A stretch of DNA of 64,000 bases from Escherichia phage phAPEC8. The notes below the pieces were generated by a model. The model ran no database searches and had not been told where the DNA came from. It saw nothing but the letters and a program-made list of their open reading frames with translations. How positions within the stretch are numbered: the stretch's first letter is position 1; every line of letters begins with the position of its first letter. Positions 1 through 64,000 of this stretch are shown here, in pieces. The translations under genes were made by a program, and so were the position numbers. The stretch lies in the sequence record NC_020079.1. One strand, written 5' to 3'.

Positions 1-726
1 GAATCTTTCTTTCAACGTGAATGGTTACATAAAATATCTTATAAAGATGTTCCTAACAATCTTAAACTAATGCGAGCATGGGATAAAGCTGTTTCAGTTC
101 CTACAGAAACCTACCGTTATCCAGACTATACAACATCTGTCAAAATGGGTAAAGACCAAGATGGTAATATCTACATCTTTGGCGACTATGATTATGATGC
201 TGTGGATGAGAAAAGTAAAATTTTCGGAAGGTTTAGAAGACTACCTGGGGAAAGGGATAATCTGATTCTTAACCAATGCAAGATTGATGGACCAGAAGTT
301 ACAGTAGTGCTTCCTAAAGACCCATCTGGTGCTGGGACAATAGAATATACAGAGTCTGCAAAAAAACTTATTCTAGAAGGTTTTGTTGTTAAACCAGATG
401 CTATGCCAGGTAACAAGAAAAAGCTTCAGCGTTTTATGCCTTTTAGTAGTGCGTGTCAAAACGGTTTTGTTTATATTGTTGAAGATTCTTTCCCTAATGT
501 GGAAACTCTAACCCACTTTTATAAAGAATTGGAGTCTTTCAATGGTGAAAGATCTACAGCCACTATTAAAGATGACATTCCCGATGCTGCTGCTTCTTGT
601 TTTAATACTCTGTCAAAAGAAAATACTTTCAAGGCAGTAGCTATCCCTGCAACAACAAATGCTCCTACAGGATACAGTAGAATGAACAGTGGATTTCACC
701 AACCGTATAGTGTCCGTAAAAGATAA
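1..726 (+). CDS. terminase large subunit, C-terminal portion (5' end upstream of window)
   Basis: Reading frame of ORF 70..726 is open back to nt 1 with no in-frame stop; sits immediately upstream of the portal/head module. Assigned by synteny only, no motif verified. Confidence 0.4.
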   Translation, partial: ESFFQREWLHKISYKDVPNNLKLMRAWDKAVSVPTETYRYPDYTTSVKMGKDQDGNIYIFGDYDYDAVDEKSKIFGRFRRLPGERDNLILNQCKIDGPEVTVVLPKDPSGAGTIEYTESAKKLILEGFVVKPDAMPGNKKKLQRFMPFSSACQNGFVYIVEDSFPNVETLTHFYKELESFNGERSTATIKDDIPDAAASCFNTLSKENTFKAVAIPATTNAPTGYSRMNSGFHQPYSVRKR

Positions 727-729
727 TTG

Positions 730-758
730 TTGACAAAAGTCACTTTAAAGTGTATTAT
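730..758 (+). promoter_or_regulatory. sigma70-like promoter, TTGACA-N17-TATTAT with TG extended -10
   Basis: TTGACA at 730-735, 17-nt spacer, TGnTATTAT ending 758; lies in the gap between the terminase stop (726) and the portal start (828). Confidence 0.45.
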
Positions 759-827
759 AACTAGATAGGTGAGGTTGTATATAATACAGCCTTGCCTTAA
801 CGATTTTATACCTGACTGGAGGAACAA

Positions 828-2393
828 GTGTCAACAGGAAAAAGAACGTACACTAAAAAGTCAGAATACTGGGACAAAGGTGCTGCAAATAAAGCTGCTC
901 TCTCTCCAACAAAAGAGGCAGAGAAAGAGAAAACGTTACTCCTGTCACCTGAAATAGGAACGATCGGATTAAACTCAATCAAAGCATTTACGAATTTCAT
1001 GCAACCTTATGAGACTCGTTTCCCAGAATGTATTCGCACTTTTAAAGAGATGGGTGAAGACCCTGATGTAGCTACTGCTCTTGACGCTACATATATCTTT
1101 GTAGATAGAGCATTCTTTGATTTCAAGATAAAATACAATGTAAACTCGGCAAAGTCAAGAAAAGCTGCCAAGTTTATTGATTACATGTTACGCAATATGC
1201 AAGCCCCTCTACGTCAATATGTTAGATCACTTTTGACATATAAGCAATATGGTTTTGCATTCGCAGAGAAAGTTTATGAGTTGGATGAAGATCCTAAAAG
1301 TCCTTACTTTGGGTATTGGCGATTGACCAAATTGGCTTTTAGACCACAAGACACTCTTCACATGGCTCAACCTTTTACATATTCGGCAGACGGACGTTCT
1401 ATTCTATCTGTTAACCAGAATATCACCAATACGATGTTAGCTCCAGGTAATACAACTTTAGAAACTGGTATCAAAGAAATTCCTTTCAGTAAAGTTTTAT
1501 TTGTTGGTAGCAACATTACAGAGAATAACCCACTAGGAGTTAGTCCGCTTTTAGCTGTATATCGTAGCTGGCGTGAAAAATCTCTTATTCAGGAATTTGA
1601 GGTTATTGGGGTATCTAAAGATTTAGGCGGTATGCCAGTTCTCAAGGTTCCAAGTGACATTCTAAACAGGGCATCTTTAGATCCTGCTGGGGATGAAGCA
1701 CAATCTCTTCGAGTTCTCCAAGCCAACATCGCTAACCTGCACTCTGGTGAGCAAGCCTACATGGTATTGCCTTCAGACGTTTATGAAGGTACAGTGATGC
1801 GTCAATACGATCTTGTATTCCAAGGTGTTGATGGCACGGGTAAACAGTTTGACACTCAAGCGCTAATCAAACAACGCAAACTGGATATTTATAACCGTTT
1901 TGGTGCGGGTGTGTTGATTATGGGTGATGGTGATGCAGGAAGTTTTGCGCTTTCTGACAACAAACAAACACTATTGTCTCATTTTATTGAGCGAGATGTA
2001 GATATTGTTGTAGAAGCTATAAACTCTCAACTGATCCCTCAAACACTACGATTAAACAATATCTTCCTCTCTGATGAAGATATGCCTAAGTTTGTCAGTG
2101 GTGAAATGGGTGATCCTGATATTGAAGTAAATGCTAAAGCTATTCAGCAGTTGGTAGCCTCTGGTGCAATACCTTTAACCCCAGAAGTTATTAACGAGTT
2201 CCTTGAAAAAATTGGTTTTGAATATCGCATCCCTGATGATATTGTTGCCAACAAAGAGAAATTCTTTGAATTCATGGATAACTATATGCCTGACAAAACT
2301 TCACGATCAGGAGATGGTTTAGCTACAGCAGGAACTGGAACATCTGATAGCATTTCTGCTTTAGATCCTTCAGCACAAAACCTGTCGAATTAA
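828..2393 (+). CDS. portal protein (putative)
   Basis: 521-aa ORF with GTG start preceded by GGAGGA; position between terminase and head assembly genes and size fit a portal. No motif confirmation. Confidence 0.5.
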   Translation: MSTGKRTYTKKSEYWDKGAANKAALSPTKEAEKEKTLLLSPEIGTIGLNSIKAFTNFMQPYETRFPECIRTFKEMGEDPDVATALDATYIFVDRAFFDFKIKYNVNSAKSRKAAKFIDYMLRNMQAPLRQYVRSLLTYKQYGFAFAEKVYELDEDPKSPYFGYWRLTKLAFRPQDTLHMAQPFTYSADGRSILSVNQNITNTMLAPGNTTLETGIKEIPFSKVLFVGSNITENNPLGVSPLLAVYRSWREKSLIQEFEVIGVSKDLGGMPVLKVPSDILNRASLDPAGDEAQSLRVLQANIANLHSGEQAYMVLPSDVYEGTVMRQYDLVFQGVDGTGKQFDTQALIKQRKLDIYNRFGAGVLIMGDGDAGSFALSDNKQTLLSHFIERDVDIVVEAINSQLIPQTLRLNNIFLSDEDMPKFVSGEMGDPDIEVNAKAIQQLVASGAIPLTPEVINEFLEKIGFEYRIPDDIVANKEKFFEFMDNYMPDKTSRSGDGLATAGTGTSDSISALDPSAQNLSN

Positions 2394-2421
2394 AAATATT
2401 TAATATTTTTTAATTTTTCTA

Positions 2422-2450
2422 TTGACAAAACAACAAATATCCTGTAGACT
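2422..2450 (+). promoter_or_regulatory. sigma70-like promoter, TTGACA-N17-TAGACT with TG extended -10
   Basis: TTGACA 2422-2427, 17-nt spacer, TGTAGACT ending 2450; AT-rich intergenic region upstream of ORF 2487. Confidence 0.4.
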
Positions 2451-2486
2451 AAGATTTATGGGATATCTGTTTTTAAGAGGTTTCAA

Positions 2487-2966
2487 ATGGAACTCAATAA
2501 AGATACACTGTGGGAACTCTTCAAAACCTTCGCTGGTTTTAAAGAGAATTCTGAATCCCAACAAGATTCTATACCATCTCAAAAACCTGAAACTCTAGTC
2601 AAACAAAATAAATTTGATGAAGAAAAGATGCAGGTTATTGAGGTCTTGTATTGTCCACCTGAAGAAGACGATCTCCACGGAGAGCGCATGTCTGATTTGG
2701 AAATCAGGAAGATGGTTGACAACTTCAATGAGAATATTACCAACATTAGTGGTAATCTTGGTCACATGAAGAACACCGATAAGTTTTCTCCAATTAAAGC
2801 TTGGGTAAATGAAGTCGATTGTTACATTGGTGACGAACTCGTTGTGGAAGGAACTCCCCTCGTTAAAATCCAATTCAACGACCCTGAATTATATCAAGCT
2901 CGTAAAGACGGCGTTCTTAAAGGTTTGAGTATAGGCGCAATGGGCGTTAAAGTCAAGAAGGACTAA
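2487..2966 (+). CDS. head morphogenesis protein (function unresolved)
   Basis: 159-aa ORF between portal and scaffold-like gene, SD AAGAGG before ATG. Role (protease or assembly factor) not determinable from sequence alone. Confidence 0.35.
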   Translation: MELNKDTLWELFKTFAGFKENSESQQDSIPSQKPETLVKQNKFDEEKMQVIEVLYCPPEEDDLHGERMSDLEIRKMVDNFNENITNISGNLGHMKNTDKFSPIKAWVNEVDCYIGDELVVEGTPLVKIQFNDPELYQARKDGVLKGLSIGAMGVKVKKD

Positions 2967-2968
2967 TC

Positions 2969-4084
2969 GTGGCAAATACATATTTAACTAACGTAGACTT
3001 TTCAGGAAAAGCTACGGAAGAGTCACTAGGTGCTCATATTGCTTACACTTTTGATTTTCAAGGTGGAGCGGCATCTGGTTATAATACCCCCCTTTTATTT
3101 AAGTCAGACGGATCTCCAGACATAACTTTTGAAAAGTTAGAAGCTCTCACTAAAATGGGAGAAGATGTTACAGAGTTACGTAAAAGCTATATTCAACAAG
3201 TGATGGATCGCATTTCTGAAAAAGTGCGTGAAAAATTTGAAGCTGGTTGGGATTGGGTTTACGTTATTGATGCTGACTTCGATGCGAACGTTGCAATTTT
3301 CTGTTCAGATAACGGTATGTTCTCTGTTGGCTTTAAAGTTGACGGACTGAATGTTGAAGTTGAAGAGGTTGCTAAACCTGTTGTTCGTGTTACTGATTAT
3401 CAAGTTGTTGATGGTGATGTAATGATCTCCATTGATTTCTTTGAGGACGTTTTAGACGATGCTTTGAGTAATCTCGTTAAGAGTTCCTTGAAACAAAGTC
3501 AAGTTAAAGATTATTTAGTGAAAGCTCACGCTAAAGCTAATACAAACTCTGTGGATGCAGAGGCTAACCCCGCAGGTGATAAATCTGCAAACACAACTGG
3601 AATCAATAAAGGAGAAACCCCTTTGGAAAATATCAACAAAGAAGAATTCCTGAAATCTGCTGAATTCCAAGAACTGATGAAAGCACAGATTGCTGAAGCT
3701 GTAGAAAAAGCAGCAGCAGATGCACGTGCAGCCGCAGAACTTGAAGCACAGGAAAAAATCGCTAAGGCAGAACAGGAAGCAGAAGAACTTCGTAAAGCTG
3801 AACAAGCTCGTATCGAAGAAGAATATACAACTGTTGTTAAATCCTATTCTTTCGTAGAAGAAGACAAAGTTGAAGCTCTCGTTAAATATCTGGTAGACAA
3901 TAAAGATATCGCTGAAACTATCGTCAAAGCATTCGAAAAAGCACGTGCAGAAGTGGACGCAGTTAAGAAAGAATTTGGAACAGAACGTGGTGTTGACGTG
4001 ATCAATACTCAACCTGTAGCTAAATCTTCTTCTGAACTGATTAGTCAGAAAGCTGCTGAACTTAAAAAAGCCCAGAAACAATAA
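2969..4084 (+). CDS. scaffolding-like protein with Ala/Glu/Lys-rich coiled-coil C-terminal half
   Basis: 371 aa; C-terminal half is low-complexity, e.g. AEAVEKAAADARAAAELEAQEKIAKAEQEAEELRKAEQ, typical of scaffold proteins; located just upstream of decoration-like and major capsid genes. Confidence 0.45.
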   Translation: MANTYLTNVDFSGKATEESLGAHIAYTFDFQGGAASGYNTPLLFKSDGSPDITFEKLEALTKMGEDVTELRKSYIQQVMDRISEKVREKFEAGWDWVYVIDADFDANVAIFCSDNGMFSVGFKVDGLNVEVEEVAKPVVRVTDYQVVDGDVMISIDFFEDVLDDALSNLVKSSLKQSQVKDYLVKAHAKANTNSVDAEANPAGDKSANTTGINKGETPLENINKEEFLKSAEFQELMKAQIAEAVEKAAADARAAAELEAQEKIAKAEQEAEELRKAEQARIEEEYTTVVKSYSFVEEDKVEALVKYLVDNKDIAETIVKAFEKARAEVDAVKKEFGTERGVDVINTQPVAKSSSELISQKAAELKKAQKQ

Positions 4085-4103
4085 TCTTAGGAGATTAAAT
4101 TAA

Positions 4104-4502
4104 ATGGCTAAAGGAATTACTTTATCTAACTCTCGCCAGGAATTCGGACACCTGGTTCTGGGTGGAGTGTTTAGCTCTGACCTTGGACACTGTGTACGTG
4201 AAGTTAACCTGGTTAAAACAGCAACCATGAAAATTGGTTCTATCCTGAAAGCTGACAACACTGAAGCTGCTAAAGCTGAAGCTGCCGATGCTGCTAAAGT
4301 TCTGATTTGGACTGATGCTCTGTTCGGTATTGACGATGTAGCAGTAGGTGACACTTTCACCGCAGTTGTTGGCGTACGTGATCTTACTCTGAACCGCTTT
4401 GCAGTATACTACAAAGATGGCTCCCTGGTAGATGACGCTGGCGTAGCAGCACTGGAAACACATGATCTGAAACTGACCGAAAAAGTCGTTTTCACTTCTT
4501 AA
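4104..4502 (+). CDS. head decoration-like protein (gpD position)
   Basis: 132-aa ORF directly upstream of the major capsid gene; its initiation region TAGGAGATTAAATTAA-ATG is near-identical to that of the capsid gene, suggesting co-abundant expression. Confidence 0.4.
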   Translation: MAKGITLSNSRQEFGHLVLGGVFSSDLGHCVREVNLVKTATMKIGSILKADNTEAAKAEAADAAKVLIWTDALFGIDDVAVGDTFTAVVGVRDLTLNRFAVYYKDGSLVDDAGVAALETHDLKLTEKVVFTS

Positions 4503-4523
4503 TTTTAATAGGAGATTAATATA

Positions 4524-5525
4524 ATGCCAGCAGTAATTTTAGATCAGGTTGTAGATTTCAGCCCTATGATCGAACTTCAGGATTCCCCTGATACACTGAT
4601 TGCCAGCCTGAATCTGTTCAGTGTTGACTATCATTCAACTACCGCTATTGAAATCGGTAAAGAAAAAGCTGAAGATGCTCTGATCTCCGCTCGTGAGCGT
4701 GGTGGTGAGCGTAACTTCCTGACCATGAAAAATCCAGAACTGAAAGCGTTCCGCATTCCGTTCTTCCCTCTGGATAAAAACATCAAAGCTCAAGATATTC
4801 AATCTTTCCGTAGCTTTGCAATGGCAGGAATCAATGACTCTCTGCGCACAGACGCTGAAGTTGTTAACCGCTATATGTCCCAGATTCTGCGTGACGTAGC
4901 AAAAACCAAAGAGAAAATCTTTGCAGAAGCAGTTATGGGTCGTGCCTATAACGGCGTAGGTGGTGCAGCTAACTCTGCATACAACTGGTATACCGAATGG
5001 GGTGCTACCCAGAAATCTGTTGCTGTAGACTTTGCTTCTACCACTGTTTCTCCAGCAGCCACTATCGAACAAGAAGCTCGTGCTTACATCATCGATACTA
5101 AACAAGATGGCTCTACCGCTACCCGTATCGTAGCTCTGTGTTCTCGTGAATTTTTCGCATCTCTGGTTAACTCTCCGTTTGTTCGCCAGGCGTATCAGTA
5201 TTTCCAGGGAACTCCTAACCTTCTGCGTGACCGCCTTAGCGGTAACATGGATGTTCAGGTGTTCGAATGGAATGGTGTAACTTACATTGAAGATATCCAC
5301 GGTAACATCCCTGCTGGTGAAGCATATGTTCTGCCTATGGGTATCGAAGGTATGTTCCAGGCGCACTACGCTCCTGCGGATACTCCAGAACTGGCTAACA
5401 CCCAGGCTCGTGAACTGTATACCTTCATGATCAGCCAGCACCGCACTATTCAGCTTCAGTCTGAATTCTCGCTGCTCGCAGTTAACACCCGTCCAGAACT
5501 GGTAGTTAAACTGACTACGGCTTAA
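4524..5525 (+). CDS. major capsid protein, lambda gpE-like
   Basis: 333 aa; C-terminal region NTQARELYTFMISQ...ELVVKLTTA parallels the lambda gpE C-terminus (NTQARGLRTYG...EFVSVQLA, from memory); strong SD AGGAG; followed by an intrinsic terminator. Confidence 0.7.
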   Translation: MPAVILDQVVDFSPMIELQDSPDTLIASLNLFSVDYHSTTAIEIGKEKAEDALISARERGGERNFLTMKNPELKAFRIPFFPLDKNIKAQDIQSFRSFAMAGINDSLRTDAEVVNRYMSQILRDVAKTKEKIFAEAVMGRAYNGVGGAANSAYNWYTEWGATQKSVAVDFASTTVSPAATIEQEARAYIIDTKQDGSTATRIVALCSREFFASLVNSPFVRQAYQYFQGTPNLLRDRLSGNMDVQVFEWNGVTYIEDIHGNIPAGEAYVLPMGIEGMFQAHYAPADTPELANTQARELYTFMISQHRTIQLQSEFSLLAVNTRPELVVKLTTA

Positions 5526-5545
5526 TAGAACTCTGTTAATATTAG

Positions 5546-5579
5546 AGGCTCGTCCGTGATGGGCGAGCCTTTTCTGTTT
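5546..5579 (+). terminator. rho-independent terminator after major capsid gene
   Basis: Stem AGGCTCG(5546-5552)/CGAGCCT(5564-5570) with extra inner GC pairs, followed by TTTCTGTTT. Confidence 0.55.
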
Positions 5580-5609
5580 ACAATAAGAGTTTACAATGAG
5601 GAGATTGAT

Positions 5610-5954
5610 ATGTCAAACCCAGAATTGAAACGTTACTTTAGTTATCACGAAATGATTCGTGATTTCGAATCGCTTTCACCACTGATTGATGCTGATAAAA
5701 CATTAGTATCTGCGCCACCAATGTCTTTCTATCTGAAAGATGGTCGTATTGCATTAGGTGGAAACTTCATTCACTTCCTCACGCGTTTGAGAGAAGAAAC
5801 AGGTATTCTTGTGCATCCTTTTGCAAGTGAAGAACACATGGGTTACTATCTTGTGAGTTACGAAGACTATGCACCTGTAAAAATCAAAGAAGAAGTTTTA
5901 AAAGTAGAAGCGGTAGACACTCCAGCTAAAAAACGTTCCCTTCGTAAAAAATAA
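5610..5954 (+). CDS. hypothetical head-completion/connector protein
   Basis: Track ORF 5556..5954 begins inside the terminator hairpin; in-frame ATG at 5610 has SD GAGGAG (5598-5603) and gives a 114-aa product. Confidence 0.45.
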   Translation: MSNPELKRYFSYHEMIRDFESLSPLIDADKTLVSAPPMSFYLKDGRIALGGNFIHFLTRLREETGILVHPFASEEHMGYYLVSYEDYAPVKIKEEVLKVEAVDTPAKKRSLRKK

Positions 5955-5963
5955 GGTGGGCTT

Positions 5964-6512
5964 ATGCTGAATGCGGTAGAGTTGGCACCACTGATCCGAA
6001 TTCTTGTTTATAACCCTTCTCAAGAAGTATTGCCAGATGCAATGCTGATTCAGATCATCCAAACTTGGATTGATATTATAGGGAATGAAGATAAGGATAA
6101 GTGTGCAGTATTGTGGAACAGCTTGATTTCTGTTTTAGAGTATTTATGGAACAACGATGTTCTTAACAACAGTACTCAAACAGGGGGAGCTATGTCCCGC
6201 AGAGAAAAGATGGGTGAAGTCGAAGTTGAAGTTAAATTTAACAACGGTCAAATCACTTATAAGTCTCCGTGGGAAGATATCTATCATAACTATTTAAATG
6301 GTCTTATGGTCATTCCTGGGTGCACGGCAGGACGAGGAGCAACCAGTAAAGTTCTTATTGGTGGTGTTGATGCTCGTGAGATTGATCGAGTAAACAGCGA
6401 TCCTAACTCTGTAAATGGTCTTGGTAATGTTGCAAGTGTTGATCGTAATACACGCAACGTTAATTATTTGCGAAATTACGGACCTGTTTCTTTTTATCGT
6501 AGGGACAAATAA
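5964..6512 (+). CDS. hypothetical head-tail joining protein
   Basis: 182-aa ORF tightly packed in the head-to-tail gene block; SD AAGGTGG before ATG. Confidence 0.45.
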   Translation: MLNAVELAPLIRILVYNPSQEVLPDAMLIQIIQTWIDIIGNEDKDKCAVLWNSLISVLEYLWNNDVLNNSTQTGGAMSRREKMGEVEVEVKFNNGQITYKSPWEDIYHNYLNGLMVIPGCTAGRGATSKVLIGGVDAREIDRVNSDPNSVNGLGNVASVDRNTRNVNYLRNYGPVSFYRRDK

Positions 6513-7000
6513 TGGAAAGTGAGATCTTACCAGGGGACGATACAGATTGGGAAACCATTATCAAAAAGATGATGGACCTTGAACAAGTTCAAATCGAAGC
6601 TGGTTTTTTAACAAACAGAAGGCATCCTGAATCAGATCTCACTATTCCTGCAATAGCAGCTATTCAACAATATGGTAATGAAACAAATAACATACCTGCT
6701 CGCCCTTTTATAACAGATGGTGCTGTTATCTCACAGAACAATATCGCTAAAAAGATGAAGCAGGTGTTTGCAAATTACTTAATGCATAATGTTGGGTTAG
6801 CTGTTTTTGAGCCTATAGCGAGAGCCTCTAGAGAAGGAATAGCTCAAGCGATTGCAATGCAACGTTATCGTCCTTTATCTCCTGTGACAATTAAGATACG
6901 ACAAGATAAAGGCAACTATTCTAATCATATCTTAATAGATACGGCACACATGATAAATGCAATCGAAACAAAAATCACAAAAAGCAAGTCTAAAAAATAA
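6512..7000 (+). CDS. hypothetical head-tail joining protein
   Basis: 162-aa ORF; start overlaps the preceding stop (ATGG junction), typical translational coupling in structural operons. Confidence 0.45.
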   Translation: MESEILPGDDTDWETIIKKMMDLEQVQIEAGFLTNRRHPESDLTIPAIAAIQQYGNETNNIPARPFITDGAVISQNNIAKKMKQVFANYLMHNVGLAVFEPIARASREGIAQAIAMQRYRPLSPVTIKIRQDKGNYSNHILIDTAHMINAIETKITKSKSKK

Positions 7001-7001
7001 C

Positions 7002-7030
7002 TTGCATAAACTTTGTTTTTGATGTATACT
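7002..7030 (+). promoter_or_regulatory. sigma70-like promoter, TTGCAT-N17-TATACT with TG extended -10
   Basis: TTGCAT 7002-7007, 17-nt spacer, TGnTATACT ending 7030; followed by SD AAGGAG (7034-7039) and GTG at 7046. Confidence 0.35.
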
Positions 7031-7045
7031 AAAAAGGAGATACAA

Positions 7046-7462
7046 GTGTTACTAGATCAATTTACTCTCCTTGATCTAACTGAATACCAAGGTCGTAGAC
7101 GAGTCTACAAAGAGGCCGTTGGTTCAGTTATTGCTAACTTAGAAAGTAGTGTAGAATATGAACCATTTACTATTGAAGCTGCAAGCTTACAACCGATATC
7201 TGGTAAAACACTGAATGCACTACCTGAAGGTTACAGATCTAAGGCTCAATATAGTTTCTGGACTAAAACAGAAATGAAGGGGTTACAACAAGGAACAGAA
7301 CAGTTATCAGATCAGATATTGATAGATGGTAAATGGTATTCTGTTTATTCCCTTAAAGATTGGACCAGAACATCTTTCTTAGTCCATCATCACTGTGTTG
7401 CAATATTAGATGATCAAAACAACTCCTGGTCTTATGGAACAGAAGGAGGAAATTTTGGCTAA
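7046..7462 (+). CDS. hypothetical neck/tail-completion protein
   Basis: Track ORF 7013..7462; the in-frame GTG at 7046 has a near-perfect SD and lies downstream of the promoter-like element, so it is the preferred start. Confidence 0.45.
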   Translation: MLLDQFTLLDLTEYQGRRRVYKEAVGSVIANLESSVEYEPFTIEAASLQPISGKTLNALPEGYRSKAQYSFWTKTEMKGLQQGTEQLSDQILIDGKWYSVYSLKDWTRTSFLVHHHCVAILDDQNNSWSYGTEGGNFG

Positions 7463-8093
7463 TATTTACCAACAAATAGAAGCATACGAAAATGCCATCT
7501 ACTTAAATATAGGTGGCTTCCTTCAAGAATTAGTGGGGTTGCCAGTCTATGTTATGGATAAGCCATTCATTAAACCGGATACTCCTTACCTAGCACTACG
7601 TATTATCACTTCCAGCGATTCTGGAGGTTGGTCTTACCGAAGCTCTATTCAAAATGATATGTATTCCTACGAGATGGATAATACCTACGAGATTGAACTT
7701 GTAGCCTATCGTGGAAGACCTACCACTTTGATGAGCTATGTTCTGGCTGCTCTCCGTGGTGCAGAGGAATTAAAATACAAACATCTCTATTCTAAAGGTC
7801 TTGGTTTTTTAGGAGCCTCTAATATAGCTCAAGCCAATACAATTGTAGACGGAGATAAGACTGAATTAAGAGCGCGTATGGTTATGACGTTCAACACTCG
7901 TATGAGTATTGAAGATATTGCTACTACACCAATAGAAGCAATCAACATGCACATCCGTTCATTCAGAGATAGTTACAATGATCCTATCCCTTTAGATTTA
8001 ATTCTAAACAGGGTTTATGCAATTACTTTGGTTCCAGGCGAATACTCGTCAGTTAATCAAAATGGATCATTATTTAACAACCCTACCGAATAA
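7434..8093 (+). CDS. hypothetical neck/tail-completion protein
   Basis: Track ORF 7410..8093; start ambiguous (ATG 7410, ATG 7434 or TTG 7455 after GGAGGA); overlaps the 3' end of the upstream gene. Confidence 0.4.
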   Translation: MEQKEEILANIYQQIEAYENAIYLNIGGFLQELVGLPVYVMDKPFIKPDTPYLALRIITSSDSGGWSYRSSIQNDMYSYEMDNTYEIELVAYRGRPTTLMSYVLAALRGAEELKYKHLYSKGLGFLGASNIAQANTIVDGDKTELRARMVMTFNTRMSIEDIATTPIEAINMHIRSFRDSYNDPIPLDLILNRVYAITLVPGEYSSVNQNGSLFNNPTE

Positions 8094-8127
8094 ACTCATT
8101 GGAATTAAGTTTCTAACAGGAGCATAA

Positions 8128-9501
8128 ATGGCAACTTTTCGTGAAAAGGTAGCAACCGTAACTTTACTGTATGGTGCTACATCAATTCGTGAAACCCAGT
8201 TCGATATTCCCCTGATCCTTACAGGTCAGAACGTAACTGGCGAAGCGATTCAATATTACTCTTCTTCCGATGCACTTTTGGAAGCAGGTTATGGATTAAA
8301 TGATCCAGCGTATATTATGGCAGTCAAACTGTTTAACGGTTTGTTCCCACCAGATCAAGTCATGGTTGGTAAGCGTGAAGTTACAAACTTTACTCTAACT
8401 CCAATCGTAGAAGATAGTGCAACTTACACAATTACCATCAAAAATGGTACCAAGAAAAAAGAATTTAAATTCATTGCTGATGACACTGCAACTGCACAAG
8501 AGATTGTAGTTGGTCTGACTGAAATGATCAATGCAGATCTTGTTTATGGCCCACTGTTTACAGTAGCTAACAACGGTGCTGCAATGACTTTCACTCCAGT
8601 AGAAGGTAAGTTTGGTTCTATTGACAGCACAGGTTTCACTCAAGAAACTGTCTATGCTAATGCTATTACGGAAGATATTGCTGCTCTGCATGATATTGAT
8701 AGTAGCTGGTTCTGGACCCTTTCAGATTCCCATGAAACAGAAGATGTTCTAGCTTTGGCTGCATGGGTAGAAGAGAATGATAAAGTTTACTTCTTCTCTA
8801 GCTCTGAACCTGGAATTAAAACGAAAGCAGAAGATAACGTTCTGGAACGACTGAATGACCTCGGTTATAATAACACTTGCTTTGCTTTGTGGATGACCGA
8901 TGCAGATTCTGTATTCCCAGAAGCAGCAGTTGTTGGTGCAATCTGTTCTCGTCAACCTGGTTTAACTACTCTTCACGGTAAAACACTGGTAGGCGTAGAG
9001 ATCGAGAAACTGGATCAGACTTCGGAAAACAATATTGTTCAACAGAACGGTAACATCTATCGTAAAGAGCATGGAACTCTGTTCTATCGTGACGGATTGA
9101 TGGTTAGCGGTTTCTTTGTTGACTATGTTGTTCATGCTTTGTGGTTTAAAGCTCGCACAGAAGAATCACTGTTTACACTGTTTAAACAACAGTCTATGCT
9201 GGGTGGTGGTGTTCGTGCTACTTCAAATGGTCTGGCTTTGATTCGACAAGCTGTTCTGGCTAACCCGATCCAAGTAGGTATCCTCAACGGTTCCATCGCT
9301 AATGAAGTTGTTACTTCTGAAGAGACTGGTTTGCGTGTCGATCTGAAACCTATCGTTTATATTCCTTCTCGTGCCGATATGACTGATGCGCAAATCAATG
9401 CTCGTCTGGTCGATGGGATGAAGATTGAATATGTTTACGCTGGCTTCTTCCATTACGTTAAAGTTCAGGTTAACGTCCTGACTAACCGTACTGCAAACTA
9501 A
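8128..9501 (+). CDS. tail sheath protein (putative)
   Basis: 457-aa ORF immediately upstream of a 159-aa tube-like gene, chaperone pair and tape measure, the canonical contractile-tail order. No motif confirmation. Confidence 0.45.
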   Translation: MATFREKVATVTLLYGATSIRETQFDIPLILTGQNVTGEAIQYYSSSDALLEAGYGLNDPAYIMAVKLFNGLFPPDQVMVGKREVTNFTLTPIVEDSATYTITIKNGTKKKEFKFIADDTATAQEIVVGLTEMINADLVYGPLFTVANNGAAMTFTPVEGKFGSIDSTGFTQETVYANAITEDIAALHDIDSSWFWTLSDSHETEDVLALAAWVEENDKVYFFSSSEPGIKTKAEDNVLERLNDLGYNNTCFALWMTDADSVFPEAAVVGAICSRQPGLTTLHGKTLVGVEIEKLDQTSENNIVQQNGNIYRKEHGTLFYRDGLMVSGFFVDYVVHALWFKARTEESLFTLFKQQSMLGGGVRATSNGLALIRQAVLANPIQVGILNGSIANEVVTSEETGLRVDLKPIVYIPSRADMTDAQINARLVDGMKIEYVYAGFFHYVKVQVNVLTNRTAN

Positions 9502-9504
9502 TAC

Positions 9505-9525
9505 GGCGGGGGTTAAGCCCCCGTT
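9505..9525 (+). terminator. GC-rich stem-loop after sheath gene (weak terminator or stability element)
   Basis: CGGGGG/CCCCCG stem (9507-9512 / 9518-9523) with flanking wobble pairs; downstream U-tract is poor. Confidence 0.3.
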
Positions 9526-9547
9526 ATCAAAATAAAGAGGATCTATA

Positions 9548-10027
9548 ATGGATAAAATGCTTACTGGCGTAATGGCCTACGACCCATCTCAAGTTATCCT
9601 TTCATTAGGTGGTTGGGAACCGTGGGGTTTTGCGGCTGATACTAAAATCGTTATTGCTAAATCTAACGATATTATCAACCCTTATTCAGGGACTGATGGC
9701 GACGTTTCACTAGCTTTGAGTCGTAACCGTTTAGGAACACTCACAATGTCTTTGCAACGCACATCTCCAGCTAACGAAGTACTTGCAACATATGCACAAA
9801 CAATGTATTCTACTCGTCAAGTAGCGTTCAGTGTTTACTTGGAAGACCCACGTGGCTATTACATTAGCACGATTGGATGGATTCAAAGTCAGCCTGAAGA
9901 TACTATTGGCGAAATGATTACAGAGAACCAATGGGTTATTGGTCTTAAAGATGCAAGCCTTCTGCGTAATGAAGTTGGTGTAGGTTTGAGCACCCTTAAC
10001 TCAATCTCTGCTCTGACAATTCAATAA
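9548..10027 (+). CDS. tail tube protein (putative)
   Basis: 159-aa ORF between sheath-like gene and tail chaperone genes; strong SD AAAGAGG; followed by a terminator. Confidence 0.45.
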   Translation: MDKMLTGVMAYDPSQVILSLGGWEPWGFAADTKIVIAKSNDIINPYSGTDGDVSLALSRNRLGTLTMSLQRTSPANEVLATYAQTMYSTRQVAFSVYLEDPRGYYISTIGWIQSQPEDTIGEMITENQWVIGLKDASLLRNEVGVGLSTLNSISALTIQ

Positions 10028-10033
10028 TAAATA

Positions 10034-10060
10034 AAGGGCAGAAATGCCCTTTTTATCATT
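10034..10060 (+). terminator. rho-independent terminator after tube gene
   Basis: Stem AAGGGCA/TGCCCTT with GAAA loop followed by TTTTATCATT. Confidence 0.55.
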
Positions 10061-10072
10061 AGAGAGGAAAAT

Positions 10073-10555
10073 ATGTCACAAGAACAAGATAACACAATTC
10101 AAAAATATGCTCGACCAGAAGAAGTAGTTGAGATTCCGTTAGATGGAAACAGATCTGTTACTTTCCGTATTATGAAGTGGAGTCCATCTAAAGTGTTTGA
10201 CAGGATTCCAGAATTAGGTAGTGTTCTGGTTGTTCCTATGACTATGTATAGCACAGCAACAATGTCCGCAGACGAAGACCTTGAGTCACGTATTGCTATG
10301 GCACTGATCCAACTTTTTGCAGGTTTGGAAGAAAAGAATTTAACTGTCTTTTTGCGTAAAATTTTAGATGAGGTTTATACTCAAGACGGTTATAACGTTG
10401 CAGAAAATTTTGATGAATTATTTATGGCTCACCCAGAACTAGTGTTAGATCTTACGGCTAAAGTTCTGGAGGTAAACTACGGCCCTTTTTTCAAACGAGG
10501 TTTCGGAAAACTGTTCACACAGCTTCAGGCGATGACGAGTTTAGCAGCAAATTAA
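10073..10555 (+). CDS. tail assembly chaperone (G-like, zero-frame product)
   Basis: 160-aa ORF directly upstream of the tape measure gene; contains slippery heptamer T_TTT_TTC near its 3' end with an open -1 frame continuing downstream. Confidence 0.55.
   Translation: MSQEQDNTIQKYARPEEVVEIPLDGNRSVTFRIMKWSPSKVFDRIPELGSVLVVPMTMYSTATMSADEDLESRIAMALIQLFAGLEEKNLTVFLRKILDEVYTQDGYNVAENFDELFMAHPELVLDLTAKVLEVNYGPFFKRGFGKLFTQLQAMTSLAAN
10486..10492 (+). other. programmed -1 ribosomal frameshift slippery site (T_TTT_TTC)
   Basis: Heptamer in X_XXY_YYZ register relative to the 10073 frame (codons CCT TTT TTC AAA); the -1 frame is open from 10462 to the stop at 10819-10821. Confidence 0.5.
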
Positions 10556-10821
10556 CACCTGCGATTGAACATGCTATCGACACAGCAACGAAAACCCTTA
10601 CTTTGAAGTGGTATGAGGTTATTCTTTGCAAAGTCGTTAAAGATACCTCGGAAACACTGAAAACATTGGATAACTACGGTGTAGATTATCTTTTAAAACT
10701 ATATGAGTATTTAACATACGAAGAGTATGTTGAAGCCATGTATGTTAAAGACACTTCAATAAAGAGAAAACATCAAAACCAGACAAATAAAATGTCAGAT
10801 TTGTTTAAGAAACTTGTTTAA
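10489..10821 (+). CDS. tail assembly chaperone -1 frame extension (GT-like fusion, C-terminal part)
   Basis: After a -1 slip at 10486-10492 translation continues ...PFFQTRFRKTVHTASGDDEF... to 10821, giving a fusion of about 250 aa; track ORF 10603..10821 is the tail of this frame. Confidence 0.45.
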   Translation, partial: FQTRFRKTVHTASGDDEFSSKLTPAIEHAIDTATKTLTLKWYEVILCKVVKDTSETLKTLDNYGVDYLLKLYEYLTYEEYVEAMYVKDTSIKRKHQNQTNKMSDLFKKLV

Positions 10822-10841
10822 TCCAACACGAGGAACATACT

Positions 10842-12830
10842 TTGTTAGAAATTAACGCCTCCAAAATTAGTAACGTGGTTACGTTTAAGGTGGACAAGAA
10901 CAGTCTCAAGGAAGCAAAAGATGCCGTGTTGAGTGTTCAGAAGTTTGCAAATAAAATGCAACCCACTATGAACATGACCAAGTTTAGACAGCAAATGAAA
11001 GAGATTGAGCGTGAACTTAAGAAAGCTCAAACTCAAAGTCAAAAACCTATGCGAGCACCTACTCCCGCTGGAGCGGGTGCTCCTGTAGGAGGATCTGGTA
11101 GACCTAGAACTCCTAAAACCCCGCAAGGAAGAGAAGAAGAAAAAGCTCGTAAAGCTGCTGAACGCGAAGCTAAAGCAGCAGCACGTAGGGAAGATTTAGG
11201 TAATCTTCGTTTGCAGAACTTTAACTATCGAGCAAGAGCATTTAGTAAAGCTAGTCCTGGCGCTATGCAAGAAGCTAGAGACGTTATGGGTAAAGCTGTA
11301 GAACAATACAAAAAGGGTGAAATAACTCTTCAACGTATGAACCAAGCTCTTGCTCACCAGTTAGATGCCTTACGCAGATCTCATCGTGAAAAGAATGCTG
11401 AAATAGAAGACGAGGTTCGCGGTCGTCGCCGTATTCGTAGAGAGCTAGAAGCAGAAGCTAAAATGCGTATACGTATGCGAAATCGTGAACTTAGAGATAT
11501 AGAACGCAACCGTAAGCGTGAATTAGCTCAACAAAAACGTGATCGTGATCGTCGATATGGACAATTAAAAGAAGGTGCAGCAGGTCTTAATCCACGCATG
11601 ATTGCATCCTCTTTAATAGGTGCTGGGCTGTTTGCAGGTGGTTCTGTAGTTGGTAACACGTTGATGAATACTAACGAAAGAATTAAACTTGTAAGTCGTG
11701 GTGCTGAAAACGTTCAGACAAACGCCAACGCTATTTTGGCAATGACAGCTTGGGGTGAACAGAACGGTGTAGACTCTGCAAATATTATTAAGTCAATAGA
11801 TAATATTAAAGACGTTCGTGAACGTCTTGGTAATACAGTTTTAGCCTCAAAATGGAATGAGAAAGAAGGGAAGTGGAAAGGCGGTGATAATGGCATAAAT
11901 GACATTATGAACTTGTTTGGATGGAATCCAGAACAGCTTAAACCTTTACAGAACGATCCTTTAGCTTTTATTCAGGCTACTGTTAATGAAGGTGAGCGTC
12001 GAGGTATGAACTCTGCTCAAATCGGGCGACTTCTTGAAAACCTTGGTGATGACCTTATGCACTACCAACGTATGTTTAGTAAAAACGGCGAAGGGTATAA
12101 TGAAGTATTGAAAATGCTTCAAAGAACAGGTGCAACATTAACTCAAGAACAAATAGATGCTTCTAAAGAGTTTACTCGTTTTGCTGCAACAGTTCAGCTT
12201 GTAGGTCAAGGTATGCAGAACCATTTCTTAGAGGGTTTTGTAAAAGCTTTACCTAAAGATGATTCTTGGTTGGATAACGTTAAAGTGCTAGATCAGTTCG
12301 CCAAAGATTTAGGTGAAGAACTTGGTAAAACAACAGTTCAACTTGGTGGTTTTGCTAAAGAATTAGGAGATGGTTTCGGATCTTTTACCAATTGGCTTAA
12401 AGAAACATTCCCAGATACCTTCGGAGACAACACAGATCCTAATAAATCTTTGGCACAAAAAGCATACGAGGCAACGCAAAGTGGAGACAGCAATCCTGTA
12501 GCAGATTGGTTGTACAATTTAACAGGTATTGATACACAAGATATTGGTCGTATGTGGAGAGGAGAAGAAACAAGGACACGTGCTTTTGGATTTGGTAATC
12601 CTCTTGAAGATTTACGTGAATCAGCCTATACACCTAACGTAAGTTTGGCTCGTAATCAACCTGTTGTTGAGAATACGGTAGCAATACCAAGTGATCTTAT
12701 CAAAGTTACGATCAGCCCTTCTTCAGAGTTTGGAAATATTCTTGATGCAAGAATTCAAAATAGCGGAAATAGCATTTTCCAACGTTTGTCTCTTTCAACT
12801 CTAAGTGGACAATCTAACACTGGTGGTTAA
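10842..12830 (+). CDS. tail tape measure protein
   Basis: 662 aa; charged helical repeats (EEKARKAAEREAKAAARRED, RRRIRRELEAEAKMRIRMRNRELRD) and Gly-rich hydrophobic segment; located immediately after the frameshifted chaperone pair; followed by a strong terminator. Confidence 0.7.
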   Translation: MLEINASKISNVVTFKVDKNSLKEAKDAVLSVQKFANKMQPTMNMTKFRQQMKEIERELKKAQTQSQKPMRAPTPAGAGAPVGGSGRPRTPKTPQGREEEKARKAAEREAKAAARREDLGNLRLQNFNYRARAFSKASPGAMQEARDVMGKAVEQYKKGEITLQRMNQALAHQLDALRRSHREKNAEIEDEVRGRRRIRRELEAEAKMRIRMRNRELRDIERNRKRELAQQKRDRDRRYGQLKEGAAGLNPRMIASSLIGAGLFAGGSVVGNTLMNTNERIKLVSRGAENVQTNANAILAMTAWGEQNGVDSANIIKSIDNIKDVRERLGNTVLASKWNEKEGKWKGGDNGINDIMNLFGWNPEQLKPLQNDPLAFIQATVNEGERRGMNSAQIGRLLENLGDDLMHYQRMFSKNGEGYNEVLKMLQRTGATLTQEQIDASKEFTRFAATVQLVGQGMQNHFLEGFVKALPKDDSWLDNVKVLDQFAKDLGEELGKTTVQLGGFAKELGDGFGSFTNWLKETFPDTFGDNTDPNKSLAQKAYEATQSGDSNPVADWLYNLTGIDTQDIGRMWRGEETRTRAFGFGNPLEDLRESAYTPNVSLARNQPVVENTVAIPSDLIKVTISPSSEFGNILDARIQNSGNSIFQRLSLSTLSGQSNTGG

Positions 12831-12837
12831 TAAAATA

Positions 12838-12859
12838 CCTCGCTTCGGCGGGGTTTTTT
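12838..12859 (+). terminator. rho-independent terminator after tape measure gene
   Basis: Stem CCTCGC/GCGGGG with UUCG tetraloop (12838-12853) followed by T6 (12854-12859). Confidence 0.6.
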
Positions 12860-12867
12860 CGTTTCCC

Positions 12868-12897
12868 TTGACACGAAGTTTCTATATGTGTTACAAT
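12868..12897 (+). promoter_or_regulatory. sigma70-like promoter, TTGACA-N18-TACAAT with TG extended -10
   Basis: TTGACA 12868-12873, 18-nt spacer, TGtTACAAT ending 12897; sits between the terminator and the next gene start at 12957. Confidence 0.4.
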
Positions 12898-12956
12898 AAT
12901 CAATATGGGAAGATCTTGCATCTTCCTTTTGGCATTATCATTACTACGAGGTTATC

Positions 12957-13658
12957 ATGGCAGCAATGACTCCACAACAGTCGGTGAGAGCCGTCTATAA
13001 GGCAGAACAGGAAATCAACTCTACCGAGAATAAAAATACCTCGGCATCTACTGTAAAGGGTGATAATGGTTTCTGCATTTTAGCAAGTGTTTATAATAGT
13101 TCAAGTGATCAATATATTCAAAACTTTAAAGCAATTACTTTCGATTCAGTCCCTGAAATAGGTGTAACTCGTGAGGCAGATGTTACAAGTTTTCCAGTAG
13201 AATCAGGATCAGATGTAAGTGACCACGTTCAAATAAAAAACAACAGATTTAAACTTTCAGGTATAATTACCGAAACACCAATTCGGCTTATGCGAGATCA
13301 ACTATACAGCGCAGGTGTAAATGGGGCAAGGATTTCTCAAGCAATAGAATATCTAGATCAAATATTTGAGTCAAGACAACCAATAGTTCTTTTGACAGAA
13401 CACAGGACTTTTGAAAATGTTATTCTGAAAGGCTACTCTTATGATTATAAATCTGAATTTGCTATGCAATTTGATTTAGAGTTCGAACAAATTCGTCTAG
13501 TCTCTAAGGCCACTACTAATGCTATTGCTGTAAAAACAGCACCAAATAAGTCAACTGGTGGTGATGTGAAAGGTCAAGTCGCTTCTAATGGTCCTAAGTC
13601 AGATATTACAGTAAGAACTGCTGAAGCTACTAACACCCCAACAAACAACGGAGGTTAA
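12957..13658 (+). CDS. hypothetical tail/baseplate protein
   Basis: 233-aa ORF, first gene after the tape measure; SD GAGG before ATG. Confidence 0.45.
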   Translation: MAAMTPQQSVRAVYKAEQEINSTENKNTSASTVKGDNGFCILASVYNSSSDQYIQNFKAITFDSVPEIGVTREADVTSFPVESGSDVSDHVQIKNNRFKLSGIITETPIRLMRDQLYSAGVNGARISQAIEYLDQIFESRQPIVLLTEHRTFENVILKGYSYDYKSEFAMQFDLEFEQIRLVSKATTNAIAVKTAPNKSTGGDVKGQVASNGPKSDITVRTAEATNTPTNNGG

Positions 13659-13660
13659 TA

Positions 13661-14074
13661 GTGACAACTTATTCTAAAACAACAAGGTCTACAAGTAATA
13701 CAGGCTACAGTGCAGTTTATCTGGAGGACCATTCTACTTATTTTGCATGGTATCTGAAAACTGAAGAGTACCCTGATCAAACATATACAGTTACATTGGA
13801 TGGAGTTGATTATGACATTCGTTTAAGGTGGAACACTAGGGACGAGTCTTGGCAATGTCAGATCGGATTATCTGGAGATGATCCAAGTATAAGTTTCAAA
13901 GTTACAAATGGTTTAGATCTTCTTAAACCTTATAAATATCTTGAAAGTGTGCCAGATGGTCAATTGTATATAGTAGATACAGTTAAGATTAATGGTCGTC
14001 CTGGGTATACAACTACAGGTCGAGATAAACGTTTTGTATTGGTTTATATTGATAACAAACCTAATCAGGCGTAA
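13661..14074 (+). CDS. hypothetical tail/baseplate protein
   Basis: 137-aa ORF tightly packed downstream of the tape measure. Confidence 0.45.
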   Translation: MTTYSKTTRSTSNTGYSAVYLEDHSTYFAWYLKTEEYPDQTYTVTLDGVDYDIRLRWNTRDESWQCQIGLSGDDPSISFKVTNGLDLLKPYKYLESVPDGQLYIVDTVKINGRPGYTTTGRDKRFVLVYIDNKPNQA

Positions 14075-14083
14075 GGAGATAAT

Positions 14084-15094
14084 ATGGCAGAAAGAGAGTA
14101 TACAAAAGCTCCTGCCCCTAATTTAAACAGGGCATACAAATTATTAATTGGTTCTGCCACAAACACAATACAGAAGAGAACTAAGAACTCGGCATTTAAA
14201 TCTACAGTAGATTTGGATACCAAGTTAGGAACAACAGAAAAATCCTCTTCTAATTTGTATTTGTTGCAAGACCATCAAATAACCTTCAGTATTAAGAAAG
14301 ATAATAACAAAGATCCTAACCAAGCAGAGATTGTAGTTTATAACCTTTCGGATGATACTGTTAACTATATAAACCGTGGTATCCGAAATAACTTGGCTGT
14401 TGCTTTAGCGGTAGGATACGAAGGTGAAGAGTTGGTTATGGTCTTCAAAGGAACTATCCAGTGGGTTAGTGATACTTTTGACTCGGTAGACAGGAAAACC
14501 ACTTTACACTGTTTGGATGGCGGTATTAACATTGCAGAAGCAAGAACAAGCCGCAGTTATCCAAAAGGAACTAAAATCAAACGTGTTGTGACAGATTTGG
14601 TAAAGGATTTAGGAACTACAGAAGGTAATATACACGTAGATAATGATCAAACCTTATCCTCAGCAACAGCTATGTGTGGAAACACTTCACATTACCTAGA
14701 ACATATTTGTAAAAGTATTGATCACAATGTGTCAATACAAGATGGATCTGTTTATGTCACTCCTCGTTCACAAATGTCTAGTGCACGTAGCGCCTACATT
14801 AGCCCTGAAACTGGTCTGATAGGAAGTCCAGAACCATTCCACAACGATATAAAACCTACTAAAAAAGTTACCAAGTCATCTAAGAAGGCAAAGAAACCTA
14901 CAGATGGTGTTAAATTCAAATGCCAAATGAATGGTGCAATATTACCAGAAAAAACAATCTGGTTAAAAAGCCGAGATTATGATGGTCCATTTAAAGTTGT
15001 TTCTGTTTCTCACAATGGTGATAAAGAGGGTAAAGAGTGGGTTACTGAAGTGGAGTGTGTATCCGTGTCTGAAATAATGACTAAGGAGAAATAA
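14084..15094 (+). CDS. baseplate hub-like protein (putative)
   Basis: 336-aa ORF preceding the gpV-like spike gene; assignment by position only. Confidence 0.35.
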   Translation: MAEREYTKAPAPNLNRAYKLLIGSATNTIQKRTKNSAFKSTVDLDTKLGTTEKSSSNLYLLQDHQITFSIKKDNNKDPNQAEIVVYNLSDDTVNYINRGIRNNLAVALAVGYEGEELVMVFKGTIQWVSDTFDSVDRKTTLHCLDGGINIAEARTSRSYPKGTKIKRVVTDLVKDLGTTEGNIHVDNDQTLSSATAMCGNTSHYLEHICKSIDHNVSIQDGSVYVTPRSQMSSARSAYISPETGLIGSPEPFHNDIKPTKKVTKSSKKAKKPTDGVKFKCQMNGAILPEKTIWLKSRDYDGPFKVVSVSHNGDKEGKEWVTEVECVSVSEIMTKEK

Positions 15095-15828
15095 TGGATG
15101 CATTGAATTTTGTCACAGCAATGCGTGGCTTAATGACAGAACAATTAGCAGAAGTCCATACAGCCTTGCCAGTCCGTGTGACTGGCGTTAATTATGGTGC
15201 TAAAACTGTCACTTTAGAATCTATTGTTAAAAACACACGATCTAGTGAAGATGAAATAGATTACCCTACTTTTGAAGATGTTCCTTTTATGGTTAATGGC
15301 GGGGGGACAGGAAGAATCTCATTCCCTATTAAAGCTGGTGATTTAGGAACTGTTATATTTTCTGAAAGAGATCCTTCTAATGCACTGCAAACTAGTGGGG
15401 AAACCTCTTCATCATCCACTTTTATGCAGCCTTGTGGATTATACCCTATTTGTTTTATTCCCAAAATAGCTACAGGAACAGATTCAACAGAAGCTGTAGA
15501 TTCTGAAAAGGTAGTTATTTCTAATAACAAAAACACGTACGCTTCTTTCGACCCTACAGGTAATATTTCAATATGGAATAGTCAAGGGATGAAAATAGAT
15601 ATTACTACCTCTGGTATTACTATTACAGATGGCACAGGGACTTTGGATCTAAAAGGTGGTAATTTAACTTTCAAAGGCGGCGTAGCAGATATTAATGGTC
15701 TTAAAATAGATCAGAACGGTTTGATGACAGATGGTAATGGCATCGGATTCCATACTCACACGCACACGGTTCGTAACATTCAGAGCGGTAGCTCAAGTGC
15801 CGAGTCCTTAAAACCAACAGGAGCCTAA
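15094..15828 (+). CDS. baseplate spike protein, gpV/Mu gp45-like (putative)
   Basis: 244 aa; N-terminal pattern ALPVRVTGVNYGAKTVTL...GRISFPIKAGDLGTVIFSERDP resembles the OB-fold of gpV-type spikes; His-rich HTHTHT near the C-terminus. Confidence 0.5.
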   Translation: MDALNFVTAMRGLMTEQLAEVHTALPVRVTGVNYGAKTVTLESIVKNTRSSEDEIDYPTFEDVPFMVNGGGTGRISFPIKAGDLGTVIFSERDPSNALQTSGETSSSSTFMQPCGLYPICFIPKIATGTDSTEAVDSEKVVISNNKNTYASFDPTGNISIWNSQGMKIDITTSGITITDGTGTLDLKGGNLTFKGGVADINGLKIDQNGLMTDGNGIGFHTHTHTVRNIQSGSSSAESLKPTGA

Positions 15829-15829
15829 C

Positions 15830-16456
15830 ATGGGAATCCCTTTTGACTTAAAACTTGGACCAAACAACGACCTCATCATGGATGATGGGGATTTGGTCCT
15901 CACTACAACCAGAACAGAAATTGCAGCACAAACTCTTGGGATAACTCTGAACACGTATCGTGGGGAGTGGTTTTTAAATACTAACTTCGGTGTTCCTTAC
16001 TTACAAGAGATTATTGGTGTTGCTAGAAAGAAAGATATTGTAGACAGAATATTTTTAGCAGAGATTGCCAAAAACGTTTACATAGATACAATAAACAGTT
16101 ATAAATCTGCTTATGATATGGATCAACGTTATTACTCAATGACAGTTATGGTCACAGTTGGAGCAGATACAGTAACATCTATATTCAATACTCAACCTTC
16201 TGAAGAGTTTATTTACCCTGAAGCTGGTGAAGACAATGCAGCGATCATTTGTGAAGCTTACAGTATTGTTGAGAATTCGAATAGACTTTATCGCTTTATC
16301 AACTTTGTTGGTTTGCCACGTGATACCTACTCTACTTGGTGGAATGAATGGTCTACAGAGTCAGCAGTGGAAAGAATCATGGTTAACGAAAAAGGTGATG
16401 CATTAGCTACAAACAATAATTTCGGTATAACAGCTATGACAGGAGTAGAAGAGTAA
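15830..16456 (+). CDS. baseplate wedge protein, gp25/gpW-like (putative)
   Basis: 208 aa; N-terminal segment DLKLGPNNDL...TLGITLNTYRGEWFLNTNFGVPY resembles the GPW/gp25 signature. Confidence 0.4.
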   Translation: MGIPFDLKLGPNNDLIMDDGDLVLTTTRTEIAAQTLGITLNTYRGEWFLNTNFGVPYLQEIIGVARKKDIVDRIFLAEIAKNVYIDTINSYKSAYDMDQRYYSMTVMVTVGADTVTSIFNTQPSEEFIYPEAGEDNAAIICEAYSIVENSNRLYRFINFVGLPRDTYSTWWNEWSTESAVERIMVNEKGDALATNNNFGITAMTGVEE

Positions 16457-16929
16457 TGGCAGATTTAACTACGATCAAAATTTCTGATCTTACACAAACA
16501 ACCTCTGTGTCTGATACAGATTTCTTTGTAACAGATCAGGCTGGAATAACAAAGAAAACTTCTTTGAAAGTGCTGTTGAGTGGTGCAGGGGTAACTAGAA
16601 ACCGTTTAAATGCACGTGGAACAGTAACTAGCACCTTGGCATTAGATATTAGTTCAGCAGAATATTTTTCGGCAACTTTATCTTCTGCAACATGCACAAT
16701 TAGTTTTACTAATATTCCAGTAGCAACAAATGCAGTTTTAAACTTTACTTTAGCTTTGCGTCAAGGAAGTGGTGCAAATAAAGTTGTATGGCCTTCTTCT
16801 GTAAAATGGAGTTTTGGTCGTTCCCCAGTTTTGAGTTATCGTCAAGGTGCAACAGACACTTTTGAGTTTATCAGTTATGATAATGGTGCAACTTGGACAG
16901 GTAGCTTAGTTTTAGCAGGAGTTATTTAA
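16456..16929 (+). CDS. hypothetical baseplate protein
   Basis: 157-aa ORF; start overlaps the preceding stop (ATGG junction). Confidence 0.45.
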   Translation: MADLTTIKISDLTQTTSVSDTDFFVTDQAGITKKTSLKVLLSGAGVTRNRLNARGTVTSTLALDISSAEYFSATLSSATCTISFTNIPVATNAVLNFTLALRQGSGANKVVWPSSVKWSFGRSPVLSYRQGATDTFEFISYDNGATWTGSLVLAGVI

Positions 16930-19805
16930 TGTCAAGAGTTAAGCACAATATTGACAACACGTTTCAGTTGATTGAAGGGTTGGTTCAGTTTTTGGAAAGA
17001 AATACTGGGCTTACCATAGATCCTACGGTTCAGCATTACATTATCAACCCACAAAACGTATTGGCGAACAACAGACACTTTATTAACTGGACAGCGCAGG
17101 AAGGGCAACCAAACGGTGACGCTACTACCGAAGGTCAATCTGTGCTTATCACTGGTTTTGCCTATGCATATTTGGCTACAGGGGATAAAAAATATCTTGA
17201 ATCTGCCGAGAAGTATTGGCAAGCCTATATAGATCACTTCTTCGGGGGCCAACCTATTCCTGATCCTCCGGCTAAATATCGTCCCAACTGGATCATCAAT
17301 GGTAAAGAACCACGTTTAGCACATTACCCTCTCACAGATGATGGGTATCCTACGCACGGTGGGTTCAAAGGTAGCATGATGACTTGGATTAACGGAAGGA
17401 CTGTTATTCCTAAAGGTGCACCGCATTGGGGGGAATACTTAGATAAAGCTTGGTTTGCTTTCAATGGCAATCTTGGTTGGAACTCCGTTAACGCAACAGT
17501 TTATGCAACTAACCCAGATGGTTCAACCAACTGGAAAGAATATGGAGATCAGTGGGACGTTGAATGGATTATAGACCGTCTAGGACGTAAAGTTGATTGG
17601 GATGGTAACATTTTATCTACTGGTCATAGCTTTGCAGAATATGGAACAGTACAACTTAAAAATGCTTCTGTGAACGGGGACTATAAATTCAACTACGCTA
17701 CATGCAATCCTGTAGAACACGGTGGATATCTGCTTAAGCGTAATGAGATGTGGCATAACCGTCCTGTAAACGTTCCGGTAGAGTTAGGCTATCAAGATAA
17801 TGCTTCCGATGCTGAAACGTGGTGGTGTGATGCAAACTACTTGATGTATCAGATCACAGGAGAGAGAAAATACTGGCTTTGCTGGCAATCTTCTTTATTG
17901 TTGTGTCAAGACTACTCAAACATCGATATGTTTGATAAATTCTTCCGTAGATCTACGACAGCAATAATTCCTTTTACAGATGGTATCTCGTATGATTACT
18001 CATACCCATCTACAGCAATACCTAAATATTCTCGTGACGAATTAGGATACACAGTAATTCGCCAAGATGTTTCAGCACAAACAACTCTAGAACAACAGGC
18101 AGTTTGGTTCAGAGTAGATCAGAATTCAAAACTGCGTATTGAGTTTCAAGGTGTAGATGATGCAGGGGAAGGTGTTCTTTTCCGTCCAGAGCTAGAATTA
18201 AGCAAAACTAAGAGTGAAACAGACACAGTGACATATCGTTGTGGCTTACCTCTTGGTGCAGCTAATATGACTAAGATGGATATACCTTTATCTAGTTTTA
18301 TGCGCACCGAACCTCCTGGAGGTGGTGTATATATTATTGCTGAACCTAGAATTATTGTTGACTGGGGAAGCAATACTGTGATACAATATAAATATGCAAC
18401 TGGTATTGCTGGGACAAATAGTGATCAGATAGTTTCTGCTAATATGGATTCAGATGGTGGTTTTACTGTTGGGTTTTGGTTAACACCAACTAAAACAGCC
18501 AATTTAAAATCTATTACGTATCGTTCATACGCAGATGATTTTAACATCACTATTACGGATTCCGCAGGTTGGAGATGGTGGGCCATGTTAGAAAAAACAA
18601 ATTCTGCATGGGTTACTAAAGCTTTAAGTCCTGCTGATTTCAAATTAAGCACTTGGCAACCCAATCATAACGACACAGAGACAAAACCTTCGTCAATAAA
18701 CCTGACTGCTGTTGATCAGATCAACATTGCATTGGATTCTGAACCTGCAAATGGCTTGACAGGGGCAATCGATTTTTATTGTGTTAACGATATCCCATCT
18801 TTGTATTCTTCAGCCGCTGGTGATGATTACACAATGTATTTCAGGGTTACAGTTTCATCTGAAAATCCTTATACAGCAAAACTTGGAGATTGTACAATAC
18901 TGGACTATAAACTTGACAGTTTGAATTATACTCCAGGAATCATTCCATTTTCCAATATTAGTGATCCTAACACAGCATTATATGACGGTTGGCGTGGTAT
19001 TCCTTACCCAGGTTATCAATACCCATCCTTATATTGTTTTAAAGGGAGAGATATTGACTGGGTTCGTATGAACAACAGTATAGACTTTTTATATGATTCA
19101 CAAATGTGGTTTTATAATAAGTTTGCCCCTGTGATGCCTGGGCCAATGGCACAAGCTTATGTTTGGGATCGTTGGGATGCTCATAAATACGGAAACAAGA
19201 ATGAGTTCACAATGTATCATTGGAACGATAAAGCTTGGGATGGTTATGAAGCACGAGCATTCTTCTGTGCGTGTCATACAGTATACGAACTGAAGCAACG
19301 AGGAGCAGAAGTTCCTGAAAAACTTTTAACAGTTTGTAAAAACTGGATCAATTATCTGAAGTGGTTCCAGGATAACAACGAAGGAAGAACACCAACAATA
19401 TTTTATCCCAACGGAGAAGTGGCTGCGCCTGTAGATGACTTTACAAGTCACATGTCTGCGCTCTTTATGGCGGGATGTGCTATAATGGGGATGGCTGGAT
19501 ATGATTCAGAAATTCCTAACATTAAAATAGTAGCAGATCGCTGTTTTGAACTTATTCAGGAAAATTATATTGTTCTTGGTCCTAATCACGTTATGAATGG
19601 TTGTTGGAGTGCTGCTCCTAGACCAGACAGTGATAACGGAGTCTTCTTTGGCTTCCACGCCGGAGAGTTGTTACGTGGTTTTGGGTTGTATGCCTTATAC
19701 AAAAAACTTAATCCCCAAAATGCATTACCTGTTTTGGATTCGAGCAATATTCCTGCACTTACTGTTTTGACAATGGCAAACATTAGTGTGGACGTTACCG
19801 AGTAA
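16929..19805 (+). CDS. large tail-associated protein, possible glycan-degrading receptor-binding protein
   Basis: 958 aa; Trp/Tyr-rich segments (ITGFAYAYLATGDKKYLESAEKYWQAY, WWCDANYLMYQITGERKYW) reminiscent of alpha/alpha-barrel glycoside hydrolases; first of three consecutive large tail genes. Confidence 0.35.
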   Translation: MSRVKHNIDNTFQLIEGLVQFLERNTGLTIDPTVQHYIINPQNVLANNRHFINWTAQEGQPNGDATTEGQSVLITGFAYAYLATGDKKYLESAEKYWQAYIDHFFGGQPIPDPPAKYRPNWIINGKEPRLAHYPLTDDGYPTHGGFKGSMMTWINGRTVIPKGAPHWGEYLDKAWFAFNGNLGWNSVNATVYATNPDGSTNWKEYGDQWDVEWIIDRLGRKVDWDGNILSTGHSFAEYGTVQLKNASVNGDYKFNYATCNPVEHGGYLLKRNEMWHNRPVNVPVELGYQDNASDAETWWCDANYLMYQITGERKYWLCWQSSLLLCQDYSNIDMFDKFFRRSTTAIIPFTDGISYDYSYPSTAIPKYSRDELGYTVIRQDVSAQTTLEQQAVWFRVDQNSKLRIEFQGVDDAGEGVLFRPELELSKTKSETDTVTYRCGLPLGAANMTKMDIPLSSFMRTEPPGGGVYIIAEPRIIVDWGSNTVIQYKYATGIAGTNSDQIVSANMDSDGGFTVGFWLTPTKTANLKSITYRSYADDFNITITDSAGWRWWAMLEKTNSAWVTKALSPADFKLSTWQPNHNDTETKPSSINLTAVDQINIALDSEPANGLTGAIDFYCVNDIPSLYSSAAGDDYTMYFRVTVSSENPYTAKLGDCTILDYKLDSLNYTPGIIPFSNISDPNTALYDGWRGIPYPGYQYPSLYCFKGRDIDWVRMNNSIDFLYDSQMWFYNKFAPVMPGPMAQAYVWDRWDAHKYGNKNEFTMYHWNDKAWDGYEARAFFCACHTVYELKQRGAEVPEKLLTVCKNWINYLKWFQDNNEGRTPTIFYPNGEVAAPVDDFTSHMSALFMAGCAIMGMAGYDSEIPNIKIVADRCFELIQENYIVLGPNHVMNGCWSAAPRPDSDNGVFFGFHAGELLRGFGLYALYKKLNPQNALPVLDSSNIPALTVLTMANISVDVTE

Positions 19806-19813
19806 GGGGTAAA

Positions 19814-21967
19814 ATGAAACAAGCTATATTTACTGTCACGCGAGACAAGAGAGTAAATGCGAGTTCATTTAACTACACGACTGTTGATGGAACAGCAGTC
19901 GCTGGTAGAGATTATATTGCAAAATCGGGAACACTTGTGTTCCCTGATGATGCTGATTCTGCTACCATTGTGGTTGAAGTATTTGAACGACCAAAGAACT
20001 CAATAGATCTTAACTTCTCCCTCCAAGTTTCAGGGATTAGTCAAAATAATATGATGGTTGAAACAACCATCAATTGTATTATAACTACTATCCAAGAAAA
20101 TACTACTCCAATAACTTGGACTACAAAAGACGTTAAAATGTTCTCTCCTATGTATTGGACAATAGATTCTCAAGCAACGGAAAGTTGTTCTATTGTATCT
20201 CATGGAGACTCTTTTACTGCAAGATTTGTAAACAGAACAACAGCAGGTTTGGCAGGGGTTATCTGGAGCACAGTTGACAAATATGACCATAAAGGTGTTG
20301 GGTATTTACCCCACACAGATTTAAGTTCAGAGAAACTTTGGTTTAAAATGGAAATTAGTCAAAACATGCCAGGTTTTAAAGAAGAACCTTTGGTGCCGAC
20401 TTTGACTGTAACTCTCCTGGATAAAAGTGTTCATTATGTCAGTTTAGGATTCTACGCTTCAGATATTTCAGAAGATGGTAAAACAGCTACAATCAAGTTA
20501 GATTTTGGTAATATCTTTTCTGGCCCTAATAATGATATTCCTTTGGATATGAGTGCTGTAGATAATATTTTCTTCTCTTTGATTACAGCAAGGTATGAAG
20601 AAATAGAAGAGGTTGTACCTATTGACAGTCAAGAGGCTTGGTTTACTTTCACTCTTCTTGAACCTACTTCTGGTTACAGTATGATGAAAGTCAGCAACCT
20701 TGTCCAGCCTGAACATGATATTCGCATGTGCACATCTTATGATGATATGTATAACCTGACTCCAGAGAGAGTTATTTATAATACATATGCACTAGGTTAT
20801 CGTGGGATGATTAACCATTATAACGGAATGTCTCACTATTATGAGTTCTCATGGAATGGAACATCTTGGGCTTTAAATAAATCTGTTTTCCTGAATCCGG
20901 CTACAGAAGCTTGGCTTAACAGCTTTCATTCTATAGCAAACGAGAAGGGCTACACAATAATGAACTCTTTAAGTTTTGAATTGATGAGCACAGTTTGTCC
21001 TGTAGAATGGGTCCAGCATGATTGGAACGATGCTCTTGCAGCAACAGGGTATAAACCTCCTAGTTATGTGTTGTCTCCAACTATTGACGAAGGTATGGAA
21101 TATTTGCAAAATGTTATTAATAAAATAGCATCTATTTCTCAAGCTAACAATATTCCAGTCGTCATTCAAATTGGTGAACCTTGGTGGTGGTATAATACAG
21201 CAAGTAAAATGCCTTGCATATATGATTACACTACCAAACTGGCATTCAACACAGAAACAGGTTTATTTGCACAAGATGCAGGAACAATAGATAATTATAA
21301 AACAGGAACGCCGTTTGACGAATACTATGCATTTTTGTCTCGTAAACTAGGATTAAGAGTTACAAAGTTTGCAACAGATCCCAGAGCAACTTACCCAGGA
21401 GCCAAGGTAACATTGCTTCCGTTCTTGCCATCAATTATCGGCAACGGTTTGATGGAGAAAGTTAACTTTCCGTCTGATTACTACATTCCTGAAACTTTTG
21501 ATTTTTACTGTTCAGAGTGTTACGACTGGCTTCTGGAAGGTAAAATGATGAAAGCATTCGATGCAATTACCATACCACATGAAAAATTAGGTTTTGAATA
21601 TTCTGATATTCACTATCTTTCGGGTTTTGTTCCAGATGCTACTCTTGCACCTTTGTATGGCTTCGATCCTGAATCAAACTACCGAACGTATCTTTGGAAA
21701 ATGATTATAGGCAATATAGTATTGAACGCCAACAAGTTTGACGGACTTACACAATATATATGGGCCTATCCTCAAATAATGCACGATTCCATCACGGTAG
21801 TTAATTCTCAATCTCAAGTTTTCTATATGGGTAACGTGCCTTTGAACGTTTATTTACAGGATATCACTCTTAAACAGGTAAATGTTGAGATTGCCACCAT
21901 AAGTGGAATTACATTAGCCACTAAATCTGGAGAAGATTTGGTAACAACACAAAAATTTTATATATAG
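19814..21967 (+). CDS. tail fibre/spike protein with N-terminal Calx-beta-like segment (putative)
   Basis: 717 aa; N-terminus TTVDGTAVAGRDYIAKSGTLVFPDDADSATIVVEVFERP resembles a Calx-beta motif; lies within the receptor-binding gene block. Confidence 0.35.
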   Translation: MKQAIFTVTRDKRVNASSFNYTTVDGTAVAGRDYIAKSGTLVFPDDADSATIVVEVFERPKNSIDLNFSLQVSGISQNNMMVETTINCIITTIQENTTPITWTTKDVKMFSPMYWTIDSQATESCSIVSHGDSFTARFVNRTTAGLAGVIWSTVDKYDHKGVGYLPHTDLSSEKLWFKMEISQNMPGFKEEPLVPTLTVTLLDKSVHYVSLGFYASDISEDGKTATIKLDFGNIFSGPNNDIPLDMSAVDNIFFSLITARYEEIEEVVPIDSQEAWFTFTLLEPTSGYSMMKVSNLVQPEHDIRMCTSYDDMYNLTPERVIYNTYALGYRGMINHYNGMSHYYEFSWNGTSWALNKSVFLNPATEAWLNSFHSIANEKGYTIMNSLSFELMSTVCPVEWVQHDWNDALAATGYKPPSYVLSPTIDEGMEYLQNVINKIASISQANNIPVVIQIGEPWWWYNTASKMPCIYDYTTKLAFNTETGLFAQDAGTIDNYKTGTPFDEYYAFLSRKLGLRVTKFATDPRATYPGAKVTLLPFLPSIIGNGLMEKVNFPSDYYIPETFDFYCSECYDWLLEGKMMKAFDAITIPHEKLGFEYSDIHYLSGFVPDATLAPLYGFDPESNYRTYLWKMIIGNIVLNANKFDGLTQYIWAYPQIMHDSITVVNSQSQVFYMGNVPLNVYLQDITLKQVNVEIATISGITLATKSGEDLVTTQKFYI

Positions 21968-21975
21968 GAGTAAAA

Positions 21976-24741
21976 ATGTCAACTACAATTACTAATTTAC
22001 CCGAAACATCAAAAGTTAATGGTTCTGATTACCTGGTTTTAGATCAACCTGATAAGACTGTTAAAAGCACAGTTTCCAACTTTCTTACTGACACTGGGGT
22101 GGTTTTAGCCACCCAGCTAAAAGATACTTCTGGAGCTACCAAGTATCCAGAACTTCAAATGTCACGTTGGAGAGATGAAGGTGATCCTAGAGGATGGGGA
22201 GCAGTAGGTGACGGAGCAACAGACGATACTAATGCCATAACACAGCTTCTTGCTGCTATGCCTGATGGATGGATTGTTGATGGGCGTAATCTCACTTTCA
22301 AGGTTACAACACTACCAGATATAAGCAAGTTTAAAAACGCTGCTTTTGTTTACGAGCGTATTGTTGGACAACCCCTTACTTACGTATCTGAGGGTTTCTT
22401 TGATGGAAATCTGACAAAAATTACGGATACACCATTTTACAATGCTTGGACGCAAGATAAGACGTTTGTTTATGACAATGTTATATATGCACCATTTATG
22501 GCTGGCGAACGTCATGGTGTACAAAACCTCCATGTAGCGTGGGTTAAATCAGGAGATGATGGACAAACTTGGTCTATGCCAGAATGGTTAACTCCAATTC
22601 ATCCTGATTATAATGCCTCTTCAGCAAACAAAGTTAACTATCATTGTATGAGTATGGGTGTATGTGGTAATCGCTTATATGCGGTGATCGAAACCCGTTA
22701 CTTATCTAACATGCGATTGAAGAAAGCAGAACTTTGGTCACGTCCAATGCCTTATTATAGAAGGCCAACTGGAGGCATAACAATTAGTTCTGGGTCTACT
22801 ACAGCGACAATTGTTTTAGAAAAGCATGGTCTTAAAGTTGGAGATGCTGTTAACTTTTCCAATTCAGGTGCAACTGGCGTATCTGGAAATATGACTGTTG
22901 CATCTGTAATTAACAAGGATACATTTACTGTTACATTAGCGAGTGCTGCCACATCTAATATAGATAATACAGGAACTACTTGGCATTTTGGAACACGTTT
23001 CTGGGATAGCCCTTGGGAAATTACAGAATTACCAGATGTTGCCTATTCTACTAATGCAGATTTATGTGTTACAGAAACCCATAGTTTTACAGTTATAGAT
23101 GATGATAATTACACTTTTGCTGTTGGTTATCACAATGGTGATGTTTCCCCAAGAAGATTAGGTATTTTGTATTTCAATAATGCTTACTCTGACCCAAGTT
23201 CTTTTACTCGTAGAACAATTAGTCAAGAATATGCTGACAATGCAGCAGAACCCTGCATTAAATATTATGATGGAATTTTATATTTAACTACCAGGGGTAC
23301 TTCAACTTCTGCTGCTGGTTCTACATTAGCAATGAGTACCGACCTTGGAGAAAACTGGAACTACTTAAGATTCCCTAACAACGTTCATCATACAAACTTA
23401 CCATTTGCAAAAGTTGGTAACTACCTTTATATCTTTGGTACAGAACGTTCATTCGGAGAATGGGAAGGAGAAGAACTAGATAATAGATATAAAGGCACGT
23501 ATCCTCGAACGTTTATGTGCAAGATTAATGTATCTTCATGGCCTACATCTTTATCCGATGTTCAATGGTTTAATATCACTGATCAGATGTATCAAGGGCA
23601 TATTGTTAATTCTGCATGTGGTGTTGGTTCGGTATGTGTTAAAGATGGTTGGTTATATTATATCTTTGGAGGCGAAGATTTCTTATCTCCTTGGTCTATT
23701 GGGGATAATAGTAAAAAATTATGGTACAAGCATGATGGTCATCCAGCCGATTTATATAGTTATAGACTAAAGATTACCGAACATGATTTTGTATCACGTG
23801 ATTTCAAATATGGAGCTACGCCAAACCGTACATTGCCTGTATCTATGGGTACAGATGGGGTAAGGCATGTCTCAGCCCCTGTAACTTTTGATAATGATGT
23901 ACAAGTATACTCTTTAACAGTTACTGGCCTTGAGCATGATGGGACACAACAATCTGCCGTTAGAATAAAATTAGATGGTGATTATGGGGTTGTTGCAAAA
24001 AATGTCCCAATAAAAAATCCTTCTAAACAGCGACTAATCCTATGTGGAGGAGAAACTCCTTACGTTACTGATGGATCGCTATTACAACTATATGGTTCAA
24101 ACCATACGTATCCAAACAGAGCAGTTTTATATGCCCCAGGAGGAGCATATACCCAAAATAATTTCATGCCGTATTTAGATGGACAAGTTGCATTAGGCGG
24201 TGCGTCTAACAGATGGTCAGAAGTGTACGCATCTACAGGAACCATTAATACTTCAGATGGAACATTAAAAACTAAACCTACAGAGATTGAAGATATTTTA
24301 CTGAAAGCATGGGAAGATATTCATGTAATCTCTTACCAATGGCTTAGTGCTGTCGCGGAGAAAGGAGATTCTGCGCGTATTCATTTTGGTGTTATAGCTC
24401 AAGATGTAAGAGATATTCTGATTAATTATGGCTTAATGGATGAAAATAGCACTGATTGTAAGTATGCTTTTCTGTGTTATGATGAATACCCTGCTATGTA
24501 CGATAGTGTTGTTACGGGACAAAAAGAAATCCCTTTATTTGATGATGAAGGGAATGTTGTAATTGATGAAGAAGGTAATCCAGTAACAATCGTAGAAGAT
24601 GTTGTAGAAACTATCGAAATAATTCCAGCAGGATCGCGATGGGGTATCCGCGCTGACCAAATGTTTTTTATTGAGATGGCTTATCAACGTAAAAAGTTAA
24701 AAGCTCTTGAAGAAAGACTTGCAACCCTGGAAAGTAAATAA
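21976..24741 (+). CDS. endosialidase-like tailspike with C-terminal intramolecular chaperone (peptidase S74-type)
   Basis: 921 aa; WGAVGDGATDDTNAIT motif, Asp-box repeats (SGDDGQTW, STDLGENW), and a C-terminus (HFGVIAQDV...SRWGIRADQMFFIEMAYQRKKLKALEERLATLESK) typical of the self-cleaving chaperone domain of endosialidases and L-shaped fibres. Confidence 0.6.
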   Translation: MSTTITNLPETSKVNGSDYLVLDQPDKTVKSTVSNFLTDTGVVLATQLKDTSGATKYPELQMSRWRDEGDPRGWGAVGDGATDDTNAITQLLAAMPDGWIVDGRNLTFKVTTLPDISKFKNAAFVYERIVGQPLTYVSEGFFDGNLTKITDTPFYNAWTQDKTFVYDNVIYAPFMAGERHGVQNLHVAWVKSGDDGQTWSMPEWLTPIHPDYNASSANKVNYHCMSMGVCGNRLYAVIETRYLSNMRLKKAELWSRPMPYYRRPTGGITISSGSTTATIVLEKHGLKVGDAVNFSNSGATGVSGNMTVASVINKDTFTVTLASAATSNIDNTGTTWHFGTRFWDSPWEITELPDVAYSTNADLCVTETHSFTVIDDDNYTFAVGYHNGDVSPRRLGILYFNNAYSDPSSFTRRTISQEYADNAAEPCIKYYDGILYLTTRGTSTSAAGSTLAMSTDLGENWNYLRFPNNVHHTNLPFAKVGNYLYIFGTERSFGEWEGEELDNRYKGTYPRTFMCKINVSSWPTSLSDVQWFNITDQMYQGHIVNSACGVGSVCVKDGWLYYIFGGEDFLSPWSIGDNSKKLWYKHDGHPADLYSYRLKITEHDFVSRDFKYGATPNRTLPVSMGTDGVRHVSAPVTFDNDVQVYSLTVTGLEHDGTQQSAVRIKLDGDYGVVAKNVPIKNPSKQRLILCGGETPYVTDGSLLQLYGSNHTYPNRAVLYAPGGAYTQNNFMPYLDGQVALGGASNRWSEVYASTGTINTSDGTLKTKPTEIEDILLKAWEDIHVISYQWLSAVAEKGDSARIHFGVIAQDVRDILINYGLMDENSTDCKYAFLCYDEYPAMYDSVVTGQKEIPLFDDEGNVVIDEEGNPVTIVEDVVETIEIIPAGSRWGIRADQMFFIEMAYQRKKLKALEERLATLESK

Positions 24742-24789
24742 TACAGCTTAGGTGGTATTTCAATCTTTATATCCCACTTAGAGGTACTC

Positions 24790-25053
24790 ATGGCTAAAGA
24801 GAAAAATGGTTTTAAAAAATTTATTCGCGGAATGTTCTGCACTTACCCCGGCAACGGGGTAAGCTCTACGAAAGTCTGGAACGCTGTAGGCATGTCTGTT
24901 ATGACAGGCATGTTTATCTTTTTAGGAATAGAAAAAGAAATTCCTGAATGGATGGGCTGGGCTTTTGTTTTCATGATAACCCCTTCTCGCCTCATGAAAA
25001 ATCTTATTGATTTACGTTGGGGCAGATCACAATCTACCAAAGAGGATGACTAA
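24790..25053 (+). CDS. small two-TM membrane protein (holin-like topology)
   Basis: 87 aa; two hydrophobic helices (VWNAVGMSVMTGMFIFLGI, WMGWAFVFMITP) and a charged C-terminus; embedded between tailspike and baseplate genes. Confidence 0.4.
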   Translation: MAKEKNGFKKFIRGMFCTYPGNGVSSTKVWNAVGMSVMTGMFIFLGIEKEIPEWMGWAFVFMITPSRLMKNLIDLRWGRSQSTKEDD

Positions 25054-26540
25054 TGGACGAATATGGTTTGACAGATGCGGGATTTGTAATCCCGACTTTT
25101 GACGATGTTTTAAACAACTACATGACAGCAGTAAAAAACACATTTGGTGCAGATGCAGCCACTTCGGAAGACACTGTGATCGGGCAACTGTTTAGAATAA
25201 TTGCATACACAGATTACACATTGTGGGAAGGTATGCAAGGTGTTTATAATACTCAAACACTGGATGGTGCAGAAGGTATTTATCTTGACGAAATCTTTTC
25301 TAAACGCGGTTTCTATCGAGCAGGGGCAGCAGCAAGTACAGGTTATGCATATGTTAAGAGCAATAACAAAGCAGCTTGGACTTATGAGCTAGGCACGGAT
25401 ATTTACTTCAACTCTGATAGTGATATGAACTACTATGTTAGCACACCAACTATGTTGAATGCTAAGATTGCAGCTTATCAAATCTCTTGTGCTAATGCAA
25501 CTGCTACAGGTGTTCCAAATATTACTTTTTATGCACAAAGTGCGGTAGATGGAGGACTAAACAGTAAAACACTTGCACCTGGTTCTTCTACATTTATAAC
25601 CGATCTTGAAACTTTTATCAAGGCAAATTTAACAGAAGCTGATCGTAGTCTTGTATTTTCTGATTCAGGTAACTTATCAATTGGTTTTACTTCTTTAACT
25701 AGTGATACTCCAGTGGGACTGGTAACTCCTATTAAATTTTATGCTAGTGTTCCGGTTGGAACCAAGTGGAGTGAGATTCCGGTAGTTGCAGCAGAGAAAG
25801 GATACAACCCTGTTGGCGTGGAGTCTATTACAGGGATATCTTCTACCTTTACAGGTTATCTTGACAGTGGTAACTTTTATTCATTTTCTCCTGGTCGGGA
25901 TGTTGAGACAGACGCAGAATTCCGCTCTCGTTTCAATGACAACGTTGATGAAGCTAACGCAGGGACACGAGCAGCTATTGTGAAAGCTCTGCTACTTACA
26001 GATGGTGTTACTAAGGTGAAGATTTATGATAACCCTACATTACATGATCAAGAACATGCTCCGGCTATGACTTTCCAGACTATAGTTTATGGAGGAAGTG
26101 CTGAAGAAGTTGCTGAAGTTATTTACAAAACTAAACCAATCAACAGTTTGACACATGGAACAACCAACATAACTGTTACAACGGAAGACGGAGGACAAGA
26201 AATTATTCGTTTTTCTCCTGGTGCTTCTGCTACGTATTCCGTAAAACTTGTTTATCAAACTGTCAACGGAACAACTTTAAGTGGAACAGAAAAACAAAAC
26301 ATTGTAGAAGCTTTACAAAACCTGCAAGCTTACTTTGAATTAGGTTCTTCAGTAACGAACGATCAAATCAAAGGTGTTATTTATGCAGCACTTGCTTTTG
26401 GACGCTTGACTTCTCTTCGTGTTTATGTTAAACTTAATACTGAGGATGACAGTAAATATACAGAGAATAATATAGTTCCTGCTTATAATGTTGTCCCTTC
26501 TTTTGACCTTGATAACATTTCTTACGAGTATGGAGTGTAA
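25053..26540 (+). CDS. baseplate J-like protein (putative)
   Basis: 495-aa ORF followed by a 209-aa ORF, a fibre and a fibre-assembly gene, mirroring the P2 J-I-H-G order; N-terminal pattern loosely similar to gpJ. Confidence 0.4.
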   Translation: MDEYGLTDAGFVIPTFDDVLNNYMTAVKNTFGADAATSEDTVIGQLFRIIAYTDYTLWEGMQGVYNTQTLDGAEGIYLDEIFSKRGFYRAGAAASTGYAYVKSNNKAAWTYELGTDIYFNSDSDMNYYVSTPTMLNAKIAAYQISCANATATGVPNITFYAQSAVDGGLNSKTLAPGSSTFITDLETFIKANLTEADRSLVFSDSGNLSIGFTSLTSDTPVGLVTPIKFYASVPVGTKWSEIPVVAAEKGYNPVGVESITGISSTFTGYLDSGNFYSFSPGRDVETDAEFRSRFNDNVDEANAGTRAAIVKALLLTDGVTKVKIYDNPTLHDQEHAPAMTFQTIVYGGSAEEVAEVIYKTKPINSLTHGTTNITVTTEDGGQEIIRFSPGASATYSVKLVYQTVNGTTLSGTEKQNIVEALQNLQAYFELGSSVTNDQIKGVIYAALAFGRLTSLRVYVKLNTEDDSKYTENNIVPAYNVVPSFDLDNISYEYGV

Positions 26541-26542
26541 AA

Positions 26543-27172
26543 ATGGCAGTGAGTGTTGACCATGTAACAACTTGGGCCAGTATCAATGAAGACGTTAAAA
26601 ACCTTCTGATTGAAGATTTTAAATCTTCTCCTAACATTGTCAAGCTCCTCTACATCGTATCCAGTGAAAAGCAAAAGATAGATCAGGCAATGATCTATCT
26701 TGCTAAACACCGCTTGATCTCCACAGCCACAGGCAAATACCTAGATATCTTAGGAGAAGAAATGGGGATCGAACGTAATGGCTCTGATGATGAAGAGTAT
26801 AGAACAATATTAAAAATCAGGGCTTACCGCGTAGCCTCATCGGGGACTCGTGGTGACATAATTGATATCTTCGCCCGTTTCACAGGAACAGAGCGTGAAA
26901 CGCTTAATACTTACGTAGGTTTGAATAAAACCTTTGATGTGTTTTTCTACAACCTGTGTCTTCAATCTGATCAAGCTTTAGAGCAGTTGCTAAGTGTTTT
27001 CCCTATTATTAGTAGCTACCGTCTTGGAGCAAAAGCAGGATCAGCTTTTGGTTTTAGTTCTTATTATGCTACCAAACCGCCTCATGGTATTGGTGGTTTA
27101 GGTTCCCTGTACATGGAATCTACTGGGGATGAAACAGGACGCATGTGTACGCTTCTCAAGCAAATAGATTAA
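26543..27172 (+). CDS. baseplate I-like protein (putative)
   Basis: 209-aa ORF between the J-like gene and the tail fibre gene; synteny only. Confidence 0.3.
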   Translation: MAVSVDHVTTWASINEDVKNLLIEDFKSSPNIVKLLYIVSSEKQKIDQAMIYLAKHRLISTATGKYLDILGEEMGIERNGSDDEEYRTILKIRAYRVASSGTRGDIIDIFARFTGTERETLNTYVGLNKTFDVFFYNLCLQSDQALEQLLSVFPIISSYRLGAKAGSAFGFSSYYATKPPHGIGGLGSLYMESTGDETGRMCTLLKQID

Positions 27173-27181
27173 GGAGTTTAA

Positions 27182-28243
27182 ATGGCGAAGCCAATATATT
27201 ATCCTGACTGGGCTACACAAACTGTAACGCTCCCAGGAACTTTAAACACAAACAAAATTAGACCTAAAGAAACCATCCGCACAATTGGTATGGATTATGG
27301 TCAAATCATGACTTGCGAAGAGATGAACTGGATTCTTAATAATATCGGTTTATGGATTCGCTATTTGGTGGATGATTTTCTTCCAACTTTACCTAATACC
27401 TACTTGCCTTTAGTGGGAACTAAGATTACAATGGCAGGTGATGCTACTGGTGAGGCCACTTGGAACGGTAACAAAGAAGTTACTTTATCTATCCAAGTTC
27501 AAGATAACAGTCATAATCACTTGTCAGCAAACATTACAGATGCTACTAGTTCAACAGTAACACCAAACGTGTTGGTAAAACGTGATGCGGGTGGTGCTAT
27601 TTATGGTGGCGATGTTTATGTTAACGGTACTTCCACAACAGATCCTGCAACACTGTTCTTCAAAAACTTTGCAGGACAAACAAATGGTGAGATTTCTGCC
27701 GAGTATCAAAGCGGAGGTCAGCTTTACATCTATCGTAGAAATCCTAGCACAGGTAGTGTATCGGCAGGTGTTCGTTTATATGATGCAGGTTATGTTCTAA
27801 TAGATAATCCAAGATCGAACAGTGGACAAGATACTTCTAACGGAAATGCTTTAGTTCGTTTAGATTATCTGAACTCTCGTTTGACTTCCCTTCAGAACAC
27901 ATTGCAGACGAATATTAACACTGTTCAAAACAACTTGAATAATGTTAACAACAACCTCTCTTCTCGTATAAACAATGTAGAAAGTAATCATCAAAGTCAG
28001 ATTACAAATAACTACAACTATGCTAACGGAACCTTTGTAAGAGATATTCGTTATACTAGCCAAGGTGTGTATTATCCACCAGGGAACGAGGTTTCTTGGA
28101 CTTATATCTGTTCTTCTGGTTATGTTCTTTCTGGTATTATCGTACAGGAAACAGGACGTAGCTCTGCGGATAACATCGGTGGGGTTTACTTCAAACGCCT
28201 CCAGCGCAACGTTAACGGAAACTGGTACGATATTGGAGGCTAA
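27182..28243 (+). CDS. tail fibre protein (short)
   Basis: 353 aa; Asn/Ser/Thr-rich central region with heptad-like NNLNNVNNNLSSRINNVESN stretch; immediately followed by a tail-fibre-assembly gene. Confidence 0.5.
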   Translation: MAKPIYYPDWATQTVTLPGTLNTNKIRPKETIRTIGMDYGQIMTCEEMNWILNNIGLWIRYLVDDFLPTLPNTYLPLVGTKITMAGDATGEATWNGNKEVTLSIQVQDNSHNHLSANITDATSSTVTPNVLVKRDAGGAIYGGDVYVNGTSTTDPATLFFKNFAGQTNGEISAEYQSGGQLYIYRRNPSTGSVSAGVRLYDAGYVLIDNPRSNSGQDTSNGNALVRLDYLNSRLTSLQNTLQTNINTVQNNLNNVNNNLSSRINNVESNHQSQITNNYNYANGTFVRDIRYTSQGVYYPPGNEVSWTYICSSGYVLSGIIVQETGRSSADNIGGVYFKRLQRNVNGNWYDIGG

Positions 28244-28789
28244 ATGATATTTACAAACTTTAAAAAATATATTCCTGAAGACCCTGAACTAAAAGAATTG
28301 GTAGAAGCAGAGAACATTCTTTTTCTTCGTTGCGATCAAGGTTACGACTGGTATGATTTACGTAGCACAGAATTCAATAACGATAAAATGAAAGTCGTTT
28401 TTGATGATCAAAATCGTATTGTGTTTTGGAATACTGATCCTACACTACTTTGCCCTGAAGATCTTTCTATAGCACAAGTAGATTTTAATATAGATACTTT
28501 TGAGGATATTAGGAACAAGGTTCTGGATTTAGAAACCTTAACTCTTAAGGATAAAGAGTATTCCCGTGAAGAGTTGATGACACAAGCTAGTGCAAAAATT
28601 CGCTCTTTACAAGAAACAGCGGTAGCACTTATAACACCTTTACAGTATGCTAAAGATTTAGAAATGGCTACTGAAGACGAATTAGCTTATCTTAAAAATC
28701 TTCAAGTTTATGTAGTTAAACTAAATCGTGTTCCGCTTCAAAAAGACTATCCTTACGCTATAGATTGGCCTACATTACCGACAGAATAA
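28244..28789 (+). CDS. tail fibre assembly protein (Tfa/gpG-like)
   Basis: 181 aa; C-terminus AYLKNLQVYVVKLNRVPLQKDYPYAIDWPTLPTE matches the conserved Tfa ending (W..YR..LNRVD...P.I.WP..P). Confidence 0.6.
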   Translation: MIFTNFKKYIPEDPELKELVEAENILFLRCDQGYDWYDLRSTEFNNDKMKVVFDDQNRIVFWNTDPTLLCPEDLSIAQVDFNIDTFEDIRNKVLDLETLTLKDKEYSREELMTQASAKIRSLQETAVALITPLQYAKDLEMATEDELAYLKNLQVYVVKLNRVPLQKDYPYAIDWPTLPTE

Positions 28790-28798
28790 GGGATCACT

Positions 28799-29134
28799 AT
28801 GGAATTTCAAGAAGCATGGGGACTTGCAAAGGATGCAATAATCCCTTTAATCGGAGTCATCTGGTTCTTTTTCAAACAAAAAATGGATAAATTCGGCTCT
28901 GATCTTGAGGAAATGGAGGAGAAAAGTCGAGAGCTAGAGAAGAAGTTGGTCTTTGTTGAATCAACTTACGCAACTAAAGCCGAACTTACCCAGATGCTAA
29001 ATCAAATTAACTCTACATTAATGGCAAATAACAACACCCTTGAGCAAAAAATTGAAAAGATTATGGACCTCAAGAATGCGACTATCCAAATGATGCTAGA
29101 TGACATAGTTAAACGTACACAGAATAAGGGGTAA
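28799..29134 (+). CDS. small protein with N-terminal TM helix and coiled coil
   Basis: 111 aa; hydrophobic IIPLIGVIWFFF followed by charged helical region; function unknown. Confidence 0.4.
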   Translation: MEFQEAWGLAKDAIIPLIGVIWFFFKQKMDKFGSDLEEMEEKSRELEKKLVFVESTYATKAELTQMLNQINSTLMANNNTLEQKIEKIMDLKNATIQMMLDDIVKRTQNKG

Positions 29135-29137
29135 TTA

Positions 29138-32100
29138 ATGGCAACATTCCCAACATATCCAGCAACGTCTCTCGAACAGGGCGTAGACCTGGTTATTTTC
29201 TCATCTAACCAACTCCATGATGTTATTAATGGAAGTGCTACAGAGAGTATTGAAACAGAATCAGGGTTGATACCAACCCTGAGAAAAGCCCTTGTTGACA
29301 ACTTTTTCTTTAAAAGTCCATTAGATTGGGCGCAAGGCACAAACGAAACAGTTTTTAACCAACTTCGTTATTTCCAGAACGGGGTGTTGAGTGGTTATTA
29401 CTATGCGCCTAACGCTACACTGGTAAACCCAATTCCTATGCAAGGGACTCCAGTAGGAGATAACAACTGGGTATTGTGGGGACTGAAGACAGAACAACTA
29501 GCAACAGAAGTCACCCCTTGGGTATATTCTGGTGCAACTGGTTATGAAACAGTAATCAGTCCTCCCTACATCTTTGATAGTGCTATTGTTACGATCAATG
29601 GTGTTATTCAGGTTCTGGGAGAAGCTTTCCGCATAGAAGATAGTAAAATCATCTTATCTGAACCTTTGGGACACGATCCTGCAACAGGACTGCCAAACAA
29701 ACTTTTTGCCTATATTGGTAAAATCGTAGCTTCCGCAGATACAGATCCTAACTTAGAAAACCGTCTTGTCAGTTTAGAAACAAAAACTGAAGAACTGACA
29801 GAAAGCATGGATAAAGTACCTTTACAAACTATTGCTCGTAAATACGGTTTGTTGGATGATGAAGTAGCTTACGCAACAGCGGGTCAATCGTTAACAGGGA
29901 TTAAAGCTCTGTATGATCCAGTAGCACAATCTTCCTACACATTGCCTCCTAACATCACAGGGACTTTAACATCCTTGTCTGTTTCTGGAGTAATGACTTA
30001 TTCTGGCGGATCTGTAGATCTTTCTGCATTGGCTGTTGAACGTGGACAGTTTGTTCATTTGCCTACAAGCTTTGGTAATAACGTAACTCTGACAGCTAAA
30101 AATCAGACGATTGGACGTGGTGCTGGTCGTTATCGTTGGGCTGGGAGTTTACCAAAAAGTATTTTGGCCTCAGATACATTGGAGACAAGCGGTGGATTAG
30201 GTCCAAATGCATGGGTTCTGACCAATACAGAAGGACTGTTAACCCCTCGTGGTGGAACATACAACGATTTATTCGATGTTGTCTACTTATCAGAATTTGC
30301 TAACAACACAACAACATATACCACACCAGAAGCAGCTTTCCAAGCGGCACTGTTAGCAGCAAAAGCTTCGAAAAGCAAGATTCTCGATGCTTACGGTTGC
30401 GATATGACTTTCACGACAAGCTCTTTTGATATTCAAGGTATCACTTTGCGTGGGGGTGTGTTCCGTGGTCAACGCGACTATCGTGTGCAAAATGCTACAG
30501 TAGAAGGCACAACTTTCCGTAACTCTCGTGTTATGTATTGGGGTGGTGCTGTGCGCATGTTCGATTGTTTGTGGGACGGTGCTCCTCGCGCAGGTCAAGT
30601 TGGTAGCTTGGTATTCCAAGGCAACCCAATATCAGGTACTTTTGAAATTGATAACTGTACTTTTAAAAACGGGTTGTATGGCATCCTTCAACAAGGAACA
30701 GGGGAACCAGTAACACGTGGTGTCTTCCGTAACCTTACCTTCATGGACATGCAAGGTGATGCAATAGAACTGAACGTCATCAATAAACATTATGACGATG
30801 GTTGTGTGATTGAGAATATTTACCTGTCTAATATCGATGGGACTAACGCTCCTATTCCTCTGTCCAACTGGGGTATCGGTATCGGTGTAGCTGGTAAAGG
30901 ACCATATGGTTACGGAATCCCTGATGATCAATATTGCAAGAATATTACAATTCGTAACGTTTTTGCAAAACGTTGTCGTCAGATTGTCCACGTAGAAGTT
31001 GGTCGTAATATCTCTATCGAAAACATTCATGGCGATCCAGACCAGACCGTATCTGTTGGGACAGGTTTGGCAACTGGCGCAGTTGTAATGTATGGAAGTA
31101 AAGATTTTACGATTGACGGTGTTTACGGAGAGCCTAAAACAGACGGTAGCACACTTGCAAGTAATATCCGTATGATTTATTTGGAGTGGGGAACTAACGC
31201 AGTTCTGGACGAAGAGGGTAATCCGGTAGTTCCGGCACAGGGTAGACCTTCAAACCCATGCTTTAACTATTCTGTTCGTAATATTCACACCAAAACTGGG
31301 CGTGTTTTTGCAGGAGTTTCCGCTGGGCCAGGTTATGAAAACAGAGTTAGCTTTGAAAATATTCGTTGCGCTGCATTGCAGTTATTCGGTATAGCTTCTT
31401 GGCTTTCAATGTCTAACATCACCTGTAATATCTTCGATTGTGTTGGTCAACCTGAATCTGGTCCAGGGACATTTTATGATGGATTCTTCCGTAGAGAAAA
31501 ATCTGTTCTTGAAATGGTTAACGTGAACTGTTACCCAGATGGCAAGACGATGGTTACTGGTCGTCCACAGTGGAGCCGTTGCCGTTACTCGGATATTCAT
31601 CGTGTCAATTGTAATGTTGAAGCTAATATGTATACCAATATCGCAGGTGGTATTGGAGCTATTGTAGGGACAACGGGCAAAGTTTATTACTTAGAGCCTA
31701 ATCCTAGTCGAAACATTGATGGAATGCATTTCCCAACAGGGAAAGAGTTTGACAAAGGTGATATGATAGTCAAGGCGGATAATACGTTCTTCCTTGTAAC
31801 AACAAGTGGGGCATATATTCCAGATATCCCAGCTTTCGGTATTCGAGCTACACAGGCAGGAGATACCTTCCTGACACAGAACTTGACTCCTAACGGGACA
31901 GCAACAAATGCTTCTTGGTTGTATCATTACCCTCTGTCAGCAGGGACACGTATCCGTATTCCTGGCGCTGGTGTAGGTGGAGCAGATTTGGACACAGTTA
32001 TTACTCGTGCACCTTATCAAGATAATGATACGTGGACTAACCCAGTTAAAATAGACATTGCAGATCCAATTGTAACGCCTACAAGTGCTGGAGTTAGAAT

Positions 32101-32191
32101 TAAAACCATACCTAATGATTCCAGTAATGTTTCTGTAGGTAATACTGCGGTTATTCGCCCAACGCCAGTAGTAGATGTGCCAACAACCTAA
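29138..32191 (+). CDS. tailspike protein with right-handed beta-helix (pectate-lyase-like) domain
   Basis: 1017 aa; repeated beta-helix rungs (NCTFKNGLYGILQQG..., NLTFMDMQGDAIELNV..., NITIRNVFAKRC..., NISIENIHGD...) typical of polysaccharide depolymerase tailspikes. Confidence 0.6.
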   Translation: MATFPTYPATSLEQGVDLVIFSSNQLHDVINGSATESIETESGLIPTLRKALVDNFFFKSPLDWAQGTNETVFNQLRYFQNGVLSGYYYAPNATLVNPIPMQGTPVGDNNWVLWGLKTEQLATEVTPWVYSGATGYETVISPPYIFDSAIVTINGVIQVLGEAFRIEDSKIILSEPLGHDPATGLPNKLFAYIGKIVASADTDPNLENRLVSLETKTEELTESMDKVPLQTIARKYGLLDDEVAYATAGQSLTGIKALYDPVAQSSYTLPPNITGTLTSLSVSGVMTYSGGSVDLSALAVERGQFVHLPTSFGNNVTLTAKNQTIGRGAGRYRWAGSLPKSILASDTLETSGGLGPNAWVLTNTEGLLTPRGGTYNDLFDVVYLSEFANNTTTYTTPEAAFQAALLAAKASKSKILDAYGCDMTFTTSSFDIQGITLRGGVFRGQRDYRVQNATVEGTTFRNSRVMYWGGAVRMFDCLWDGAPRAGQVGSLVFQGNPISGTFEIDNCTFKNGLYGILQQGTGEPVTRGVFRNLTFMDMQGDAIELNVINKHYDDGCVIENIYLSNIDGTNAPIPLSNWGIGIGVAGKGPYGYGIPDDQYCKNITIRNVFAKRCRQIVHVEVGRNISIENIHGDPDQTVSVGTGLATGAVVMYGSKDFTIDGVYGEPKTDGSTLASNIRMIYLEWGTNAVLDEEGNPVVPAQGRPSNPCFNYSVRNIHTKTGRVFAGVSAGPGYENRVSFENIRCAALQLFGIASWLSMSNITCNIFDCVGQPESGPGTFYDGFFRREKSVLEMVNVNCYPDGKTMVTGRPQWSRCRYSDIHRVNCNVEANMYTNIAGGIGAIVGTTGKVYYLEPNPSRNIDGMHFPTGKEFDKGDMIVKADNTFFLVTTSGAYIPDIPAFGIRATQAGDTFLTQNLTPNGTATNASWLYHYPLSAGTRIRIPGAGVGGADLDTVITRAPYQDNDTWTNPVKIDIADPIVTPTSAGVRIKTIPNDSSNVSVGNTAVIRPTPVVDVPTT

Positions 32192-32197
32192 TGGAAT

Positions 32198-32217
32198 AGA
32201 GGGGGGATTCCCCCTCT
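32198..32217 (+). terminator. stem-loop after tailspike gene (probable terminator)
   Basis: 8-bp stem AGAGGGGG/CCCCCTCT with GATT loop; downstream tract pyrimidine-rich but not a clean U-run. Confidence 0.4.
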
Positions 32218-32253
32218 TCTTCCAATAGAATGGTCTAATGATAGGAGAGATAA

Positions 32254-34278
32254 ATGAATTTAACAAGACCTAATAGTGCGATAGCCGATCTGGTAGAAGC
32301 TACTTATCGAAAACGTCGCAGCTTTGAGGCAGGTTTTACATTACGTAATTCCCGTGAAGTTTTGCTGTTAGCAGCAGAAGGGAATTATTACCAATGGAAA
32401 GGAACTTTTCCTAAAGTTGTTCCAGCAAACTCTACGCCAGCCACCACAGGTGGTATTTCTTCCCTTGCATGGCAAAGTGTTGGGACCGCTGATGATATAG
32501 CAATTATCAATGCCAAGTTTACGGCAATGCAGCAACAGATTGATGATCTGTCGGAAACAATACCTGAAGCTGGTAAATCGGCTTATCAGATCGCACTTGA
32601 TAATGGTTTTGTTGGAACAGAAGCACAATGGCTTGCTTCTTTGAAAGGGGATACTGGTGCTCAACTTAATATTAAAGGATCATTAGCAAGCACTAGTGAA
32701 CTACCATCCACAGGTAACGTTGCAGGGGATGGTTATATCGTAGGTGATGTAATCTACGCTTGGGATGGTTCTGTTTGGAAACTTATTTCTTCTCTTGGGC
32801 CAGAAGGTAAATCAGCTTACGAGGTATGGTTGGCAGATGGTAATACAGGATCTGTTTATGATTTTCTTACCTCTATAAAAGGTGATAAAGGTGATGTTGG
32901 TCCTACAGGGCCACAGGGAGCACCTGGTGTTAACGCCAACGGTTTTGATTATCGTGGGGATTTGCCTTCTACAAGTAACTTACCACAACCTAACTCTGAA
33001 AACGTAAGCCAAGCTTATTCTATCAATGGTAATCTTTATGTCTCTAATGGGACAGCTTGGGTCAACATGGGTAATATTGTTGGTCCTCAAGGTCCACAAG
33101 GTGAGGCAGGTAAAGACGGTCTTGATGGAACAGATGGAGATGAAGGGAAATCTGCATATCAAAGTTGGCTGGATGCTGGTAATGAAGGGACAGAAGTAGA
33201 TTTTATTGCCTCACTTAAAGGTCCAAAAGGAGACAAGGGTGATCAAGGAGAGCGAGGTCCACAAGGTGAACTAGGTCCACAAGGACCAGTGGGTGCAACA
33301 GGATCAGGCTTAGAGATTATCGGGGTTCTGAACAGTGAAGCTGAACTTCCTCCTACTGGAGAAGTAGGTGATGCATATAAAATTAATAATGATTTGTATG
33401 TTTGGATTCAAGATGCTACGGAATGGATGAATGTTGGCAGTCTTGGAGGAACATCAATTACAGCTAAAGGTCATGTTCCGAACAGTGAAGCTCTCCCTGT
33501 TTATAATAACTATGGCGATGCCTACTTAACTGAAGACACCAGTAATCTTTACATCTATACCTACGATCAAGACACCAATTCCGCATCTTTTGTTGACATG
33601 GGAAGTATTAAAGGCGACAAAGGTGAAAAAGGGGATAAAGGGGATAAGGGTGATCCTGGAACAAATGGAACCAACGGTACTGATGGGACCAACGGTAAGG
33701 ACGGCGCACAGTGGTTTGTAGCAACAACTAATCCAGTCGCAGGAGACGGTGTTATCAATGATTACGCCTTCAATACTACCACTGGAGCAGTGTTTAAGAA
33801 AACAGATTCTTCTACGTGGACACTTATAGGAACTCTTCCTAGTATACCAGAAGCCCCTCAAGACGGCTTGACGTATGGTCGTTCTGATGGAAACTGGATC
33901 GAAATATCAGGATCAGATCCTACAGAAGCTATAACACCAACTAGAGTTACAGCAGGTTTCATGGAACTTGAAACAACTACTGCCAACTCTGGAGCATCTT
34001 GGACTCCTTCTGGAACTTCCAATATGTATGTTGTTACAGTAACTGATGCTCTGACAGTTGGAGCATGGCCTGGTGTCACTGGCTCTACAAAACCTAAAGC
34101 GTTTTCAGCAATGATTTATTTGATTCAAGATACAACGGGACACACGGTTACACTAGATGCGTCTTATGGAGCACTAAATGATACAGAAATAGCAACTACT
34201 GCTAACGCAGTAACAATTTTGCAATTAACGTATCCTGGTGTGGGTGATATCGTGGACATGGTTGTTGTAACACGATAA
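32254..34278 (+). CDS. collagen-like tail fibre protein with phage-fibre repeats
   Basis: 674 aa; three copies of K-SAY-x-(A/W)L-x-GFVGTE/GNTGS...(A/T)SLKG motif and several Gly-X-Y runs (GDKGEKGDKGDKGDPGTNGTNGTDGTNGKDG). Confidence 0.65.
   Translation: MNLTRPNSAIADLVEATYRKRRSFEAGFTLRNSREVLLLAAEGNYYQWKGTFPKVVPANSTPATTGGISSLAWQSVGTADDIAIINAKFTAMQQQIDDLSETIPEAGKSAYQIALDNGFVGTEAQWLASLKGDTGAQLNIKGSLASTSELPSTGNVAGDGYIVGDVIYAWDGSVWKLISSLGPEGKSAYEVWLADGNTGSVYDFLTSIKGDKGDVGPTGPQGAPGVNANGFDYRGDLPSTSNLPQPNSENVSQAYSINGNLYVSNGTAWVNMGNIVGPQGPQGEAGKDGLDGTDGDEGKSAYQSWLDAGNEGTEVDFIASLKGPKGDKGDQGERGPQGELGPQGPVGATGSGLEIIGVLNSEAELPPTGEVGDAYKINNDLYVWIQDATEWMNVGSLGGTSITAKGHVPNSEALPVYNNYGDAYLTEDTSNLYIYTYDQDTNSASFVDMGSIKGDKGEKGDKGDKGDPGTNGTNGTDGTNGKDGAQWFVATTNPVAGDGVINDYAFNTTTGAVFKKTDSSTWTLIGTLPSIPEAPQDGLTYGRSDGNWIEISGSDPTEAITPTRVTAGFMELETTTANSGASWTPSGTSNMYVVTVTDALTVGAWPGVTGSTKPKAFSAMIYLIQDTTGHTVTLDASYGALNDTEIATTANAVTILQLTYPGVGDIVDMVVVTR
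33613..33706 (+). repeat. collagen-like Gly-X-Y coding repeat tract
   Basis: Triplet-periodic GGN-NNN-NNN repeats encoding GDKGEKGDKGDKGDPGTNGTNGTDGTNGKDG within the fibre gene. Confidence 0.6.
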
Positions 34279-34281
34279 CAG

Positions 34282-34306
34282 AAGCCCCGAAAGGGGCTTT
34301 CTTTTT
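34282..34306 (+). terminator. rho-independent terminator after collagen-like fibre gene
   Basis: Stem AAGCCCC/GGGGCTT with GAAA loop followed by TCTTTTT. Confidence 0.6.
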
Positions 34307-34319
34307 ATGGAGGGTTTAA

Positions 34320-36995
34320 ATGTTTCCAATTCCAATATTTACTATTATGACCAGCACTGGTGTCGTTCCTCTGCCAGCAGGTATTGTTAAAAAAGTAATC
34401 ACTTTAGATTACCCAGATAATGCTGGTAATTCTAACAGCAGTTTAGCAATTTTGCTTAATGATGGTAGATTGTTTACTCAAGGCGCAAACCTTTTTGGTG
34501 AGATTGCAGATGGAACTCGTAGTGCACGATTCAATAATTTCCACTTAGCTTCTACTGTAGTAGCGGATGTGTTTACCGCAGATCGTTGTTTTGTTATTAA
34601 AACTAACAGTGGGGGATGGCAATATTCAGGATTGACAGCAGGATTGGTAGGATCTATAGCAGCAGGTGGTACGGACGCATGTGTAACTACTTGGACCAGC
34701 TTTCCATCTGTAATAACAGGGACTATCTCTTTAGCCAATCTTAAAGAGGTTAAGGGAGGATATAACAACACTCTCTGGTTAATGAATAGTGGTGTTCTTT
34801 ACGGATCTGGTCAAAACACAGTAGGCAGTTTAGGTGCAAGTACTACTAACGAAGTTTCTACTCCTCGTCAGATAACAAGTGCAGCAGTTGCTTTTGATGC
34901 AGGTTACAACCAATGCTCTTATGTCAACAATGTGGGAACCTTGCGTGTTTGTGGAGCTAGTAAAGGTTTAGCAGGTAATAATAACACAACAACAGCTTTT
35001 GTCAATGCCAAGATATCCGCTACTGAAACAGTGTATGTCAAAGATTACATCAATACAGTTTCCCAGACAATAGTTGTAGGAGATACCTCCGGTGGCACGG
35101 GTGCAGTAAACTACTTATATGTTAGATCTAATACAGAAACAACCTACACTAAACTGGATACCTTTGCAGCAGGTTTCTCAACATGGAAATTTCCACCAAG
35201 CCGCCACTCTTTTTTCGTTGGGATCAATAATTCCTTGTGGGCTATTGGTAAGAACTACACTGCAAACTTAGGTTTGGGGTATGATTCTGCGAGCGGAGAT
35301 CCACTTCAAGTGGGAAAACCAGTTAAACCTGAAGGAGTGGGTTCCTGGGATATAAACAAGCTCACAAGCGTTCATACGCTGAATATGGATGTTACTAACC
35401 AATTAGGTTATCAAGGAACCTTTTTCGTTTATAATGGAGATATGTATTATTCCGGTATTTGGAAAGATGGAAAAGCCTCGTATCTGTTCAATAGTGGTCT
35501 AAACTATAATAAATTCACACCAATAGCAAGCTCCGTGATTACGGGTGATATTCTGGCAACTGGCTTAACTACGGATTCTTTAGGAATTTGTATTGTAGGT
35601 GGAACTAAACAGTTGACACATTCTGTTAGCCCAGAAGGAGGTAAACTTTTCAATATTAAATATACTTCTTCTGCCCCTGCAAACATGACAATATCGTCTA
35701 CTGGTTTAATGACTTTCCATGCAGAAGGTGGTTTTGATGCAGGTATGACAGCCTTAAACGCTGAAGGAACAACTTTATCAGATACCTCTGGAGGATATGC
35801 TTCAACATTGAGTGTTTACACCCCTAGCTTATCTGCGATGGATGTAGGAACAACACAAACAATGGTAGCAGAAATAACGCCAACAGGAGCAGCAAGCTTA
35901 CCTGGCATGGTTGTTGAGTATTTCTCTAATGACCCTACGGTAGCAACAGTTGACCCCGTTACAGGCGTTATTACAGCGGTTGCTGATGGAGGTTGTCGTA
36001 TCGGTTGTAGAGCAACTTATCAAGGTGTGGTAACTGCCGAAGATAGTTCTTATCTCACAGTGAATGCTGTGGTGATTGTGATGGATTATGATTTGACGCA
36101 AGAAACTATTCCGGCGGATGTAAAGGTCAACAGGAGTAACCGTTATGCCAGGGCTTCTGGAGATATCCTTGTACCTACAGAGAGTTCTGCTCCCGTAGCA
36201 CCTTTAGAATATGTTGGTACAACTCCACAAGGTAGACGTGTTGTAGCAGCCAACCGTACACATATCTTTATCAACAATAACTTGACAACAGCTTCCCCGT
36301 GGTTGAAGACGAACTTGACAGTCACAGCATCAACAATCAACTCTCCGGTTGGAACTACGGCTAACACTTACAAGTTAACACCTTCTACAACTTCAGGACA
36401 ACATATTTTATCAGCAGTGAATACAGCTTCTGATATTACAGCAGGTAAGCACTGGGCGGCATCCGTATTCTTGAAGCCAGATGGGATCACTAAAGTGAAA
36501 CTCAAATTGACTTCAGGAGATGAGATTAACGAAGGGACTTATGATCTTGTAGCTGGAACATTTACAGGTGCAGATGCAAACATAATCGATATGGGGAATG
36601 GTTGGTATCGTGTAATTCTACACAAAGTGACAGTTGCCAAACAAGCATCTATAACCTATGAGATTATAGCTTTGAATGCAAGTGGATCAGACACTTTCGC
36701 AGGAGATGGTACGGCAGGTCTTATTGCTTGGGTTCCACAGCTTGAGATGGGGGATATGACAAATCCAGTTTGGGCGGGGACACCATTTGTTTGTTCTTAT
36801 GCACGAGACACTACCAGTGCTGTTACCTTCACTATTCCTAAGAATGGACATACTGGCGTGGACATTTACCACACTGATGGTACTGTGCAACGAGAGGTCT
36901 TCACTGGTACAGCTACAACTTGGATGTTGACGTTCACCGCCGCAAGTGCGGATTGGGGATCGAAGTTCATTACAGGTTTGAAATATTACGACTAA
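34320..36995 (+). CDS. tail fibre/adhesin protein with Ig-like (Big_2-type) domain
   Basis: 891 aa; segment VVEYFSNDPTVATVDPVTGVITAVADGGCRIGCRATYQGVVTAEDSSYLTVNAVV resembles a bacterial Ig-like group 2 domain; last gene of the plus-strand arm. Confidence 0.5.
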   Translation: MFPIPIFTIMTSTGVVPLPAGIVKKVITLDYPDNAGNSNSSLAILLNDGRLFTQGANLFGEIADGTRSARFNNFHLASTVVADVFTADRCFVIKTNSGGWQYSGLTAGLVGSIAAGGTDACVTTWTSFPSVITGTISLANLKEVKGGYNNTLWLMNSGVLYGSGQNTVGSLGASTTNEVSTPRQITSAAVAFDAGYNQCSYVNNVGTLRVCGASKGLAGNNNTTTAFVNAKISATETVYVKDYINTVSQTIVVGDTSGGTGAVNYLYVRSNTETTYTKLDTFAAGFSTWKFPPSRHSFFVGINNSLWAIGKNYTANLGLGYDSASGDPLQVGKPVKPEGVGSWDINKLTSVHTLNMDVTNQLGYQGTFFVYNGDMYYSGIWKDGKASYLFNSGLNYNKFTPIASSVITGDILATGLTTDSLGICIVGGTKQLTHSVSPEGGKLFNIKYTSSAPANMTISSTGLMTFHAEGGFDAGMTALNAEGTTLSDTSGGYASTLSVYTPSLSAMDVGTTQTMVAEITPTGAASLPGMVVEYFSNDPTVATVDPVTGVITAVADGGCRIGCRATYQGVVTAEDSSYLTVNAVVIVMDYDLTQETIPADVKVNRSNRYARASGDILVPTESSAPVAPLEYVGTTPQGRRVVAANRTHIFINNNLTTASPWLKTNLTVTASTINSPVGTTANTYKLTPSTTSGQHILSAVNTASDITAGKHWAASVFLKPDGITKVKLKLTSGDEINEGTYDLVAGTFTGADANIIDMGNGWYRVILHKVTVAKQASITYEIIALNASGSDTFAGDGTAGLIAWVPQLEMGDMTNPVWAGTPFVCSYARDTTSAVTFTIPKNGHTGVDIYHTDGTVQREVFTGTATTWMLTFTAASADWGSKFITGLKYYD

Positions 36996-36996
36996 T

Positions 36997-37031
36997 AAAA
37001 AAGGGAACCCGCAAAGGTTCCCTTTTCTTTT
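36997..37031. terminator. bidirectional intrinsic terminator at the convergence of plus and minus transcription arms
   Basis: A6 (36997-37002), stem GGGAACC/GGTTCCC (37003-37022), then TTTTCTTTT; flanked by U/A tracts on both sides so it can serve either strand. Confidence 0.65.
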
Positions 37032-37058
37032 ATAAAAACTCTTTATAAATCAATAAGA

Positions 37059-37946
37059 TTAGAATGGGATATCATCGTCGAAGTCCATTGGAGGTTCTTC
37101 TTGATTGCTTGGAGTTGGTTCTGGTTGTGGTTCAGGTTTCTTCTCTTCTTTCTTCTCTTCTTTCTTAGGTTGTTCTGCGGAACCACGAATGGCAGCAGCA
37201 ACTTTATCAGACAGAGCCAGAACTTTACGAGCAGAGTCAATCAGATCTTCTACAGATACAGTCTTAATGGTATGGTCTTTACAAGCATTGAGAATAGCGT
37301 GACCAACAGATGCCCCAAGATCATAATCATTAATATCAACGCCACGAGATTCAGCAATTTCAGATTTCAGCGTGACAGTTGCAGATTGAACAACCCCAGC
37401 GATATCGAAAGCATCGCCTTTAACACCATTACGAATCAGTTCCAGTGCACCATTTACTGCGTGACCAGTTTCCAGACCTACAGTATCACGTTTTTTATAG
37501 GACTGCTTAGGAGCAGCATCGTTGGAACCTTTATTGCCAGAAGATTTGTTAGACTTCTGAACACCATCGGTAGACAATACTGTAATACGAGATTTTTTAG
37601 TATTGTAGTAAGTCTTACCGCCTTTATTATCAACGCGATCAATATCAATACTTACTTCTACACCTTTTTCAATAGTGATCCAATTATCACCTTCTTTGAC
37701 TTGCAGGTTTTCATAACCTTCTTTCAGTTCAATGTCACCAAGAGAAATCCAAACACCTTTCTCATCTGGTTTAGCACCTTTCTCTTTCAGAACAAGAGAA
37801 GCTCGGTGAGTTGAAACAATCGTTTTCCCTTCCCAATGAAAAGTTTTAGGTTCAGCGAATTTATCCAGTTTAACGTAGTCTACGATACCAGTTGCATAAG
37901 TTACGGTTTTGCCTTTACGATCAGTTTCAGTATTAATTACGGACAT
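37059..37946 (-). CDS. ssb: single-stranded DNA-binding protein with E. coli SSB-type C-terminal tip
   Basis: 295 aa; C-terminus ...SNQEEPPMDFDDDIPF matches the acidic protein-interaction tip of E. coli SSB (PMDFDDDIPF, from memory); disordered Lys/Glu/Pro-rich linker precedes it. Confidence 0.6.
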   Translation of the reverse strand: MSVINTETDRKGKTVTYATGIVDYVKLDKFAEPKTFHWEGKTIVSTHRASLVLKEKGAKPDEKGVWISLGDIELKEGYENLQVKEGDNWITIEKGVEVSIDIDRVDNKGGKTYYNTKKSRITVLSTDGVQKSNKSSGNKGSNDAAPKQSYKKRDTVGLETGHAVNGALELIRNGVKGDAFDIAGVVQSATVTLKSEIAESRGVDINDYDLGASVGHAILNACKDHTIKTVSVEDLIDSARKVLALSDKVAAAIRGSAEQPKKEEKKEEKKPEPQPEPTPSNQEEPPMDFDDDIPF

Positions 37947-37962
37947 TATTATCTCCTCTACA

Positions 37963-38355
37963 TTACATTAATTTTGCACAGAAAGAGCGGAGTCTTTCCA
38001 TATCATCTTGCTCTAACAGGTATTTACCTTTACCTATTCCAACTCCAATTTCACCATTAGGAAAATGAACTATTTGCACTGGGAAACCTCCGAGTTTAAT
38101 TGTGGCAGCTTTGCCTTCTTCGTCTATAACGTTTCGGATTGTATCTTGCAGTGAAATGAATTCTTTGTTTGTAACAGTGGTTTCAATTATTTCAGATGTT
38201 TCGACACGAGCAGTTAGCTTCTTGTTTCCACCTTGAATAACCAAAATTTGAAAATAAAAAGAGTTGTCAAGACCTACAACATTTTTCTCAACTAGTGTCA
38301 AACTGGTATAGTTTCCATAAACAGTTTCAACAGCTATCTTAGAACGTTCAGTCAT
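37963..38355 (-). CDS. hypothetical protein
   Basis: 130-aa ORF between the SSB and nucleotidyltransferase genes; no recognisable motif. Confidence 0.45.
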   Translation of the reverse strand: MTERSKIAVETVYGNYTSLTLVEKNVVGLDNSFYFQILVIQGGNKKLTARVETSEIIETTVTNKEFISLQDTIRNVIDEEGKAATIKLGGFPVQIVHFPNGEIGVGIGKGKYLLEQDDMERLRSFCAKLM

Positions 38356-38400
38356 TGAATGCTATCCTATCATAAAATGTTTAATATTGTCAAGCTTTAA

Positions 38401-38994
38401 TTACCAAGGAATATCATCTTCTTCCAATCTGGTATCTACTTGAGGTGGACGTGGAACCTTAACCTCTTTCACAAAACGAAGATATGGGAAACGTGTAGCA
38501 ATTTTAATAACATGTTTGGCATCTTCTCTAACATCTTTGTGCAAGAAGCAGATCCCTGTTTCCAAGGTTGTTTCAAAATCTTTAGAATAATAACAGTCCT
38601 TCCCATCAAATGCAGCCTGGCAGATGGACAGATCGAACTCATTTAGAAAGGTTGTCATTACGCTTGGTTCCATAATCATAAGGTTGCAAAGCTGACCATC
38701 ACGTTCAAACTCAAAAACGTGTTTAAGACCAGTAACACCTTCATAATTGTCAGAAGCCTCTTTGTTCCCTAGTTTACGAATATTGGTTCCCATTAAAGCA
38801 GATGCAATTAATCCTTGTATTTGTTCTTCAGTCCGATGTGCAGGAAGGGATGTATAGAAATCCAGATCACGTCCAGCAATATCAAGAATACGCCAATCAC
38901 GAACAGCACCGCCAGCCAAGACAGAATTAGGATCAGCGATCTTTAATATGGTAAGAATTTCTTTGGCAATATTGATTTGTTTTGATTTAGTCAT
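38401..38994 (-). CDS. minimal Pol-beta-type nucleotidyltransferase (CCA-adding / poly(A) polymerase head-domain-like)
   Basis: 197 aa; N-terminal GGAVRDW...DLDF matches the GGAVRD + DxD catalytic signature of class II tRNA nucleotidyltransferases; no body/tail domains present. Confidence 0.5.
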   Translation of the reverse strand: MTKSKQINIAKEILTILKIADPNSVLAGGAVRDWRILDIAGRDLDFYTSLPAHRTEEQIQGLIASALMGTNIRKLGNKEASDNYEGVTGLKHVFEFERDGQLCNLMIMEPSVMTTFLNEFDLSICQAAFDGKDCYYSKDFETTLETGICFLHKDVREDAKHVIKIATRFPYLRFVKEVKVPRPPQVDTRLEEDDIPW

Positions 38995-39205
38995 TGATAC
39001 GCTCCACAGTTACTTTTACAACATCGTCCATATTAATCTCATCCCCCAAGACCTCAATAACACCTTCCTCATAAAGTCGAGCACATTCTTCCCACACTTC
39101 AGCTTCCGTCATTCCACCTGCAATCTTATTTGCAAGACCTTTAATAACATCTTCATTTTGTTCATCAACAAGAATTGAAACATTAAAGCTCACTAATTTA
39201 CGCAT
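38987..39205 (-). CDS. hypothetical small acidic protein
   Basis: 72-aa ORF; start overlaps the stop of the upstream gene. Confidence 0.4.
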   Translation of the reverse strand: MRKLVSFNVSILVDEQNEDVIKGLANKIAGGMTEAEVWEECARLYEEGVIEVLGDEINMDDVVKVTVERIND

Positions 39206-39215
39206 TGTTTTCTCC

Positions 39216-39368
39216 TTATACTTCTAAACGGAAAGTTTCTTTAGATACAAAATCGTATCCACCTTTTTCAAGCCAATCGTTGTAAACCTCATCGGCTTGA
39301 GACTCTATCATAAAATACCGAGTGGTAACTTCGTCTCCGACAATACGCACAATTTTATAGCAAATCAT
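39216..39368 (-). CDS. hypothetical small protein (50 aa, below ORF-track cutoff)
   Basis: Hand-translated ATG..TAA ORF (MICYKIVRIVGDEVTTRYFMIESQADEVYNDWLEKGGYDFVSKETFRLEV) filling an otherwise empty intergenic gap; weak SD. Confidence 0.3.
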   Translation of the reverse strand: MICYKIVRIVGDEVTTRYFMIESQADEVYNDWLEKGGYDFVSKETFRLEV

Positions 39369-39382
39369 GATACCATTTCCCA

Positions 39383-39574
39383 TTAATCTTCCTCCAGATC
39401 AATTTCATTATAACAATGTATACAGAAACCATCATTGTGCATATGTTGTTCATAAGACATATCTTTACCACAAGACCAACAACGGATATCCCCATCGTCC
39501 CATTCACGTTCTTCTTCACCTTCAAATTCATCTGGTAGGTAAGGCATACCAAAATAATCTAAATCGTAACTCAT
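39383..39574 (-). CDS. small acidic Cys-rich (zinc-ribbon-like) protein
   Basis: Track ORF 39383..39679 overlaps the polymerase 3' end; internal ATG at 39574 has SD AGGAG and gives a 63-aa product with CWSCG...CIHC. Confidence 0.4.
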   Translation of the reverse strand: MSYDLDYFGMPYLPDEFEGEEEREWDDGDIRCWSCGKDMSYEQHMHNDGFCIHCYNEIDLEED

Positions 39575-39587
39575 ATCTTCTCCTATA

Positions 39588-39605
39588 AAGGGGCAGAAGC
39601 CCCTT
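39588..39605 (-). other. GC-rich stem-loop between polymerase and small downstream gene
   Basis: Perfect 7-bp stem AAGGGGC/GCCCCTT with 4-nt loop; lacks a U-tract, so more likely a processing/stability element than a terminator. Confidence 0.35.
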
Positions 39606-39623
39606 ATAAAACAATACGTTAGA

Positions 39624-42221
39624 TCAATGACAGGATGCCCAGGAATTACCCACATCATATCCGGCAGTAAGCTGAACATTAAGATTGTAAAATTCTCCAG
39701 CCTTAGTAACAGCTAAGGCAGCAAGTTCACCTGCCCGACTATAGGCTGTAAACCATCCACCTTTGGGAGATTCATGAATGTTAGCCCAAATTTGTCCCGT
39801 CTCTTTTTCCTTATTATGCTTCCATTCTTCAACTTTAGCAAGGCATTCTTTATCAATTTTCTTTTGTTCTTCAGGATCGTCTACTTTCTTCCAACCTAAC
39901 GATTCAGGTGAAAACCATTTGAATTCTACAAGGTTACGAGAAACTTCAAGCTGGGCTTCATCGTGATATGCGATCATTTGTTGCACGAAGTCTTTATTCT
40001 TCCAGTCATCTTTAAAGAAGTCAACACTTAGTCCTTCTTCTTCGATCATGTCGTCATAAATAACCATTGCACGTTTAGCACAGATAACCCCACCACTTTG
40101 GAACAGAGAGTTAAGAATCGCGTGAGCAGAACGAGTAGGAACCTTACGACCGTCAATACCCAAAACATATTGTTTACCAGTCTTAACCCAGAAATCGTTT
40201 AAACGTTCTTTAAGACGCGCCAATGGGAATGCAGCTTCCCAGAAAGCATCGAACACCAATTGACCTGTAAACTTATCGCTACCAATTGTTTTAGCAACCT
40301 TGTCGGCTTGTGCACCATAGGTAATACCATACTTAACAGATTTAGCAGGACTACGTTCAAATTTACGTCCAATAGTTTCAGTGATACGTTTTGCCATCAT
40401 TGTGTGAACATCATTAGGTTTCTCTAACAGCAGAGCGTTACAATATTCGTGTGGCTCCGGCTCGTACCGCCAACAGTAGTGTGATTCAATTTTTGCTTCC
40501 AAAGAGTCGAAGTCGTAGCCGATCTGGAAGTATTTAGGAACCTCTACACCAAACAAGTTACGCATCTCCCATCCAAACAAAGATGTGACACGAGGAATAT
40601 TAGCTACAGATCTATGCTTCATACGAGAGGTTGCAGCATCACATGTAGCGGCTGGTGTAGGAATACGCCCATCCGCCCTTACTGCGGCTAAGAAACCTTT
40701 ATCGTATTCTTGATCTTCTTCGTCTTCTTCCCAATCAGCACCGCCACCTAAAATAGAGTTCCTACGATGCTTATACGTTAAGTATTCTACAATCTGTGTA
40801 GCATAAGGGAATTTCTCACCCAAAGCTTGCAGGTTAGGACAGATTTCTTTTTCCTGACCTTTGGTAAAACATGGGTTAGTCAATACTTTAAGACCGCGAC
40901 CTTTACCTTTTGCTATACGCTCTTGAATCTTCCTTTCCAAGGTTTCCGGTGTGCACTCCAGATGATCACAACGGTCCTGACAAAAATTAGAAGATAGAGT
41001 TTGCTCAACGTAAGCTCGAATACCTTTCTGAAGTTCTTCCTCGCTCTTTTTAATCTTGGTGCCAGATTTAAGAGTCAAGTCTTTATCTTTATATTCAGAC
41101 GGTACCCAACCTAATCCTACAAGCCAGTTTTTAATATGGGTTGTATCGTTCAATGTTGCAGGGATGTTAGGATCACACAGAGGCTCATCTGCTGCAACTG
41201 GCAGTTTCCACTCTTTCCCCAACATAACTAACCACCAATCGCCATCCCTCTCTTCCAAATGACCATCATGTTTCTTAGCAAAATTGATCATATGGTTAGT
41301 TGGCTCTAAGTTCTTTTTAATTTGCAACTTAGGTGGAATAAAAGCTTTAAGATAACCTTTTGTTGCTGGTTTAGGTGGCAAAATAGGCTCAACGAGTAAA
41401 CGAAGACGCTCCATTTCTGCATCCAAAAAAGCAAGGTTCTCTTCTGCTTGTTTCATGTTAAAAGCAAACCCACGGTGTTCCTGGCGTGTAATAATGTCTG
41501 CTACACGTTGTTCAAGTTCAAATGGACCTTCCCATTTATCATAATCACCCCATTCTTCCATAAGGTAATTATATACGCTCGTATTGGCTTTGTTGTCATA
41601 GATACAGTAATAAAGCATATCCGCAGCAAAAGTCTTAAATCGATCTTCTTCTGGAATCTCTTTACGGAAATCTATTTTTACATCACCACCTGCTTTTCGA
41701 GAAAGTGCTGCCAAGCTATGTCCTGATTTGCCCTCAATCTTTCGATCTGGGTTTAACACTTTACTCAAAATCAAGGAGTCAATAAGTTTTACCTTATTTT
41801 TGCCCCACGTATTATATTTAACACTGTAATCTAATCCATAAAACAGTTTTGTAGCCAACCAGTCGTAGTTGATACCGTTGTGAGCCACAGCCATTTCAAC
41901 CAGATATTCAGGCTTGTCTTTAAAATAACCTTCATGATTAATAAAATCTGGGAAATCTTTTAGTTGAAAATGTGTGTAATCTTGTGCCACATACTCTTTA
42001 AGAACATATGTGTATTTACCATCTGACTCTTCATAAGGACGCCCATCAAAGATGTATTTAGGGCCATCGTGGAAAGCTACTATTTCTCCTGTTTCATGGT
42101 TCTCTAAGACAATACAGTGCATTTGAAATGTGTCTTTGAGACGATAAGGACTAGCTAAATAATCAATAGTGTCATTATTCAACAATCCGTTTGCTTCAAT
42201 ATCCCATGTAAACTTACTCAC
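39624..42221 (-). CDS. DNA polymerase, family A (PolA/T7-like) with 3'-5' exonuclease domain
   Basis: 865 aa; Exo I motif WDIEANGL at N-terminus; motif B-like RSPAKSVKYGITYGAQ and motif C-like AYHDEAQLEV; GTG start overlapping the methyltransferase stop, with SD AAGGAGG. Confidence 0.8.
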   Translation of the reverse strand: MSKFTWDIEANGLLNNDTIDYLASPYRLKDTFQMHCIVLENHETGEIVAFHDGPKYIFDGRPYEESDGKYTYVLKEYVAQDYTHFQLKDFPDFINHEGYFKDKPEYLVEMAVAHNGINYDWLATKLFYGLDYSVKYNTWGKNKVKLIDSLILSKVLNPDRKIEGKSGHSLAALSRKAGGDVKIDFRKEIPEEDRFKTFAADMLYYCIYDNKANTSVYNYLMEEWGDYDKWEGPFELEQRVADIITRQEHRGFAFNMKQAEENLAFLDAEMERLRLLVEPILPPKPATKGYLKAFIPPKLQIKKNLEPTNHMINFAKKHDGHLEERDGDWWLVMLGKEWKLPVAADEPLCDPNIPATLNDTTHIKNWLVGLGWVPSEYKDKDLTLKSGTKIKKSEEELQKGIRAYVEQTLSSNFCQDRCDHLECTPETLERKIQERIAKGKGRGLKVLTNPCFTKGQEKEICPNLQALGEKFPYATQIVEYLTYKHRRNSILGGGADWEEDEEDQEYDKGFLAAVRADGRIPTPAATCDAATSRMKHRSVANIPRVTSLFGWEMRNLFGVEVPKYFQIGYDFDSLEAKIESHYCWRYEPEPHEYCNALLLEKPNDVHTMMAKRITETIGRKFERSPAKSVKYGITYGAQADKVAKTIGSDKFTGQLVFDAFWEAAFPLARLKERLNDFWVKTGKQYVLGIDGRKVPTRSAHAILNSLFQSGGVICAKRAMVIYDDMIEEEGLSVDFFKDDWKNKDFVQQMIAYHDEAQLEVSRNLVEFKWFSPESLGWKKVDDPEEQKKIDKECLAKVEEWKHNKEKETGQIWANIHESPKGGWFTAYSRAGELAALAVTKAGEFYNLNVQLTAGYDVGNSWASCH

Positions 42222-43015
42222 TATCCCTCCTTTCTAATGTTCTCCAGAACCCACTGAAGTTCTTTTAAACTTAAACTTCTTACTCCCGCAGTTTTACTAG
42301 CTTCAGCTTTAAGTAACGGGTAAGCCTCAATGATACGCGTTTTAAGATCAGAAGTCAAGGCTTTTAAAAAATAGGTAGATGCTTCAGATAAAGAATCCTC
42401 TTCTGATAACACTTTACCTGCACTTGCTCCCGCTCTCCTAACGGCTATGTCGTAGTCTTTACTGTTGCCTAATACGAATAGTCGATTTTCTCCTAAAACA
42501 ACGGGAGAACGCTTCTCGTTGCGTTTAATCCATATCTGGAATACACAAGGAACATCCCAAGGTTCTCCATGAAGAATAAAAGATCCTTTTGGACATTCTT
42601 CTTCGTAAAGAAGATGCATGTGGGGATTTAGTTTGTGTGCAAAAAAGATTTTTTGAAATGTGCGAGGCAAGATAAAACAAATACCACCTTCGTTATCCAG
42701 CATTTCAGCACAATGGTTAAAGAATTTAATGGCAAGACTAGCATTTTTTCCAAACGGAGGATTACCGACAAAAGCAGTTACACTGCCAACAGACTCAACA
42801 GATTGAGCTAAAAAATCTGCCTCAATACAATCTTCAAACTTAGGGTCAATATCAAAAGAAGTTATGTTTTTAAAACAAGAAGAGAAAGCTCCTTCTCCCG
42901 CAGATGGTTCTACGTAGTTAGCTTCCTCTCCAAAAATTTCTTTGATCTTATCACATAAGAACCCCGCATAAGCGGGGTTAGTGTAATATTGATCAAGTGT
43001 GTTCAACTTGCTCAA
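42221..43015 (-). CDS. SAM-dependent methyltransferase, N6-adenine/N4-cytosine DNA MTase-like (NPPF motif)
   Basis: 264 aa; motif I-like VEPSAGEGAF and motif IV VGNPPFG; translationally coupled to the DNA polymerase gene. Confidence 0.55.
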   Translation of the reverse strand: MSKLNTLDQYYTNPAYAGFLCDKIKEIFGEEANYVEPSAGEGAFSSCFKNITSFDIDPKFEDCIEADFLAQSVESVGSVTAFVGNPPFGKNASLAIKFFNHCAEMLDNEGGICFILPRTFQKIFFAHKLNPHMHLLYEEECPKGSFILHGEPWDVPCVFQIWIKRNEKRSPVVLGENRLFVLGNSKDYDIAVRRAGASAGKVLSEEDSLSEASTYFLKALTSDLKTRIIEAYPLLKAEASKTAGVRSLSLKELQWVLENIRKEG

Positions 43016-43024
43016 TAGTCCTCC

Positions 43025-43456
43025 TTAGTTGTTAGCGAACTCAATAGTGAGGTCAACTTTACCATCGTCAGAAATAACCATGTTTTTGGTATTTTTAAAG
43101 ATGATATCTACTTTACCTTCACTTACACGACAGAATGCAACACCATCTGCAACTTTATCGATATAATATTTGTAAGAAAGAATACCCACTTTACTACGAC
43201 CAGCACCTTTTGTGAAAGAAGGGCTTACATCGAAACGGAAACCTTTAGAAGAAACAACACGGTAAGAACGTCCAGTTGGAAGATGTTCAATAACAGAGAC
43301 ATTATTCTCAACAACTTTTACAGCAAACTCTTCAGGATGATCCTCAACAATCATATGTGGGATGGCAAATGCCAACGCTTGTTTGTGTTTAATAACACCA
43401 GCACCCAGAGCACCAGCAGCTTTAACTTTTGCATTCAGATCGATTGTCATACGCAT
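43025..43456 (-). CDS. hypothetical protein
   Basis: 143-aa ORF with SD GAGGAG and its own consensus promoter upstream. Confidence 0.5.
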   Translation of the reverse strand: MRMTIDLNAKVKAAGALGAGVIKHKQALAFAIPHMIVEDHPEEFAVKVVENNVSVIEHLPTGRSYRVVSSKGFRFDVSPSFTKGAGRSKVGILSYKYYIDKVADGVAFCRVSEGKVDIIFKNTKNMVISDDGKVDLTIEFANN

Positions 43457-43489
43457 TTTTACTTCTCCTCTTGTTTGGTTGATGAGACA

Positions 43490-43518
43490 AGTATAAGTCT
43501 CTTCCGTAAAGTTGTCAA
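43490..43518 (-). promoter_or_regulatory. sigma70 consensus-like promoter on minus strand (TTGACA-N17-TATACT)
   Basis: Minus-strand TTGACA (43513-43518), 17-nt spacer, TATACT (43490-43495); 34 nt upstream of the ATG at 43456. Confidence 0.5.
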
Positions 43519-43534
43519 CAGGTATTTTTAATAA

Positions 43535-43550
43535 AAGGGCCGAAGCCCTT
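43535..43550 (-). terminator. stem-loop at primase-helicase stop (probable terminator)
   Basis: Stem AAGGGC/GCCCTT with 4-nt loop overlapping the stop codon; minus-strand downstream sequence begins UUAUU. Confidence 0.4.
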
Positions 43551-45327
43551 AATAGTTGCTATCCGTAGGCAAATTAGCAGGATTGTTGAAATACTGCTCT
43601 TTGTCATGCAGAGTTGCAGTTCTAATGTCATAGTAAAACTGCCCTGCCGGACCAGTTTCTGAGAACTCACGGTTTTTTAGGATAAAGCAATGAGTCGTAT
43701 TGCGTTCTACAGGGTCTTCAGCGGCTTTATCTCGTTCCAAAGCCAAGGTAATACCAGCACCTTTAGCCAAGAAACTACTACCCATTGCATCGTCCTCTGT
43801 TAAGTGTTCATTGCCACCATTAGCCGATTTCTTAACGTGTGAGATGACAATAATAGTTATAGCATACTCTTTCATGATGCGCTTCAACCATGTTGCTAAC
43901 TCTTCCTGGGCTTGAACATCCATACCAGAAAGCAAATCAGAATAAGGGTCGATAACAAGAATTGTTACTCCAAAATAGATGATCATCTCCAAAACTTTTT
44001 CTTTGATAGACTCCACATCTGCTCCACGATCATCACACACATAAAAACGTGGTGATCCATCTTCTCTTTCGTAAAAATCTAGGATTTTTTCTTTATTCTC
44101 TTCCAAGATTTGAAATTTCTCTTCCGGTGTTTTCCTGTGTAGAGGAATATGCAGGAACGAGGACAACAGGTTACGAGAATATTTCTTATAAGTTGCTTCC
44201 AAGGACAGAATACCTAGGGTATGTTCTGGGTGCGCAACAATAATATGTTTGGTGATCTCGTTCACCATCAAAGTTTTACCGATACTGGTCTTTGCCAGGA
44301 TAACTGTAATCTCTTCCTCTACTAAACCACCACCCAGCATATTTGCAGCAACACGCATAAAAGGAGGCAAGGTAATCATCTTGGATTCCAAGCATTCTAA
44401 TGCAGCTTCATACAAGACATTAGAAGCATAAACACCTGCTGGGGTGTATAGACGAGCACTCCAAAAAGCTTTTACGAAATCTTTTGCACGACCTTCTTCC
44501 AGATACTGATTGGCATCCTTAAGATCCATCTGCATACGGTAGACTTTGTTACGAGGCAACACCTTAACAATATTTTCAAATGCCTCATTACCTGCTTTGT
44601 CATTATCCATGCAAACAATAATCTTCTTAAATTTTTCAAAGAAAGGATATTGTGCCTGAACTTGTTTATACATACTGGTTTCACCAGTTGTGCCACTAAC
44701 TACTGCTGGAAGTTCATATTTGTTGTCCAAGTTTTCAGACAGCATTTGATAAGCTGCCAGAGCATCGTGTTCACCACCTGTAATTACCACAGTATGAGAA
44801 CGGTCTGCAAAACGAATTTGTCCAAAAAGATCTACATCTTTACCTACTTGACCAATAGGTTTACTGAAATCTTTAGGATGAATACGACGCTTAAAACCAA
44901 CCAATTCTTTACCGATAGTAGTTGGATATAAACAACTTTCTACTACCATCTGATCCCCTTCCTGGCGGTATTCATAACGAACACCATAGAAAGATGAAAC
45001 TTTTTCTTTAATGCCTCGATAACCACGTGGGTTGGTTGATGTTTCTTGAACAATTTTACGATGAATCTGTTTATTAAATTCCGAACCCACAATCTCCTCC
45101 TCTTCTTCTAAAACTTCACCATTTTCTCGTAACCATTCTACGCTAGGAATAGTGTATTCACACGCAAAGCACTTAGCACCTTTATGCTCTCCATTAGAAT
45201 CTAATCCATAAACCATCAGGTTATTACGAGAGCGATCCTTGCCATTTTTCATGCAGCGCGGACAACCTGTATGTCCTTCCTTGCTAAGATCAACATCAAA
45301 TCCATATTTAGTTATAATGTGCGACAC
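43549..45327 (-). CDS. DNA primase-helicase (T7 gp4-like: zinc finger, TOPRIM, DnaB-type helicase)
   Basis: 592 aa; N-terminal CxxC...CxxC zinc ribbon (CPRCMKNG...CFACEY), TOPRIM motifs (ITGGEHDALAAY, CMDNDKAGNEAF), Walker A AKTSIGKT and Walker B ILVIDPYSDL. Confidence 0.8.
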   Translation of the reverse strand: MSHIITKYGFDVDLSKEGHTGCPRCMKNGKDRSRNNLMVYGLDSNGEHKGAKCFACEYTIPSVEWLRENGEVLEEEEEIVGSEFNKQIHRKIVQETSTNPRGYRGIKEKVSSFYGVRYEYRQEGDQMVVESCLYPTTIGKELVGFKRRIHPKDFSKPIGQVGKDVDLFGQIRFADRSHTVVITGGEHDALAAYQMLSENLDNKYELPAVVSGTTGETSMYKQVQAQYPFFEKFKKIIVCMDNDKAGNEAFENIVKVLPRNKVYRMQMDLKDANQYLEEGRAKDFVKAFWSARLYTPAGVYASNVLYEAALECLESKMITLPPFMRVAANMLGGGLVEEEITVILAKTSIGKTLMVNEITKHIIVAHPEHTLGILSLEATYKKYSRNLLSSFLHIPLHRKTPEEKFQILEENKEKILDFYEREDGSPRFYVCDDRGADVESIKEKVLEMIIYFGVTILVIDPYSDLLSGMDVQAQEELATWLKRIMKEYAITIIVISHVKKSANGGNEHLTEDDAMGSSFLAKGAGITLALERDKAAEDPVERNTTHCFILKNREFSETGPAGQFYYDIRTATLHDKEQYFNNPANLPTDSNY

Positions 45328-45339
45328 TTTGTTCTCCTG

Positions 45340-45618
45340 TTAAAATGGTTCGTTAGTCTCCATCATATATTCTGCTTCTAGTTCTTCCATATGCTTTCTA
45401 AATTGGAAAGCAATTTCTGCTACAGTTACATTTAAATCTTTTTCAAAAACTTCTGTAGAGCCTTCATAAAAACGAATACCGTCAATTAAAAGCCCTCCGT
45501 GGTAATCCCAATCACTTTCACGAGAAAGCGGGTTAGGCTCTTCATAATAGTAATCCACCTCCACGACTAAAGCTTTCCCGTTACGAGCGGTGTATTCAAA
45601 ATCAAAAGTGTTAATCAT
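45340..45618 (-). CDS. hypothetical protein
   Basis: 92-aa ORF between the primase-helicase and glycosyltransferase genes. Confidence 0.45.
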   Translation of the reverse strand: MINTFDFEYTARNGKALVVEVDYYYEEPNPLSRESDWDYHGGLLIDGIRFYEGSTEVFEKDLNVTVAEIAFQFRKHMEELEAEYMMETNEPF

Positions 45619-46562
45619 TATAGCTCCTCAAATAAAAGTCTACGACGCTCATTCAACACATCAATGTGATAATGAGTCCTGACATACTTAGCTAATGCTA
45701 ATCCTTTCTCCATGCAAACATCGGGAGCACTTAATAAGTATTCCGTAATATCTTTCCACTCGGAAGGTGTTTCAGCAAAGAATAACAAATCTTTAAACTC
45801 TTGTGTATGATAATTCTCACGAGGAGAACAGATCAAAGGTAAACCCTTAGCACCTGCCTCAAGAATTTTAAGATTGCTTTTTGCATTATTAAACACGTTA
45901 TCAATCAATGGCGCAAGACTGATTTGATGACCATCGTAAGATTCCATGTAGTTGGCATATGGTCTTACACCTTCATAAACACAAGTTGGTGCTACATTTT
46001 CTCTGATTACAGACCATTCACGACTACTTAAAACTTCAGAATCCCTACGAAAACCACATATTGTAAGATCTTTACCAAAATCGGGCAAGATAGCCAAGTC
46101 TTGTTTATGTGTTTCACTTCCAGCCCAGACTAATGGAGTTTTGGAGTAGCGATCACGGGTCAACACAAATTGACCTTCATCGTAAGGAAGTCCATTAGGG
46201 ATTATGTGCACATTATCATTGTATTGTGAAAGTTCAACTTGCAAAGCAGGTGTCGTAGTTGTAACGAGATCGCTGTGCTCTAAAAACCATTTTAAATGTT
46301 CACGAATACCTGATTCAAAAATACCTTCTAACATGTGTCCTTTTGGAATAACTAAAGAGTCATCCAAATCCATAACCATTTTAAAGCCTAGGTTTTTAAG
46401 GGCTAAAAAGCCCTCTTTACCTTTTGTTGGCACCCCGTTAAAAACGAAAACGTTGTGTTTAGGTTGTGAAGAGAACTGCCTTGAGTAAGGCAGCACTACT
46501 CTATGGAAATCGCAGACACTATAATTGATTCCGTTACGATTGTCAAGAATTATTTGTCCCAT
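45618..46562 (-). CDS. glycosyltransferase, GT-B fold (GT4-like), paralog 2
   Basis: 314 aa; shares extended identity with ORF 46570..47520 (e.g. FNNAKSNLKILEAGAKGLPLICS vs FNNCKSNLKILEAGAKGIPIVCS); K-x-LEAGA-x-G-x-P motif typical of retaining GT-B enzymes. Confidence 0.5.
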   Translation of the reverse strand: MGQIILDNRNGINYSVCDFHRVVLPYSRQFSSQPKHNVFVFNGVPTKGKEGFLALKNLGFKMVMDLDDSLVIPKGHMLEGIFESGIREHLKWFLEHSDLVTTTTPALQVELSQYNDNVHIIPNGLPYDEGQFVLTRDRYSKTPLVWAGSETHKQDLAILPDFGKDLTICGFRRDSEVLSSREWSVIRENVAPTCVYEGVRPYANYMESYDGHQISLAPLIDNVFNNAKSNLKILEAGAKGLPLICSPRENYHTQEFKDLLFFAETPSEWKDITEYLLSAPDVCMEKGLALAKYVRTHYHIDVLNERRRLLFEEL

Positions 46563-46569
46563 ACTTCAC

Positions 46570-47520
46570 CTACAAACTTTCAATAACCTGGCGTCGCAAC
46601 TCGTTTGCATCTGCCAGATTATAATGTGTTCGAACATGTTCAGCCAAGAACAAGCCACGATCTTCCCGATAGTTTGGATTGCGAAGAAGCTTAACAATTT
46701 CGTAATGCCATTCTGCTTTATTCTCTGCGTAAGCAACAGCGCGAGCATCTACAGGGTTAAAATAAGGTAATACCTTAGAACAAACAATTGGAATACCTTT
46801 TGCTCCAGCTTCCAGGATTTTGAGATTACTTTTACAATTATTAAAATCGTTATCTACCAAAGGAGCTATAGCAATAGCATGACTTTCGTAAACACTCATG
46901 TAATTATCTAAATCTTTTACAGCGGCTTTATATTTGGCATTTGGTAAATTTCTGCGAATCTTAATCCACTCTTGTCCTGTGATGCTTTGTGATGCTTCAT
47001 ATCCCGCAATAGTAAGAAGTTCATCATCGAAAGTATTAGAGACTAGTCGTAAATCGGGTTCGTGACTAGCACCGCCAGCCCATACAACAGGGGTACCGGA
47101 TGAACGATCATTTGACAAAGTGAATTGTCCGCTATCAAAAGGAAGTGCATTTCGGATCACAACAACATTCCTATTTAAGTGGCGGATCTTATATGCCAAA
47201 TATTCCGTAGTCACAATAACCACATCAGCAAGCTTAACCATAGCTACAATAGCATGAGTGTTTGACTCGTATAGACTTGCTAAATAATGTTCTGGATTGA
47301 GTTGGTAGAAATCATCTAAATCTACAACAATCTTAACACCTTGACGTTTCAAAGATAAAACGTATTCTGCACCTTTAGAGTGGATACGGTTAAACACAAC
47401 AACATCTTTCTTAGGTTGAATATTATTGTTGTTAAAGGGCATAACAATACGATGATAGTCACAACCGCTATGAGGTTTTGCATCAATTTTTAGTTTAGAC
47501 CATTTTTTTTTATTTGACAT
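46570..47520 (-). CDS. glycosyltransferase, GT-B fold (GT4-like), paralog 1
   Basis: 316 aa; tandem paralog of ORF 45618..46562 with the same conserved blocks (CDYHR, VDLDD, TPVVWAGG, KILEAGAKG). Confidence 0.5.
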   Translation of the reverse strand: MSNKKKWSKLKIDAKPHSGCDYHRIVMPFNNNNIQPKKDVVVFNRIHSKGAEYVLSLKRQGVKIVVDLDDFYQLNPEHYLASLYESNTHAIVAMVKLADVVIVTTEYLAYKIRHLNRNVVVIRNALPFDSGQFTLSNDRSSGTPVVWAGGASHEPDLRLVSNTFDDELLTIAGYEASQSITGQEWIKIRRNLPNAKYKAAVKDLDNYMSVYESHAIAIAPLVDNDFNNCKSNLKILEAGAKGIPIVCSKVLPYFNPVDARAVAYAENKAEWHYEIVKLLRNPNYREDRGLFLAEHVRTHYNLADANELRRQVIESL

Positions 47521-48193
47521 GTGCTAGTGCCTCCTCATAGGAAATTCGGATTTTCCCATTTTTAATATCCTCTAAAGATGCTTTATATTCTTCCCAGTTA
47601 ATCCCAATAGCAGCTTCTTTCTCTTCTTTTGTCAGATTAGCAAAAGGCATAGGATTGTTTCCAAAAACATCGTCTGGGTGGATATAAGCCATGATACGAA
47701 GTGGACAAGGTGTTGCCTGAATACCATGATTCAAACCAGCAGCTTGCAAACGGTGTCCCCATTCAGCATCTTCAAAACCATAACCGTGAGTGTAAGGACG
47801 GAAATAACCCATCTTCTCAACAACGGCACGAGAATACATTGCAAATTGACACATTGCAAGTTCCCAGAGAATAACTTCTCCTTTGCTTCCAACAACTTTA
47901 TCTTTGAAATACTCCGGCATACCAAAGAAATCCCATCCTCCAGAGACAGCTTGATCTACAAAGTATGTTTCCCATCCCTCCATGACTGGGTAGCAATCGT
48001 CGTCAAAAATAAACCAATAATCATAACCTTCTTCATAAAACTGGTGCATAAGTTCATTCCTGGCATAAGCTACACCTTTACGATCTGGATCGTTGAATAC
48101 TCGAAAATCTGCACGTGGATCTGTTACAAGGTAGTCTTTAAGTGGACGGACACCTACAGTGATAACACCCACTCCGATTTTAATATTTTCCAT
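47510..48193 (-). CDS. glycosyltransferase, GT-A fold-like (DxD motif)
   Basis: 227 aa; N-terminal IGVGVITVGVRP and acidic FIFDDDCYP motif resembling the DXD nucleotide-sugar-binding motif. Confidence 0.45.
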   Translation of the reverse strand: MENIKIGVGVITVGVRPLKDYLVTDPRADFRVFNDPDRKGVAYARNELMHQFYEEGYDYWFIFDDDCYPVMEGWETYFVDQAVSGGWDFFGMPEYFKDKVVGSKGEVILWELAMCQFAMYSRAVVEKMGYFRPYTHGYGFEDAEWGHRLQAAGLNHGIQATPCPLRIMAYIHPDDVFGNNPMPFANLTKEEKEAAIGINWEEYKASLEDIKNGKIRISYEEALAHVK

Positions 48194-48201
48194 TTTCTCT
48201 C

Positions 48202-48765
48202 CTAAATAGTTTTACTGTGATCATGACAGTGTAATAAATGATGTATAGACCGTTGAGGATTTGTTTGACCTAATCTGTAAATGTGAAACAGATACATTCC
48301 CCGCATCAATCCTAACCTCTTTCCTTTTTCATGTAAAGTGCGAGAGAAAATTAAGTCGAATTGGATAGATTTTTCTTCGAAAGGAATTTCATTCCACAAT
48401 GATTTTCTAAAAAGCAAAAAGAAACCTGCCAGAGGTGTTCCGAAAGGAACTTCTTCAACATTTACTTTATGATATTCTCTTGCAATCTTAGCATATTCTA
48501 TATGGTTTAGAATATCGGGATCATCGTTAATTTGGTTAGAGAAAAGCTGATAACCACTACCTAACCTGTTACAAGTTGCACCTATTACATCAAAAGGCGG
48601 GTTTGACATAACAAGCTCTTCAAGCATAGATGGTTGATCAGGTAGGAGGAACATTGTATCGGTATCTCTTAAACACACCCAACTATCATCTGGAAGAACG
48701 GCAATGGCTTCATTGATAGCCTTGCCGATATTTCCTGTCAGATAGGGAGTAATATAATAAATCAT
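48202..48765 (-). CDS. glycosyltransferase-like protein (GT-A-like N-terminus)
   Basis: 187 aa; N-terminal IYYITPYLTGNIGKAINEAI and CLRDTDTMF (DxD-like); weaker assignment than the three upstream GT genes. Confidence 0.35.
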   Translation of the reverse strand: MIYYITPYLTGNIGKAINEAIAVLPDDSWVCLRDTDTMFLLPDQPSMLEELVMSNPPFDVIGATCNRLGSGYQLFSNQINDDPDILNHIEYAKIAREYHKVNVEEVPFGTPLAGFFLLFRKSLWNEIPFEEKSIQFDLIFSRTLHEKGKRLGLMRGMYLFHIYRLGQTNPQRSIHHLLHCHDHSKTI

Positions 48766-48781
48766 TCTCCCCTCCGTTATA

Positions 48782-48973
48782 TTAACTGTCGGCTACAATC
48801 CCGCGTTTAATCATTTCCTGTTGGATTTGGATGACACGATCTCGTGCTTCCATGTATTCTTTAAAAGATTCTTGAAGATGGTCACGAGCTACGTCTCGTA
48901 GCTTAATCAGTTTGTCGTTTGTCACTTCTTGAAGAGAGATTTCGCCAGTTTCATTGGTCCCAAGCGTTTTCAT
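48782..48973 (-). CDS. hypothetical small protein
   Basis: 63-aa ORF, helical and charged. Confidence 0.4.
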   Translation of the reverse strand: MKTLGTNETGEISLQEVTNDKLIKLRDVARDHLQESFKEYMEARDRVIQIQQEMIKRGIVADS

Positions 48974-49181
48974 TTACAACCTCCTTAATAGCTACTGCAC
49001 AGTTCTTACAAATACATTGACCTTTGTTCTTAGAAATTTCAATGTAAGGTTCATTTTCGTTTTCTCCGCGTCGTGAGTCGTATATTACTGTATTGAAGCA
49101 GACAACGCAAATGTTTTTAATAACGACATATTTTTGCACTTTCTGTTTAGTGCGAAAATTGACTTCAATGACTTCTCCCAT
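48951..49181 (-). CDS. small Cys-rich zinc-ribbon-like protein
   Basis: Track ORF 48951..49229 trimmed to the internal ATG (MGEVIEVNF...) that abuts the upstream gene; contains CVVCF...CICKNC. Confidence 0.4.
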   Translation of the reverse strand: MGEVIEVNFRTKQKVQKYVVIKNICVVCFNTVIYDSRRGENENEPYIEISKNKGQCICKNCAVAIKEVVNENAWDQ

Positions 49182-49465
49182 CAATGAATCTCCCCTAAAA
49201 TGTTGTTTTGAGACATTACTGCGGAGCATTCTACAGCATCATGAGTCCTTGCAAAACGCTCCCACAACACAGCATCTACTTTAAGAACCATACAAGGATA
49301 AATACTGTCGTTGATCATGTCAATGCTATATTTATCTACATCCTTTTCATCTTCCATAAACAAAGTAGCGTATGCTTCTAAATGCTTACGGGTGTAGTAT
49401 ACATCCTCTTCAGTAAGACCGACAACCAGGTAACTTGCTACAACAACAGTATTATCTTCTTGCAT
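49181..49465 (-). CDS. hypothetical protein
   Basis: Track ORF 49181..49528 trimmed to the internal ATG (MQEDNTVVV...) immediately after the stop of the hydrolase gene. Confidence 0.4.
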   Translation of the reverse strand: MQEDNTVVVASYLVVGLTEEDVYYTRKHLEAYATLFMEDEKDVDKYSIDMINDSIYPCMVLKVDAVLWERFARTHDAVECSAVMSQNNILGEIH

Positions 49466-49466
49466 T

Positions 49467-49988
49467 TTAACTCCCCTTTGGTAGATAGAAACCATGCACT
49501 TTATCTCGATAAACAAGACGCATATCACGTTCCCAGTGTGTCCTTATATTCCGTTTCTTGAAGTATAGAGCACCTTTAGTAACATCTAAAACAGACCGCA
49601 ATTCAGGAAAATGTTTCTCTAAATAAAGTAAACGCTCCGCTATTGCTTTTGCTTCCTGCCACTTATCTTTCTCTGTTACGTTAAAAGTTTTCGCATATGA
49701 GAATTGCCCTTTCTGGAACAAGACTCCTCTGACTGTGTTAGGGAAGTAGGTATCATTTCTTCTGTTGATTACCACATTCCCAACGGCATTCATTCCTTTT
49801 TTACCCAGACCGCGACCTTCTGCGTAAATTGCACAAGCTAATAGAATTTTATCATTATATTGCTTTGTACATTTGTGAACTACTTTAGCGGTTTTTACGT
49901 TTGCAGCTTCGGCTTTCGCCACAACAGGTGTAAATGTAAAAGCAGTTAAGGATAGTAACGCAACTGTTACAAAGTTTTTTATCAGCAA
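49467..49988 (-). CDS. secreted cell wall hydrolase, SleB/Hydrolase_2-like (endolysin candidate)
   Basis: 173 aa; N-terminal signal peptide (LLSLTAFTFTPVVAKAEA) and core ACAIYAEGRGLGKKGMNAVGNVVINRRN...FPNTVRGVLFQKGQFS matching the SleB-type signature; TTG start with SD AGGAGG and its own promoter. Confidence 0.55.
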   Translation of the reverse strand: MLIKNFVTVALLSLTAFTFTPVVAKAEAANVKTAKVVHKCTKQYNDKILLACAIYAEGRGLGKKGMNAVGNVVINRRNDTYFPNTVRGVLFQKGQFSYAKTFNVTEKDKWQEAKAIAERLLYLEKHFPELRSVLDVTKGALYFKKRNIRTHWERDMRLVYRDKVHGFYLPKGS

Positions 49989-50020
49989 ATTTTGCCTCCT
50001 TTTTAAGTTAACGAACTTCT

Positions 50021-50049
50021 AGTATAACACGATAGAGGCTTTATTGCAA
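50021..50049 (-). promoter_or_regulatory. sigma70-like promoter on minus strand (TTGCAA-N17-TATACT)
   Basis: Minus-strand TTGCAA (50044-50049), 17-nt spacer, TATACT (50021-50026), 32 nt upstream of the TTG start at 49988. Confidence 0.45.
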
Positions 50050-50069
50050 GAGGGGGATTTCTCCCCCTC
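50050..50069 (-). terminator. stem-loop downstream of TerD-like gene (possible terminator, weak U-tract)
   Basis: Perfect stem GAGGGGGA/TCCCCCTC with TTTC loop; minus-strand downstream is UUGCAAUAAA. Confidence 0.3.
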
Positions 50070-50087
50070 AAAATCATTTGTTAATTA

Positions 50088-50690
50088 TTATGGACATTCA
50101 TACCATTCTTTTTTACCACCAAAGGCCATCACCACATCGCAAATATCCAGACCAGCTTTACCTACACCATATGCTTTCAGCTTCCATTCCCCATCTTCAC
50201 GAACCAGCGAAGCCACGTGGCAGATTGTGTTGCCAGCTACTTCAGGAGCCAGGAAGTCAAAATCCAGAATTTCCACATTGCGCTCGGAGTCGAAGATTTT
50301 AAGCATACCTTCAGAAGCATGACCAAAACGTTTCAGACCTGTATCATCATCAATGGTCAGAACAAAGGCAATCTCTTGTGCATCAGGAGAGATTTTAGCC
50401 AGAGTAATATCAATCTGCTCCATGCTGCCAGTTCCATCACGAACATCGTCACCAGCGAAGGTAGAACGTTCAGGATCAAACTTGTTAGCATAGCAAACCA
50501 GATGACGTGCAGACAGCATTTCAGGATTGCCAGCGGCATTATGACGACAAACCAGTGCACTTACATCCAGATCCAGTTTAGAATCAGATTTCCAAGAGAA
50601 TTCCAGGCGCAGTTCTTTCAGAGCCGGAGCAACTTTCTTCAGGGAAATTTTTTCGCTAGAACCTTTTTTCAGGGAAATTTTATCAGTCAT
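50088..50690 (-). CDS. TerD-family protein (tellurium-resistance TerD/TerZ/TerE-like)
   Basis: 200 aa; alignable block-by-block with E. coli TerD as recalled: ISLKKG..ISLKK, LDLDVSAL, AGDDVRDGTGS, IAFVLTIDD, FG...G, GEWKLKAYGVGKAGL. Confidence 0.8.
   Translation of the reverse strand: MTDKISLKKGSSEKISLKKVAPALKELRLEFSWKSDSKLDLDVSALVCRHNAAGNPEMLSARHLVCYANKFDPERSTFAGDDVRDGTGSMEQIDITLAKISPDAQEIAFVLTIDDDTGLKRFGHASEGMLKIFDSERNVEILDFDFLAPEVAGNTICHVASLVREDGEWKLKAYGVGKAGLDICDVVMAFGGKKEWYECP
50638..50681 (-). repeat. 14-bp direct repeat (TTCAGGGAAATTTT x2, 30-bp period) at the 5' end of the TerD-like gene
   Basis: Two identical copies at 50638-50651 and 50668-50681 encode the duplicated KISLKK peptide at the TerD N-terminus; a similar sequence opens the vWA gene. 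Confidence 0.5.
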
Positions 50691-50705
50691 CTTTTGTCTC
50701 CTCTA

Positions 50706-50975
50706 TTATTTAAGTGTAATACCAGTTACAGTCAATTCTACTTCCAAAAGCTTAGATGTGTTTTGGATTGATACTAATTGTGCATGATGGTTTAGTTCTA
50801 CAGCAGAATAATCATTTTCCCCATCATCTACTTTTAAATAAACAATGATTTCACTAAGGTCTAAACCATTTTCGTCAAATGCATTTTCATAGACGAAAGT
50901 ATCTCCTACATCCAAATCTTTAATGGTAAGGCATCGTTTATTTACTTTTTGCTCATCAATTTCGAAGTTTAACAC
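50706..50975 (-). CDS. small protein, paralog B of a duplicated family preceding Ter-type genes
   Basis: 89 aa; GTG start with SD AGGAGG overlapping the upstream gene end; paralogous to ORF 51997..52275 (shared DLDVG.TF...Y, ...VE(V/L)(D/E)L(E/T)VT(N/G)ITLK). Confidence 0.45.
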   Translation of the reverse strand: MLNFEIDEQKVNKRCLTIKDLDVGDTFVYENAFDENGLDLSEIIVYLKVDDGENDYSAVELNHHAQLVSIQNTSKLLEVELTVTGITLK

Positions 50976-51204
50976 TTCTTCCTCCTAATGTTATCTCCGG
51001 TTTGTATATACGAAGAATTATAGCATTTTCATTTTCTTTGTCAACCCATTCTTCATAATCGGGCCATACATGAATCTCTACTCTACTTACAATATCTTCC
51101 ATCCGCACAATCCCAATGAAATACTCTTTGAGACTGCGCATAATGAAAGCTTCTCTCTCGCGCCAATAATTTTCTACGACTTGAGAGGCAAGCTCGTCGA
51201 TCAT
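50956..51204 (-). CDS. hypothetical small protein
   Basis: 82-aa ORF between the vWA and paralog B genes; start overlaps the vWA stop. Confidence 0.4.
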   Translation of the reverse strand: MIDELASQVVENYWREREAFIMRSLKEYFIGIVRMEDIVSRVEIHVWPDYEEWVDKENENAIILRIYKPEITLGGRSVKLRN

Positions 51205-51995
51205 TTTTTAGCACCTACTTTAACAACCCACTCTCCGAACTCTTCAGATAAGAGTTTGTCATAAAGCTCTGAATCTGTCAAGTCTAAATCTTTAATGCCA
51301 ATGAAACCAACATTATCATAAGCATTTGCCAGTTCTTTCAGGAAGCCAAACTTCTCATTACCAACGCCAACCATGAACCAATAAATAGGTTTATTCTTAT
51401 TCTCTTCGATAAGACGACGAACAGCACTAGGATCACCATTCTCACCATCCGTTTGGAAGAATACAACACCAGGGGTAACGTCAGCACCTGGTTCAGATAC
51501 AGCTACAACCTTTTCACGCTCTACAGATACTGTTTCAGTTTTACCAAGCAGACGATTAAAGAAGCCTTTCTTTGGAGCCTCCTCTTGTACCACTTGTTTA
51601 GTGGTAATATATTTGGTAACAGTGCCAAAATACTCGTCGTAGATATCTGCCATTACAGGGGCGTAGTTTGTTCCACCTCCGATACGAACATTACGCATAC
51701 ATTTACCAACATAATCATCGTAAACGTCTGCTGTTGCTGGGGTAAGCTCTTGAGAACTCGTATTAAAGGCCCACATATCAATTTGTTCATTATCGTCGAA
51801 CAGCATACCAAAAGGAAGCAGTTTACCTACAAAATCACTCACTACCCCACTAGCATATAGACCATGCATACTACCAGAAATATCTAGAGCACATGCTACA
51901 CGAAGAACAATCTTACCTTCATTCAGGTTCTTATTCTTTTTCAGAGAGAAAGCAAGGTTTTCTTGACGTTTTTTCAGGCTGATTTTCTCGGACAT
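51201..51995 (-). CDS. von Willebrand factor A domain protein (TerY-like context) with TerD-like N-terminal peptide
   Basis: 264 aa; MIDAS motif DISGSM, GGTNYAP and TDGENGD; N-terminus MSEKISLKK...FSLKK echoes the TerD N-terminal repeat. Confidence 0.65.
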   Translation of the reverse strand: MSEKISLKKRQENLAFSLKKNKNLNEGKIVLRVACALDISGSMHGLYASGVVSDFVGKLLPFGMLFDDNEQIDMWAFNTSSQELTPATADVYDDYVGKCMRNVRIGGGTNYAPVMADIYDEYFGTVTKYITTKQVVQEEAPKKGFFNRLLGKTETVSVEREKVVAVSEPGADVTPGVVFFQTDGENGDPSAVRRLIEENKNKPIYWFMVGVGNEKFGFLKELANAYDNVGFIGIKDLDLTDSELYDKLLSEEFGEWVVKVGAKK

Positions 51996-51996
51996 A

Positions 51997-52275
51997 TTAT
52001 TTCTCCTTCTTAAGTGTAATGTTGGTAACTTCTAAATCTACTTCCACCATCTTTGTATCTGGTGGGATGCAATGAGTATAGCCTCGTTGTGCTAGTGATC
52101 CATTAATACAGATCGCACTGTTTGTGGAATTTTTAATGAACACCAAGTTACGGTAGGTATCCAACCCTGCGTCTTCATAGGCATCATAATACATGAATGT
52201 GGCCCCTACGTCAAGATCTTCGAAAGCAATAGGTAAATCCTGACTTTTTTCTTCTTGAATATTGAATCTAAACAC
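51997..52275 (-). CDS. small protein, paralog A of a duplicated family preceding Ter-type genes
   Basis: Track ORF 51997..52341 trimmed to a GTG with SD GAGGAGG that overlaps the upstream gene end, the same arrangement as paralog B. Confidence 0.4.
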   Translation of the reverse strand: MFRFNIQEEKSQDLPIAFEDLDVGATFMYYDAYEDAGLDTYRNLVFIKNSTNSAICINGSLAQRGYTHCIPPDTKMVEVDLEVTNITLKKEK

Positions 52276-52831
52276 GCATACCTCCTCTACCAATTTTGAA
52301 GCCCAAATCGTAAGCTTCCTTAGTGATCTTTTGTAACTCACTTATAGGAAGTGTTACAAGAGGATCATCTTCTTCAATTTCCATCTTGTCATCTTCTGTT
52401 TCAATGAGAGTATTATGCACTTTGTGATAAGGGTTGTCAACACGTTTAAACTTATTCTTTTCTGTGCTGAAAAAACAATCTGGATCTTCTTCACCATCAC
52501 CCCAACCTTGGTTAGGATCTCCGTCAGATTGTTCTGTAGGGATTTCACCTGTAAAGTACTCTTCCAGCACCATAGCGATACCGTCCCTTGGATTTGAGGA
52601 ATGCATCAAATCACAAACCTTACTCCAATCCATAGCCCATTCAAATCGTTCACGAACACCATTTTCATCCTCCTTTCCAGAGAAAACACAACCATAACTA
52701 TCATAGTTGCCATACATCTCTTCAATAACAACACCGTCCTTCAAAAGAAAGAGATAACAAGGTGATCCGTCGAAAGAAGTAGAAAGGGCAGCTTTGCCCG
52801 ATTCTTTGCACAAAAAGCTAAAACAACCCAT
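52268..52831 (-). CDS. hypothetical acidic protein
   Basis: 187 aa; Asp/Glu-rich central region (EQSDGDPNQGWGDGEEDPDCFF, ETEDDKMEIEEDDP). Confidence 0.45.
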   Translation of the reverse strand: MGCFSFLCKESGKAALSTSFDGSPCYLFLLKDGVVIEEMYGNYDSYGCVFSGKEDENGVRERFEWAMDWSKVCDLMHSSNPRDGIAMVLEEYFTGEIPTEQSDGDPNQGWGDGEEDPDCFFSTEKNKFKRVDNPYHKVHNTLIETEDDKMEIEEDDPLVTLPISELQKITKEAYDLGFKIGRGGMRV

Positions 52832-53229
52832 TACAAACCCTCCTTCAGATTATCAAGAGCTACAGTGGTTTCACAAAATTCTCCATAAGCTTTATGATGT
52901 TCCAGAAAAGCTTCGGGTCCACCCCAGTCATTATCTTGTGTATTCCAGCCATCAATAAAAGCATCTTCAATGATTGTGATCAGTTCCTGTCGAGTCAACG
53001 TAATGGTATCAGGTTTCTGCGTAGTTTCCACACGGAACCCTGGTTCTTCATAAAAACCTTTAGTTACAATGGATTCTAACTCTTCTGCATCACAGAGGAA
53101 GTAGCCACAAAGATAACACCCACCGTCATCATCTTTCATTACTTCATAAACTTCACCACTTGCTAACTTGATGAAAAGAGTAGGGTCTGTTACTGTAAGT
53201 TTTAAAAGAATACCTGTTGGATTATACAT
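52831..53229 (-). CDS. hypothetical protein
   Basis: 132-aa ORF; ATG overlaps the 3' end of the small acidic ORF upstream. Confidence 0.45.
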   Translation of the reverse strand: MYNPTGILLKLTVTDPTLFIKLASGEVYEVMKDDDGGCYLCGYFLCDAEELESIVTKGFYEEPGFRVETTQKPDTITLTRQELITIIEDAFIDGWNTQDNDWGGPEAFLEHHKAYGEFCETTVALDNLKEGL

Positions 53230-53395
53230 CTTCTTCCTCCTCTAAGATATGGAACCCGTAATTACAATAATCCTGAAAGGTTTCGTGTGCAAGATCTTCT
53301 ATATCTTCTTGAGACATATCATCTTCAATTTCGATATCTACAACCTCATTGCATCCACACCAAGCCGTTTCAATATTCACTCGTAATATTTTCAT
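53222..53395 (-). CDS. small highly acidic protein (57 aa, below ORF-track cutoff)
   Basis: Hand-translated ORF MKILRVNIETAWCGCNEVVDIEIEDDMSQEDIEDLAHETFQDYCNYGFHILEEEEDV; preceded by GGAGGAGGAGGAG; its ATG shares a nucleotide with the upstream stop (TAATG). Confidence 0.4.
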   Translation of the reverse strand: MKILRVNIETAWCGCNEVVDIEIEDDMSQEDIEDLAHETFQDYCNYGFHILEEEEDV

Positions 53396-53595
53396 TACTC
53401 CTCCTCCTCCTCATTGAAGTCAATATCTGCAAGGAGTTCGAATTTACGGAAGTTACGACAACCTTCATAAATATAACAATCACGACAAACTGCTAGAACA
53501 CTTGGGGGATATATGCCTCCCATCGGTGCGAATCGTTTTTCGTCATCATAACGGACACCAATGTCTTCATCAATTATATAGATACGGATTCTCAT
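53395..53595 (-). CDS. small acidic Cys-containing protein
   Basis: 66 aa ending in NEEEEE; start overlaps the upstream gene stop. Confidence 0.4.
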   Translation of the reverse strand: MRIRIYIIDEDIGVRYDDEKRFAPMGGIYPPSVLAVCRDCYIYEGCRNFRKFELLADIDFNEEEEE

Positions 53596-54704
53596 TTACC
53601 AAGCCCTCGTTTCACAGCAGCTACCATCCCGTCTTCCAGAGATTGAACTTCATTAATATAATCAACACGAGCAGCACGGGCTTCCGTATTGATGCGGTTA
53701 GTTTCTTCCAACATCTTAACCAAGTTTTCCTGATCGTGACGCAGAGTTTCAATATCCAACACTTGACGGTTAGCCAGTGCTGCTGCTTCGATCTGATTCT
53801 GTGTGGCAAGATCGCTACCCAGTTTAATTGCCAGGTTAAATTCATCAAGAACGTTATTCTGCGTCTCTGCTGCTTTCATTTGACGTAAGCTCTCGATATA
53901 CATTGAGAAGTTAGCAGAGTAAGCAGGAATAACATTATTTACTATGTTACGCGCAGATCGCATTAAGCTTGCAGAAACTTTTTGCATACCTTGTACACGC
54001 GGTCCCATTTGGACACACAGTAGGCGCAATGCTTTTAAATCTGCAATACGAATCTCCAGAAGATCCAAAGTATCTCGGATCACTTGTCGCTGTTCTACTG
54101 CATCTTCTGGAAGAGCAGCCAAAGCTTGTTCTTCTTTTTCATAGGTTGCTGTTAGAAGCTGCATATCTCGGTTCAAACTTGCAGCATATTGTCCAATAGC
54201 TTGATGTAGCTTTTCAAGATATACCAAGGAATCTTCTTCTTTGCGAATATCCATTTGAAGGTTCTTTACCAACTCTTCAATACGGTTATTAACATTATCA
54301 AACTCCCCAAACAGATCTTCTTTCATACCCATAACTTTTTTAATGAGTTTAGTAATACCCTTGCTTTGTTTAATAGAGTTTGGATCAAGTTGTTTTGCCT
54401 GTTTAATCAAAGCTGTGAGTCGTTCACTCATCTGATCGCCTTGATTACTACGTTGATGTTTTAATACCTCGGCATTCAAGGAACGCAAGGTTGTTCCTGC
54501 CTCTGCCCCAATCTCTTCAATCTCTTGTCGGGTCATAGAAGGCAAAACTGGAACTTCTTGCGGTGCCGCTGGTGCATAAACAGGACTGGCATCTAACACG
54601 CTTGGAGCGAATACAGATTTACTTGCATCGGTTGTTGCAGCAAATACGCTCATTTCAGGCTTCTTCTGACCACCAGTAGCTGCTTTTAAAAATGGACTTG
54701 TCAT
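53592..54704 (-). CDS. coiled-coil protein, TelA-like (toxic anion resistance family) candidate
   Basis: 370 aa, predominantly helical/coiled-coil; TelA assignment rests on size, composition and proximity to TerD/TerC/vWA genes, not on a verified signature. Confidence 0.35.
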   Translation of the reverse strand: MTSPFLKAATGGQKKPEMSVFAATTDASKSVFAPSVLDASPVYAPAAPQEVPVLPSMTRQEIEEIGAEAGTTLRSLNAEVLKHQRSNQGDQMSERLTALIKQAKQLDPNSIKQSKGITKLIKKVMGMKEDLFGEFDNVNNRIEELVKNLQMDIRKEEDSLVYLEKLHQAIGQYAASLNRDMQLLTATYEKEEQALAALPEDAVEQRQVIRDTLDLLEIRIADLKALRLLCVQMGPRVQGMQKVSASLMRSARNIVNNVIPAYSANFSMYIESLRQMKAAETQNNVLDEFNLAIKLGSDLATQNQIEAAALANRQVLDIETLRHDQENLVKMLEETNRINTEARAARVDYINEVQSLEDGMVAAVKRGLGK

Positions 54705-55291
54705 TCTTCATTCTCCTCTTCTGCATCTCTTATATATGGTGAAACACCGTACTCTTTAGCTACTTTAACCCAATCGTCCCATTTATACAACCATAATTTT
54801 CCTTCGGTCCCTTCTTTATCTGATTTCAACCACATATTAGGTTGCTTACCTGGGTACATGCGATTAGGTTTACGATTATAACCTCTAACACATCTTGTCG
54901 CAAACCCATCTACCAGAACAAGAACATATTTATATTCGTGGTTCAACGGCTCTTTGGAAGTGGCTTTAGGATTAGCCCCTAATTCTGCTGCCAGTTTTTG
55001 CCAATGAGCACCGTGCCTACTAAACTTACCCATACAACCATCAATAGCATGAGCAATTTCGTGCTTCATTGTGTCCACGATCATATCTCTTGTGGAGTTC
55101 TTATGCAAGTGCCAATTTACAACAACAATTTTATCTCGGTAGTTGCACCAACCGAAAGAGTTATTCACTTTGTTTCTAACACAAGCTTTATATCCTGCTT
55201 CACGTAACATGTTGTAGTAAACAGGAAAATCTTCTTTTATTTCCTGCATCACTTCCCACCACAAGAGTTGCAAGTCTCTCTCGGTATGCAT
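54701..55291 (-). CDS. SprT-like zinc metalloprotease domain protein
   Basis: 196 aa; HEIAHAIDG (HExxH) followed 8 residues later by HGAHW, the SprT-family pair of motifs. Confidence 0.6.
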   Translation of the reverse strand: MHTERDLQLLWWEVMQEIKEDFPVYYNMLREAGYKACVRNKVNNSFGWCNYRDKIVVVNWHLHKNSTRDMIVDTMKHEIAHAIDGCMGKFSRHGAHWQKLAAELGANPKATSKEPLNHEYKYVLVLVDGFATRCVRGYNRKPNRMYPGKQPNMWLKSDKEGTEGKLWLYKWDDWVKVAKEYGVSPYIRDAEEENEE

Positions 55292-55294
55292 AAC

Positions 55295-55888
55295 TTACAC
55301 CTTAAAAGCGAAATGCGTGGTCGTGGCTTCAAAATCAGGGCCAGATAAACTTGCACTGAAATCTGAAATATTTGTAATTAAAAAGCTTTTATGCATACCT
55401 AACACAGCCACGCTTTCAATATCTTCTACTAACATTTCAATCATGTTAGAAACATGGCTGAACGTATAGTTTTGTTTTTTGATGGTGTAGAAAGAAAGAC
55501 TCCCACCTGCTGTATAAGATACCTCTTCAAAATCTTTAATCGTATATTGTGTACCATCAGTAAAGAAAATGGTAGCTTTATTAGTAGCACGTTTCTTGTT
55601 TTTTGGTCCTTTTTTACGTTTACTGCGAGTAGGCAAACCGTTTGGGAACACCGTAGCTACAAATTCTTCAGGGGAAACCTCCTTACCGAAATCATAATCG
55701 TAAGAAACAGCGTCTATACACTCGTCGTCTTCATTTTTAAAATAATGAAAATAGGGCCAATTTGAGAGATTATCGAGCATCTTATGCGCATCCACAACAG
55801 AGAACGTATCCCTCAAAGCACGTGTGATTTGCAAAGCATTAGGCAAACTTTTAACACCTGTAATGGAAGTACGAATAGAAATTGTCAT
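55295..55888 (-). CDS. hypothetical protein
   Basis: 197-aa ORF with a basic central patch (RSKRKKGPKNKKRATNK). Confidence 0.45.
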   Translation of the reverse strand: MTISIRTSITGVKSLPNALQITRALRDTFSVVDAHKMLDNLSNWPYFHYFKNEDDECIDAVSYDYDFGKEVSPEEFVATVFPNGLPTRSKRKKGPKNKKRATNKATIFFTDGTQYTIKDFEEVSYTAGGSLSFYTIKKQNYTFSHVSNMIEMLVEDIESVAVLGMHKSFLITNISDFSASLSGPDFEATTTHFAFKV

Positions 55889-55902
55889 TGTTTTTCTCCT
55901 TA

Positions 55903-56355
55903 TTAACGTCGCTTGCTACGAGATGAACTCTTTTTACTTAAAGGGCTATTGTAAGATTTACGAGTTGTATAGCTACTATTTGTTTTAAAAGTTTGTCTCG
56001 GCTTTTCATAAGTTTTTATCTCTTGTTTAGGCTTACCATAAAAATTAGTTTTCGGTTTAGGTGTATTATAATGCTTATTAATAATCGTTCTGTTATCGTT
56101 ATAATCCCCACTGCTACGATTACTACCACCACTCATCATATGCCCTAACAACATACCTGTAGCAAACTCACCAACACCGCTACTACTAGAACCGCCACCA
56201 TTGTTGATAATAGTTGTATCTCCGTCAGATCCTTGTTGAGCGTATTGTTGAGGAGGTTGTTGGTATTGTGCAGGATTTGTTTCATCCTCGCAAGCTGTTA
56301 AAAAGATACAACCAATTAAAATCAGGGCTAGTTTTTTCATATTTGCTTTCCTCAT
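55903..56355 (-). CDS. lipoprotein (signal peptide + lipobox LTAC), Gly/Ser/Gln-rich
   Basis: Track ORF 55903..56415 trimmed to MRKANMKKLALILIGCIFLTAC; classic n-h-c signal region with lipobox Cys; alternative start at 56340. Confidence 0.5.
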   Translation of the reverse strand: MRKANMKKLALILIGCIFLTACEDETNPAQYQQPPQQYAQQGSDGDTTIINNGGGSSSSGVGEFATGMLLGHMMSGGSNRSSGDYNDNRTIINKHYNTPKPKTNFYGKPKQEIKTYEKPRQTFKTNSSYTTRKSYNSPLSKKSSSRSKRR

Positions 56356-56527
56356 TTTGACTATTAATACATCTGTGTTTGAAATCTCCAGAGAAGCAAT
56401 AAAGTTGCTCTCCATCTCGGTATAAACTCACTTTACTGCCGTTGATTACGCTTGTCAATACAAAAATTACAACAAACAACCCTATTGCAAAACAAATATT
56501 TTCAAACACAACCAACAAGTATTTCAT
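56282..56527 (-). CDS. small membrane protein overlapping the lipoprotein gene start
   Basis: 81-aa ORF with N-terminal TM helix (LLVVFENICFAIGLFVVIFVL); its 3' part overlaps the lipoprotein gene in another frame, so true extent is uncertain. Confidence 0.3.
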   Translation of the reverse strand: MKYLLVVFENICFAIGLFVVIFVLTSVINGSKVSLYRDGEQLYCFSGDFKHRCINSQNEESKYEKTSPDFNWLYLFNSLRG

Positions 56528-56874
56528 TTTAAAAATACCTCATCATCAGTCTCATTATCCCAGAAGAACAAATCCCAACCATTCGGATCATTCCATTTGG
56601 CTGCTGGAGAAGTCCATATTTGTTCGATATCAATATTCAAAACTTCACCGTTTCGTTTTGAAACAGCTTTAGTTAATTCCCAACGAGATACAGGCTCTAC
56701 TTCCCCTGAACCACTCCCACAACAAGCTACCACGTTAGGAGGCAAATTAATTGGATCTTTGGTCACGATCATAACGCTTACCCCAGGGTAAACTTTTGAA
56801 AGATAATCTAAAACGTAATCCACATCACCAGATAAATCCCAAACAAGTTCTTGAATTTCATCAAAATTATTCAT
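56524..56874 (-). CDS. hypothetical protein
   Basis: 116-aa acidic ORF immediately downstream of the TerC-like gene. Confidence 0.45.
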   Translation of the reverse strand: MNNFDEIQELVWDLSGDVDYVLDYLSKVYPGVSVMIVTKDPINLPPNVVACCGSGSGEVEPVSRWELTKAVSKRNGEVLNIDIEQIWTSPAAKWNDPNGWDLFFWDNETDDEVFLK

Positions 56875-56916
56875 AAGTCTCTCCTATAAAATAGCCTCCC
56901 GAAGGAGGCTCATCTA

Positions 56917-57891
56917 TTAAACAGCAGCTTCTTCTTTTTCAGGGAAGATAAAGCTTGCAATAACACCAAGAGCTAATGTGCCTAGAACAATCATCAGACT
57001 TACGTTAGGGGAAATATCATGCGGGAGGAATGACCACTTGGCATGAAGTGTTTCACCGAACGGGTGATACATAAGTTTAGCACCGACAAATACCAGAACC
57101 ACAGCAACAGCTTTCTCTAAGTGAACCAGATATTTCACAGCCACACTTAACACAAAGAAAAGTGCACGTAAACCAAGAACAGCCATCAGCATTGCAGAAT
57201 AAACTAGCAGAGGTTCTTGTGTCACACCGATCACAGCCGGAACTGAATCAAAAGAGAAGACAATATCTGTAAGCTCAATAACAAACACACAAAGAAGAGC
57301 AGGAGTTGCATATTTAATACCATTCTTAATGGTGATGAACTTTTCACCATCTAGTGCATTGTGCACAGGCAGAACTTTACCTACTAAACGAACAGCCCAA
57401 TGCTTAGAGTAATCAATATCCTCTTCTTCGTCACCACCTTTGATGATAGCCACGGCAGACCAAGCTACAATCAAACCGAACAACACTTGGACCGACCAAT
57501 GAAGGTTAAACAAAGCGGTCCCTGCTGCAACAAAAATACCTCGGAAGACAATGGCTCCTGCAATCCCCCAAAGTAAAATCTTATGTTGGAGATGTGTGCT
57601 CTTAATTCCAAAGCTTGCAAAAATTGCCATGAACACCATCAAGTTATCTACAGAAAGACTCTTTTCCAACACATAGCCACTTAGGAAAAGCGCGGCAAAC
57701 TCTTTACCATGTTCTACCCAAATGAATGCGTAATATCCTAAAGCTAAAGCAATCCAAAAAACAGACCAAAGCAAAGCAGATTTAATTCCAATTTCTTTAT
57801 TCTCTTTATGACCAAAGAAATCGATACCAATAGACAATGCTAAAATACCAACCAAAACAACTACATCAATAATGGGGAAACCAAGTTGCAT
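56917..57891 (-). CDS. TerC-family integral membrane protein
   Basis: 324 aa, multi-pass hydrophobic; contains EKSLSVDNLMVF and ELTDIVFSFDSVPAVIG, matching the two conserved TerC blocks (SxDN and ExxDxxFxxDSxPA). Confidence 0.6.
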   Translation of the reverse strand: MQLGFPIIDVVVLVGILALSIGIDFFGHKENKEIGIKSALLWSVFWIALALGYYAFIWVEHGKEFAALFLSGYVLEKSLSVDNLMVFMAIFASFGIKSTHLQHKILLWGIAGAIVFRGIFVAAGTALFNLHWSVQVLFGLIVAWSAVAIIKGGDEEEDIDYSKHWAVRLVGKVLPVHNALDGEKFITIKNGIKYATPALLCVFVIELTDIVFSFDSVPAVIGVTQEPLLVYSAMLMAVLGLRALFFVLSVAVKYLVHLEKAVAVVLVFVGAKLMYHPFGETLHAKWSFLPHDISPNVSLMIVLGTLALGVIASFIFPEKEEAAV

Positions 57892-57910
57892 TATTTTCTC
57901 CTTTCTCTTT

Positions 57911-57929
57911 GCGGGGAACCACTCCCCGC
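57911..57929 (-). promoter_or_regulatory. 5'-UTR stem-loop upstream of the TerC-like gene
   Basis: Stem GCGGGGA/TCCCCGC with 5-nt loop, 20 nt upstream of the ATG at 57891 and downstream of a promoter-like element; no U-tract. Confidence 0.3.
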
Positions 57930-57941
57930 CTCATGTGATAC

Positions 57942-57969
57942 ATCTTACTCTATTCTAAAACTTTGTCAA
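57942..57969 (-). promoter_or_regulatory. possible sigma70-like promoter (TTGACA-N16-TAAGAT) upstream of the TerC-like gene
   Basis: Consensus -35 TTGACA (57964-57969) with a weak -10 TAAGAT (57942-57947). Confidence 0.3.
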
Positions 57970-57972
57970 CAC

Positions 57973-58194
57973 TTATTTTGAAGAACTTGAGGAAAAGATC
58001 CCACGTAGTACAGCCATGATAAATGCCACACACACCACAGTCCAGAAGGTGACAGGAACAGTGATATCTGTGTGACCCATCATTTCAACAACGTAGTTAT
58101 AAGCCAGCAGCAGAAGCCATGCTGGAATCATACTAATCAGAAAAGCAATAACAAACACAATAATCACTGCAAGAATACCTGCTAAAACGCCCAT
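57973..58194 (-). CDS. small hydrophobic membrane protein (3 predicted TM segments)
   Basis: 73 aa, almost entirely hydrophobic (ILAVIIVFVIAFLISMI, WLLLLAYNYVV, VTFWTVVCVAFIMAVL). Confidence 0.45.
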   Translation of the reverse strand: MGVLAGILAVIIVFVIAFLISMIPAWLLLLAYNYVVEMMGHTDITVPVTFWTVVCVAFIMAVLRGIFSSSSSK

Positions 58195-58207
58195 AATATT
58201 TCTCCTC

Positions 58208-58681
58208 TTAAAGTTTATAAATAGTCACATCGTGACCTGTTTTTACTAAAGTTTCTTCAATCATCACTTGGATGATAGCCCAATTACCTCCAGCATGTCC
58301 AGCGCCAATCATAGGTAAGCCGATCTTACATTTTTGGTCACGGAGAAGCAAATCGTTAGCCATAGCTATTAGTGCATCGTAAAGTGCATCATAGTCCAAC
58401 TGACGACCTTTAGCATTGTATCCGTAACGGTATTGCCCGTATAGATTATATACCAAAGGGTCTGATTGTTCGTCTGGCACTCCTAAACTAAAACAACCTA
58501 GTTTACTTTGATCACCAGCCATTGTGTCTAAGTCTGCTGCATATGCGTAAGGAAATGCTCGTTTGATTTGTGGGGCAATACCTGCCCCCATATTACACAT
58601 ACAGTTGCAACAATGAGCAATAACAGTTACTTCACCTGCTTTAGCGGCATCAATAAGATTACCTGTTTTCATTTTAAGCAT
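58208..58681 (-). CDS. macro domain protein, TARG1/DarG-like (ADP-ribose-processing hydrolase)
   Basis: Track ORF 58208..58786 trimmed to the ATG with SD AAGGAG just after the upstream stop; motifs VIAHCCNCMCNMGAGIA and GLPMIGAGHAGGNW...VTIYKL parallel human TARG1 (AHCISEDCRMGAGIA, MPRIGCGLDRLQW...ITVYTL, from memory). Confidence 0.65.
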   Translation of the reverse strand: MLKMKTGNLIDAAKAGEVTVIAHCCNCMCNMGAGIAPQIKRAFPYAYAADLDTMAGDQSKLGCFSLGVPDEQSDPLVYNLYGQYRYGYNAKGRQLDYDALYDALIAMANDLLLRDQKCKIGLPMIGAGHAGGNWAIIQVMIEETLVKTGHDVTIYKL

Positions 58682-58694
58682 TTTTAGCTCCTTA

Positions 58695-59522
58695 TTACAG
58701 AATGTGTTGTTTTGTGTAACGATCCAAGAATTCAAAGTTTTCAGCATACTTTGAAATTCGGTTGTAACCTTCTCCCAAGCATCCAAAGAAAAGTTGCTCT
58801 ACATAGTAATGTGGCAATTGGCTAAGAATGATTTTGAAGTCTTCATGATTTTGGCCCATAAGATACTTAATAGGACGAACAAGACACTGTGCATCACGTT
58901 CTTCATTAATCATTTTAACAAACGCTTCCGGTGTATTAATGTAGTTAAAATTCAGTTTAGCTTCGGTATCTGCTTGATTACCTTCATATTTTGCAAAATA
59001 CAGGAAGTAAACATCATTTTTAACTTGATTTTCATTAAGGATCTCAATCAGTTTGTCTTCATGCGTTCCAGTGATATTTACATCATCAATGAATACAAGC
59101 TTCTTATCACCCCAGAATTCTTTGTTACAGTAGAATGTATCCCCATCAATAAGTTTCTTACGACTAGCTTTATCCAAGAAACCATAATCGTTGATATAGC
59201 TAACTTTACGATGAATAATGTCCAGTTCTGCTGAACGACCTTGATCATATTGTGATTGCAACATATTAAAGTAATTAATAAAATGATCTGTCATCATTGT
59301 TGCAGCATTATGCACATGGTTGTAAGGAGAAGGAATGATAACAAATTGTTCCCCAATATGTTTCATTGCCACTTGAGCAAAAAACTGAAGTGCCAATTCT
59401 TTACCCATACGACGCGCGGCTTGGTTACTACCAAATTTCAATTTTGAATAATCTTGGATATCAAAAGTAGCAGTTTCCAGGTCATCAAATTTATTTGCAA
59501 AAATTTGAGTTTGATTACGCAT
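58695..59522 (-). CDS. type I phosphoribosyltransferase-fold protein (PRPP-binding loop)
   Basis: 275 aa; KKLVFIDDVNITGTHEDK matches the PRPP-binding motif (hydrophobic-DD-x-x-TG-x-T) of type I PRTases and PRPP synthetase homologues. Confidence 0.5.
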   Translation of the reverse strand: MRNQTQIFANKFDDLETATFDIQDYSKLKFGSNQAARRMGKELALQFFAQVAMKHIGEQFVIIPSPYNHVHNAATMMTDHFINYFNMLQSQYDQGRSAELDIIHRKVSYINDYGFLDKASRKKLIDGDTFYCNKEFWGDKKLVFIDDVNITGTHEDKLIEILNENQVKNDVYFLYFAKYEGNQADTEAKLNFNYINTPEAFVKMINEERDAQCLVRPIKYLMGQNHEDFKIILSQLPHYYVEQLFFGCLGEGYNRISKYAENFEFLDRYTKQHIL

Positions 59523-60171
59523 TTACAATTTCTCCTCTTTTAAGTTTCTCTAGTAAGTCGTTAGGGTTCTTAATATGACAGAAGTTAAATCCTAAGTCAA
59601 CACATTTTCCATCATATTCTTCACTATCGCCTACGTGCAATACTTCGTGCCCTAACAGAGGGATCGGAGAATACGTGAGCGTGCGAGCAAAGAATCGCGG
59701 ATCTGGTTTACAAAGTAAAGCTTCATCCGAGAAATGGGTGAACTCAAAACAATTCCAACTATCAAACTTACAAGCACGACGCAGGATATCCCCTGATATA
59801 AAGTTGGTATTGCTCTTAATACTCAAATCATAACGTCCCGAAAGATACAGCAAGTACATCGGCAGATCCACGGCTACGTGTGGTGGAAACTTAAGGAACC
59901 ACTGTTCACACTCGAAACGAAGCTTTGCAGACTTCCAAGGTGTTATCCCAAGTTCAGAACCAAGTCTTTCCCAGGCGTATGCTGCACACTCGGCTTTGCC
60001 TTGAAGTGCTGCATTATCCAGTTCCTTTTTGATCTTCTTATAAGCTGCTCTTGCTTCCACTTCCGTAATATCTCCATATTTTGCGATAGTCCAGGCTCGC
60101 ATGTCTGCGTAATTGGAGTTTGCTGTGATCAGTGTGTTCCATACATCAAAAGAGATATGTTTAATAGTCAT
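59515..60171 (-). CDS. HAD-superfamily hydrolase-like protein (putative phosphatase)
   Basis: 218 aa; N-terminal ISFDVWNTLI (motif I-like, Dx(W)xT) and C-terminal LHVGDSEEYD (motif IV GDxxxD); second Asp of motif I is replaced, so assignment is tentative. Confidence 0.4.
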   Translation of the reverse strand: MTIKHISFDVWNTLITANSNYADMRAWTIAKYGDITEVEARAAYKKIKKELDNAALQGKAECAAYAWERLGSELGITPWKSAKLRFECEQWFLKFPPHVAVDLPMYLLYLSGRYDLSIKSNTNFISGDILRRACKFDSWNCFEFTHFSDEALLCKPDPRFFARTLTYSPIPLLGHEVLHVGDSEEYDGKCVDLGFNFCHIKNPNDLLEKLKRGEIVNA

Positions 60172-60172
60172 A

Positions 60173-60778
60173 TTAAGCCCACCATGCGTCTAAGTTAAGA
60201 TTACTGTCCACTACCACTTGTTCTATGTGGTAGCCTTTTATCTGTATCCCACTGTTCAAGAGCATATCATACGCTTCATTGAAACGCAACTTATCTTCTG
60301 CGGAATATAAGCGAGCATTATAAAATCGGTAATCAATTTCTTCAGCATTAGAAGAAATACGGAAGAAGTTTGTTTCTACTTCGGGATCACTTGCTGAAGT
60401 CTTAATGTGAACTTCTCCGTAATTTTCTTTACTTAGATCCATGAAAAGAACACAGGCAACATGTTTAAACATTCGTTCCAGTTTGTAACGAACAACATTG
60501 AAACCTGCATTCTCAAGTTTTTCTACACACTGCAACATTAAAGTAGTGTCGAGATCGCTTTGATACTTTGTTAACATACGATCACGTTGAGACTTTGTAT
60601 CCCGATGTAAATCAATTGTTGTGCATTTGGCACCAATAATCTTAGCTGCTTTCATCAACTCTTCAGAACTAACGTTAGATAAAGTAAGATGAAAGTGGGC
60701 TTTCCACACTTTTTTAGCAGGGACACCAAAAGATTTATCCCCACTATTCGGCATGTTGACTACTACACTATGTTGCAT
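60173..60778 (-). CDS. hypothetical protein (one HxTx motif, possible 2H-phosphoesterase relative)
   Basis: 201 aa; contains HFHLTL but a clean second HxT/Sx motif is missing. Confidence 0.4.
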   Translation of the reverse strand: MQHSVVVNMPNSGDKSFGVPAKKVWKAHFHLTLSNVSSEELMKAAKIIGAKCTTIDLHRDTKSQRDRMLTKYQSDLDTTLMLQCVEKLENAGFNVVRYKLERMFKHVACVLFMDLSKENYGEVHIKTSASDPEVETNFFRISSNAEEIDYRFYNARLYSAEDKLRFNEAYDMLLNSGIQIKGYHIEQVVVDSNLNLDAWWA

Positions 60779-60793
60779 TACTTATCTCCTCAC

Positions 60794-60985
60794 TTAAAAT
60801 GGAAGTCTTTGAAGTTCATCTCCTCCGATATCAAGTAATTTAGCAACATCTCGATCAGAAAGCAACTCTTTTCTTTGTAAAATATCCACAAGGGTTGCAA
60901 GAATGTCCTTAACGTCCCGATCACTGTTCTTCAAAAGTTCTCCTGCCGTCCCTACTCTATCTCCTACAGCAAAATATGTAACCAT
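60794..60985 (-). CDS. hypothetical small protein
   Basis: 63-aa ORF between nrdG and the downstream metabolic genes. Confidence 0.4.
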   Translation of the reverse strand: MVTYFAVGDRVGTAGELLKNSDRDVKDILATLVDILQRKELLSDRDVAKLLDIGGDELQRLPF

Positions 60986-60997
60986 GAAACCTCCTAG

Positions 60998-61468
60998 TTA
61001 ATCTGATTGCCAACCACTTGCCGTTTTGGTCCATAATCTTTGATTATCTGACCCTCTGAAAGGTTTTGTAGTTGGATTGTTTATTTCATACTTTCCGTCT
61101 ACAATAATGTCAACAAGATTTTTAATATACAAAGGCACTTCCTCAAAAGTATACCCTGTATACACCATTATATCTTTGCTTGACCCATAAACGTCTCTAA
61201 CCTTTTCTATAAGGTTTTTAACATTGTAAATATTCTGTGGATCTAATGGCTCTCCTCCTAAAATTGTTAAACCTTTTACAAACGGTCTTGACAAATCTTT
61301 TAAAACTTGCTCTACATTTTCGTGAGTAAACGGTTTCCCATAAGAATAAGACCAGGCTTTTTGGTTAAAACAGCCACGACAACCGTGGCTACAACCACTA
61401 ACCCAGAGGGAGCACCTAACTCCCTCACCATTAATAAGATCTACAGGTTCGTATCCTGCAAAATTCAA
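60998..61468 (-). CDS. nrdG: anaerobic ribonucleotide reductase activating protein (radical SAM)
   Basis: 156 aa; VDLINGEGVRCSLWVSGCSHGCRGCFN parallels E. coli NrdG (VDIVNGPGTRCTLFVSGCVHECPGCYN, from memory); start overlaps the nrdD stop. Confidence 0.85.
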   Translation of the reverse strand: MNFAGYEPVDLINGEGVRCSLWVSGCSHGCRGCFNQKAWSYSYGKPFTHENVEQVLKDLSRPFVKGLTILGGEPLDPQNIYNVKNLIEKVRDVYGSSKDIMVYTGYTFEEVPLYIKNLVDIIVDGKYEINNPTTKPFRGSDNQRLWTKTASGWQSD

Positions 61469-63279
61469 AAATGTTTCTCCCTTTGCAAAACTTCCTGCAT
61501 TTTACCTTTGTTGTAAGGCCGTGAATTAGGGGCAGAAAGATACCCTGATACACGTCTAACTACAGAAATAGTTTCTTCTTCATGGTTGCCACAATCAGGA
61601 CACTCAAACCCTTTAGCCGTTGCCTTAAATTCTCCATGAAAACCACACTTAAAGCATTGATCCACGGGCTGATTAATACCAAAATAGTGAATATGTTCAT
61701 AAGCGTAGTCTACTAAAGTCTCCAAAGCTTCTAAGTTATTCTTTAAGTTTGGTGTTTCGACATAACTTATGTTACCACCATTACTAATCTGTGCAAAACC
61801 TGCTTCATAATCCCATTTTTCAAAAGGATTTGTTACCAACCACACAGGTTGATGAAAAGAGTTAGTAAGATAATCTCTTTCTACCAAACCTGGGTATTTT
61901 TCATTTAAAGCTGTTGCAAACTTATAGCACAAGGATTCTGCTGGAGTTCCATAGAGACTAAACGCCAAATTAGATCGTTCTTTAAACACAGCACACACAT
62001 CTTTCATATGTTGCAGAATGTTTTTACCAAGTTCCTTTTTATCTTTTTCTTCTGGATAAAGGATTTCCAAAGCTTCGGCAAGACCTACATAACCAATACT
62101 AATAGAAGCATAACCACCTTCAAACAAAACACCAATTTCATCGTTGGCATTTAAACGCGCTAAAGCCCCTTCCATGAAAAGAATAGGGTTTTCAGATGCT
62201 TTGGTATGTCTGATACGGTTTACACGTAGCATGTGAGCATCGTAGGCTATCTCCATATGTTTATTAAGAAGATCGGTGAAAGATTCTCCTTTACTTCTCG
62301 CTTCCGCAGCGATCAGAGGTAAGTTGATAGAAACTACTCCAAGGTTGAATCGTCCATCGTATTTTTCTCCTTGTTCTGTGGCATAGTACGACAAAAAGGA
62401 ACGACAACCCATACTCGTAACAGTGCCATCTGCTGATCCCGTAACTTCTTTGTTCAAAGGAACAGAAATAAAATCTGGATAAATACGATCAGCACAACAT
62501 GCCAAAGCTTGTTGCTTAAGGTCATAGTTAGGATCACTAGGTTTCATGTTAACACCTTCTTGTAAAAAGAAAATAACTTTAGGGAATACAGGCGTTACAT
62601 GATCTTTGCCTAGACCATTACTATGCACTTTAAGATAGTTAGCTGTGATCATTCTGCCAAAAACAGAGGTATCCAGACCCATACTGATTGTAATAAAAGG
62701 AGATTGTCCATTAACACTCATTAAAGTATTAACCTGATACAAGAGAGTTTGCATAGCATCATATACATCTTGTTCGGTCATTTCTAGGGCTTCTTTCCTT
62801 GCATAACAACCGTAGCGACGTTTGGTTATCTCCATGTTTTTAAGGAAACTAGCTTCAACATAAGGACTAAGACCTTTATCAATGTGCGCACACGTCTGAC
62901 CTCCATACTGACTGGAGGCAACAGCTTGGATGATTTGAGTTAGCACTGTGGTAGCTACTCCAATAGATTTTGGTTTTTCTATCTGTGCGGCACCGATTTT
63001 AAAACCATTTTCTAACATATCTTGATAATTAACAAGACAACAGTTTGTAAGAGGAGAGAGCAGATAATCCAAGTCGTGAATATGTCCAAAACCTTCTGTA
63101 TGCCACTCTGACAAGTTTTTTGGCAGTATCTGTGTCATTGCCATATGTTTGCTTAAAATCCCCGCCAAGAGATCCCTATGCGTGTTAACGAGGTGGGAAG
63201 GTTTGTTTGCATTCTCTCTAGTGTATGTTTCTGAAGTACGATCTAAAAAAGAAAAAACATCTTGGTACAAATCTTTCAT
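61465..63279 (-). CDS. nrdD: anaerobic ribonucleoside-triphosphate reductase (glycyl-radical enzyme)
   Basis: 604 aa; C-terminal zinc ribbon CFKCGFHG...CPDCGN followed by glycyl-radical motif RRVSGYL; gene pair order nrdD-nrdG. Confidence 0.85.
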   Translation of the reverse strand: MKDLYQDVFSFLDRTSETYTRENANKPSHLVNTHRDLLAGILSKHMAMTQILPKNLSEWHTEGFGHIHDLDYLLSPLTNCCLVNYQDMLENGFKIGAAQIEKPKSIGVATTVLTQIIQAVASSQYGGQTCAHIDKGLSPYVEASFLKNMEITKRRYGCYARKEALEMTEQDVYDAMQTLLYQVNTLMSVNGQSPFITISMGLDTSVFGRMITANYLKVHSNGLGKDHVTPVFPKVIFFLQEGVNMKPSDPNYDLKQQALACCADRIYPDFISVPLNKEVTGSADGTVTSMGCRSFLSYYATEQGEKYDGRFNLGVVSINLPLIAAEARSKGESFTDLLNKHMEIAYDAHMLRVNRIRHTKASENPILFMEGALARLNANDEIGVLFEGGYASISIGYVGLAEALEILYPEEKDKKELGKNILQHMKDVCAVFKERSNLAFSLYGTPAESLCYKFATALNEKYPGLVERDYLTNSFHQPVWLVTNPFEKWDYEAGFAQISNGGNISYVETPNLKNNLEALETLVDYAYEHIHYFGINQPVDQCFKCGFHGEFKATAKGFECPDCGNHEEETISVVRRVSGYLSAPNSRPYNKGKMQEVLQREKHF

Positions 63280-63350
63280 TATTAATCCTTATTTTGTGAG
63301 TAGAACTATTATTCTACCTCTTCCAACCGAAAAAAGCTTTGAGGAAAATC

Positions 63351-63374
63351 AAAAAAGGCGCAAAGTGCGCCTTT
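63351..63374 (-). terminator. rho-independent terminator upstream of nrdD
   Basis: Stem GGCGCA/TGCGCC (63357-63371); on the minus strand it is followed by U6 (plus-strand A6 at 63351-63356). Confidence 0.6.
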
Positions 63375-63379
63375 AAGTT

Positions 63380-64000
63380 TTATCGTTTGGAGAGGAATTG
63401 TCTTCCCATGATCTTACCGTTCTTTACAGCGGTCCCATCGTGTCCATTATAATCCCAAGTTCCATCAATGTTACGCAAGAAGCTATCACGAACAGTGTAG
63501 GCTTTACCGTTCTCTACTTTACTTTCTTCAACAATGATTGCCATAACAAGCTTATTTTCAATTTCGGTAGTAACCGATTCTTTAATACCCTCTGTAACTT
63601 CACGATCATATTGGATATAAACTCGCTCCTCGGTTACTTGCACATCAACCACATTTTTAAATGTGTATGTCTGTTGTGTAGTGTAGAGGACACGAACGAC
63701 ACTCTTCTTACCTACCGGAGGCTTCTTACGAGGCTTACGGTAACGTGGTTTAGGGTTGTTAGTTGGAAGCCAACCAACAATATCCCGATCATATCCAACA
63801 TGACCCCAAGTGAAATGCGTAGCCGATCCACTATCCGTAGTTCCGTCACGAAAGAGAACTTCTACGTGACCACCACAAGGGCGGTGTCCACCATTATTAT
63901 AGTTGTATTTTGCCGTGCGCGGGAGAATGAAGTATTCTTTAATCGCCCACTCTTCCAGATTGTCGATATTCCAAGTGAATACTGTTCCCTTAGCAACATC
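63380..64000 (-). CDS. partial ORF (N-terminus beyond window), possible M15-like peptidoglycan peptidase domain
   Basis: Track ORF 63380..63652 is the 3' end of a frame that stays open to nt 64000; in-window part includes NYNNGGHRPCGGHVEV, loosely resembling the GGHVE ending of L-Ala-D-Glu peptidase endolysins. Confidence 0.3.
   Translation of the reverse strand, partial: DVAKGTVFTWNIDNLEEWAIKEYFILPRTAKYNYNNGGHRPCGGHVEVLFRDGTTDSGSATHFTWGHVGYDRDIVGWLPTNNPKPRYRKPRKKPPVGKKSVVRVLYTTQQTYTFKNVVDVQVTEERVYIQYDREVTEGIKESVTTEIENKLVMAIIVEESKVENGKAYTVRDSFLRNIDGTWDYNGHDGTAVKNGKIMGRQFLSKR

Follow-up and report, generated by a model that had tools for sequence, protein, structure and literature searches.

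An SSB-like protein of Escherichia phage phAPEC8 with the C-terminal tip of the host SSB on a phage-specific body

Main finding

In the window analysed here, 64,000 nucleotides of Escherichia phage phAPEC8 (NC_020079.1), one gene of the replication module encodes an SSB-like protein that ends in the same residues as the SSB of E. coli and is otherwise divergent from it. In bacteria, the C-terminal tip of SSB is the hub by which more than 12 replication, repair and recombination enzymes find ssDNA. The phage protein is read here as an SSB with a host-directed, possibly dual-use tip, a reading to which a probability of about 0.55 is given and for which we infer ssDNA binding, oligomerisation and the partners of the tip. 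The protein belongs, as a shorter, single-OB subtype, to a phage SSB-like family that was noticed recently, and does not represent a new kind of system; the family, the resemblance of the tip and the idea of a link to the host interactome are already in the literature, as prediction and genetics only.

Gene position and genome setting

The gene and its flanking elements are located as follows.

37059–37946, minus strand: SSB-like coding sequence, 295 aa, ATG start, TAA stop codon at 37059–37061 (open reading frame list; PHROG 4477, E=6e-98)
36999–37026, both strands: bidirectional intrinsic terminator with an 11-bp stem and flanking A-tract and T-tract (terminator scan)
37963–38355, minus strand: 130-aa ORF of PHROG 16560, directly upstream of the SSB-like gene and co-oriented with it
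38364–38393, minus strand: sigma-70-like promoter candidate, TTGACA-18-TAGGAT with TG (consensus scan; the count of such sites is no higher than in shuffled sequences)

An AGGAG Shine–Dalgarno sequence is present at 37953–37957, 6 nt upstream of the SSB-like ORF. The region is 98–99% identical to genomes of Phapecoctavirus (megablast), which comprises the phAPEC8-like E. coli myophages of about 150 kb within the subfamily Stephanstirmvirinae, and in the Phapecoctavirus genomes of at least 98% identity the gene is labelled in GenBank either as 'single-stranded DNA-binding protein' or as 'hypothetical protein'. The SSB-like gene closes the 3' end of a leftward replication module, which runs from primase/helicase through DNA methylase, Pol A-type DNA polymerase, three small ORFs, nucleotidyltransferase and the 130-aa ORF to the SSB-like gene, while the terminator separates the latter from the convergent tail-fibre gene on the plus strand. 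The PHROG 16560 ORF always adjoins the SSB-like gene in contigs of the Phapecoctavirus/Justusliebigvirus type, with a length of 130–135 aa and a conserved C-terminal half, and the two genes are possibly co-transcribed from the candidate promoter at 38393–38364. This ORF was also considered as a conserved partner common to the Vequintaviruses and was rejected as such, being without similarity to bas52_0086, the gene upstream of Bas52_0087.

The complete genome of the phage ESCO37 (149 kb) was assembled, and its SSB-like protein is 100% identical to that of phAPEC8. Neither tblastn nor an ORF search found a canonical SSB in this complete genome, and one candidate for a second SSB at ESCO37 3538–3816 (tblastn E=0.64) was rejected as an unrelated goF-like/unknown protein. 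As seen in the ESCO37 genome, the phage also encodes its own ligase, exonucleases and a UvrD-type helicase.

On the other side of the terminator, the tail-fibre gene (window 34320–36995, plus strand) encodes 891 aa, against 846 aa for its counterpart in a relative (L004:5427–7967, minus strand), although the phages are otherwise 99% identical, and the terminator differs between the two as well. Since this divergence starts right at the stop codon of the SSB-like gene, the SSB-like/tail-fibre junction looks like a recombination hot spot that combines host-range and endonuclease cassettes.

The C-terminal tip and its conservation

37062–37097, minus strand: C-terminal tip EPPMDFDDDIPF, aa 284–295, the same 12 residues with which E. 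coli SSB ends

The SSB-like protein ends in ...PSNQEEPPMDFDDDIPF. Its tip EPPMDFDDDIPF is identical at 12/12 positions to the end of E. coli K-12 SSB (NC_000913.3; PDB 1eqq and 7f2n), and a PSN motif stands ahead of the 12 identical residues in both proteins. A preliminary description of this DNA, made from the letters alone, had recognized the E. coli tip in the last ten residues and had regarded the rest of the protein as divergent; the identity in fact spans 12 residues, and by BLASTP the protein resembles E. coli SSB significantly nowhere else. Chance would be far from sufficient to explain 12/12 identical residues at the very end of a protein. Across the 149 kb of the ESCO37 genome, an acidic C-terminus with a final aromatic residue was found in 3 of 1,456 ORFs.

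At the DNA level, 28 of the 36 bases of the tip match E. coli ssb, and 8 of the 12 codons differ, all of them synonymously, which indicates that the identity of the tip is held by selection on the peptide and not by recent host DNA. For the Ser upstream of the tip, the phage uses AGC and E. coli uses TCT, codons that differ at all three positions. A recent capture of host ssb DNA was rejected on the grounds of these synonymous differences and of the fully different Ser codon.

Among 119 homologue clusters, Pro at position -2 and Phe at position -1 are invariant (119/119), positions -4 and -6 carry a near-invariant Asp, and position -3 is occupied by I, V, L or C. The full motif DFDDDIPF occurs in 55/119 clusters, and positions -7 to -12 also match the host sequence, while the remaining tail is hypervariable. 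As the search behind these clusters had included the tail, with a possible bias, a tail-free family profile was built and run against 1.84 billion representatives, which yielded 303 matches at E<=1e-3. Among the best 150 of these 303 matches, the end is [ILVMCF]PF in 106; for most of the others it is xPF, [IL]PW, IPF plus one residue or the tip plus an extension, and about six are short helical-only proteins without a tail. Judging from this sequence conservation, the tip is a defining, strongly selected feature of the PHROG 4477 family. When tip variants were compared with hosts, the named hosts were all Enterobacterales with the same SSB tip, the metagenomic relatives carrying no host label. 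The consensus stays on the host sequence over at least 8 positions in lineages that are about 30% identical elsewhere, and a constraint fixed on the host tip across lineages as divergent as this would be most simply imposed by host proteins.

Domain architecture

The structure was modelled with AlphaFold2 from a 64-sequence alignment (mean pLDDT 81.7), and the following domains precede the tip.

37563–37946, minus strand: N-terminal OB-fold domain, aa 1–128, predicted all-beta with pLDDT about 90 over aa 1–125
37488–37562, minus strand: disordered basic linker, aa 129–153, net charge +6, pLDDT <50 for aa 133–149
37185–37487, minus strand: four-helix domain, aa 154–254, pLDDT >90 over aa 156–253
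37098–37184, minus strand: disordered K/E/P-rich tail linker, aa 255–283, pLDDT 45–60, highly variable among homologues

The preliminary description had made its SSB assignment depend on an OB fold in the N-terminal region, and AlphaFold2 does predict such a fold there. The OB domain is conserved family-wide, together with conserved aromatic and basic residues on its surface, and this divergent OB fold would bind ssDNA. A BFVD fold search returned almost only 'uncharacterized' viral proteins. The four-helix domain is the best-conserved part of the family (D154, G157, G161-H162, T190, K194, G211, V214-G215 and A217) and is a candidate oligomerisation domain that probably mediates self-association. 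The whole C-terminal tail has a net charge of -7.

Family membership

Membership in the canonical SSB family (Pfam PF00436 / NCBIfam PRK09010) was rejected, as the Pfam, NCBIfam and PDB profile searches matched the tail or nothing. In the Pfam search, the SSB-like protein had no SSB match even at E<=1; NCBIfam NF006533 scored 23.2 bits against a cut-off of 260, with a match limited to aa 254–295; and a profile of the OB domain gave no match (0) among all PDB sequences. The PHROG families annotated as 'SSB' likewise match only aa 246–295, that is, the tail region. The full-length match is PHROG 4477, of 'unknown function' (E=6e-98), in two stretches with the middle domain missing. Outside the tail, E. 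coli SSB and the canonical family show no sequence homology to the phAPEC8 protein, which furthermore has an additional four-helix domain and a linker rich in K/E/P and not in G/Q/P. Two traits of canonical SSBs are nevertheless shared, namely the predicted OB-fold structure of the DNA-binding domain, and a disordered linker (low pLDDT at aa 255–295) followed by the acidic D-D-D-[IL]-P-F end.

A word-indexed search found 139 homologues, all of them without Pfam domains and on phage-sized contigs, and tblastn extended the distribution over Phapecoctavirus, Justusliebigvirus, Vequintavirus and relatives infecting Klebsiella, Cronobacter, Pectobacterium, Salmonella and Enterobacter. The helical motifs D-x2-G-x-E-T-G-H and G-A-S-V-G-H-A are present in the phAPEC8 protein, and residues D154, G157, G161, H162, G211, V214, G215 and A217 are invariant or at least 90% conserved. 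About half of the PHROG 4477 family is of the short form, with about 275–300 aa and no middle domain. As an observation on the records themselves, about 20 entries named 'Campylobacter phage' (host C. jejuni; MG065650, MG065635, MG065690 and others) are at least 99% identical to E. coli Phapecoctavirus/Vequintavirus sequences, and 'Acinetobacter phage ABPW7' is 98.8% identical to such sequences; these 'Campylobacter' and 'Acinetobacter' host labels are probably wrong or due to contamination.

Relation to Bas52_0087 and DRT10

One characterised relative is Bas52_0087 (QXV84166.1) of the Vequintavirus RudolfGeigy/Bas52, which has been described as an SSB-like trigger of DRT10 (UG17) in an April 2026 preprint (bioRxiv 10.64898/2026.04.29.721553). 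Bas52 mutants escaping the DRT10 reverse-transcriptase defence map to Bas52_0087, and the protein was assigned two OB folds, a disordered C-terminus and an FDDDIPF tip like that of E. coli SSB on the basis of Phold and AlphaFold2 (10.64898/2026.04.29.721553). It is required for DRT10 activation, while its expression alone is neither toxic nor sufficient as a trigger, and Bas52_0087 was suggested as a possible competitor of ExoI (SbcB), whose overexpression weakens DRT10 defence (10.64898/2026.04.29.721553). DRT10 restricts Vequintavirinae and Stephanstirmvirinae, the latter being the subfamily of phAPEC8 (10.64898/2026.04.29.721553).

Bas52_0087 matches PHROG 4477 at E=1e-173, and by BLASTP it shares 35% identity with the phAPEC8 protein in the OB domain (E=8e-13) and 33% in the helical domain and tail (E=2e-16). 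In this alignment, the counterpart of the escape residue D252 is the near-invariant D154 of the phAPEC8 protein, and that of Y351 is A250, which lies in the last helix. With 408 aa, Bas52_0087 contains an extra middle beta domain of about 100 aa, whereas the phAPEC8 protein has the 25-aa basic disordered linker instead; an insert of about 100 aa is also found at the position of the phAPEC8 linker in the homologue P0079 (pairwise alignment), and Vequintavirus homologues have their second beta domain at this place. The tip of Bas52_0087, SFDDDIPF, matches the host over fewer residues than the phAPEC8 tip EPPMDFDDDIPF.

Extension beyond the tip and endonuclease insertion

In 16/120 clusters, residues continue beyond the tip as DDDIPF-[AS]P[ILV]GLQY followed by 7–10 more (14–17 aa in all), for example DDDIPF-APIGLQYGRNFLHCF and variants.

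L004:4886–5399, L006:3401–3448 and L008:3422–3896: extension/endonuclease loci in relatives, homologous to the window position directly after 37062

In two contigs, a gene for an HNH-type endonuclease of phrog_2340 starts inside the extension, and homology to the plain alleles stops exactly at the last tip codon. A third contig has an identical 15-aa extension without the endonuclease, with 6 synonymous and 0 non-synonymous differences from the first. This pattern, the same peptide without the endonuclease and only synonymous changes, indicates that the extension peptide is under selection, and the idea that the extension is a read-through scar of endonuclease insertion was rejected for the same reasons. 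Extension and endonuclease occur together in the cultured phages ZCKP1, Mt1B1_P17, nieznany and PsgM04F, while in DE16 and ECO340P2 the extension appears to be present alone. The presence of the extension in cultured phages means that a buried carboxylate of the terminal Phe is compatible with plaque formation, and given this capping of the tip in relatives, a free tip is not indispensable.

Other arrangements were observed around the same gene. Salmonella phage NINP13076 (Seunavirus) has a 145-aa stand-alone ORF (L014:2549–2986) without an OB domain, in which the helical domain is represented by its second half alone, followed by tail, tip and extension (…DFDDDIPFAPIGLQYGRNFIHCI); another match lies elsewhere in this record. 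Several helical-only representatives of about 190 aa are without any tail. In phage WalterGehring/Bas51, the SSB-like gene, with the tip YEFDDSIPF, is directly followed downstream by a 'putative homing endonuclease' (L003:4236–4814), whereas Bas52, with the tip SFDDDIPF, has no endonuclease there. There is thus a hint that the 3' end of the SSB-like gene is a preferred landing site for endonucleases, with Bas51 as another case.

A tip-like end on the neighbouring nucleotidyltransferase

38401–38994, minus strand: nucleotidyltransferase, 197 aa, PHROG 10174, two genes upstream of the SSB-like gene

The C-terminus of this enzyme, ...RLEEDDIPW (38404–38424), is a second motif in the module that resembles the SSB tip. 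Both in the window and in the whole genome, an end of the form [DE][DE]IP[FW] is found only in the SSB-like protein and the nucleotidyltransferase, the acidic tail of the RNR beta subunit being the usual, different one. In 10/10 close orthologues, DDIPW (or SFPW) is kept and the preceding linker varies, and orthologues of 37% identity on Justusliebigvirus-type contigs have no such tip-like end. The IPW and LPW ends that occur within the SSB-like family indicate that Trp is an accepted variant of the tip. Orthologues of the nucleotidyltransferase have precomputed matches to Pfam Gad2 (anti-Gabija nucleotidyltransferase); for the phAPEC8 enzyme itself, Gad2 membership was not reproduced by a Pfam search, which gave only PolyA_pol (E=0.03–0.07), and it is retained as a hint.

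From the extension and the nucleotidyltransferase together, the host SSB tip could be pictured as a portable address label, used on the SSB-like protein and on the nucleotidyltransferase, which a separately selected extension of 15 aa can cap, this extension travelling with an HNH homing endonuclease targeting the tip DNA; this picture is speculative and, as a whole, unlikely. If it held, the label would deliver the enzyme to proteins of the host SSB interactome or to SSB-coated ssDNA, and capping would provide switchable access to the host SSB hub, possibly as an evasion of defences that sense the hub.

Proposed role of the tip

According to the reading favoured here, the protein would serve as the phage's own ssDNA-binding protein in replication and recombination, from a family unrelated in sequence to bacterial SSB. 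Its OB fold would coat phage ssDNA and its four-helix domain would self-associate, while the flexible acidic tail would present the residue-for-residue copy of the host SSB C-terminus. The tip might then plug into the SSB-recognising pockets of ExoI, RecQ, PriA, chi, RNase HI, RecO, DnaG and other host proteins, so that these factors may be drawn to phage DNA or kept from it by competition, and the same tip might also be open to phage replisome proteins. With regard to the length of the conserved stretch, the host SSB partner RecO reads up to the last 9 SSB residues. The earlier suggestion that the phage protein may hijack or titrate the host SSB interactome is therefore upheld in part: conservation of the host sequence in the tip makes it plausible and favoured, whereas the lack of toxicity of the homologue Bas52_0087 when expressed alone argues against massive titration. 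What counts against over-reading the host as the target is the T7-like replisome, the phage's own ligase, exonucleases and UvrD-type helicase, the phage SSB tails that dock phage proteins, and the capping of the tip in cultured relatives.

In the main rival reading, the tip mainly docks phage proteins in the manner of T7 (the Pol A-type polymerase, the primase-helicase or a recombinase), its match to the host tip being due to shared ancestry, convergence on an optimal peptide or phage enzymes with inherited SSB-Ct pockets. T7 gp2.5 is an OB-fold SSB of a phage-specific, non-canonical type whose acidic tail has an aromatic residue at its end, and the phAPEC8 tail shares this sequence feature, with an acidic end and a family-invariant terminal F. 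F232 of gp2.5 is required for binding T7 DNA polymerase, and gp2.5 functions alongside a polymerase of Pol A type and a primase-helicase, both types being encoded by phAPEC8 as well. In T7, the tails of the SSB and the helicase share one polymerase site, and the conserved DDIPW end of the nucleotidyltransferase in the same module recalls this case. A second precedent is the SSB of HK620, whose last six residues (NDYPPF) are required for loading Sak4 on SSB-coated ssDNA; here too the C-terminal hexapeptide of a phage SSB recruits a partner, but the fold is canonical, the tip has diverged from that of the host, and the demonstrated partner is the phage recombinase Sak4. A phage-internal interface could drift away from what the host has, and the T7 and HK620 tails did so, whereas in the present family even very divergent lineages retain the consensus DFDDDIPF, and positions upstream of the acidic core are retained too. 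Docking of phage proteins as the main function of the tip is regarded as somewhat unlikely.

It might also be argued that the tail is chiefly an intramolecular regulator, in which the acidic tip folds onto the OB fold as a DNA mimic and tunes ssDNA affinity and cooperativity, as in E. coli SSB, T7 gp2.5 and T4 gp32, with recruitment of partners being secondary. The charges would suit such a mechanism (-7 for the tail against +6 for the linker beside the OB domain), and competition between tail and ssDNA is established for related systems. Charge mimicry, however, selects for acidity and not for an invariant Pro-Phe with a hydrophobic residue at -3, as seen in the 119 clusters; the invariant Pro-Phe end is the signature of a pocket-binding peptide and not of a charge mimic, which makes this explanation improbable. 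It is very improbable, finally, that the protein acts as a decoy in place of a working SSB, as a multimer of helical domains that does not itself coat ssDNA but displays host-type tips, by which ExoI/RecQ-like enzymes would be soaked up and the ends of phage DNA protected: stand-alone ORFs with helical domain, tail and tip but no OB domain do exist (NINP13076 and short representatives), and the DRT10-escape mutations fall in the helical domain and not in the OB fold, but the OB domain with its aromatic and basic surface is kept throughout the family, the genome has no other SSB candidate, and Bas52_0087 by itself is not toxic.

Significance

For the reading as an SSB with a host-directed tip, the host-like tip on an unrelated body is a natural probe of the SSB hub, and the phage protein could redirect host nucleases and helicases on phage DNA or compete for them. 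The family has been newly linked to DRT10 activation and to the dosage of ExoI, and the feature reaches the phAPEC8-like phages in a shorter, single-OB form. While the underlying idea is not new, there is practical value for annotation and for the design of experiments: PHROG 4477 and many GenBank entries are still labelled 'unknown' or 'hypothetical'. Across about 300 divergent clusters of the family, no part of the tail is as constrained as the tip, and natural variants with a plain tip, a capped tip or the tip on a second enzyme exist for testing its role.

What the first reader, a model, noticed from the sequence alone, without database searches (positions are those of the whole stretch)
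42221..43015. NPPF-motif methyltransferase translationally coupled to the DNA polymerase
Seen in sequence: motif I (EPSAGEGAF) and motif IV (NPPF) of amino-methyltransferases, with the stop overlapping the polymerase GTG start. Inference: likely self-protective methylation of phage DNA against host restriction, expressed together with replication genes. Target base and sequence cannot be inferred.
Basis: partly seen in the sequence, partly recalled or inferred. Interest (0 to 1): 0.45.

Follow-up and report, generated by a model that had tools for sequence, protein, structure and literature searches.

The report
Phage adenine methylase, probably GTAC-specific
This is a real, already annotated but never studied phage DNA adenine methyltransferase gene lying just upstream of the DNA polymerase gene; indirect evidence suggests it methylates GTAC, a sequence that phages carrying this enzyme family also strongly avoid.

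Summary
A 264-aa ORF on the minus strand (42221..43015, TTG start) carries motif I (EPSAGEGAF) and motif IV (NPPF). Its TAG stop shares one base with the GTG start of an 865-aa family-A DNA polymerase.

The window is a Phapecoctavirus (phAPEC8-like coliphage). Public records annotate the same CDS as "putative DNA N6-adenine methyltransferase". The fold and motif order are those of gamma-class N6-adenine DNA methyltransferases. Bacterial relatives (35-43% identity) sit directly upstream of restriction-endonuclease-like genes, so an RNA substrate is unlikely.

The target can be guessed. Published nanopore data for the Vequintavirus Bas51, which has a 54%-identical homolog, show about 99% of GTAC adenines methylated independently of its GATC methylase. 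GTAC is also the most depleted of all 256 tetranucleotides in the window (O/E 0.29). It is selectively depleted in 80 viral loci that carry this family (O/E 0.42, against 0.84 in 120 random viral loci). The GTAC assignment is inferred, not shown.

The polymerase overlap is ordinary: 4 of 18 junctions in this operon overlap by one base, and a 59%-identical relative lacks it. The conserved link is to an adjacent 143-aa gene of unknown function. This is an ordinary orphan phage methylase, with two modestly interesting side findings.

The parts
42221..43015 (-). Methyltransferase CDS, 264 aa, TTG start, TAG stop. Gamma-class N6-adenine DNA methyltransferase family (PHROG 5172).
   Evidence: same bounds annotated in MZ726793 and LR597654
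42980..42997 (-). Motif-X-like N-terminal segment LDQYYT (residues 7-12). D8 and T12 are nearly invariant.
42884..42910 (-). Motif I, EPSAGEGAF (residues 36-44), the AdoMet-binding loop.
42752..42763 (-). Motif IV, NPPF (residues 85-88), the catalytic loop. N85, P86 and P87 are invariant.
42275..42439 (-). Conserved C-terminal region, from RRAG (193-196) to TAGVRS (242-247). Candidate target-recognition part, shared with bacterial R-M-linked homologs.
42219..42230 (-). Junction GGAGGG-A-TAG/GTG: polymerase Shine-Dalgarno inside the methylase 3' end, with stop and start sharing one G.
39624..42221 (-). Family-A DNA polymerase with N-terminal 3'-5' exonuclease motif, 865 aa, GTG start.
43025..43456 (-). 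143-aa partner gene (PHROG 9938, function unknown) with a conserved PS[FY]TKGxGR loop. Always abuts the methylase gene in the phages that have it.
43490..43518 (-). Sigma-70-like promoter match TTGACA-17-TATACT (11 of 12), upstream of the partner gene.
   Evidence: consensus match only
43533..43548 (-). Terminator-like hairpin GGGC-TTCG-GCCC plus TTTT, directly after the primase/helicase stop codon.
   Evidence: read from the sequence
39588..39605 (-). Hairpin AAGGGGC-TTCT-GCCCCTT after the polymerase stop. Annotated as a rho-independent terminator in MZ726793.

Best explanation
The ORF encodes an orphan (no cognate nuclease in the phage), type-II-like, gamma-class S-adenosylmethionine-dependent DNA N6-adenine methyltransferase.

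It is probably transcribed as the middle gene of a three-gene unit: a 143-aa partner, the methylase, then the DNA polymerase. The unit would start at a sigma-70-like promoter just after the primase/helicase terminator. The enzyme would therefore be made together with the replication machinery and would methylate newly replicated phage DNA.

Its most likely target is the palindrome GTAC (giving GTm6AC on both strands). The remaining GTAC sites of a genome already strongly purged of GTAC would then be protected from GTAC-directed restriction (RsaI, CviQI, PabI or HpyAXII-type enzymes, and 6-bp supersets such as KpnI).

Shown here: the ORF, motifs, fold and family; the R-M context of bacterial relatives; the GTAC depletion. 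Inferred: DNA as substrate (about 0.85), GTAC specificity (about 0.6), a protective role (about 0.5), and co-transcription and translational coupling with the polymerase.
For: Enzyme class:
- Motif order X-I-IV with invariant catalytic residues.
- PADLOC type II methyltransferase model PDLC03255, E=1.6e-36 over residues 21-254.
- Foldseek top PDB hits are M.BseCI, CamA, M.TaqI and type I HsdM.

DNA substrate:
- In 8 bacterial loci, homologs of 35-43% identity are followed on the same strand by a ~215-aa ORF. Four of these ORFs hit PADLOC REase_II model PDLC03460 at E=3e-13 to 5e-7, and a fifth (Poseidonibacter) at 6e-4.
- In 11 further loci, more distant homologs are followed by a PD..ExK-like ORF.
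- The family is scattered among bacteria and lies in mobile or phage contexts.

GTAC:
- Bas51 (WalterGehring) virion DNA has 509 methylated GTAC adenines in wild type and 511 in the GATC-methylase mutant (PMC12548924, S4 Table).
- That genome has 258 GTAC sites, i.e. 516 adenines.
- The retron-trigger GATC methylase is bas51_0176, not the homolog.
- Only bas51_0070 (Mod-like) and bas51_0200 (the 54%-identical homolog) remain as candidates.
- GTAC is the most depleted of all 256 tetranucleotides in the window: 60 observed, 208 expected, z about -13.
- Phapecoctavirus has no homolog of bas51_0070.
- In 80 IMG/VR viral loci carrying the family, GTAC O/E is 0.42, the lowest of 16 palindromes. In 120 random viral loci it is 0.84. 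Mann-Whitney p=2e-18. The result holds after clustering into 31 clusters.
- The syntenic 50 kb of the sister genus phi92 has neither the methylase nor the partner, and GTAC O/E there is 0.83.

Operon: promoter-like and hairpin signals and the terminator annotated in MZ726793.
Against: - No biochemical or methylome data exist for this protein or for any Phapecoctavirus.
- Pfam gives only a sub-threshold Eco57I match (15.6 bits against a cut-off of 25.3), and NCBIfam gives nothing.
- In Bas51 the GTAC methylation could equally come from the Mod-like bas51_0070.
- Depletion of a site together with its methylation is not an obvious expectation, and depletion is only correlative.
- GTAC is not clearly depleted around the bacterial R-M-type loci (O/E 0.82-0.87).
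- Homology to the known GTm6AC enzymes (M.HpyAXII, M.CviQI, M.PabI) could not be tested.
- Vequintavirinae and relatives are highly sensitive to the R-M systems tested, so any protection is narrow.
Confidence: 0.55

Rival explanations
1. It is a DNA N6-adenine methyltransferase, but with a target other than GTAC. In Bas51 the GTAC methylation would come from the Mod-like beta-class enzyme bas51_0070, and the homolog would account for some of the 'other' methylated sites.
For: Bas51 has 349-576 methylated adenines outside GATC and GTAC. Two unassigned adenine methylases remain in Bas51. The GTAC assignment rests on elimination and correlation only.
Against: GTAC depletion tracks this family across 80 viral loci and in Phapecoctavirus, which lacks any bas51_0070 homolog. 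By my own knowledge, Mod-like enzymes typically recognise asymmetric sites. Here both strands of a 4-bp palindrome are about 99% methylated, which fits a type IIP-like enzyme.
Confidence: 0.22
2. It is an RNA (rRNA or tRNA) N6-adenine methyltransferase of the METTL5/COG2263 kind, acting on host or phage RNA.
Against: The similarity to METTL5 covers only the ~150-residue Rossmann core. The additional ~100 C-terminal residues align only with DNA methyltransferases. Close bacterial homologs are paired with restriction-endonuclease-like genes. There is a strong full-length hit to a type II methyltransferase model. The distribution is patchy and tied to mobile elements rather than housekeeping-like. 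The family-specific GTAC depletion has no RNA explanation.
Confidence: 0.07
3. It methylates phage DNA, but not mainly for anti-restriction. With its strictly linked 143-aa partner it would form a two-gene module that marks phage DNA as self, or regulates replication or packaging. For example, the partner might read or direct GTm6AC, or discriminate against unmethylated host DNA.
For: In all 16 loci where the partner is found, it abuts or overlaps the methylase. It was never found without the methylase, and the gene order is swapped in Vequintavirus. The module always lies among replication or nucleotide-metabolism genes. Depletion plus full methylation of the same site is odd for pure protection.
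Against: Most family members in phages (165 of 181 loci) and all bacterial ones lack a detectable partner. The AlphaFold2 model of a linker fusion gave pTM 0.62, so no confident complex. The partner has no hit in Pfam, PADLOC or the PDB, and no conserved acidic residue that would suggest a nuclease.
Confidence: 0.12
4. It is an inactive remnant or pseudo-enzyme kept for a non-catalytic role.
For: No activity data exist. The Pfam match is below threshold.
Against: All AdoMet-binding and catalytic residues are invariant across 30 diverse homologs. The protein is 99% conserved across 63 Phapecoctavirus records. The model is confident.
Confidence: 0.03

Closest known systems
Gamma-class N6-adenine DNA methyltransferases with solved structures (M.TaqI, M.BseCI, CamA; MmeI methylase domain)
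   Same: Motif order X-I-IV-VIII, an NPP[YF] catalytic loop and the Rossmann core. The structural alignment runs over 221-249 of 264 residues.
   Different: Sequence identity is only 12-19%. The protein is much shorter (264 aa against 380-550) and has no large separate target-recognition domain. It is below the Pfam Eco57I threshold.
M.HpyAXII / M.Hpy99XII of Helicobacter pylori (GTm6AC, type IIP, gamma class; PMC2588503, PMC3936762)
   Same: Gamma-class adenine methylase. Its catalytic Asn is at position 87, against N85 here. It was likewise undetectable by BLAST and recognised only by threading on M.TaqI. Its target is the GTAC site proposed here.
   Different: It is 331 aa and is paired with a PabI-type 'half-pipe' nuclease. 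Homology to the present family could not be tested because no sequence was available. The nuclease-like neighbours of bacterial homologs show no PDB match, PabI included.
Orphan phage DNA adenine methylases, e.g. the 177-aa GATC enzyme bas51_0176 of Vequintavirus (retron trigger, PMC12548924) and T-even Dam
   Same: A phage-encoded solitary methylase that modifies the phage genome to near completion.
   Different: A different protein family and a different site. bas51_0176 has a 47.6%-identical homolog elsewhere in Phapecoctavirus genomes, outside this window.
METTL5 / Ta1320 / PH1948 (COG2263, 18S rRNA m6A methyltransferase)
   Different: Those proteins are ~200 aa with no C-terminal extension and act on rRNA with Trm112. 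They have no R-M gene context and are not mobile.
P1 DarB ('DarB-like anti-restriction' in record LR597654)
   Same: The N-terminal methyltransferase-domain similarity that drives this annotation: phrog_9133 at 1e-7, and BFVD hits to methylase-helicase giants of 1000-1400 aa.
   Different: No helicase domain. 264 aa against more than 2000 aa. No evidence that it is a virion protein.
Pfam PF26055 Mtase_EDM2 (methyltransferase-like domain of plant EDM2)
   Same: Precomputed, mostly weak hits of this family on many homologs.
   Different: The hits were not reproduced for the window protein or for six homologs with the local Pfam copy. The biochemical activity of EDM2 is itself unsettled (my own knowledge).

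Membership tests
Gamma-class (M.TaqI / Eco57I-like) N6-adenine DNA methyltransferases | Linear motif order X - I (FxGxG-like) - IV ((D/N/S)PP(Y/F)) - VIII, with recognition elements C-terminal | tested here: met
   LDQYYT 7-12, EPSAGEGAF 36-44, NPPF 85-88, DVPCVFQIW 154-162, conserved C-terminal region 165-264
Gamma-class (M.TaqI / Eco57I-like) N6-adenine DNA methyltransferases | Score above the curated Pfam threshold for Eco57I (PF07669) or N6_Mtase | tested here: not met
   Eco57I 15.6 bits against a cut-off of 25.3; no other Pfam family; no NCBIfam family
Gamma-class (M.TaqI / Eco57I-like) N6-adenine DNA methyltransferases | Fold similarity that extends beyond the generic Rossmann core | tested here: met
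Gamma-class (M.TaqI / Eco57I-like) N6-adenine DNA methyltransferases | Sequence-specific N6-adenine methylation of double-stranded DNA | not testable with these tools
   Indirect only: Bas51 GTAC methylome and GTAC depletion
Type II restriction-modification methyltransferase (PADLOC MTase_II models) | Significant, near full-length match to a type II methyltransferase profile | tested here: met
   PDLC03255 E=1.6e-36 (residues 21-254 on profile positions 15-250 of 269); PDLC03256 E=4.9e-28
Type II restriction-modification methyltransferase (PADLOC MTase_II models) | Adjacent cognate restriction endonuclease | tested here: not met
   In the phage the neighbours are the 143-aa partner (no nuclease signature) and the polymerase. 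The criterion is met only for bacterial homologs. The phage gene is therefore an orphan methylase.
GTAC-specific m6A methyltransferases (M.HpyAXII, M.CviQI, M.PabI) | Methylation of the adenine in GTAC | tested here: inconclusive
   About 99% of GTAC adenines are methylated in Bas51, independently of the GATC enzyme. There is family-specific GTAC depletion. But a second candidate enzyme exists in Bas51.
GTAC-specific m6A methyltransferases (M.HpyAXII, M.CviQI, M.PabI) | Sequence homology to a characterised GTAC methylase | not tested
   No sequences of these enzymes could be obtained. A search seeded with a Helicobacteraceae/Campylobacter homolog returned no H. pylori protein among the top 120.
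METTL5 / COG2263 rRNA m6A methyltransferases | Full-length similarity to a ~200-aa single-domain enzyme with housekeeping conservation | tested here: not met
   The match covers only profile positions 4-126 or about 150 aligned residues. There is an extra conserved C-terminal 100 aa. The distribution is patchy and linked to mobile elements and R-M genes.
P1 DarB-like anti-restriction proteins | Large multidomain protein combining methyltransferase and helicase | tested here: not met
   264 aa, a single methyltransferase domain. Similarity to phrog_9133 is limited to residues 5-121.
Pfam PF26055 Mtase_EDM2 | Match to the family model | tested here: inconclusive
   Precomputed hits on homologs, several marked weak. 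No hit for the window protein or six homologs in the local Pfam copy.

The most novel reading that the evidence does not exclude
The methylase and its strictly linked 143-aa partner (PHROG 9938) form a conserved phage module made with the replisome. The module would implement a GTAC-based self-mark rather than simple anti-restriction. The partner would read, direct or exploit GTm6AC, for example by targeting the methylase to replicating DNA or by discriminating against unmethylated host DNA. That would explain why carriers both purge and fully methylate GTAC.
Probability: 0.12. Interest if true: 0.7.

Novelty: new member of a known kind. Interest (0 to 1): 0.35.

Why it matters
As originally stated, the finding is routine. 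Phages often carry orphan DNA methylases, and this gene is already annotated as one.

Three things are added here.

1. A testable specificity (GTm6AC) for a widespread family that has no curated model. More than 2400 homologs were found. The matching PHROG is labelled 'unknown function', and neither Pfam nor NCBIfam has a model that fits.

2. A clear comparative signal. GTAC is selectively depleted in phages that carry the family. This could be used to predict methylase specificities from genomes alone.

3. A strictly co-inherited small partner gene of unknown function.

If confirmed, the assignment would account for the unexplained GTAC methylation in the published Bas51 methylome. It would also predict which restriction enzymes (RsaI, KpnI and similar) fail on phAPEC8- and rV5-like therapeutic phages.

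Tried and rejected
- Curated family libraries gave little: only a sub-threshold Eco57I hit in Pfam, nothing in NCBIfam, and 'unknown function' in PHROGs.
- A single-sequence PDB search found only marginal hits.
- The afdb50 fold library was not available. BFVD gave no named close relative.
[quoted passage not shown] I rejected this: the homolog has Q69, A79 and I83, whereas bas51_0176 has D69, D79 and T83.
- I tried to name the neighbouring nuclease family of the bacterial homologs, and hence its recognition site. All 494 relatives are 'hypothetical protein'. There are no Pfam, NCBIfam or PDB matches. The only link is PADLOC REase_II model PDLC03460.
- I tried to link the family to M.HpyAXII through Campylobacter and Helicobacteraceae homologs. 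No H. pylori protein appeared among the top 120. The HpyAXII paper holds no sequence or primer text.
- GTAC avoidance around bacterial R-M-type loci is weak (O/E 0.82-0.87).
- The AlphaFold2 model of a partner-linker-methylase fusion with a 9-row paired alignment gave pTM 0.62, so it is inconclusive about a complex.
- Literature on rV5, Phapecoctavirus and Stephanstirmvirinae contains no experimental data on this gene. One preprint could not be read.
- The plasmid collection gave only 'hypothetical protein' homologs.
Full report
**Observation**

EPSAGEGAF occupies residues 36-44 and NPPF residues 85-88. An LDQYYT segment at residues 7-12 corresponds to motif X of gamma-class enzymes. On the minus strand the 3' junction reads GGAGGGATAGTGAGT. 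The TAG stop and the GTG start of an 865-aa family-A DNA polymerase (39624..42221) share one G, and a GGAGGG ribosome-binding site lies inside the methylase gene.

**Identity of the sequence**

The region is 99.0-99.6% identical to the 20 best-matching Phapecoctavirus (phAPEC8-like, Stephanstirmvirinae) genomes (63 records cover most of it at 95% or more). In those records the same CDS bounds are annotated as 'putative DNA N6-adenine methyltransferase', 'DarB-like anti-restriction' or 'hypothetical protein'. The protein cluster has 79 members, nearly all from Phapecoctavirus. The gene is therefore already in the databases. I found no experimental work on it.

**What kind of enzyme it is**

Curated libraries barely recognise it:
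- Pfam gives a sub-threshold Eco57I match (15.6 bits against a cut-off of 25.3).
- NCBIfam gives nothing.
- PHROG 5172 matches at 1.5e-110 but is labelled 'unknown function'.
- PADLOC type II methyltransferase models match over almost the whole length (PDLC03255, E=1.6e-36).

A database search found 2465 homologs. In a 30-sequence alignment the AdoMet-binding and catalytic residues are invariant. So are C-terminal residues: R193/R194 in RRxG, G200, and G244/S247 in TAGVRS.

**DNA or RNA substrate**

Genomic context settles this reasonably well. I fetched 80 bacterial loci that encode relatives.
- In eight of them the relative is among the closest bacterial homologs (35-43% identity, full length). 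It is followed on the same strand, within a few bases, by a ~215-aa ORF. Four of these ORFs hit PADLOC type II restriction-enzyme model PDLC03460 at E=3e-13 to 5e-7, and a fifth (Poseidonibacter) at 6e-4.
- In eleven loci with more distant homologs the following ORF has a PD...ExK-like motif.
- Distribution among bacteria is patchy (Sphingomonadaceae, Rhodobacteraceae, Poribacteria, Campylobacterota, Mycoplasma) and often in mobile contexts.

In bacteria the family therefore behaves as the M subunit of type II restriction-modification systems. The phage gene is an orphan copy. I put DNA as substrate at about 0.85. The RNA-methylase rival keeps about 0.07.

**Target sequence**

A literature search led to a 2025 PLoS Biology paper (PMC12548924) with nanopore 6mA calls for Vequintavirus Bas51 (WalterGehring, MZ501111). 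Its S4 Table lists the following methylated adenines:

| Phage | GATC | GTAC | other |
|---|---|---|---|
| wild type | 1405 | 509 | 576 |
| T83P mutant of 'the N6 adenine methyltransferase' | 35 | 511 | 349 |

I fetched the genome. It has 703 GATC sites (1406 adenines) and 258 GTAC sites (516 adenines). Essentially every GTAC adenine is methylated, independently of the mutated gene.

Bas51 annotates three adenine methylases:
- The mutated one must be the 177-aa bas51_0176, which has D69, D79 and T83.
- The 54%-identical homolog of the window protein, bas51_0200, has Q, A and I at those positions.
- The third is the Mod-like beta-class bas51_0070.

E. coli K-12 has no GTAC methylase (my own knowledge). 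GTm6AC must therefore come from bas51_0200 or from bas51_0070.

**Independent support from composition**

- In the window, GTAC is the most under-represented of all 256 tetranucleotides under a maximal-order Markov expectation: 60 observed, 208 expected, O/E 0.29, z about -13. This holds in both the structural and the replication halves.
- Bas51 gives O/E 0.59.
- Phapecoctavirus has no homolog of bas51_0070 but does have one of bas51_0176.
- Across 80 IMG/VR viral loci that encode relatives of this methylase (31-50% identity), pooled GTAC O/E is 0.42, the lowest of the 16 four-base palindromes. The per-locus median is 0.38.
- In 120 viral loci fetched with an arbitrary 15-mer, GTAC O/E is 0.84 (median 0.83), while the other palindromes behave alike in the two sets. 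Mann-Whitney p=2e-18.
- The effect survives clustering of the methylases at 60% identity: 31 clusters, median 0.44.
- In phi92, the sister genus of Phapecoctavirus, the syntenic 50 kb contains neither the methylase nor its partner, and GTAC O/E is 0.83.

GTAC is thus specifically tied to this enzyme family. I put GTm6AC specificity at about 0.6. A known GTm6AC enzyme, M.HpyAXII/M.Hpy99XII of H. pylori, is also gamma-class with its catalytic Asn at position 87. I could not obtain its sequence, so homology is untested. GTAC is not clearly depleted around the bacterial R-M loci.

**The polymerase link**

The one-base overlap is real but not distinctive:
- In the annotated twin record, 7 of 18 junctions in this minus-strand block overlap, four of them by one base.
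- In a 59%-identical relative from a metagenome the order primase/helicase, small ORF, methylase, polymerase is kept. But 35 nt with its own AGGAGG separate the methylase stop from the polymerase ATG.
- In Vequintavirus the gene follows a separate DnaQ-like exonuclease gene. In other phages it lies among ribonucleotide-reductase genes. In GAP32 and Felix O1-like phages it sits in unrelated contexts.

Co-expression with the polymerase is nevertheless likely in this phage. A GGGC-TTCG-GCCC-TTTT hairpin follows the primase/helicase stop. A TTGACA-17-TATACT match (11 of 12) precedes the 143-aa gene. A hairpin annotated as a terminator follows the polymerase. These are consensus matches, not evidence of function.

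**A conserved partner**

The 143-aa ORF immediately upstream (43025..43456, PHROG 9938, unknown function) is homologous to rV5 gp097 (bas51_0199) and to small ORFs next to the methylase in seven other phage lineages. It has an invariant PS[FY]TKGxGR loop.
- In all 16 loci where it is detected, it abuts or overlaps the methylase gene on the same strand. It lies upstream everywhere except in Vequintavirus, where it is downstream.
- A search of IMG/VR seeded with the partner found it only next to the methylase.
- It is absent from the bacterial loci and from most phage loci that have the methylase.
- It has no match in Pfam, PADLOC or the PDB, and no conserved acidic residue.
- An AlphaFold2 model of a linker fusion with nine paired rows gave pTM 0.62, and the conserved loop was modelled at pLDDT below 50. 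This neither supports nor excludes a complex.

**Biological role**

[quoted passage not shown] By my own knowledge of their sites, none recognises GTAC. This argues against broad protection but not against a narrow GTAC shield. It is unexplained why carriers both deplete and fully methylate GTAC. I recorded this in the notebook.

**Verdict**

The finding is a genuine but ordinary orphan phage DNA adenine methyltransferase, already annotated in public records. The emphasis on translational coupling to the polymerase is not warranted by comparative data. The added value is a testable GTAC specificity, a family-wide GTAC depletion signal, and a strictly linked partner gene of unknown function.

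Noticed in passing
window 1-64000 (whole window): GTAC is the most under-represented of all 256 tetranucleotides: 60 observed against 208 expected, O/E 0.29. This holds in both the structural half (O/E 0.35) and the replication half (O/E 0.20). CCGG (0.49) and GGCC (0.52) are also depleted.
   Followed up: yes
window 43025-43456 (-): A 143-aa ORF of unknown function (PHROG 9938) with an invariant PS[FY]TKGxGR loop. It is strictly adjacent to the methylase gene in about 10 phage lineages, and the gene order is swapped in Vequintavirus. It was never found without the methylase.
   Followed up: partly
window 43490-43548 (-) and 39588-39605 (-): A terminator-like hairpin lies right after the primase/helicase gene, then a near-consensus sigma-70 promoter match. 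A second hairpin follows the polymerase. Together they delimit a putative three-gene transcription unit.
   Followed up: partly
L098-L100 (Bas51/WalterGehring MZ501111): 64456-65781, 108091-108624, 124069-124887: Bas51 has three annotated adenine methylases plus a Dcm-like enzyme. The published retron trigger (mutations D69G, D79G, T83P; GATC) is the 177-aa bas51_0176. The published GTAC methylation (509 of 516 adenines) is not assigned to any gene in the paper.
   Followed up: yes
public records hit (e.g. MG065650 'Campylobacter phage B15', OP562383 'Acinetobacter phage vB_AbaM_ABPW7', MW175890 'Dompiswa phage TSP7_1'): Records labelled as Campylobacter, Acinetobacter or other phages are about 99% identical to E. 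coli Phapecoctavirus or Vequintavirus over this region. This suggests host mislabelling or contamination.
   Followed up: no
L305 (phi92 NC_023693, 60001-110000): phi92 lacks the methylase and partner between its primase/helicase-like gene and its polymerase. A 131-aa ORF sits there instead. GTAC is not depleted (O/E 0.83), but CATG is strongly depleted (0.45). The phage carries other methylases (gp121, gp155).
   Followed up: partly
L136 (IMG/VR contig of 129 kb), 825-1631 and 3899-4804: Two copies of the methylase family lie within 4 kb on one viral contig. One of them has the partner gene upstream.
   Followed up: no
L099 20664-24283 and L100 13603-16310 (Bas51): In Vequintavirus the DNA polymerase, the terminase and the anaerobic ribonucleotide reductase are annotated as joined CDSs interrupted by homing-endonuclease genes. 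In this window the Phapecoctavirus polymerase is uninterrupted.
   Followed up: no
window 45618-46562 (-) and beyond: ORFs upstream of the primase/helicase (314 aa and neighbours) correspond to genes annotated as glycosyltransferases in phi92 (gp163-166). The BASEL paper mentions a putative dTDP-sugar glycosylation machinery in phi92-like phages. These ORFs were not examined here.
   Followed up: no

What the first reader, a model, noticed from the sequence alone, without database searches (positions are those of the whole stretch)
49467..50049. Secreted SleB-type cell-wall hydrolase with its own promoter and TTG start
Seen in sequence: signal peptide plus SleB/Hydrolase_2 core, a consensus-like promoter (TTGCAA-N17-TATACT) and a TTG start behind AGGAGG. 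It is located in the early/metabolic arm, not in an obvious lysis cassette; no adjacent holin was recognised. A possible second lysin-like domain lies at the window edge (63380-64000). The lysis strategy is therefore unresolved.
Basis: partly seen in the sequence, partly recalled or inferred. Interest (0 to 1): 0.4.

Follow-up and report, generated by a model that had tools for sequence, protein, structure and literature searches.

The report
Exported SleB-fold cell-wall hydrolase of phAPEC8-like phage
This is a real, well-conserved gene of a phAPEC8-like E. coli phage. It encodes a small cell-wall-cutting enzyme that is sent to the periplasm by a signal peptide. It is already annotated in over a hundred published phage genomes and is probably a second, accessory lysis enzyme beside a T4-type lysozyme encoded outside this window.

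Summary
The core observation holds. Window 49467-49988 (minus strand) encodes a 173-aa protein with an N-terminal Sec-type signal peptide. Its core is a Hydrolase_2 (PF07486) domain with the SleB catalytic fold and an invariant Glu57. The TTG start sits 6 nt after AGGAGG. The TTGCAA-17-TGt-TATACT promoter and a GC-rich hairpin just upstream are conserved in six lineages, down to 59% protein identity.

The suggested second lysin at 63380-64000 is not there. That stretch matches phrog_15930 and no Pfam domain.

The window is 99% identical to published Phapecoctavirus genomes, where this gene is annotated as "cell wall hydrolase SleB" or "endolysin". Papers on sister groups already describe the same picture: two muralytic genes, a signal peptide on the SleB-like one, and no adjacent holin.

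The "unresolved" lysis strategy is mostly an effect of the window limits. All about 130 related genomes also carry a soluble lysozyme 47% identical to T4 e. The relative examined in full (EF1-1) has Rz/Rz1-type spanins just before the terminase gene. Both lie outside the window. A holin is still unidentified.

The most likely role is a holin-independent, exported auxiliary lysin. This is ordinary and already known, so interest is low.

The parts
49467..49988 (-). CDS of the 173-aa pre-protein (stop TAA at 49469-49467; TTG start at 49988-49986)
   Evidence: ORF list and sequence. 99% identical to annotated CDSs in more than 60 Phapecoctavirus genomes.
49911..49988 (-). Predicted Sec (type I) signal peptide, residues 1-26. 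Most likely cleavage is AKA|E after Ala26; VVA|K after Ala24 and AEA|A after Ala28 are alternatives.
   Evidence: n/h/c architecture with a Pro at -6 and AxA motifs in all 18 close homologues. Sequence-unrelated signal peptides occur on the T5, slur16 and POP18 homologues. No SignalP run was possible.
49470..49910 (-). Mature 147-aa domain (about 17.0 kDa, pI about 9.9) with a Hydrolase_2 / SleB catalytic fold
   Evidence: Pfam PF07486 over residues 62-168. AlphaFold2 pLDDT 92.9. Foldseek top hits are 4f55/4fet SleB catalytic domains, probability 1.0 and target-normalised TM 0.72-0.76. Physical parameters.
49818..49820 (-). Codon GAA for Glu57, the predicted catalytic glutamate (Y55-A56-E57)
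   Evidence: Aligns with the Glu of the YGESRGE motif in SleB structure 4f55. Invariant in 93/93 diverse family members.
49995..50000 (-). Shine-Dalgarno AGGAGG, 6 nt upstream of the TTG
   Evidence: Sequence. AGGAGGC is invariant in six lineages.
50021..50049 (-). Sigma70-type promoter: -35 TTGCAA (50049-50044), 17-nt spacer, TG (50029-50028), -10 TATACT (50026-50021)
   Evidence: Consensus scan, 9/12 plus TG. TTGC, the spacing, TGn and TAnnnT are conserved in six lineages while other positions vary. Activity is untested.
50050..50069 (-). GC-rich hairpin GAGGGGGA-GAAA-UCCCCCUC abutting the -35. It probably closes the upstream vWA/TerD transcription unit, as a terminator or an RNA 3'-end stabiliser, but it has no U-tract in this genome.
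   Evidence: -17 kcal/mol, z=-3.2 to -3.8. A hairpin at the same place in all six lineages has different loops (GAAA, UAA, UUCG) and compensated stem changes. One lineage (L012) has a U-tract.
49181..49465 (-). Downstream 94-aa gene of unknown function (phrog_16257). Its ATG lies 1 nt after the hydrolase stop (TAAAATG), so it is probably co-transcribed and translationally coupled.
   Evidence: Sequence. Annotated CDS in EF1-1. PHROG hit. No TM segment.

Best explanation
The gene encodes a small peptidoglycan hydrolase that the phage exports to the periplasm without a holin.

Proposed steps:
1. Host sigma70 RNA polymerase starts at a conserved extended -10 promoter placed directly after a hairpin that ends the upstream vWA/TerD unit. 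The sequence and its conservation are shown; promoter activity is inferred.
2. Translation starts at a conserved TTG behind a strong AGGAGG. This probably keeps the protein level low. This step is inferred.
3. The 26-residue signal peptide takes the protein through the Sec system, and signal peptidase I cuts it off at AKA|E. This is inferred from sequence features conserved across unrelated lineages.
4. The mature 17-kDa basic domain has the SleB/CwlJ catalytic fold with Glu57 as catalytic acid, probably stabilised by a Cys40-Cys52 disulfide. It cleaves the glycan strands of the sacculus, probably as a lytic transglycosylase as in SleB. The fold and the Glu are shown; the chemistry is by homology.
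5. It acts as an accessory lysin. The main lysis machinery is a soluble lysozyme of the T4 e type plus Rz/Rz1-type spanins encoded outside the window. The exported enzyme weakens the wall from the periplasmic side and adds a second bond specificity once the membrane is de-energised at lysis. This role is inferred.
For: Identity:
- Pfam Hydrolase_2, 64 bits; phrog_938 endolysin.
- Sequence hits to SleB structures 4f55/4fet; confident model and fold match.
- Glu57 and Arg76 invariant in 93/93 sequences.

Export:
- Signal peptides with AxA sites in all 18 close homologues.
- Sequence-unrelated signal peptides on the T5, Vequintavirus and Pectobacterium-phage homologues.
- SAR-like N-termini on Pseudomonas-phage homologues.
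- 118 of the 150 nearest cluster representatives have a signal-peptide-like N-terminus.
- Two mutually exclusive conserved Cys pairs, as expected for periplasmic disulfides.

Expression signals:
- Promoter, hairpin, RBS and TTG are conserved in six lineages.

Accessory role:
- A lysozyme 47% identical to T4 e is present in the same number of related genomes: 63 records at >=95% identity plus 68 at 60-90% for the lysozyme, against 63 plus 67 for this gene.
- Spanins lie before TerL in EF1-1.
- T5-like phages combine a holin-linked M15 endolysin with a distant SleB-like gene.
- Vequintavirinae do the same, and their SleB-like protein has a signal peptide, was toxic when expressed in E. coli, and is not named among the virion proteins the text lists from mass spectrometry.
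- The PA5oct homologue was not detected in virions.
Against: - No experiment on this protein or any close homologue was found. Muralytic activity, bond specificity, export and cleavage are all inferred.
- SleB itself needs muramic delta-lactam, which E. coli peptidoglycan lacks.
- A sigma70 promoter in the replication/metabolism arm suggests early or middle expression, which is odd for a lysis enzyme that needs no holin.
- No holin or pinholin lies nearby.
- Conservation of the hydrolase alongside a full canonical endolysin in three phage lineages could equally mean a non-redundant function unrelated to lysis.
Confidence: 0.55

Rival explanations
1. It is the phage's principal endolysin. It would be a secreted (signal-peptide) endolysin that accumulates in the periplasm and is unleashed when a still unidentified pinholin-like protein collapses the membrane potential. 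The T4 e-like lysozyme would then be secondary.
For: - PHROG and many GenBank records call it an endolysin.
- In Pseudomonas phages (Nankokuvirus, PA5oct) the Hydrolase_2 protein with a SAR-like N-terminus is the annotated endolysin.
- In Certrevirus a 2-TM holin candidate overlaps the 3' end of the SleB-like gene.
Against: - Every related genome also keeps a full-length soluble lysozyme 47% identical to T4 e, whose T4 prototype is the proven endolysin.
- The Certrevirus holin candidate has no homologue here, and no TM protein is adjacent.
- In T5-like phages the endolysin gene next to the holin is a different one, of the M15 peptidase type.
Confidence: 0.15
2. It is not a lysis enzyme. It would be an early or middle periplasmic factor that remodels or nicks the host sacculus during infection, for example to change envelope properties, exclude superinfecting phages or release muropeptides. 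That would explain why it is kept beside a canonical endolysin.
For: - Sigma70 promoter in the replication/metabolism arm.
- Conserved synteny with TerD/vWA-TerF genes upstream and small unknown genes downstream, followed by glycosyltransferases in most lineages.
- The Vequintavirus homologue sits just upstream of rIIA/rIIB.
- The pairing of a soluble endolysin with a secreted Hydrolase_2 recurs in three lineages.
- The weak TTG or GTG starts suggest a low, tolerated dose.
Against: - There are no expression-timing data for any relative.
- Position in the genome does not indicate timing. The T4 e-like lysozyme gene also lies in the minus-strand metabolic arm of EF1-1, beside PhoH and thioredoxin genes.
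- Expression of the CB7 homologue was toxic in E. coli, which fits a lytic enzyme.
- No specific non-lytic mechanism has any direct support.
Confidence: 0.2
3. It is a virion-associated lysin used for cell-wall penetration at infection.
Against: - A cleavable Sec signal peptide would send the protein out of the cytoplasm, where virions assemble.
- The gene lies outside the structural module.
- The CB7 homologue is not among the virion proteins the paper's text names from mass spectrometry, and the PA5oct homologue was not detected in virions.
Confidence: 0.03
4. The 'own promoter' is not functional. The gene would be expressed only by read-through from the upstream TerD/vWA operon, and the conserved bases would serve another purpose.
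For: - The match is only 9/12, and such matches are common in this AT-rich DNA: 47 observed against 32 expected in 12 kb.
- Non-promoter bases in the spacer (GCCTCT) are also conserved.
- The hairpin lacks a U-tract here, so read-through is likely.
- The Vequintavirus homologue has no room for a promoter between its terminator and its RBS.
Against: The positions kept in six lineages are exactly the critical ones (-35 TTG, 17-nt spacing, TG at -15/-14, -10 T1/A2/T6). The non-critical -10 positions vary: TATACT, TACAAT, TAGAAT, TAAAAT.
Confidence: 0.2

Closest known systems
The same gene in published Phapecoctavirus and Justusliebigvirus genomes (phAPEC8 'putative cell wall hydrolase SleB'; EF1-1 gp196 'endolysin'; BME3 'hydrolase homologous to SleB')
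   Same: 68-99% identical protein, with the same length, neighbours, signal peptide, promoter and TTG start. The literature already notes two 'endolysins' and no TM neighbours.
   Different: Nothing of substance. The window is another isolate of the same genus.
SleB-like proteins of Vequintavirinae (CB7_83, CR3_087, slur16 gp061)
   Same: About 35% identical over the full length. They have a signal peptide, a single Hydrolase_2 domain and the same Cys pair. They lie outside any lysis cassette, their spanins sit next to the terminase, and each genome has a second cytoplasmic endolysin.
   Different: Certreviruses have an overlapping 2-TM holin candidate downstream, which is absent here. The slur16 gene starts with GTG directly after a canonical terminator, has no promoter of its own, and precedes rIIA/rIIB.
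T5-like phage 'SleB putative cell wall hydrolase' (149 aa)
   Same: About 36% identical catalytic domain and a cleavable signal peptide (SQA|S). It lies in the early region, far from the holin-endolysin pair.
   Different: It has an ATG start coupled to the upstream gene, uses the other conserved Cys pair, and the partner endolysin is an M15 peptidase rather than a T4 e-like lysozyme.
Bacillus SleB catalytic domain (PDB 4f55, 4fet), a germination-specific lytic transglycosylase
   Same: Same fold (Foldseek probability 1.0) and the same catalytic Glu motif.
   Different: There is no N-terminal PG_binding_1 domain. The SleB equivalog model scores far below its cutoff. The host has no spores and no muramic delta-lactam substrate, and identity is only about 25%.
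Exported phage endolysins: the signal-peptide endolysin Lys44 of Oenococcus phage fOg44 and SAR endolysins (P1 Lyz, phage 21 R). This comparison rests on my own knowledge, not on a tool result.
   Same: Export through Sec is holin-independent, so the enzyme reaches the wall before lysis and must be restrained until the membrane is de-energised.
   Different: The catalytic fold is different. Here a cleavable AxA signal peptide is more likely than a releasable anchor. No pinholin was identified, and a canonical soluble endolysin coexists.

Membership tests
Pfam Hydrolase_2 (PF07486), the SleB/CwlJ catalytic-domain family | Profile score above the curated gathering threshold | tested here: met
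   64.1 bits against a cutoff of 27, E=1.9e-17, profile positions 3-100 of 100.
Pfam Hydrolase_2 (PF07486), the SleB/CwlJ catalytic-domain family | SleB catalytic-domain fold | tested here: met
   AlphaFold2 model with pLDDT 92.9. The only significant PDB matches are 4f55 and 4fet, probability 1.0 and TM 0.72-0.76 normalised on the target.
Pfam Hydrolase_2 (PF07486), the SleB/CwlJ catalytic-domain family | Conserved catalytic glutamate | tested here: met
   Glu57 aligns with the Glu of YGESRGE in 4f55. It is invariant in 93/93 sequences.
Pfam Hydrolase_2 (PF07486), the SleB/CwlJ catalytic-domain family | Peptidoglycan-cleaving (lytic transglycosylase) activity | not testable with these tools
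   This needs a zymogram and muropeptide analysis. The only indirect hint is that the CB7 homologue was toxic on expression.
SleB proper (spore cortex-lytic enzyme, TIGR02869 equivalog) | Equivalog model score above its cutoff | tested here: not met
   51.7 bits against a cutoff of 236.5; only residues 37-117 match.
SleB proper (spore cortex-lytic enzyme, TIGR02869 equivalog) | N-terminal PG_binding_1 domain preceding the catalytic domain | tested here: not met
   Pfam finds only Hydrolase_2. Residues 1-26 are a signal peptide and residues 27-61 a short linker.
Canonical holin-dependent endolysin in a lysis cassette | Adjacent holin and/or spanin genes | tested here: not met
   No TM protein lies among the neighbouring genes. 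The nearest small TM ORFs are 6-8 kb away (56282-56527 and 57973-58194). The spanins lie before TerL, outside the window.
Canonical holin-dependent endolysin in a lysis cassette | Soluble cytoplasmic protein without an export signal | tested here: not met
   The N-terminal n/h/c signal with AxA is conserved in all homologues.
SAR (signal-anchor-release) endolysin | N-terminal weakly hydrophobic Gly/Ala/Ser/Thr-rich TM domain that is not cleaved | tested here: inconclusive
   The h-region is 42% G/A/S/T with mean Kyte-Doolittle hydropathy 1.9, and it is unusually well conserved. But every homologue has a Pro at about -6 and small-x-small cleavage motifs, which favours cleavage. The Pseudomonas-phage homologues do look SAR-like. 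Resolving this needs N-terminal mapping.
SAR (signal-anchor-release) endolysin | Partner pinholin | tested here: not met
   None is adjacent. There is no homologue of the Certrevirus 2-TM candidate. Small TM proteins elsewhere hit only PHROGs of unknown function.
Secreted (type I signal peptide) phage lysin | Cleavable Sec signal peptide: positive n-region, hydrophobic core, AxA at -3/-1 | tested here: met
   This rests on a heuristic analysis only: K4, a 14-residue core, P21 and A24-K25-A26|E27. The same architecture, with unrelated sequence, is found in the T5, slur16 and POP18 homologues. SignalP was not available, and one paper reports no signal peptides.
Virion-associated lysin | Presence in purified virions, or a gene in the structural module | tested here: not met
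   The gene lies in the replication/metabolism arm. The PA5oct homologue was not detected in virions, and the CB7 homologue is not named among the virion proteins that paper's text lists. No proteome of this phage was examined.

The most novel reading that the evidence does not exclude
The Sec-exported Hydrolase_2 protein is not an endolysin at all. It would belong to a conserved class of early or middle periplasmic 'wall-conditioning' factors. Three separate lineages of large virulent coliphages (T5-like, Vequintavirinae, Stephanstirmvirinae) keep such a protein beside a canonical cytoplasmic endolysin, at deliberately low dose (TTG or GTG starts, a position just after a hairpin or terminator). 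Its non-redundant role would be in envelope remodelling or superinfection control rather than in final lysis.
Probability: 0.2. Interest if true: 0.45.

Novelty: already known. Interest (0 to 1): 0.15.

Why it matters
For genome annotation it matters little. The gene, its domain and its odd position are already recorded in many GenBank entries and several papers.

The one point of wider interest is a small open question that the literature states itself. T5-like, rV5-like and phAPEC8-like phages all keep a signal-peptide-bearing SleB-fold hydrolase in addition to a canonical endolysin, and it is not known why or which of the two enzymes drives lysis.

The conserved promoter, hairpin and TTG arrangement shown here gives a concrete handle for expression and knockout experiments. 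The mature 17-kDa basic enzyme is also a possible enzybiotic candidate, like other Hydrolase_2 lysins.

Tried and rejected
- Window-edge 'second lysin' (63380-64000). Pfam finds nothing, and PHROGs gives phrog_15930, labelled 'ribonucleotide reductase'. Rejected.
- Adjacent holin. A hydropathy scan of all ORFs of the relative EF1-1 found no TM protein next to the gene. Ten small TM proteins elsewhere hit only PHROGs of unknown function, or 'membrane protein'.
- Homologue of the Certrevirus 2-TM holin candidate that overlaps the SleB-like gene. tblastn against the window and the relatives found nothing better than E=1.5.
- T4-type late promoter TATAAATA. There are 6 sites in the window against 4.8 expected, and none lies upstream of this gene.
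- Canonical intrinsic terminator. The scan did not call the 50050-50069 hairpin because it lacks a U-tract. I kept it as a conserved hairpin of uncertain terminator efficiency.
- SleB orthology. Rejected on the equivalog score.
- Lipoprotein or Tat signal. There is no Cys or lipobox and no twin arginine in residues 1-30.
- Expression-timing data. A literature search found no transcriptome for Stephanstirmvirinae or Vequintavirinae.
- Biochemical work on a Gram-negative phage Hydrolase_2 lysin. [quoted passage not shown]
- T4 e-like lysozyme or spanins inside the window. Both are absent.

Full report
**What the window is.** A 4-kb stretch around the finding is 98.7-99.1% identical to more than 60 published Escherichia phages of the genus Phapecoctavirus. 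These are phAPEC8-like myoviruses of about 150 kb in the subfamily Stephanstirmvirinae. In those records the gene under the finding is annotated as 'putative cell wall hydrolase', 'sleB: spore cortex-lytic enzyme' or 'endolysin'. The window runs from the 3' end of the large terminase gene, through the structural module on the plus strand (to about 37 kb), into the minus-strand replication and nucleotide-metabolism arm.

**Checking the observation.**

- The ORF is on the minus strand at 49467-49988 and encodes 173 aa. TTG (49988-49986) is the first possible start after the upstream in-frame stop. The next in-frame Met is residue 66, inside the catalytic domain.
- AGGAGG lies at 50000-49995, 6 nt before the TTG.
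- Taken alone, a 9/12 match is weak evidence in this AT-rich DNA. There are 47 such sites in 12 kb against 32 expected.

I therefore aligned the upstream region from six lineages whose proteins are as little as 59% identical: the window, Justusliebigvirus outra, phiWec181 and three metagenomic contigs. The following are invariant:

- the -35 TTGC and the 17-nt spacing
- the TG at -15/-14
- positions 1, 2 and 6 of the -10 hexamer
- AGGAGGC and the TTG start

The non-critical -10 positions vary: TATACT, TACAAT, TAGAAT, TAAAAT. This is the pattern expected of a working extended -10 sigma70 promoter, although its activity is untested.

Directly upstream of the -35 lies a GC-rich hairpin at 50050-50069 (-17 kcal/mol, z about -3.5). 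It is kept in all six lineages, with different loops (GAAA, UAA, UUCG) and compensated stem changes. In this genome it lacks a U-tract, so its efficiency as a terminator is uncertain.

The one part of the observation that fails is the 'possible second lysin-like domain' at 63380-64000. That stretch is the C-terminal part of a 449-aa protein. It hits no Pfam family and only phrog_15930 (E=1e-101), and it sits next to nrdD.

**What the protein is.**

- Pfam gives Hydrolase_2 (PF07486) at 64.1 bits against a cutoff of 27. PHROGs gives phrog_938, 'endolysin'.
- The only related solved structures by sequence are the SleB catalytic domains 4f55 and 4fet.
- An AlphaFold2 model built on 93 diverse homologues is confident (pLDDT 92.9). 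Its only significant PDB matches are those same SleB domains, with Foldseek probability 1.0 and TM 0.72-0.76 on the target.
- Glu57 aligns with the Glu of the YGESRGE motif of SleB and is invariant in 93/93 sequences, as is Arg76.
- It is not SleB proper. The NCBIfam SleB equivalog scores 51.7 bits against a cutoff of 236.5, and there is no PG_binding_1 domain.

**Export.** Residues 1-26 form a textbook type I signal peptide: MLIKN, then a 14-residue hydrophobic core, then TPVVAKA followed by E.

- The same architecture, with a Pro near -6 and small-x-small motifs, is present in all 18 close homologues.
- More tellingly, distant homologues carry signal peptides of unrelated sequence: T5 (MKAALLLVAALTFSFSSQA|S), Vequintavirus slur16 (…LSLPVVA|A) and Pectobacterium phage POP18.
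- Pseudomonas-phage homologues have SAR-like N-termini.
- Of the 150 nearest cluster representatives in a 1.8-billion-protein library, 118 have a signal-peptide-like N-terminus.
- The family carries two mutually exclusive conserved cysteine pairs. Cys40+Cys52 occurs in 25/93 sequences, including this protein. An alternative pair occurs in about 53/93. This is what is expected for periplasmic disulfides.

I could not run SignalP. One paper on these phages states that no signal peptides were found. The paper on phage CB7 reports a signal peptide on the Vequintavirinae homologue.

**Context and lysis strategy.** The gene's neighbours on the same strand are as follows.

- Upstream lie vWA-TerF-like and TerD-like genes.
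- Downstream is a 94-aa gene of unknown function whose ATG lies 1 nt after the hydrolase stop, then two more small genes and four glycosyltransferases.
- The upstream TerD/vWA genes and the small downstream genes recur in all the divergent contigs that extend far enough. Glycosyltransferases follow in most lineages but not in L013, where a primase/helicase follows.
- None of the neighbours has a transmembrane segment.

- The close relative EF1-1 encodes a soluble 166-aa lysozyme (PF00959). It is 47% identical to T4 e over its full length.
- It also encodes an i-spanin/o-spanin pair immediately before the large terminase gene.
- The lysozyme occurs in the same number of related genomes as the hydrolase: 63 records at >=95% identity plus 68 at 60-90%, against 63 plus 67.
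- Neither the lysozyme nor the spanins lie in the window.
- A holin is still not identified. Small TM proteins exist (for example window 56282-56527 and 57973-58194), but they hit only families of unknown function.
- The 2-TM holin candidate that overlaps the SleB-like gene in Certreviruses has no homologue here.

**What is already published.**

- A genome announcement for a Phapecoctavirus lists 'two lytic proteins' with PF00959 and PF07486 domains.
- The paper on the Justusliebigvirus phage BME3 says the phage encodes two endolysins, one homologous to SleB in the replication module. It adds that their neighbours lack TM domains, and that 61- and 81-residue class II holin-like proteins lie elsewhere.
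- The CB7 paper reports that SleB-like proteins occur in all Vequintavirinae genera, have a signal peptide and were toxic on expression in E. coli. CB7_83 is not among the virion proteins its text names, and the spanins sit next to the terminase.
- T5-like phages have an M15 endolysin next to the holin and a distant SleB-like gene. The authors note that it is not known which enzyme is mainly used.
- Hydrolase_2 is recognised as a common catalytic domain of lysins from phages of Gram-negative hosts.

**Most likely mechanism.** I take the protein to be a holin-independent, Sec-exported accessory lysin.

1. It is transcribed by host RNA polymerase from its own promoter.
2. It is translated at a low level from the conserved TTG.
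3. It is exported and cleaved.
4. It is then active on the glycan strands through Glu57, probably as a lytic transglycosylase.
5. It supplements the T4 e-type lysozyme and the spanins at lysis.

The fold, the catalytic residue, the export signal and the expression signals rest on sequence, structure prediction and conservation. The chemistry, the processing, the timing and the role are inferred.

The main rivals are these:

- It is the principal, secreted endolysin. The Pseudomonas-phage and Certrevirus contexts favour this. The universal co-occurrence of a T4 e homologue argues against it.
- It has an early, non-lytic role in conditioning the cell wall. The promoter type, the synteny and the recurrent pairing with a canonical endolysin favour this. 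It has no direct support.
- A virion role is very unlikely, given the signal peptide and the mass-spectrometry data on homologues.

**Verdict.** The feature is real and correctly located, and its core description is right. However, it is an ordinary gene that is already annotated and discussed. The only residual interest is the untested division of labour between the exported Hydrolase_2 enzyme and the canonical endolysin in these phage lineages.

Noticed in passing
window 50088-54704 and 56917-57891 (minus strand): The phage carries a tellurite-resistance-like gene set: a TerD-like protein (50088-50690), a vWA-TerF-like protein (51201-51995), a 370-aa 'tellurite resistance' protein (53592-54704) and a 324-aa multi-pass membrane protein (56917-57891, phrog_7180). 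The vWA-TerF/TerD genes lie upstream of the hydrolase in every divergent contig that extends that far.
   Followed up: partly
window 51017-51044 (minus strand): A perfect sigma70 consensus, TTGACA-16-TATAAT with an extended -10 TG (12/12), lies inside the 3' part of the 82-aa gene at 50956-51204, upstream of the 89-aa gene at 50706-50975. Further 11/12 sites lie at 52440-52412 and 46546-46518, so this arm is rich in strong host-type promoters.
   Followed up: no
window 63380-64000 (runs off the window end), minus strand: This is the C-terminal part of a 449-aa protein next to nrdD. Annotation pipelines label it 'ribonucleotide reductase' through phrog_15930, but it has no Pfam domain at all. 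The label looks like guilt by association.
   Followed up: partly
window 45618-48765 (minus strand): Four consecutive glycosyltransferase genes lie downstream of the hydrolase operon. The relative EF1-1 also carries a dTDP-rhamnose pathway elsewhere (its gp93-96), which suggests phage-directed glycan synthesis or modification.
   Followed up: no
window 56282-56527 and 57973-58194 (minus strand): These are small membrane proteins: 81 aa with one N-terminal TM segment, and 73 aa with at least two TM segments. They are the best holin candidates inside the window. The 81-residue size matches a class II holin-like protein mentioned for phage BME3. Both hit only PHROGs of unknown function.
   Followed up: partly
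window 55903-56415 (minus strand): This ORF has an internal start giving MKKLALILIGCIFLTAC…, a lipoprotein-type signal with an LTAC lipobox, followed by a low-complexity Ser/Gly/Asn-rich tail. It is a possible phage lipoprotein.
   Followed up: no
L003 13735-14079 (EF1-1 record 63735-64079), outside the window: The o-spanin of EF1-1 appears to be annotated with too short an N-terminus. Starting at record position 63735 gives MRIQRIMQKLILAVCLALPLMMTGC…, a proper lipoprotein signal, and overlaps the i-spanin gene.
   Followed up: partly
L005 3940-4000 (Vequintavirus slur16): The slur16 homologue starts with GTG only about 20 nt after a canonical terminator (CCCCGC-TTCG-GCGGGG followed by a T-run) and sits directly upstream of rIIA/rIIB. 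Weak starts and a position just after a terminator or hairpin recur for this toxic enzyme.
   Followed up: partly
alignment A3 (family-wide): Small Hydrolase_2 proteins carry one of two mutually exclusive conserved cysteine pairs. These correspond to positions 40+52 or 49+87 of this protein. This points to alternative disulfides in an exported enzyme family.
   Followed up: partly
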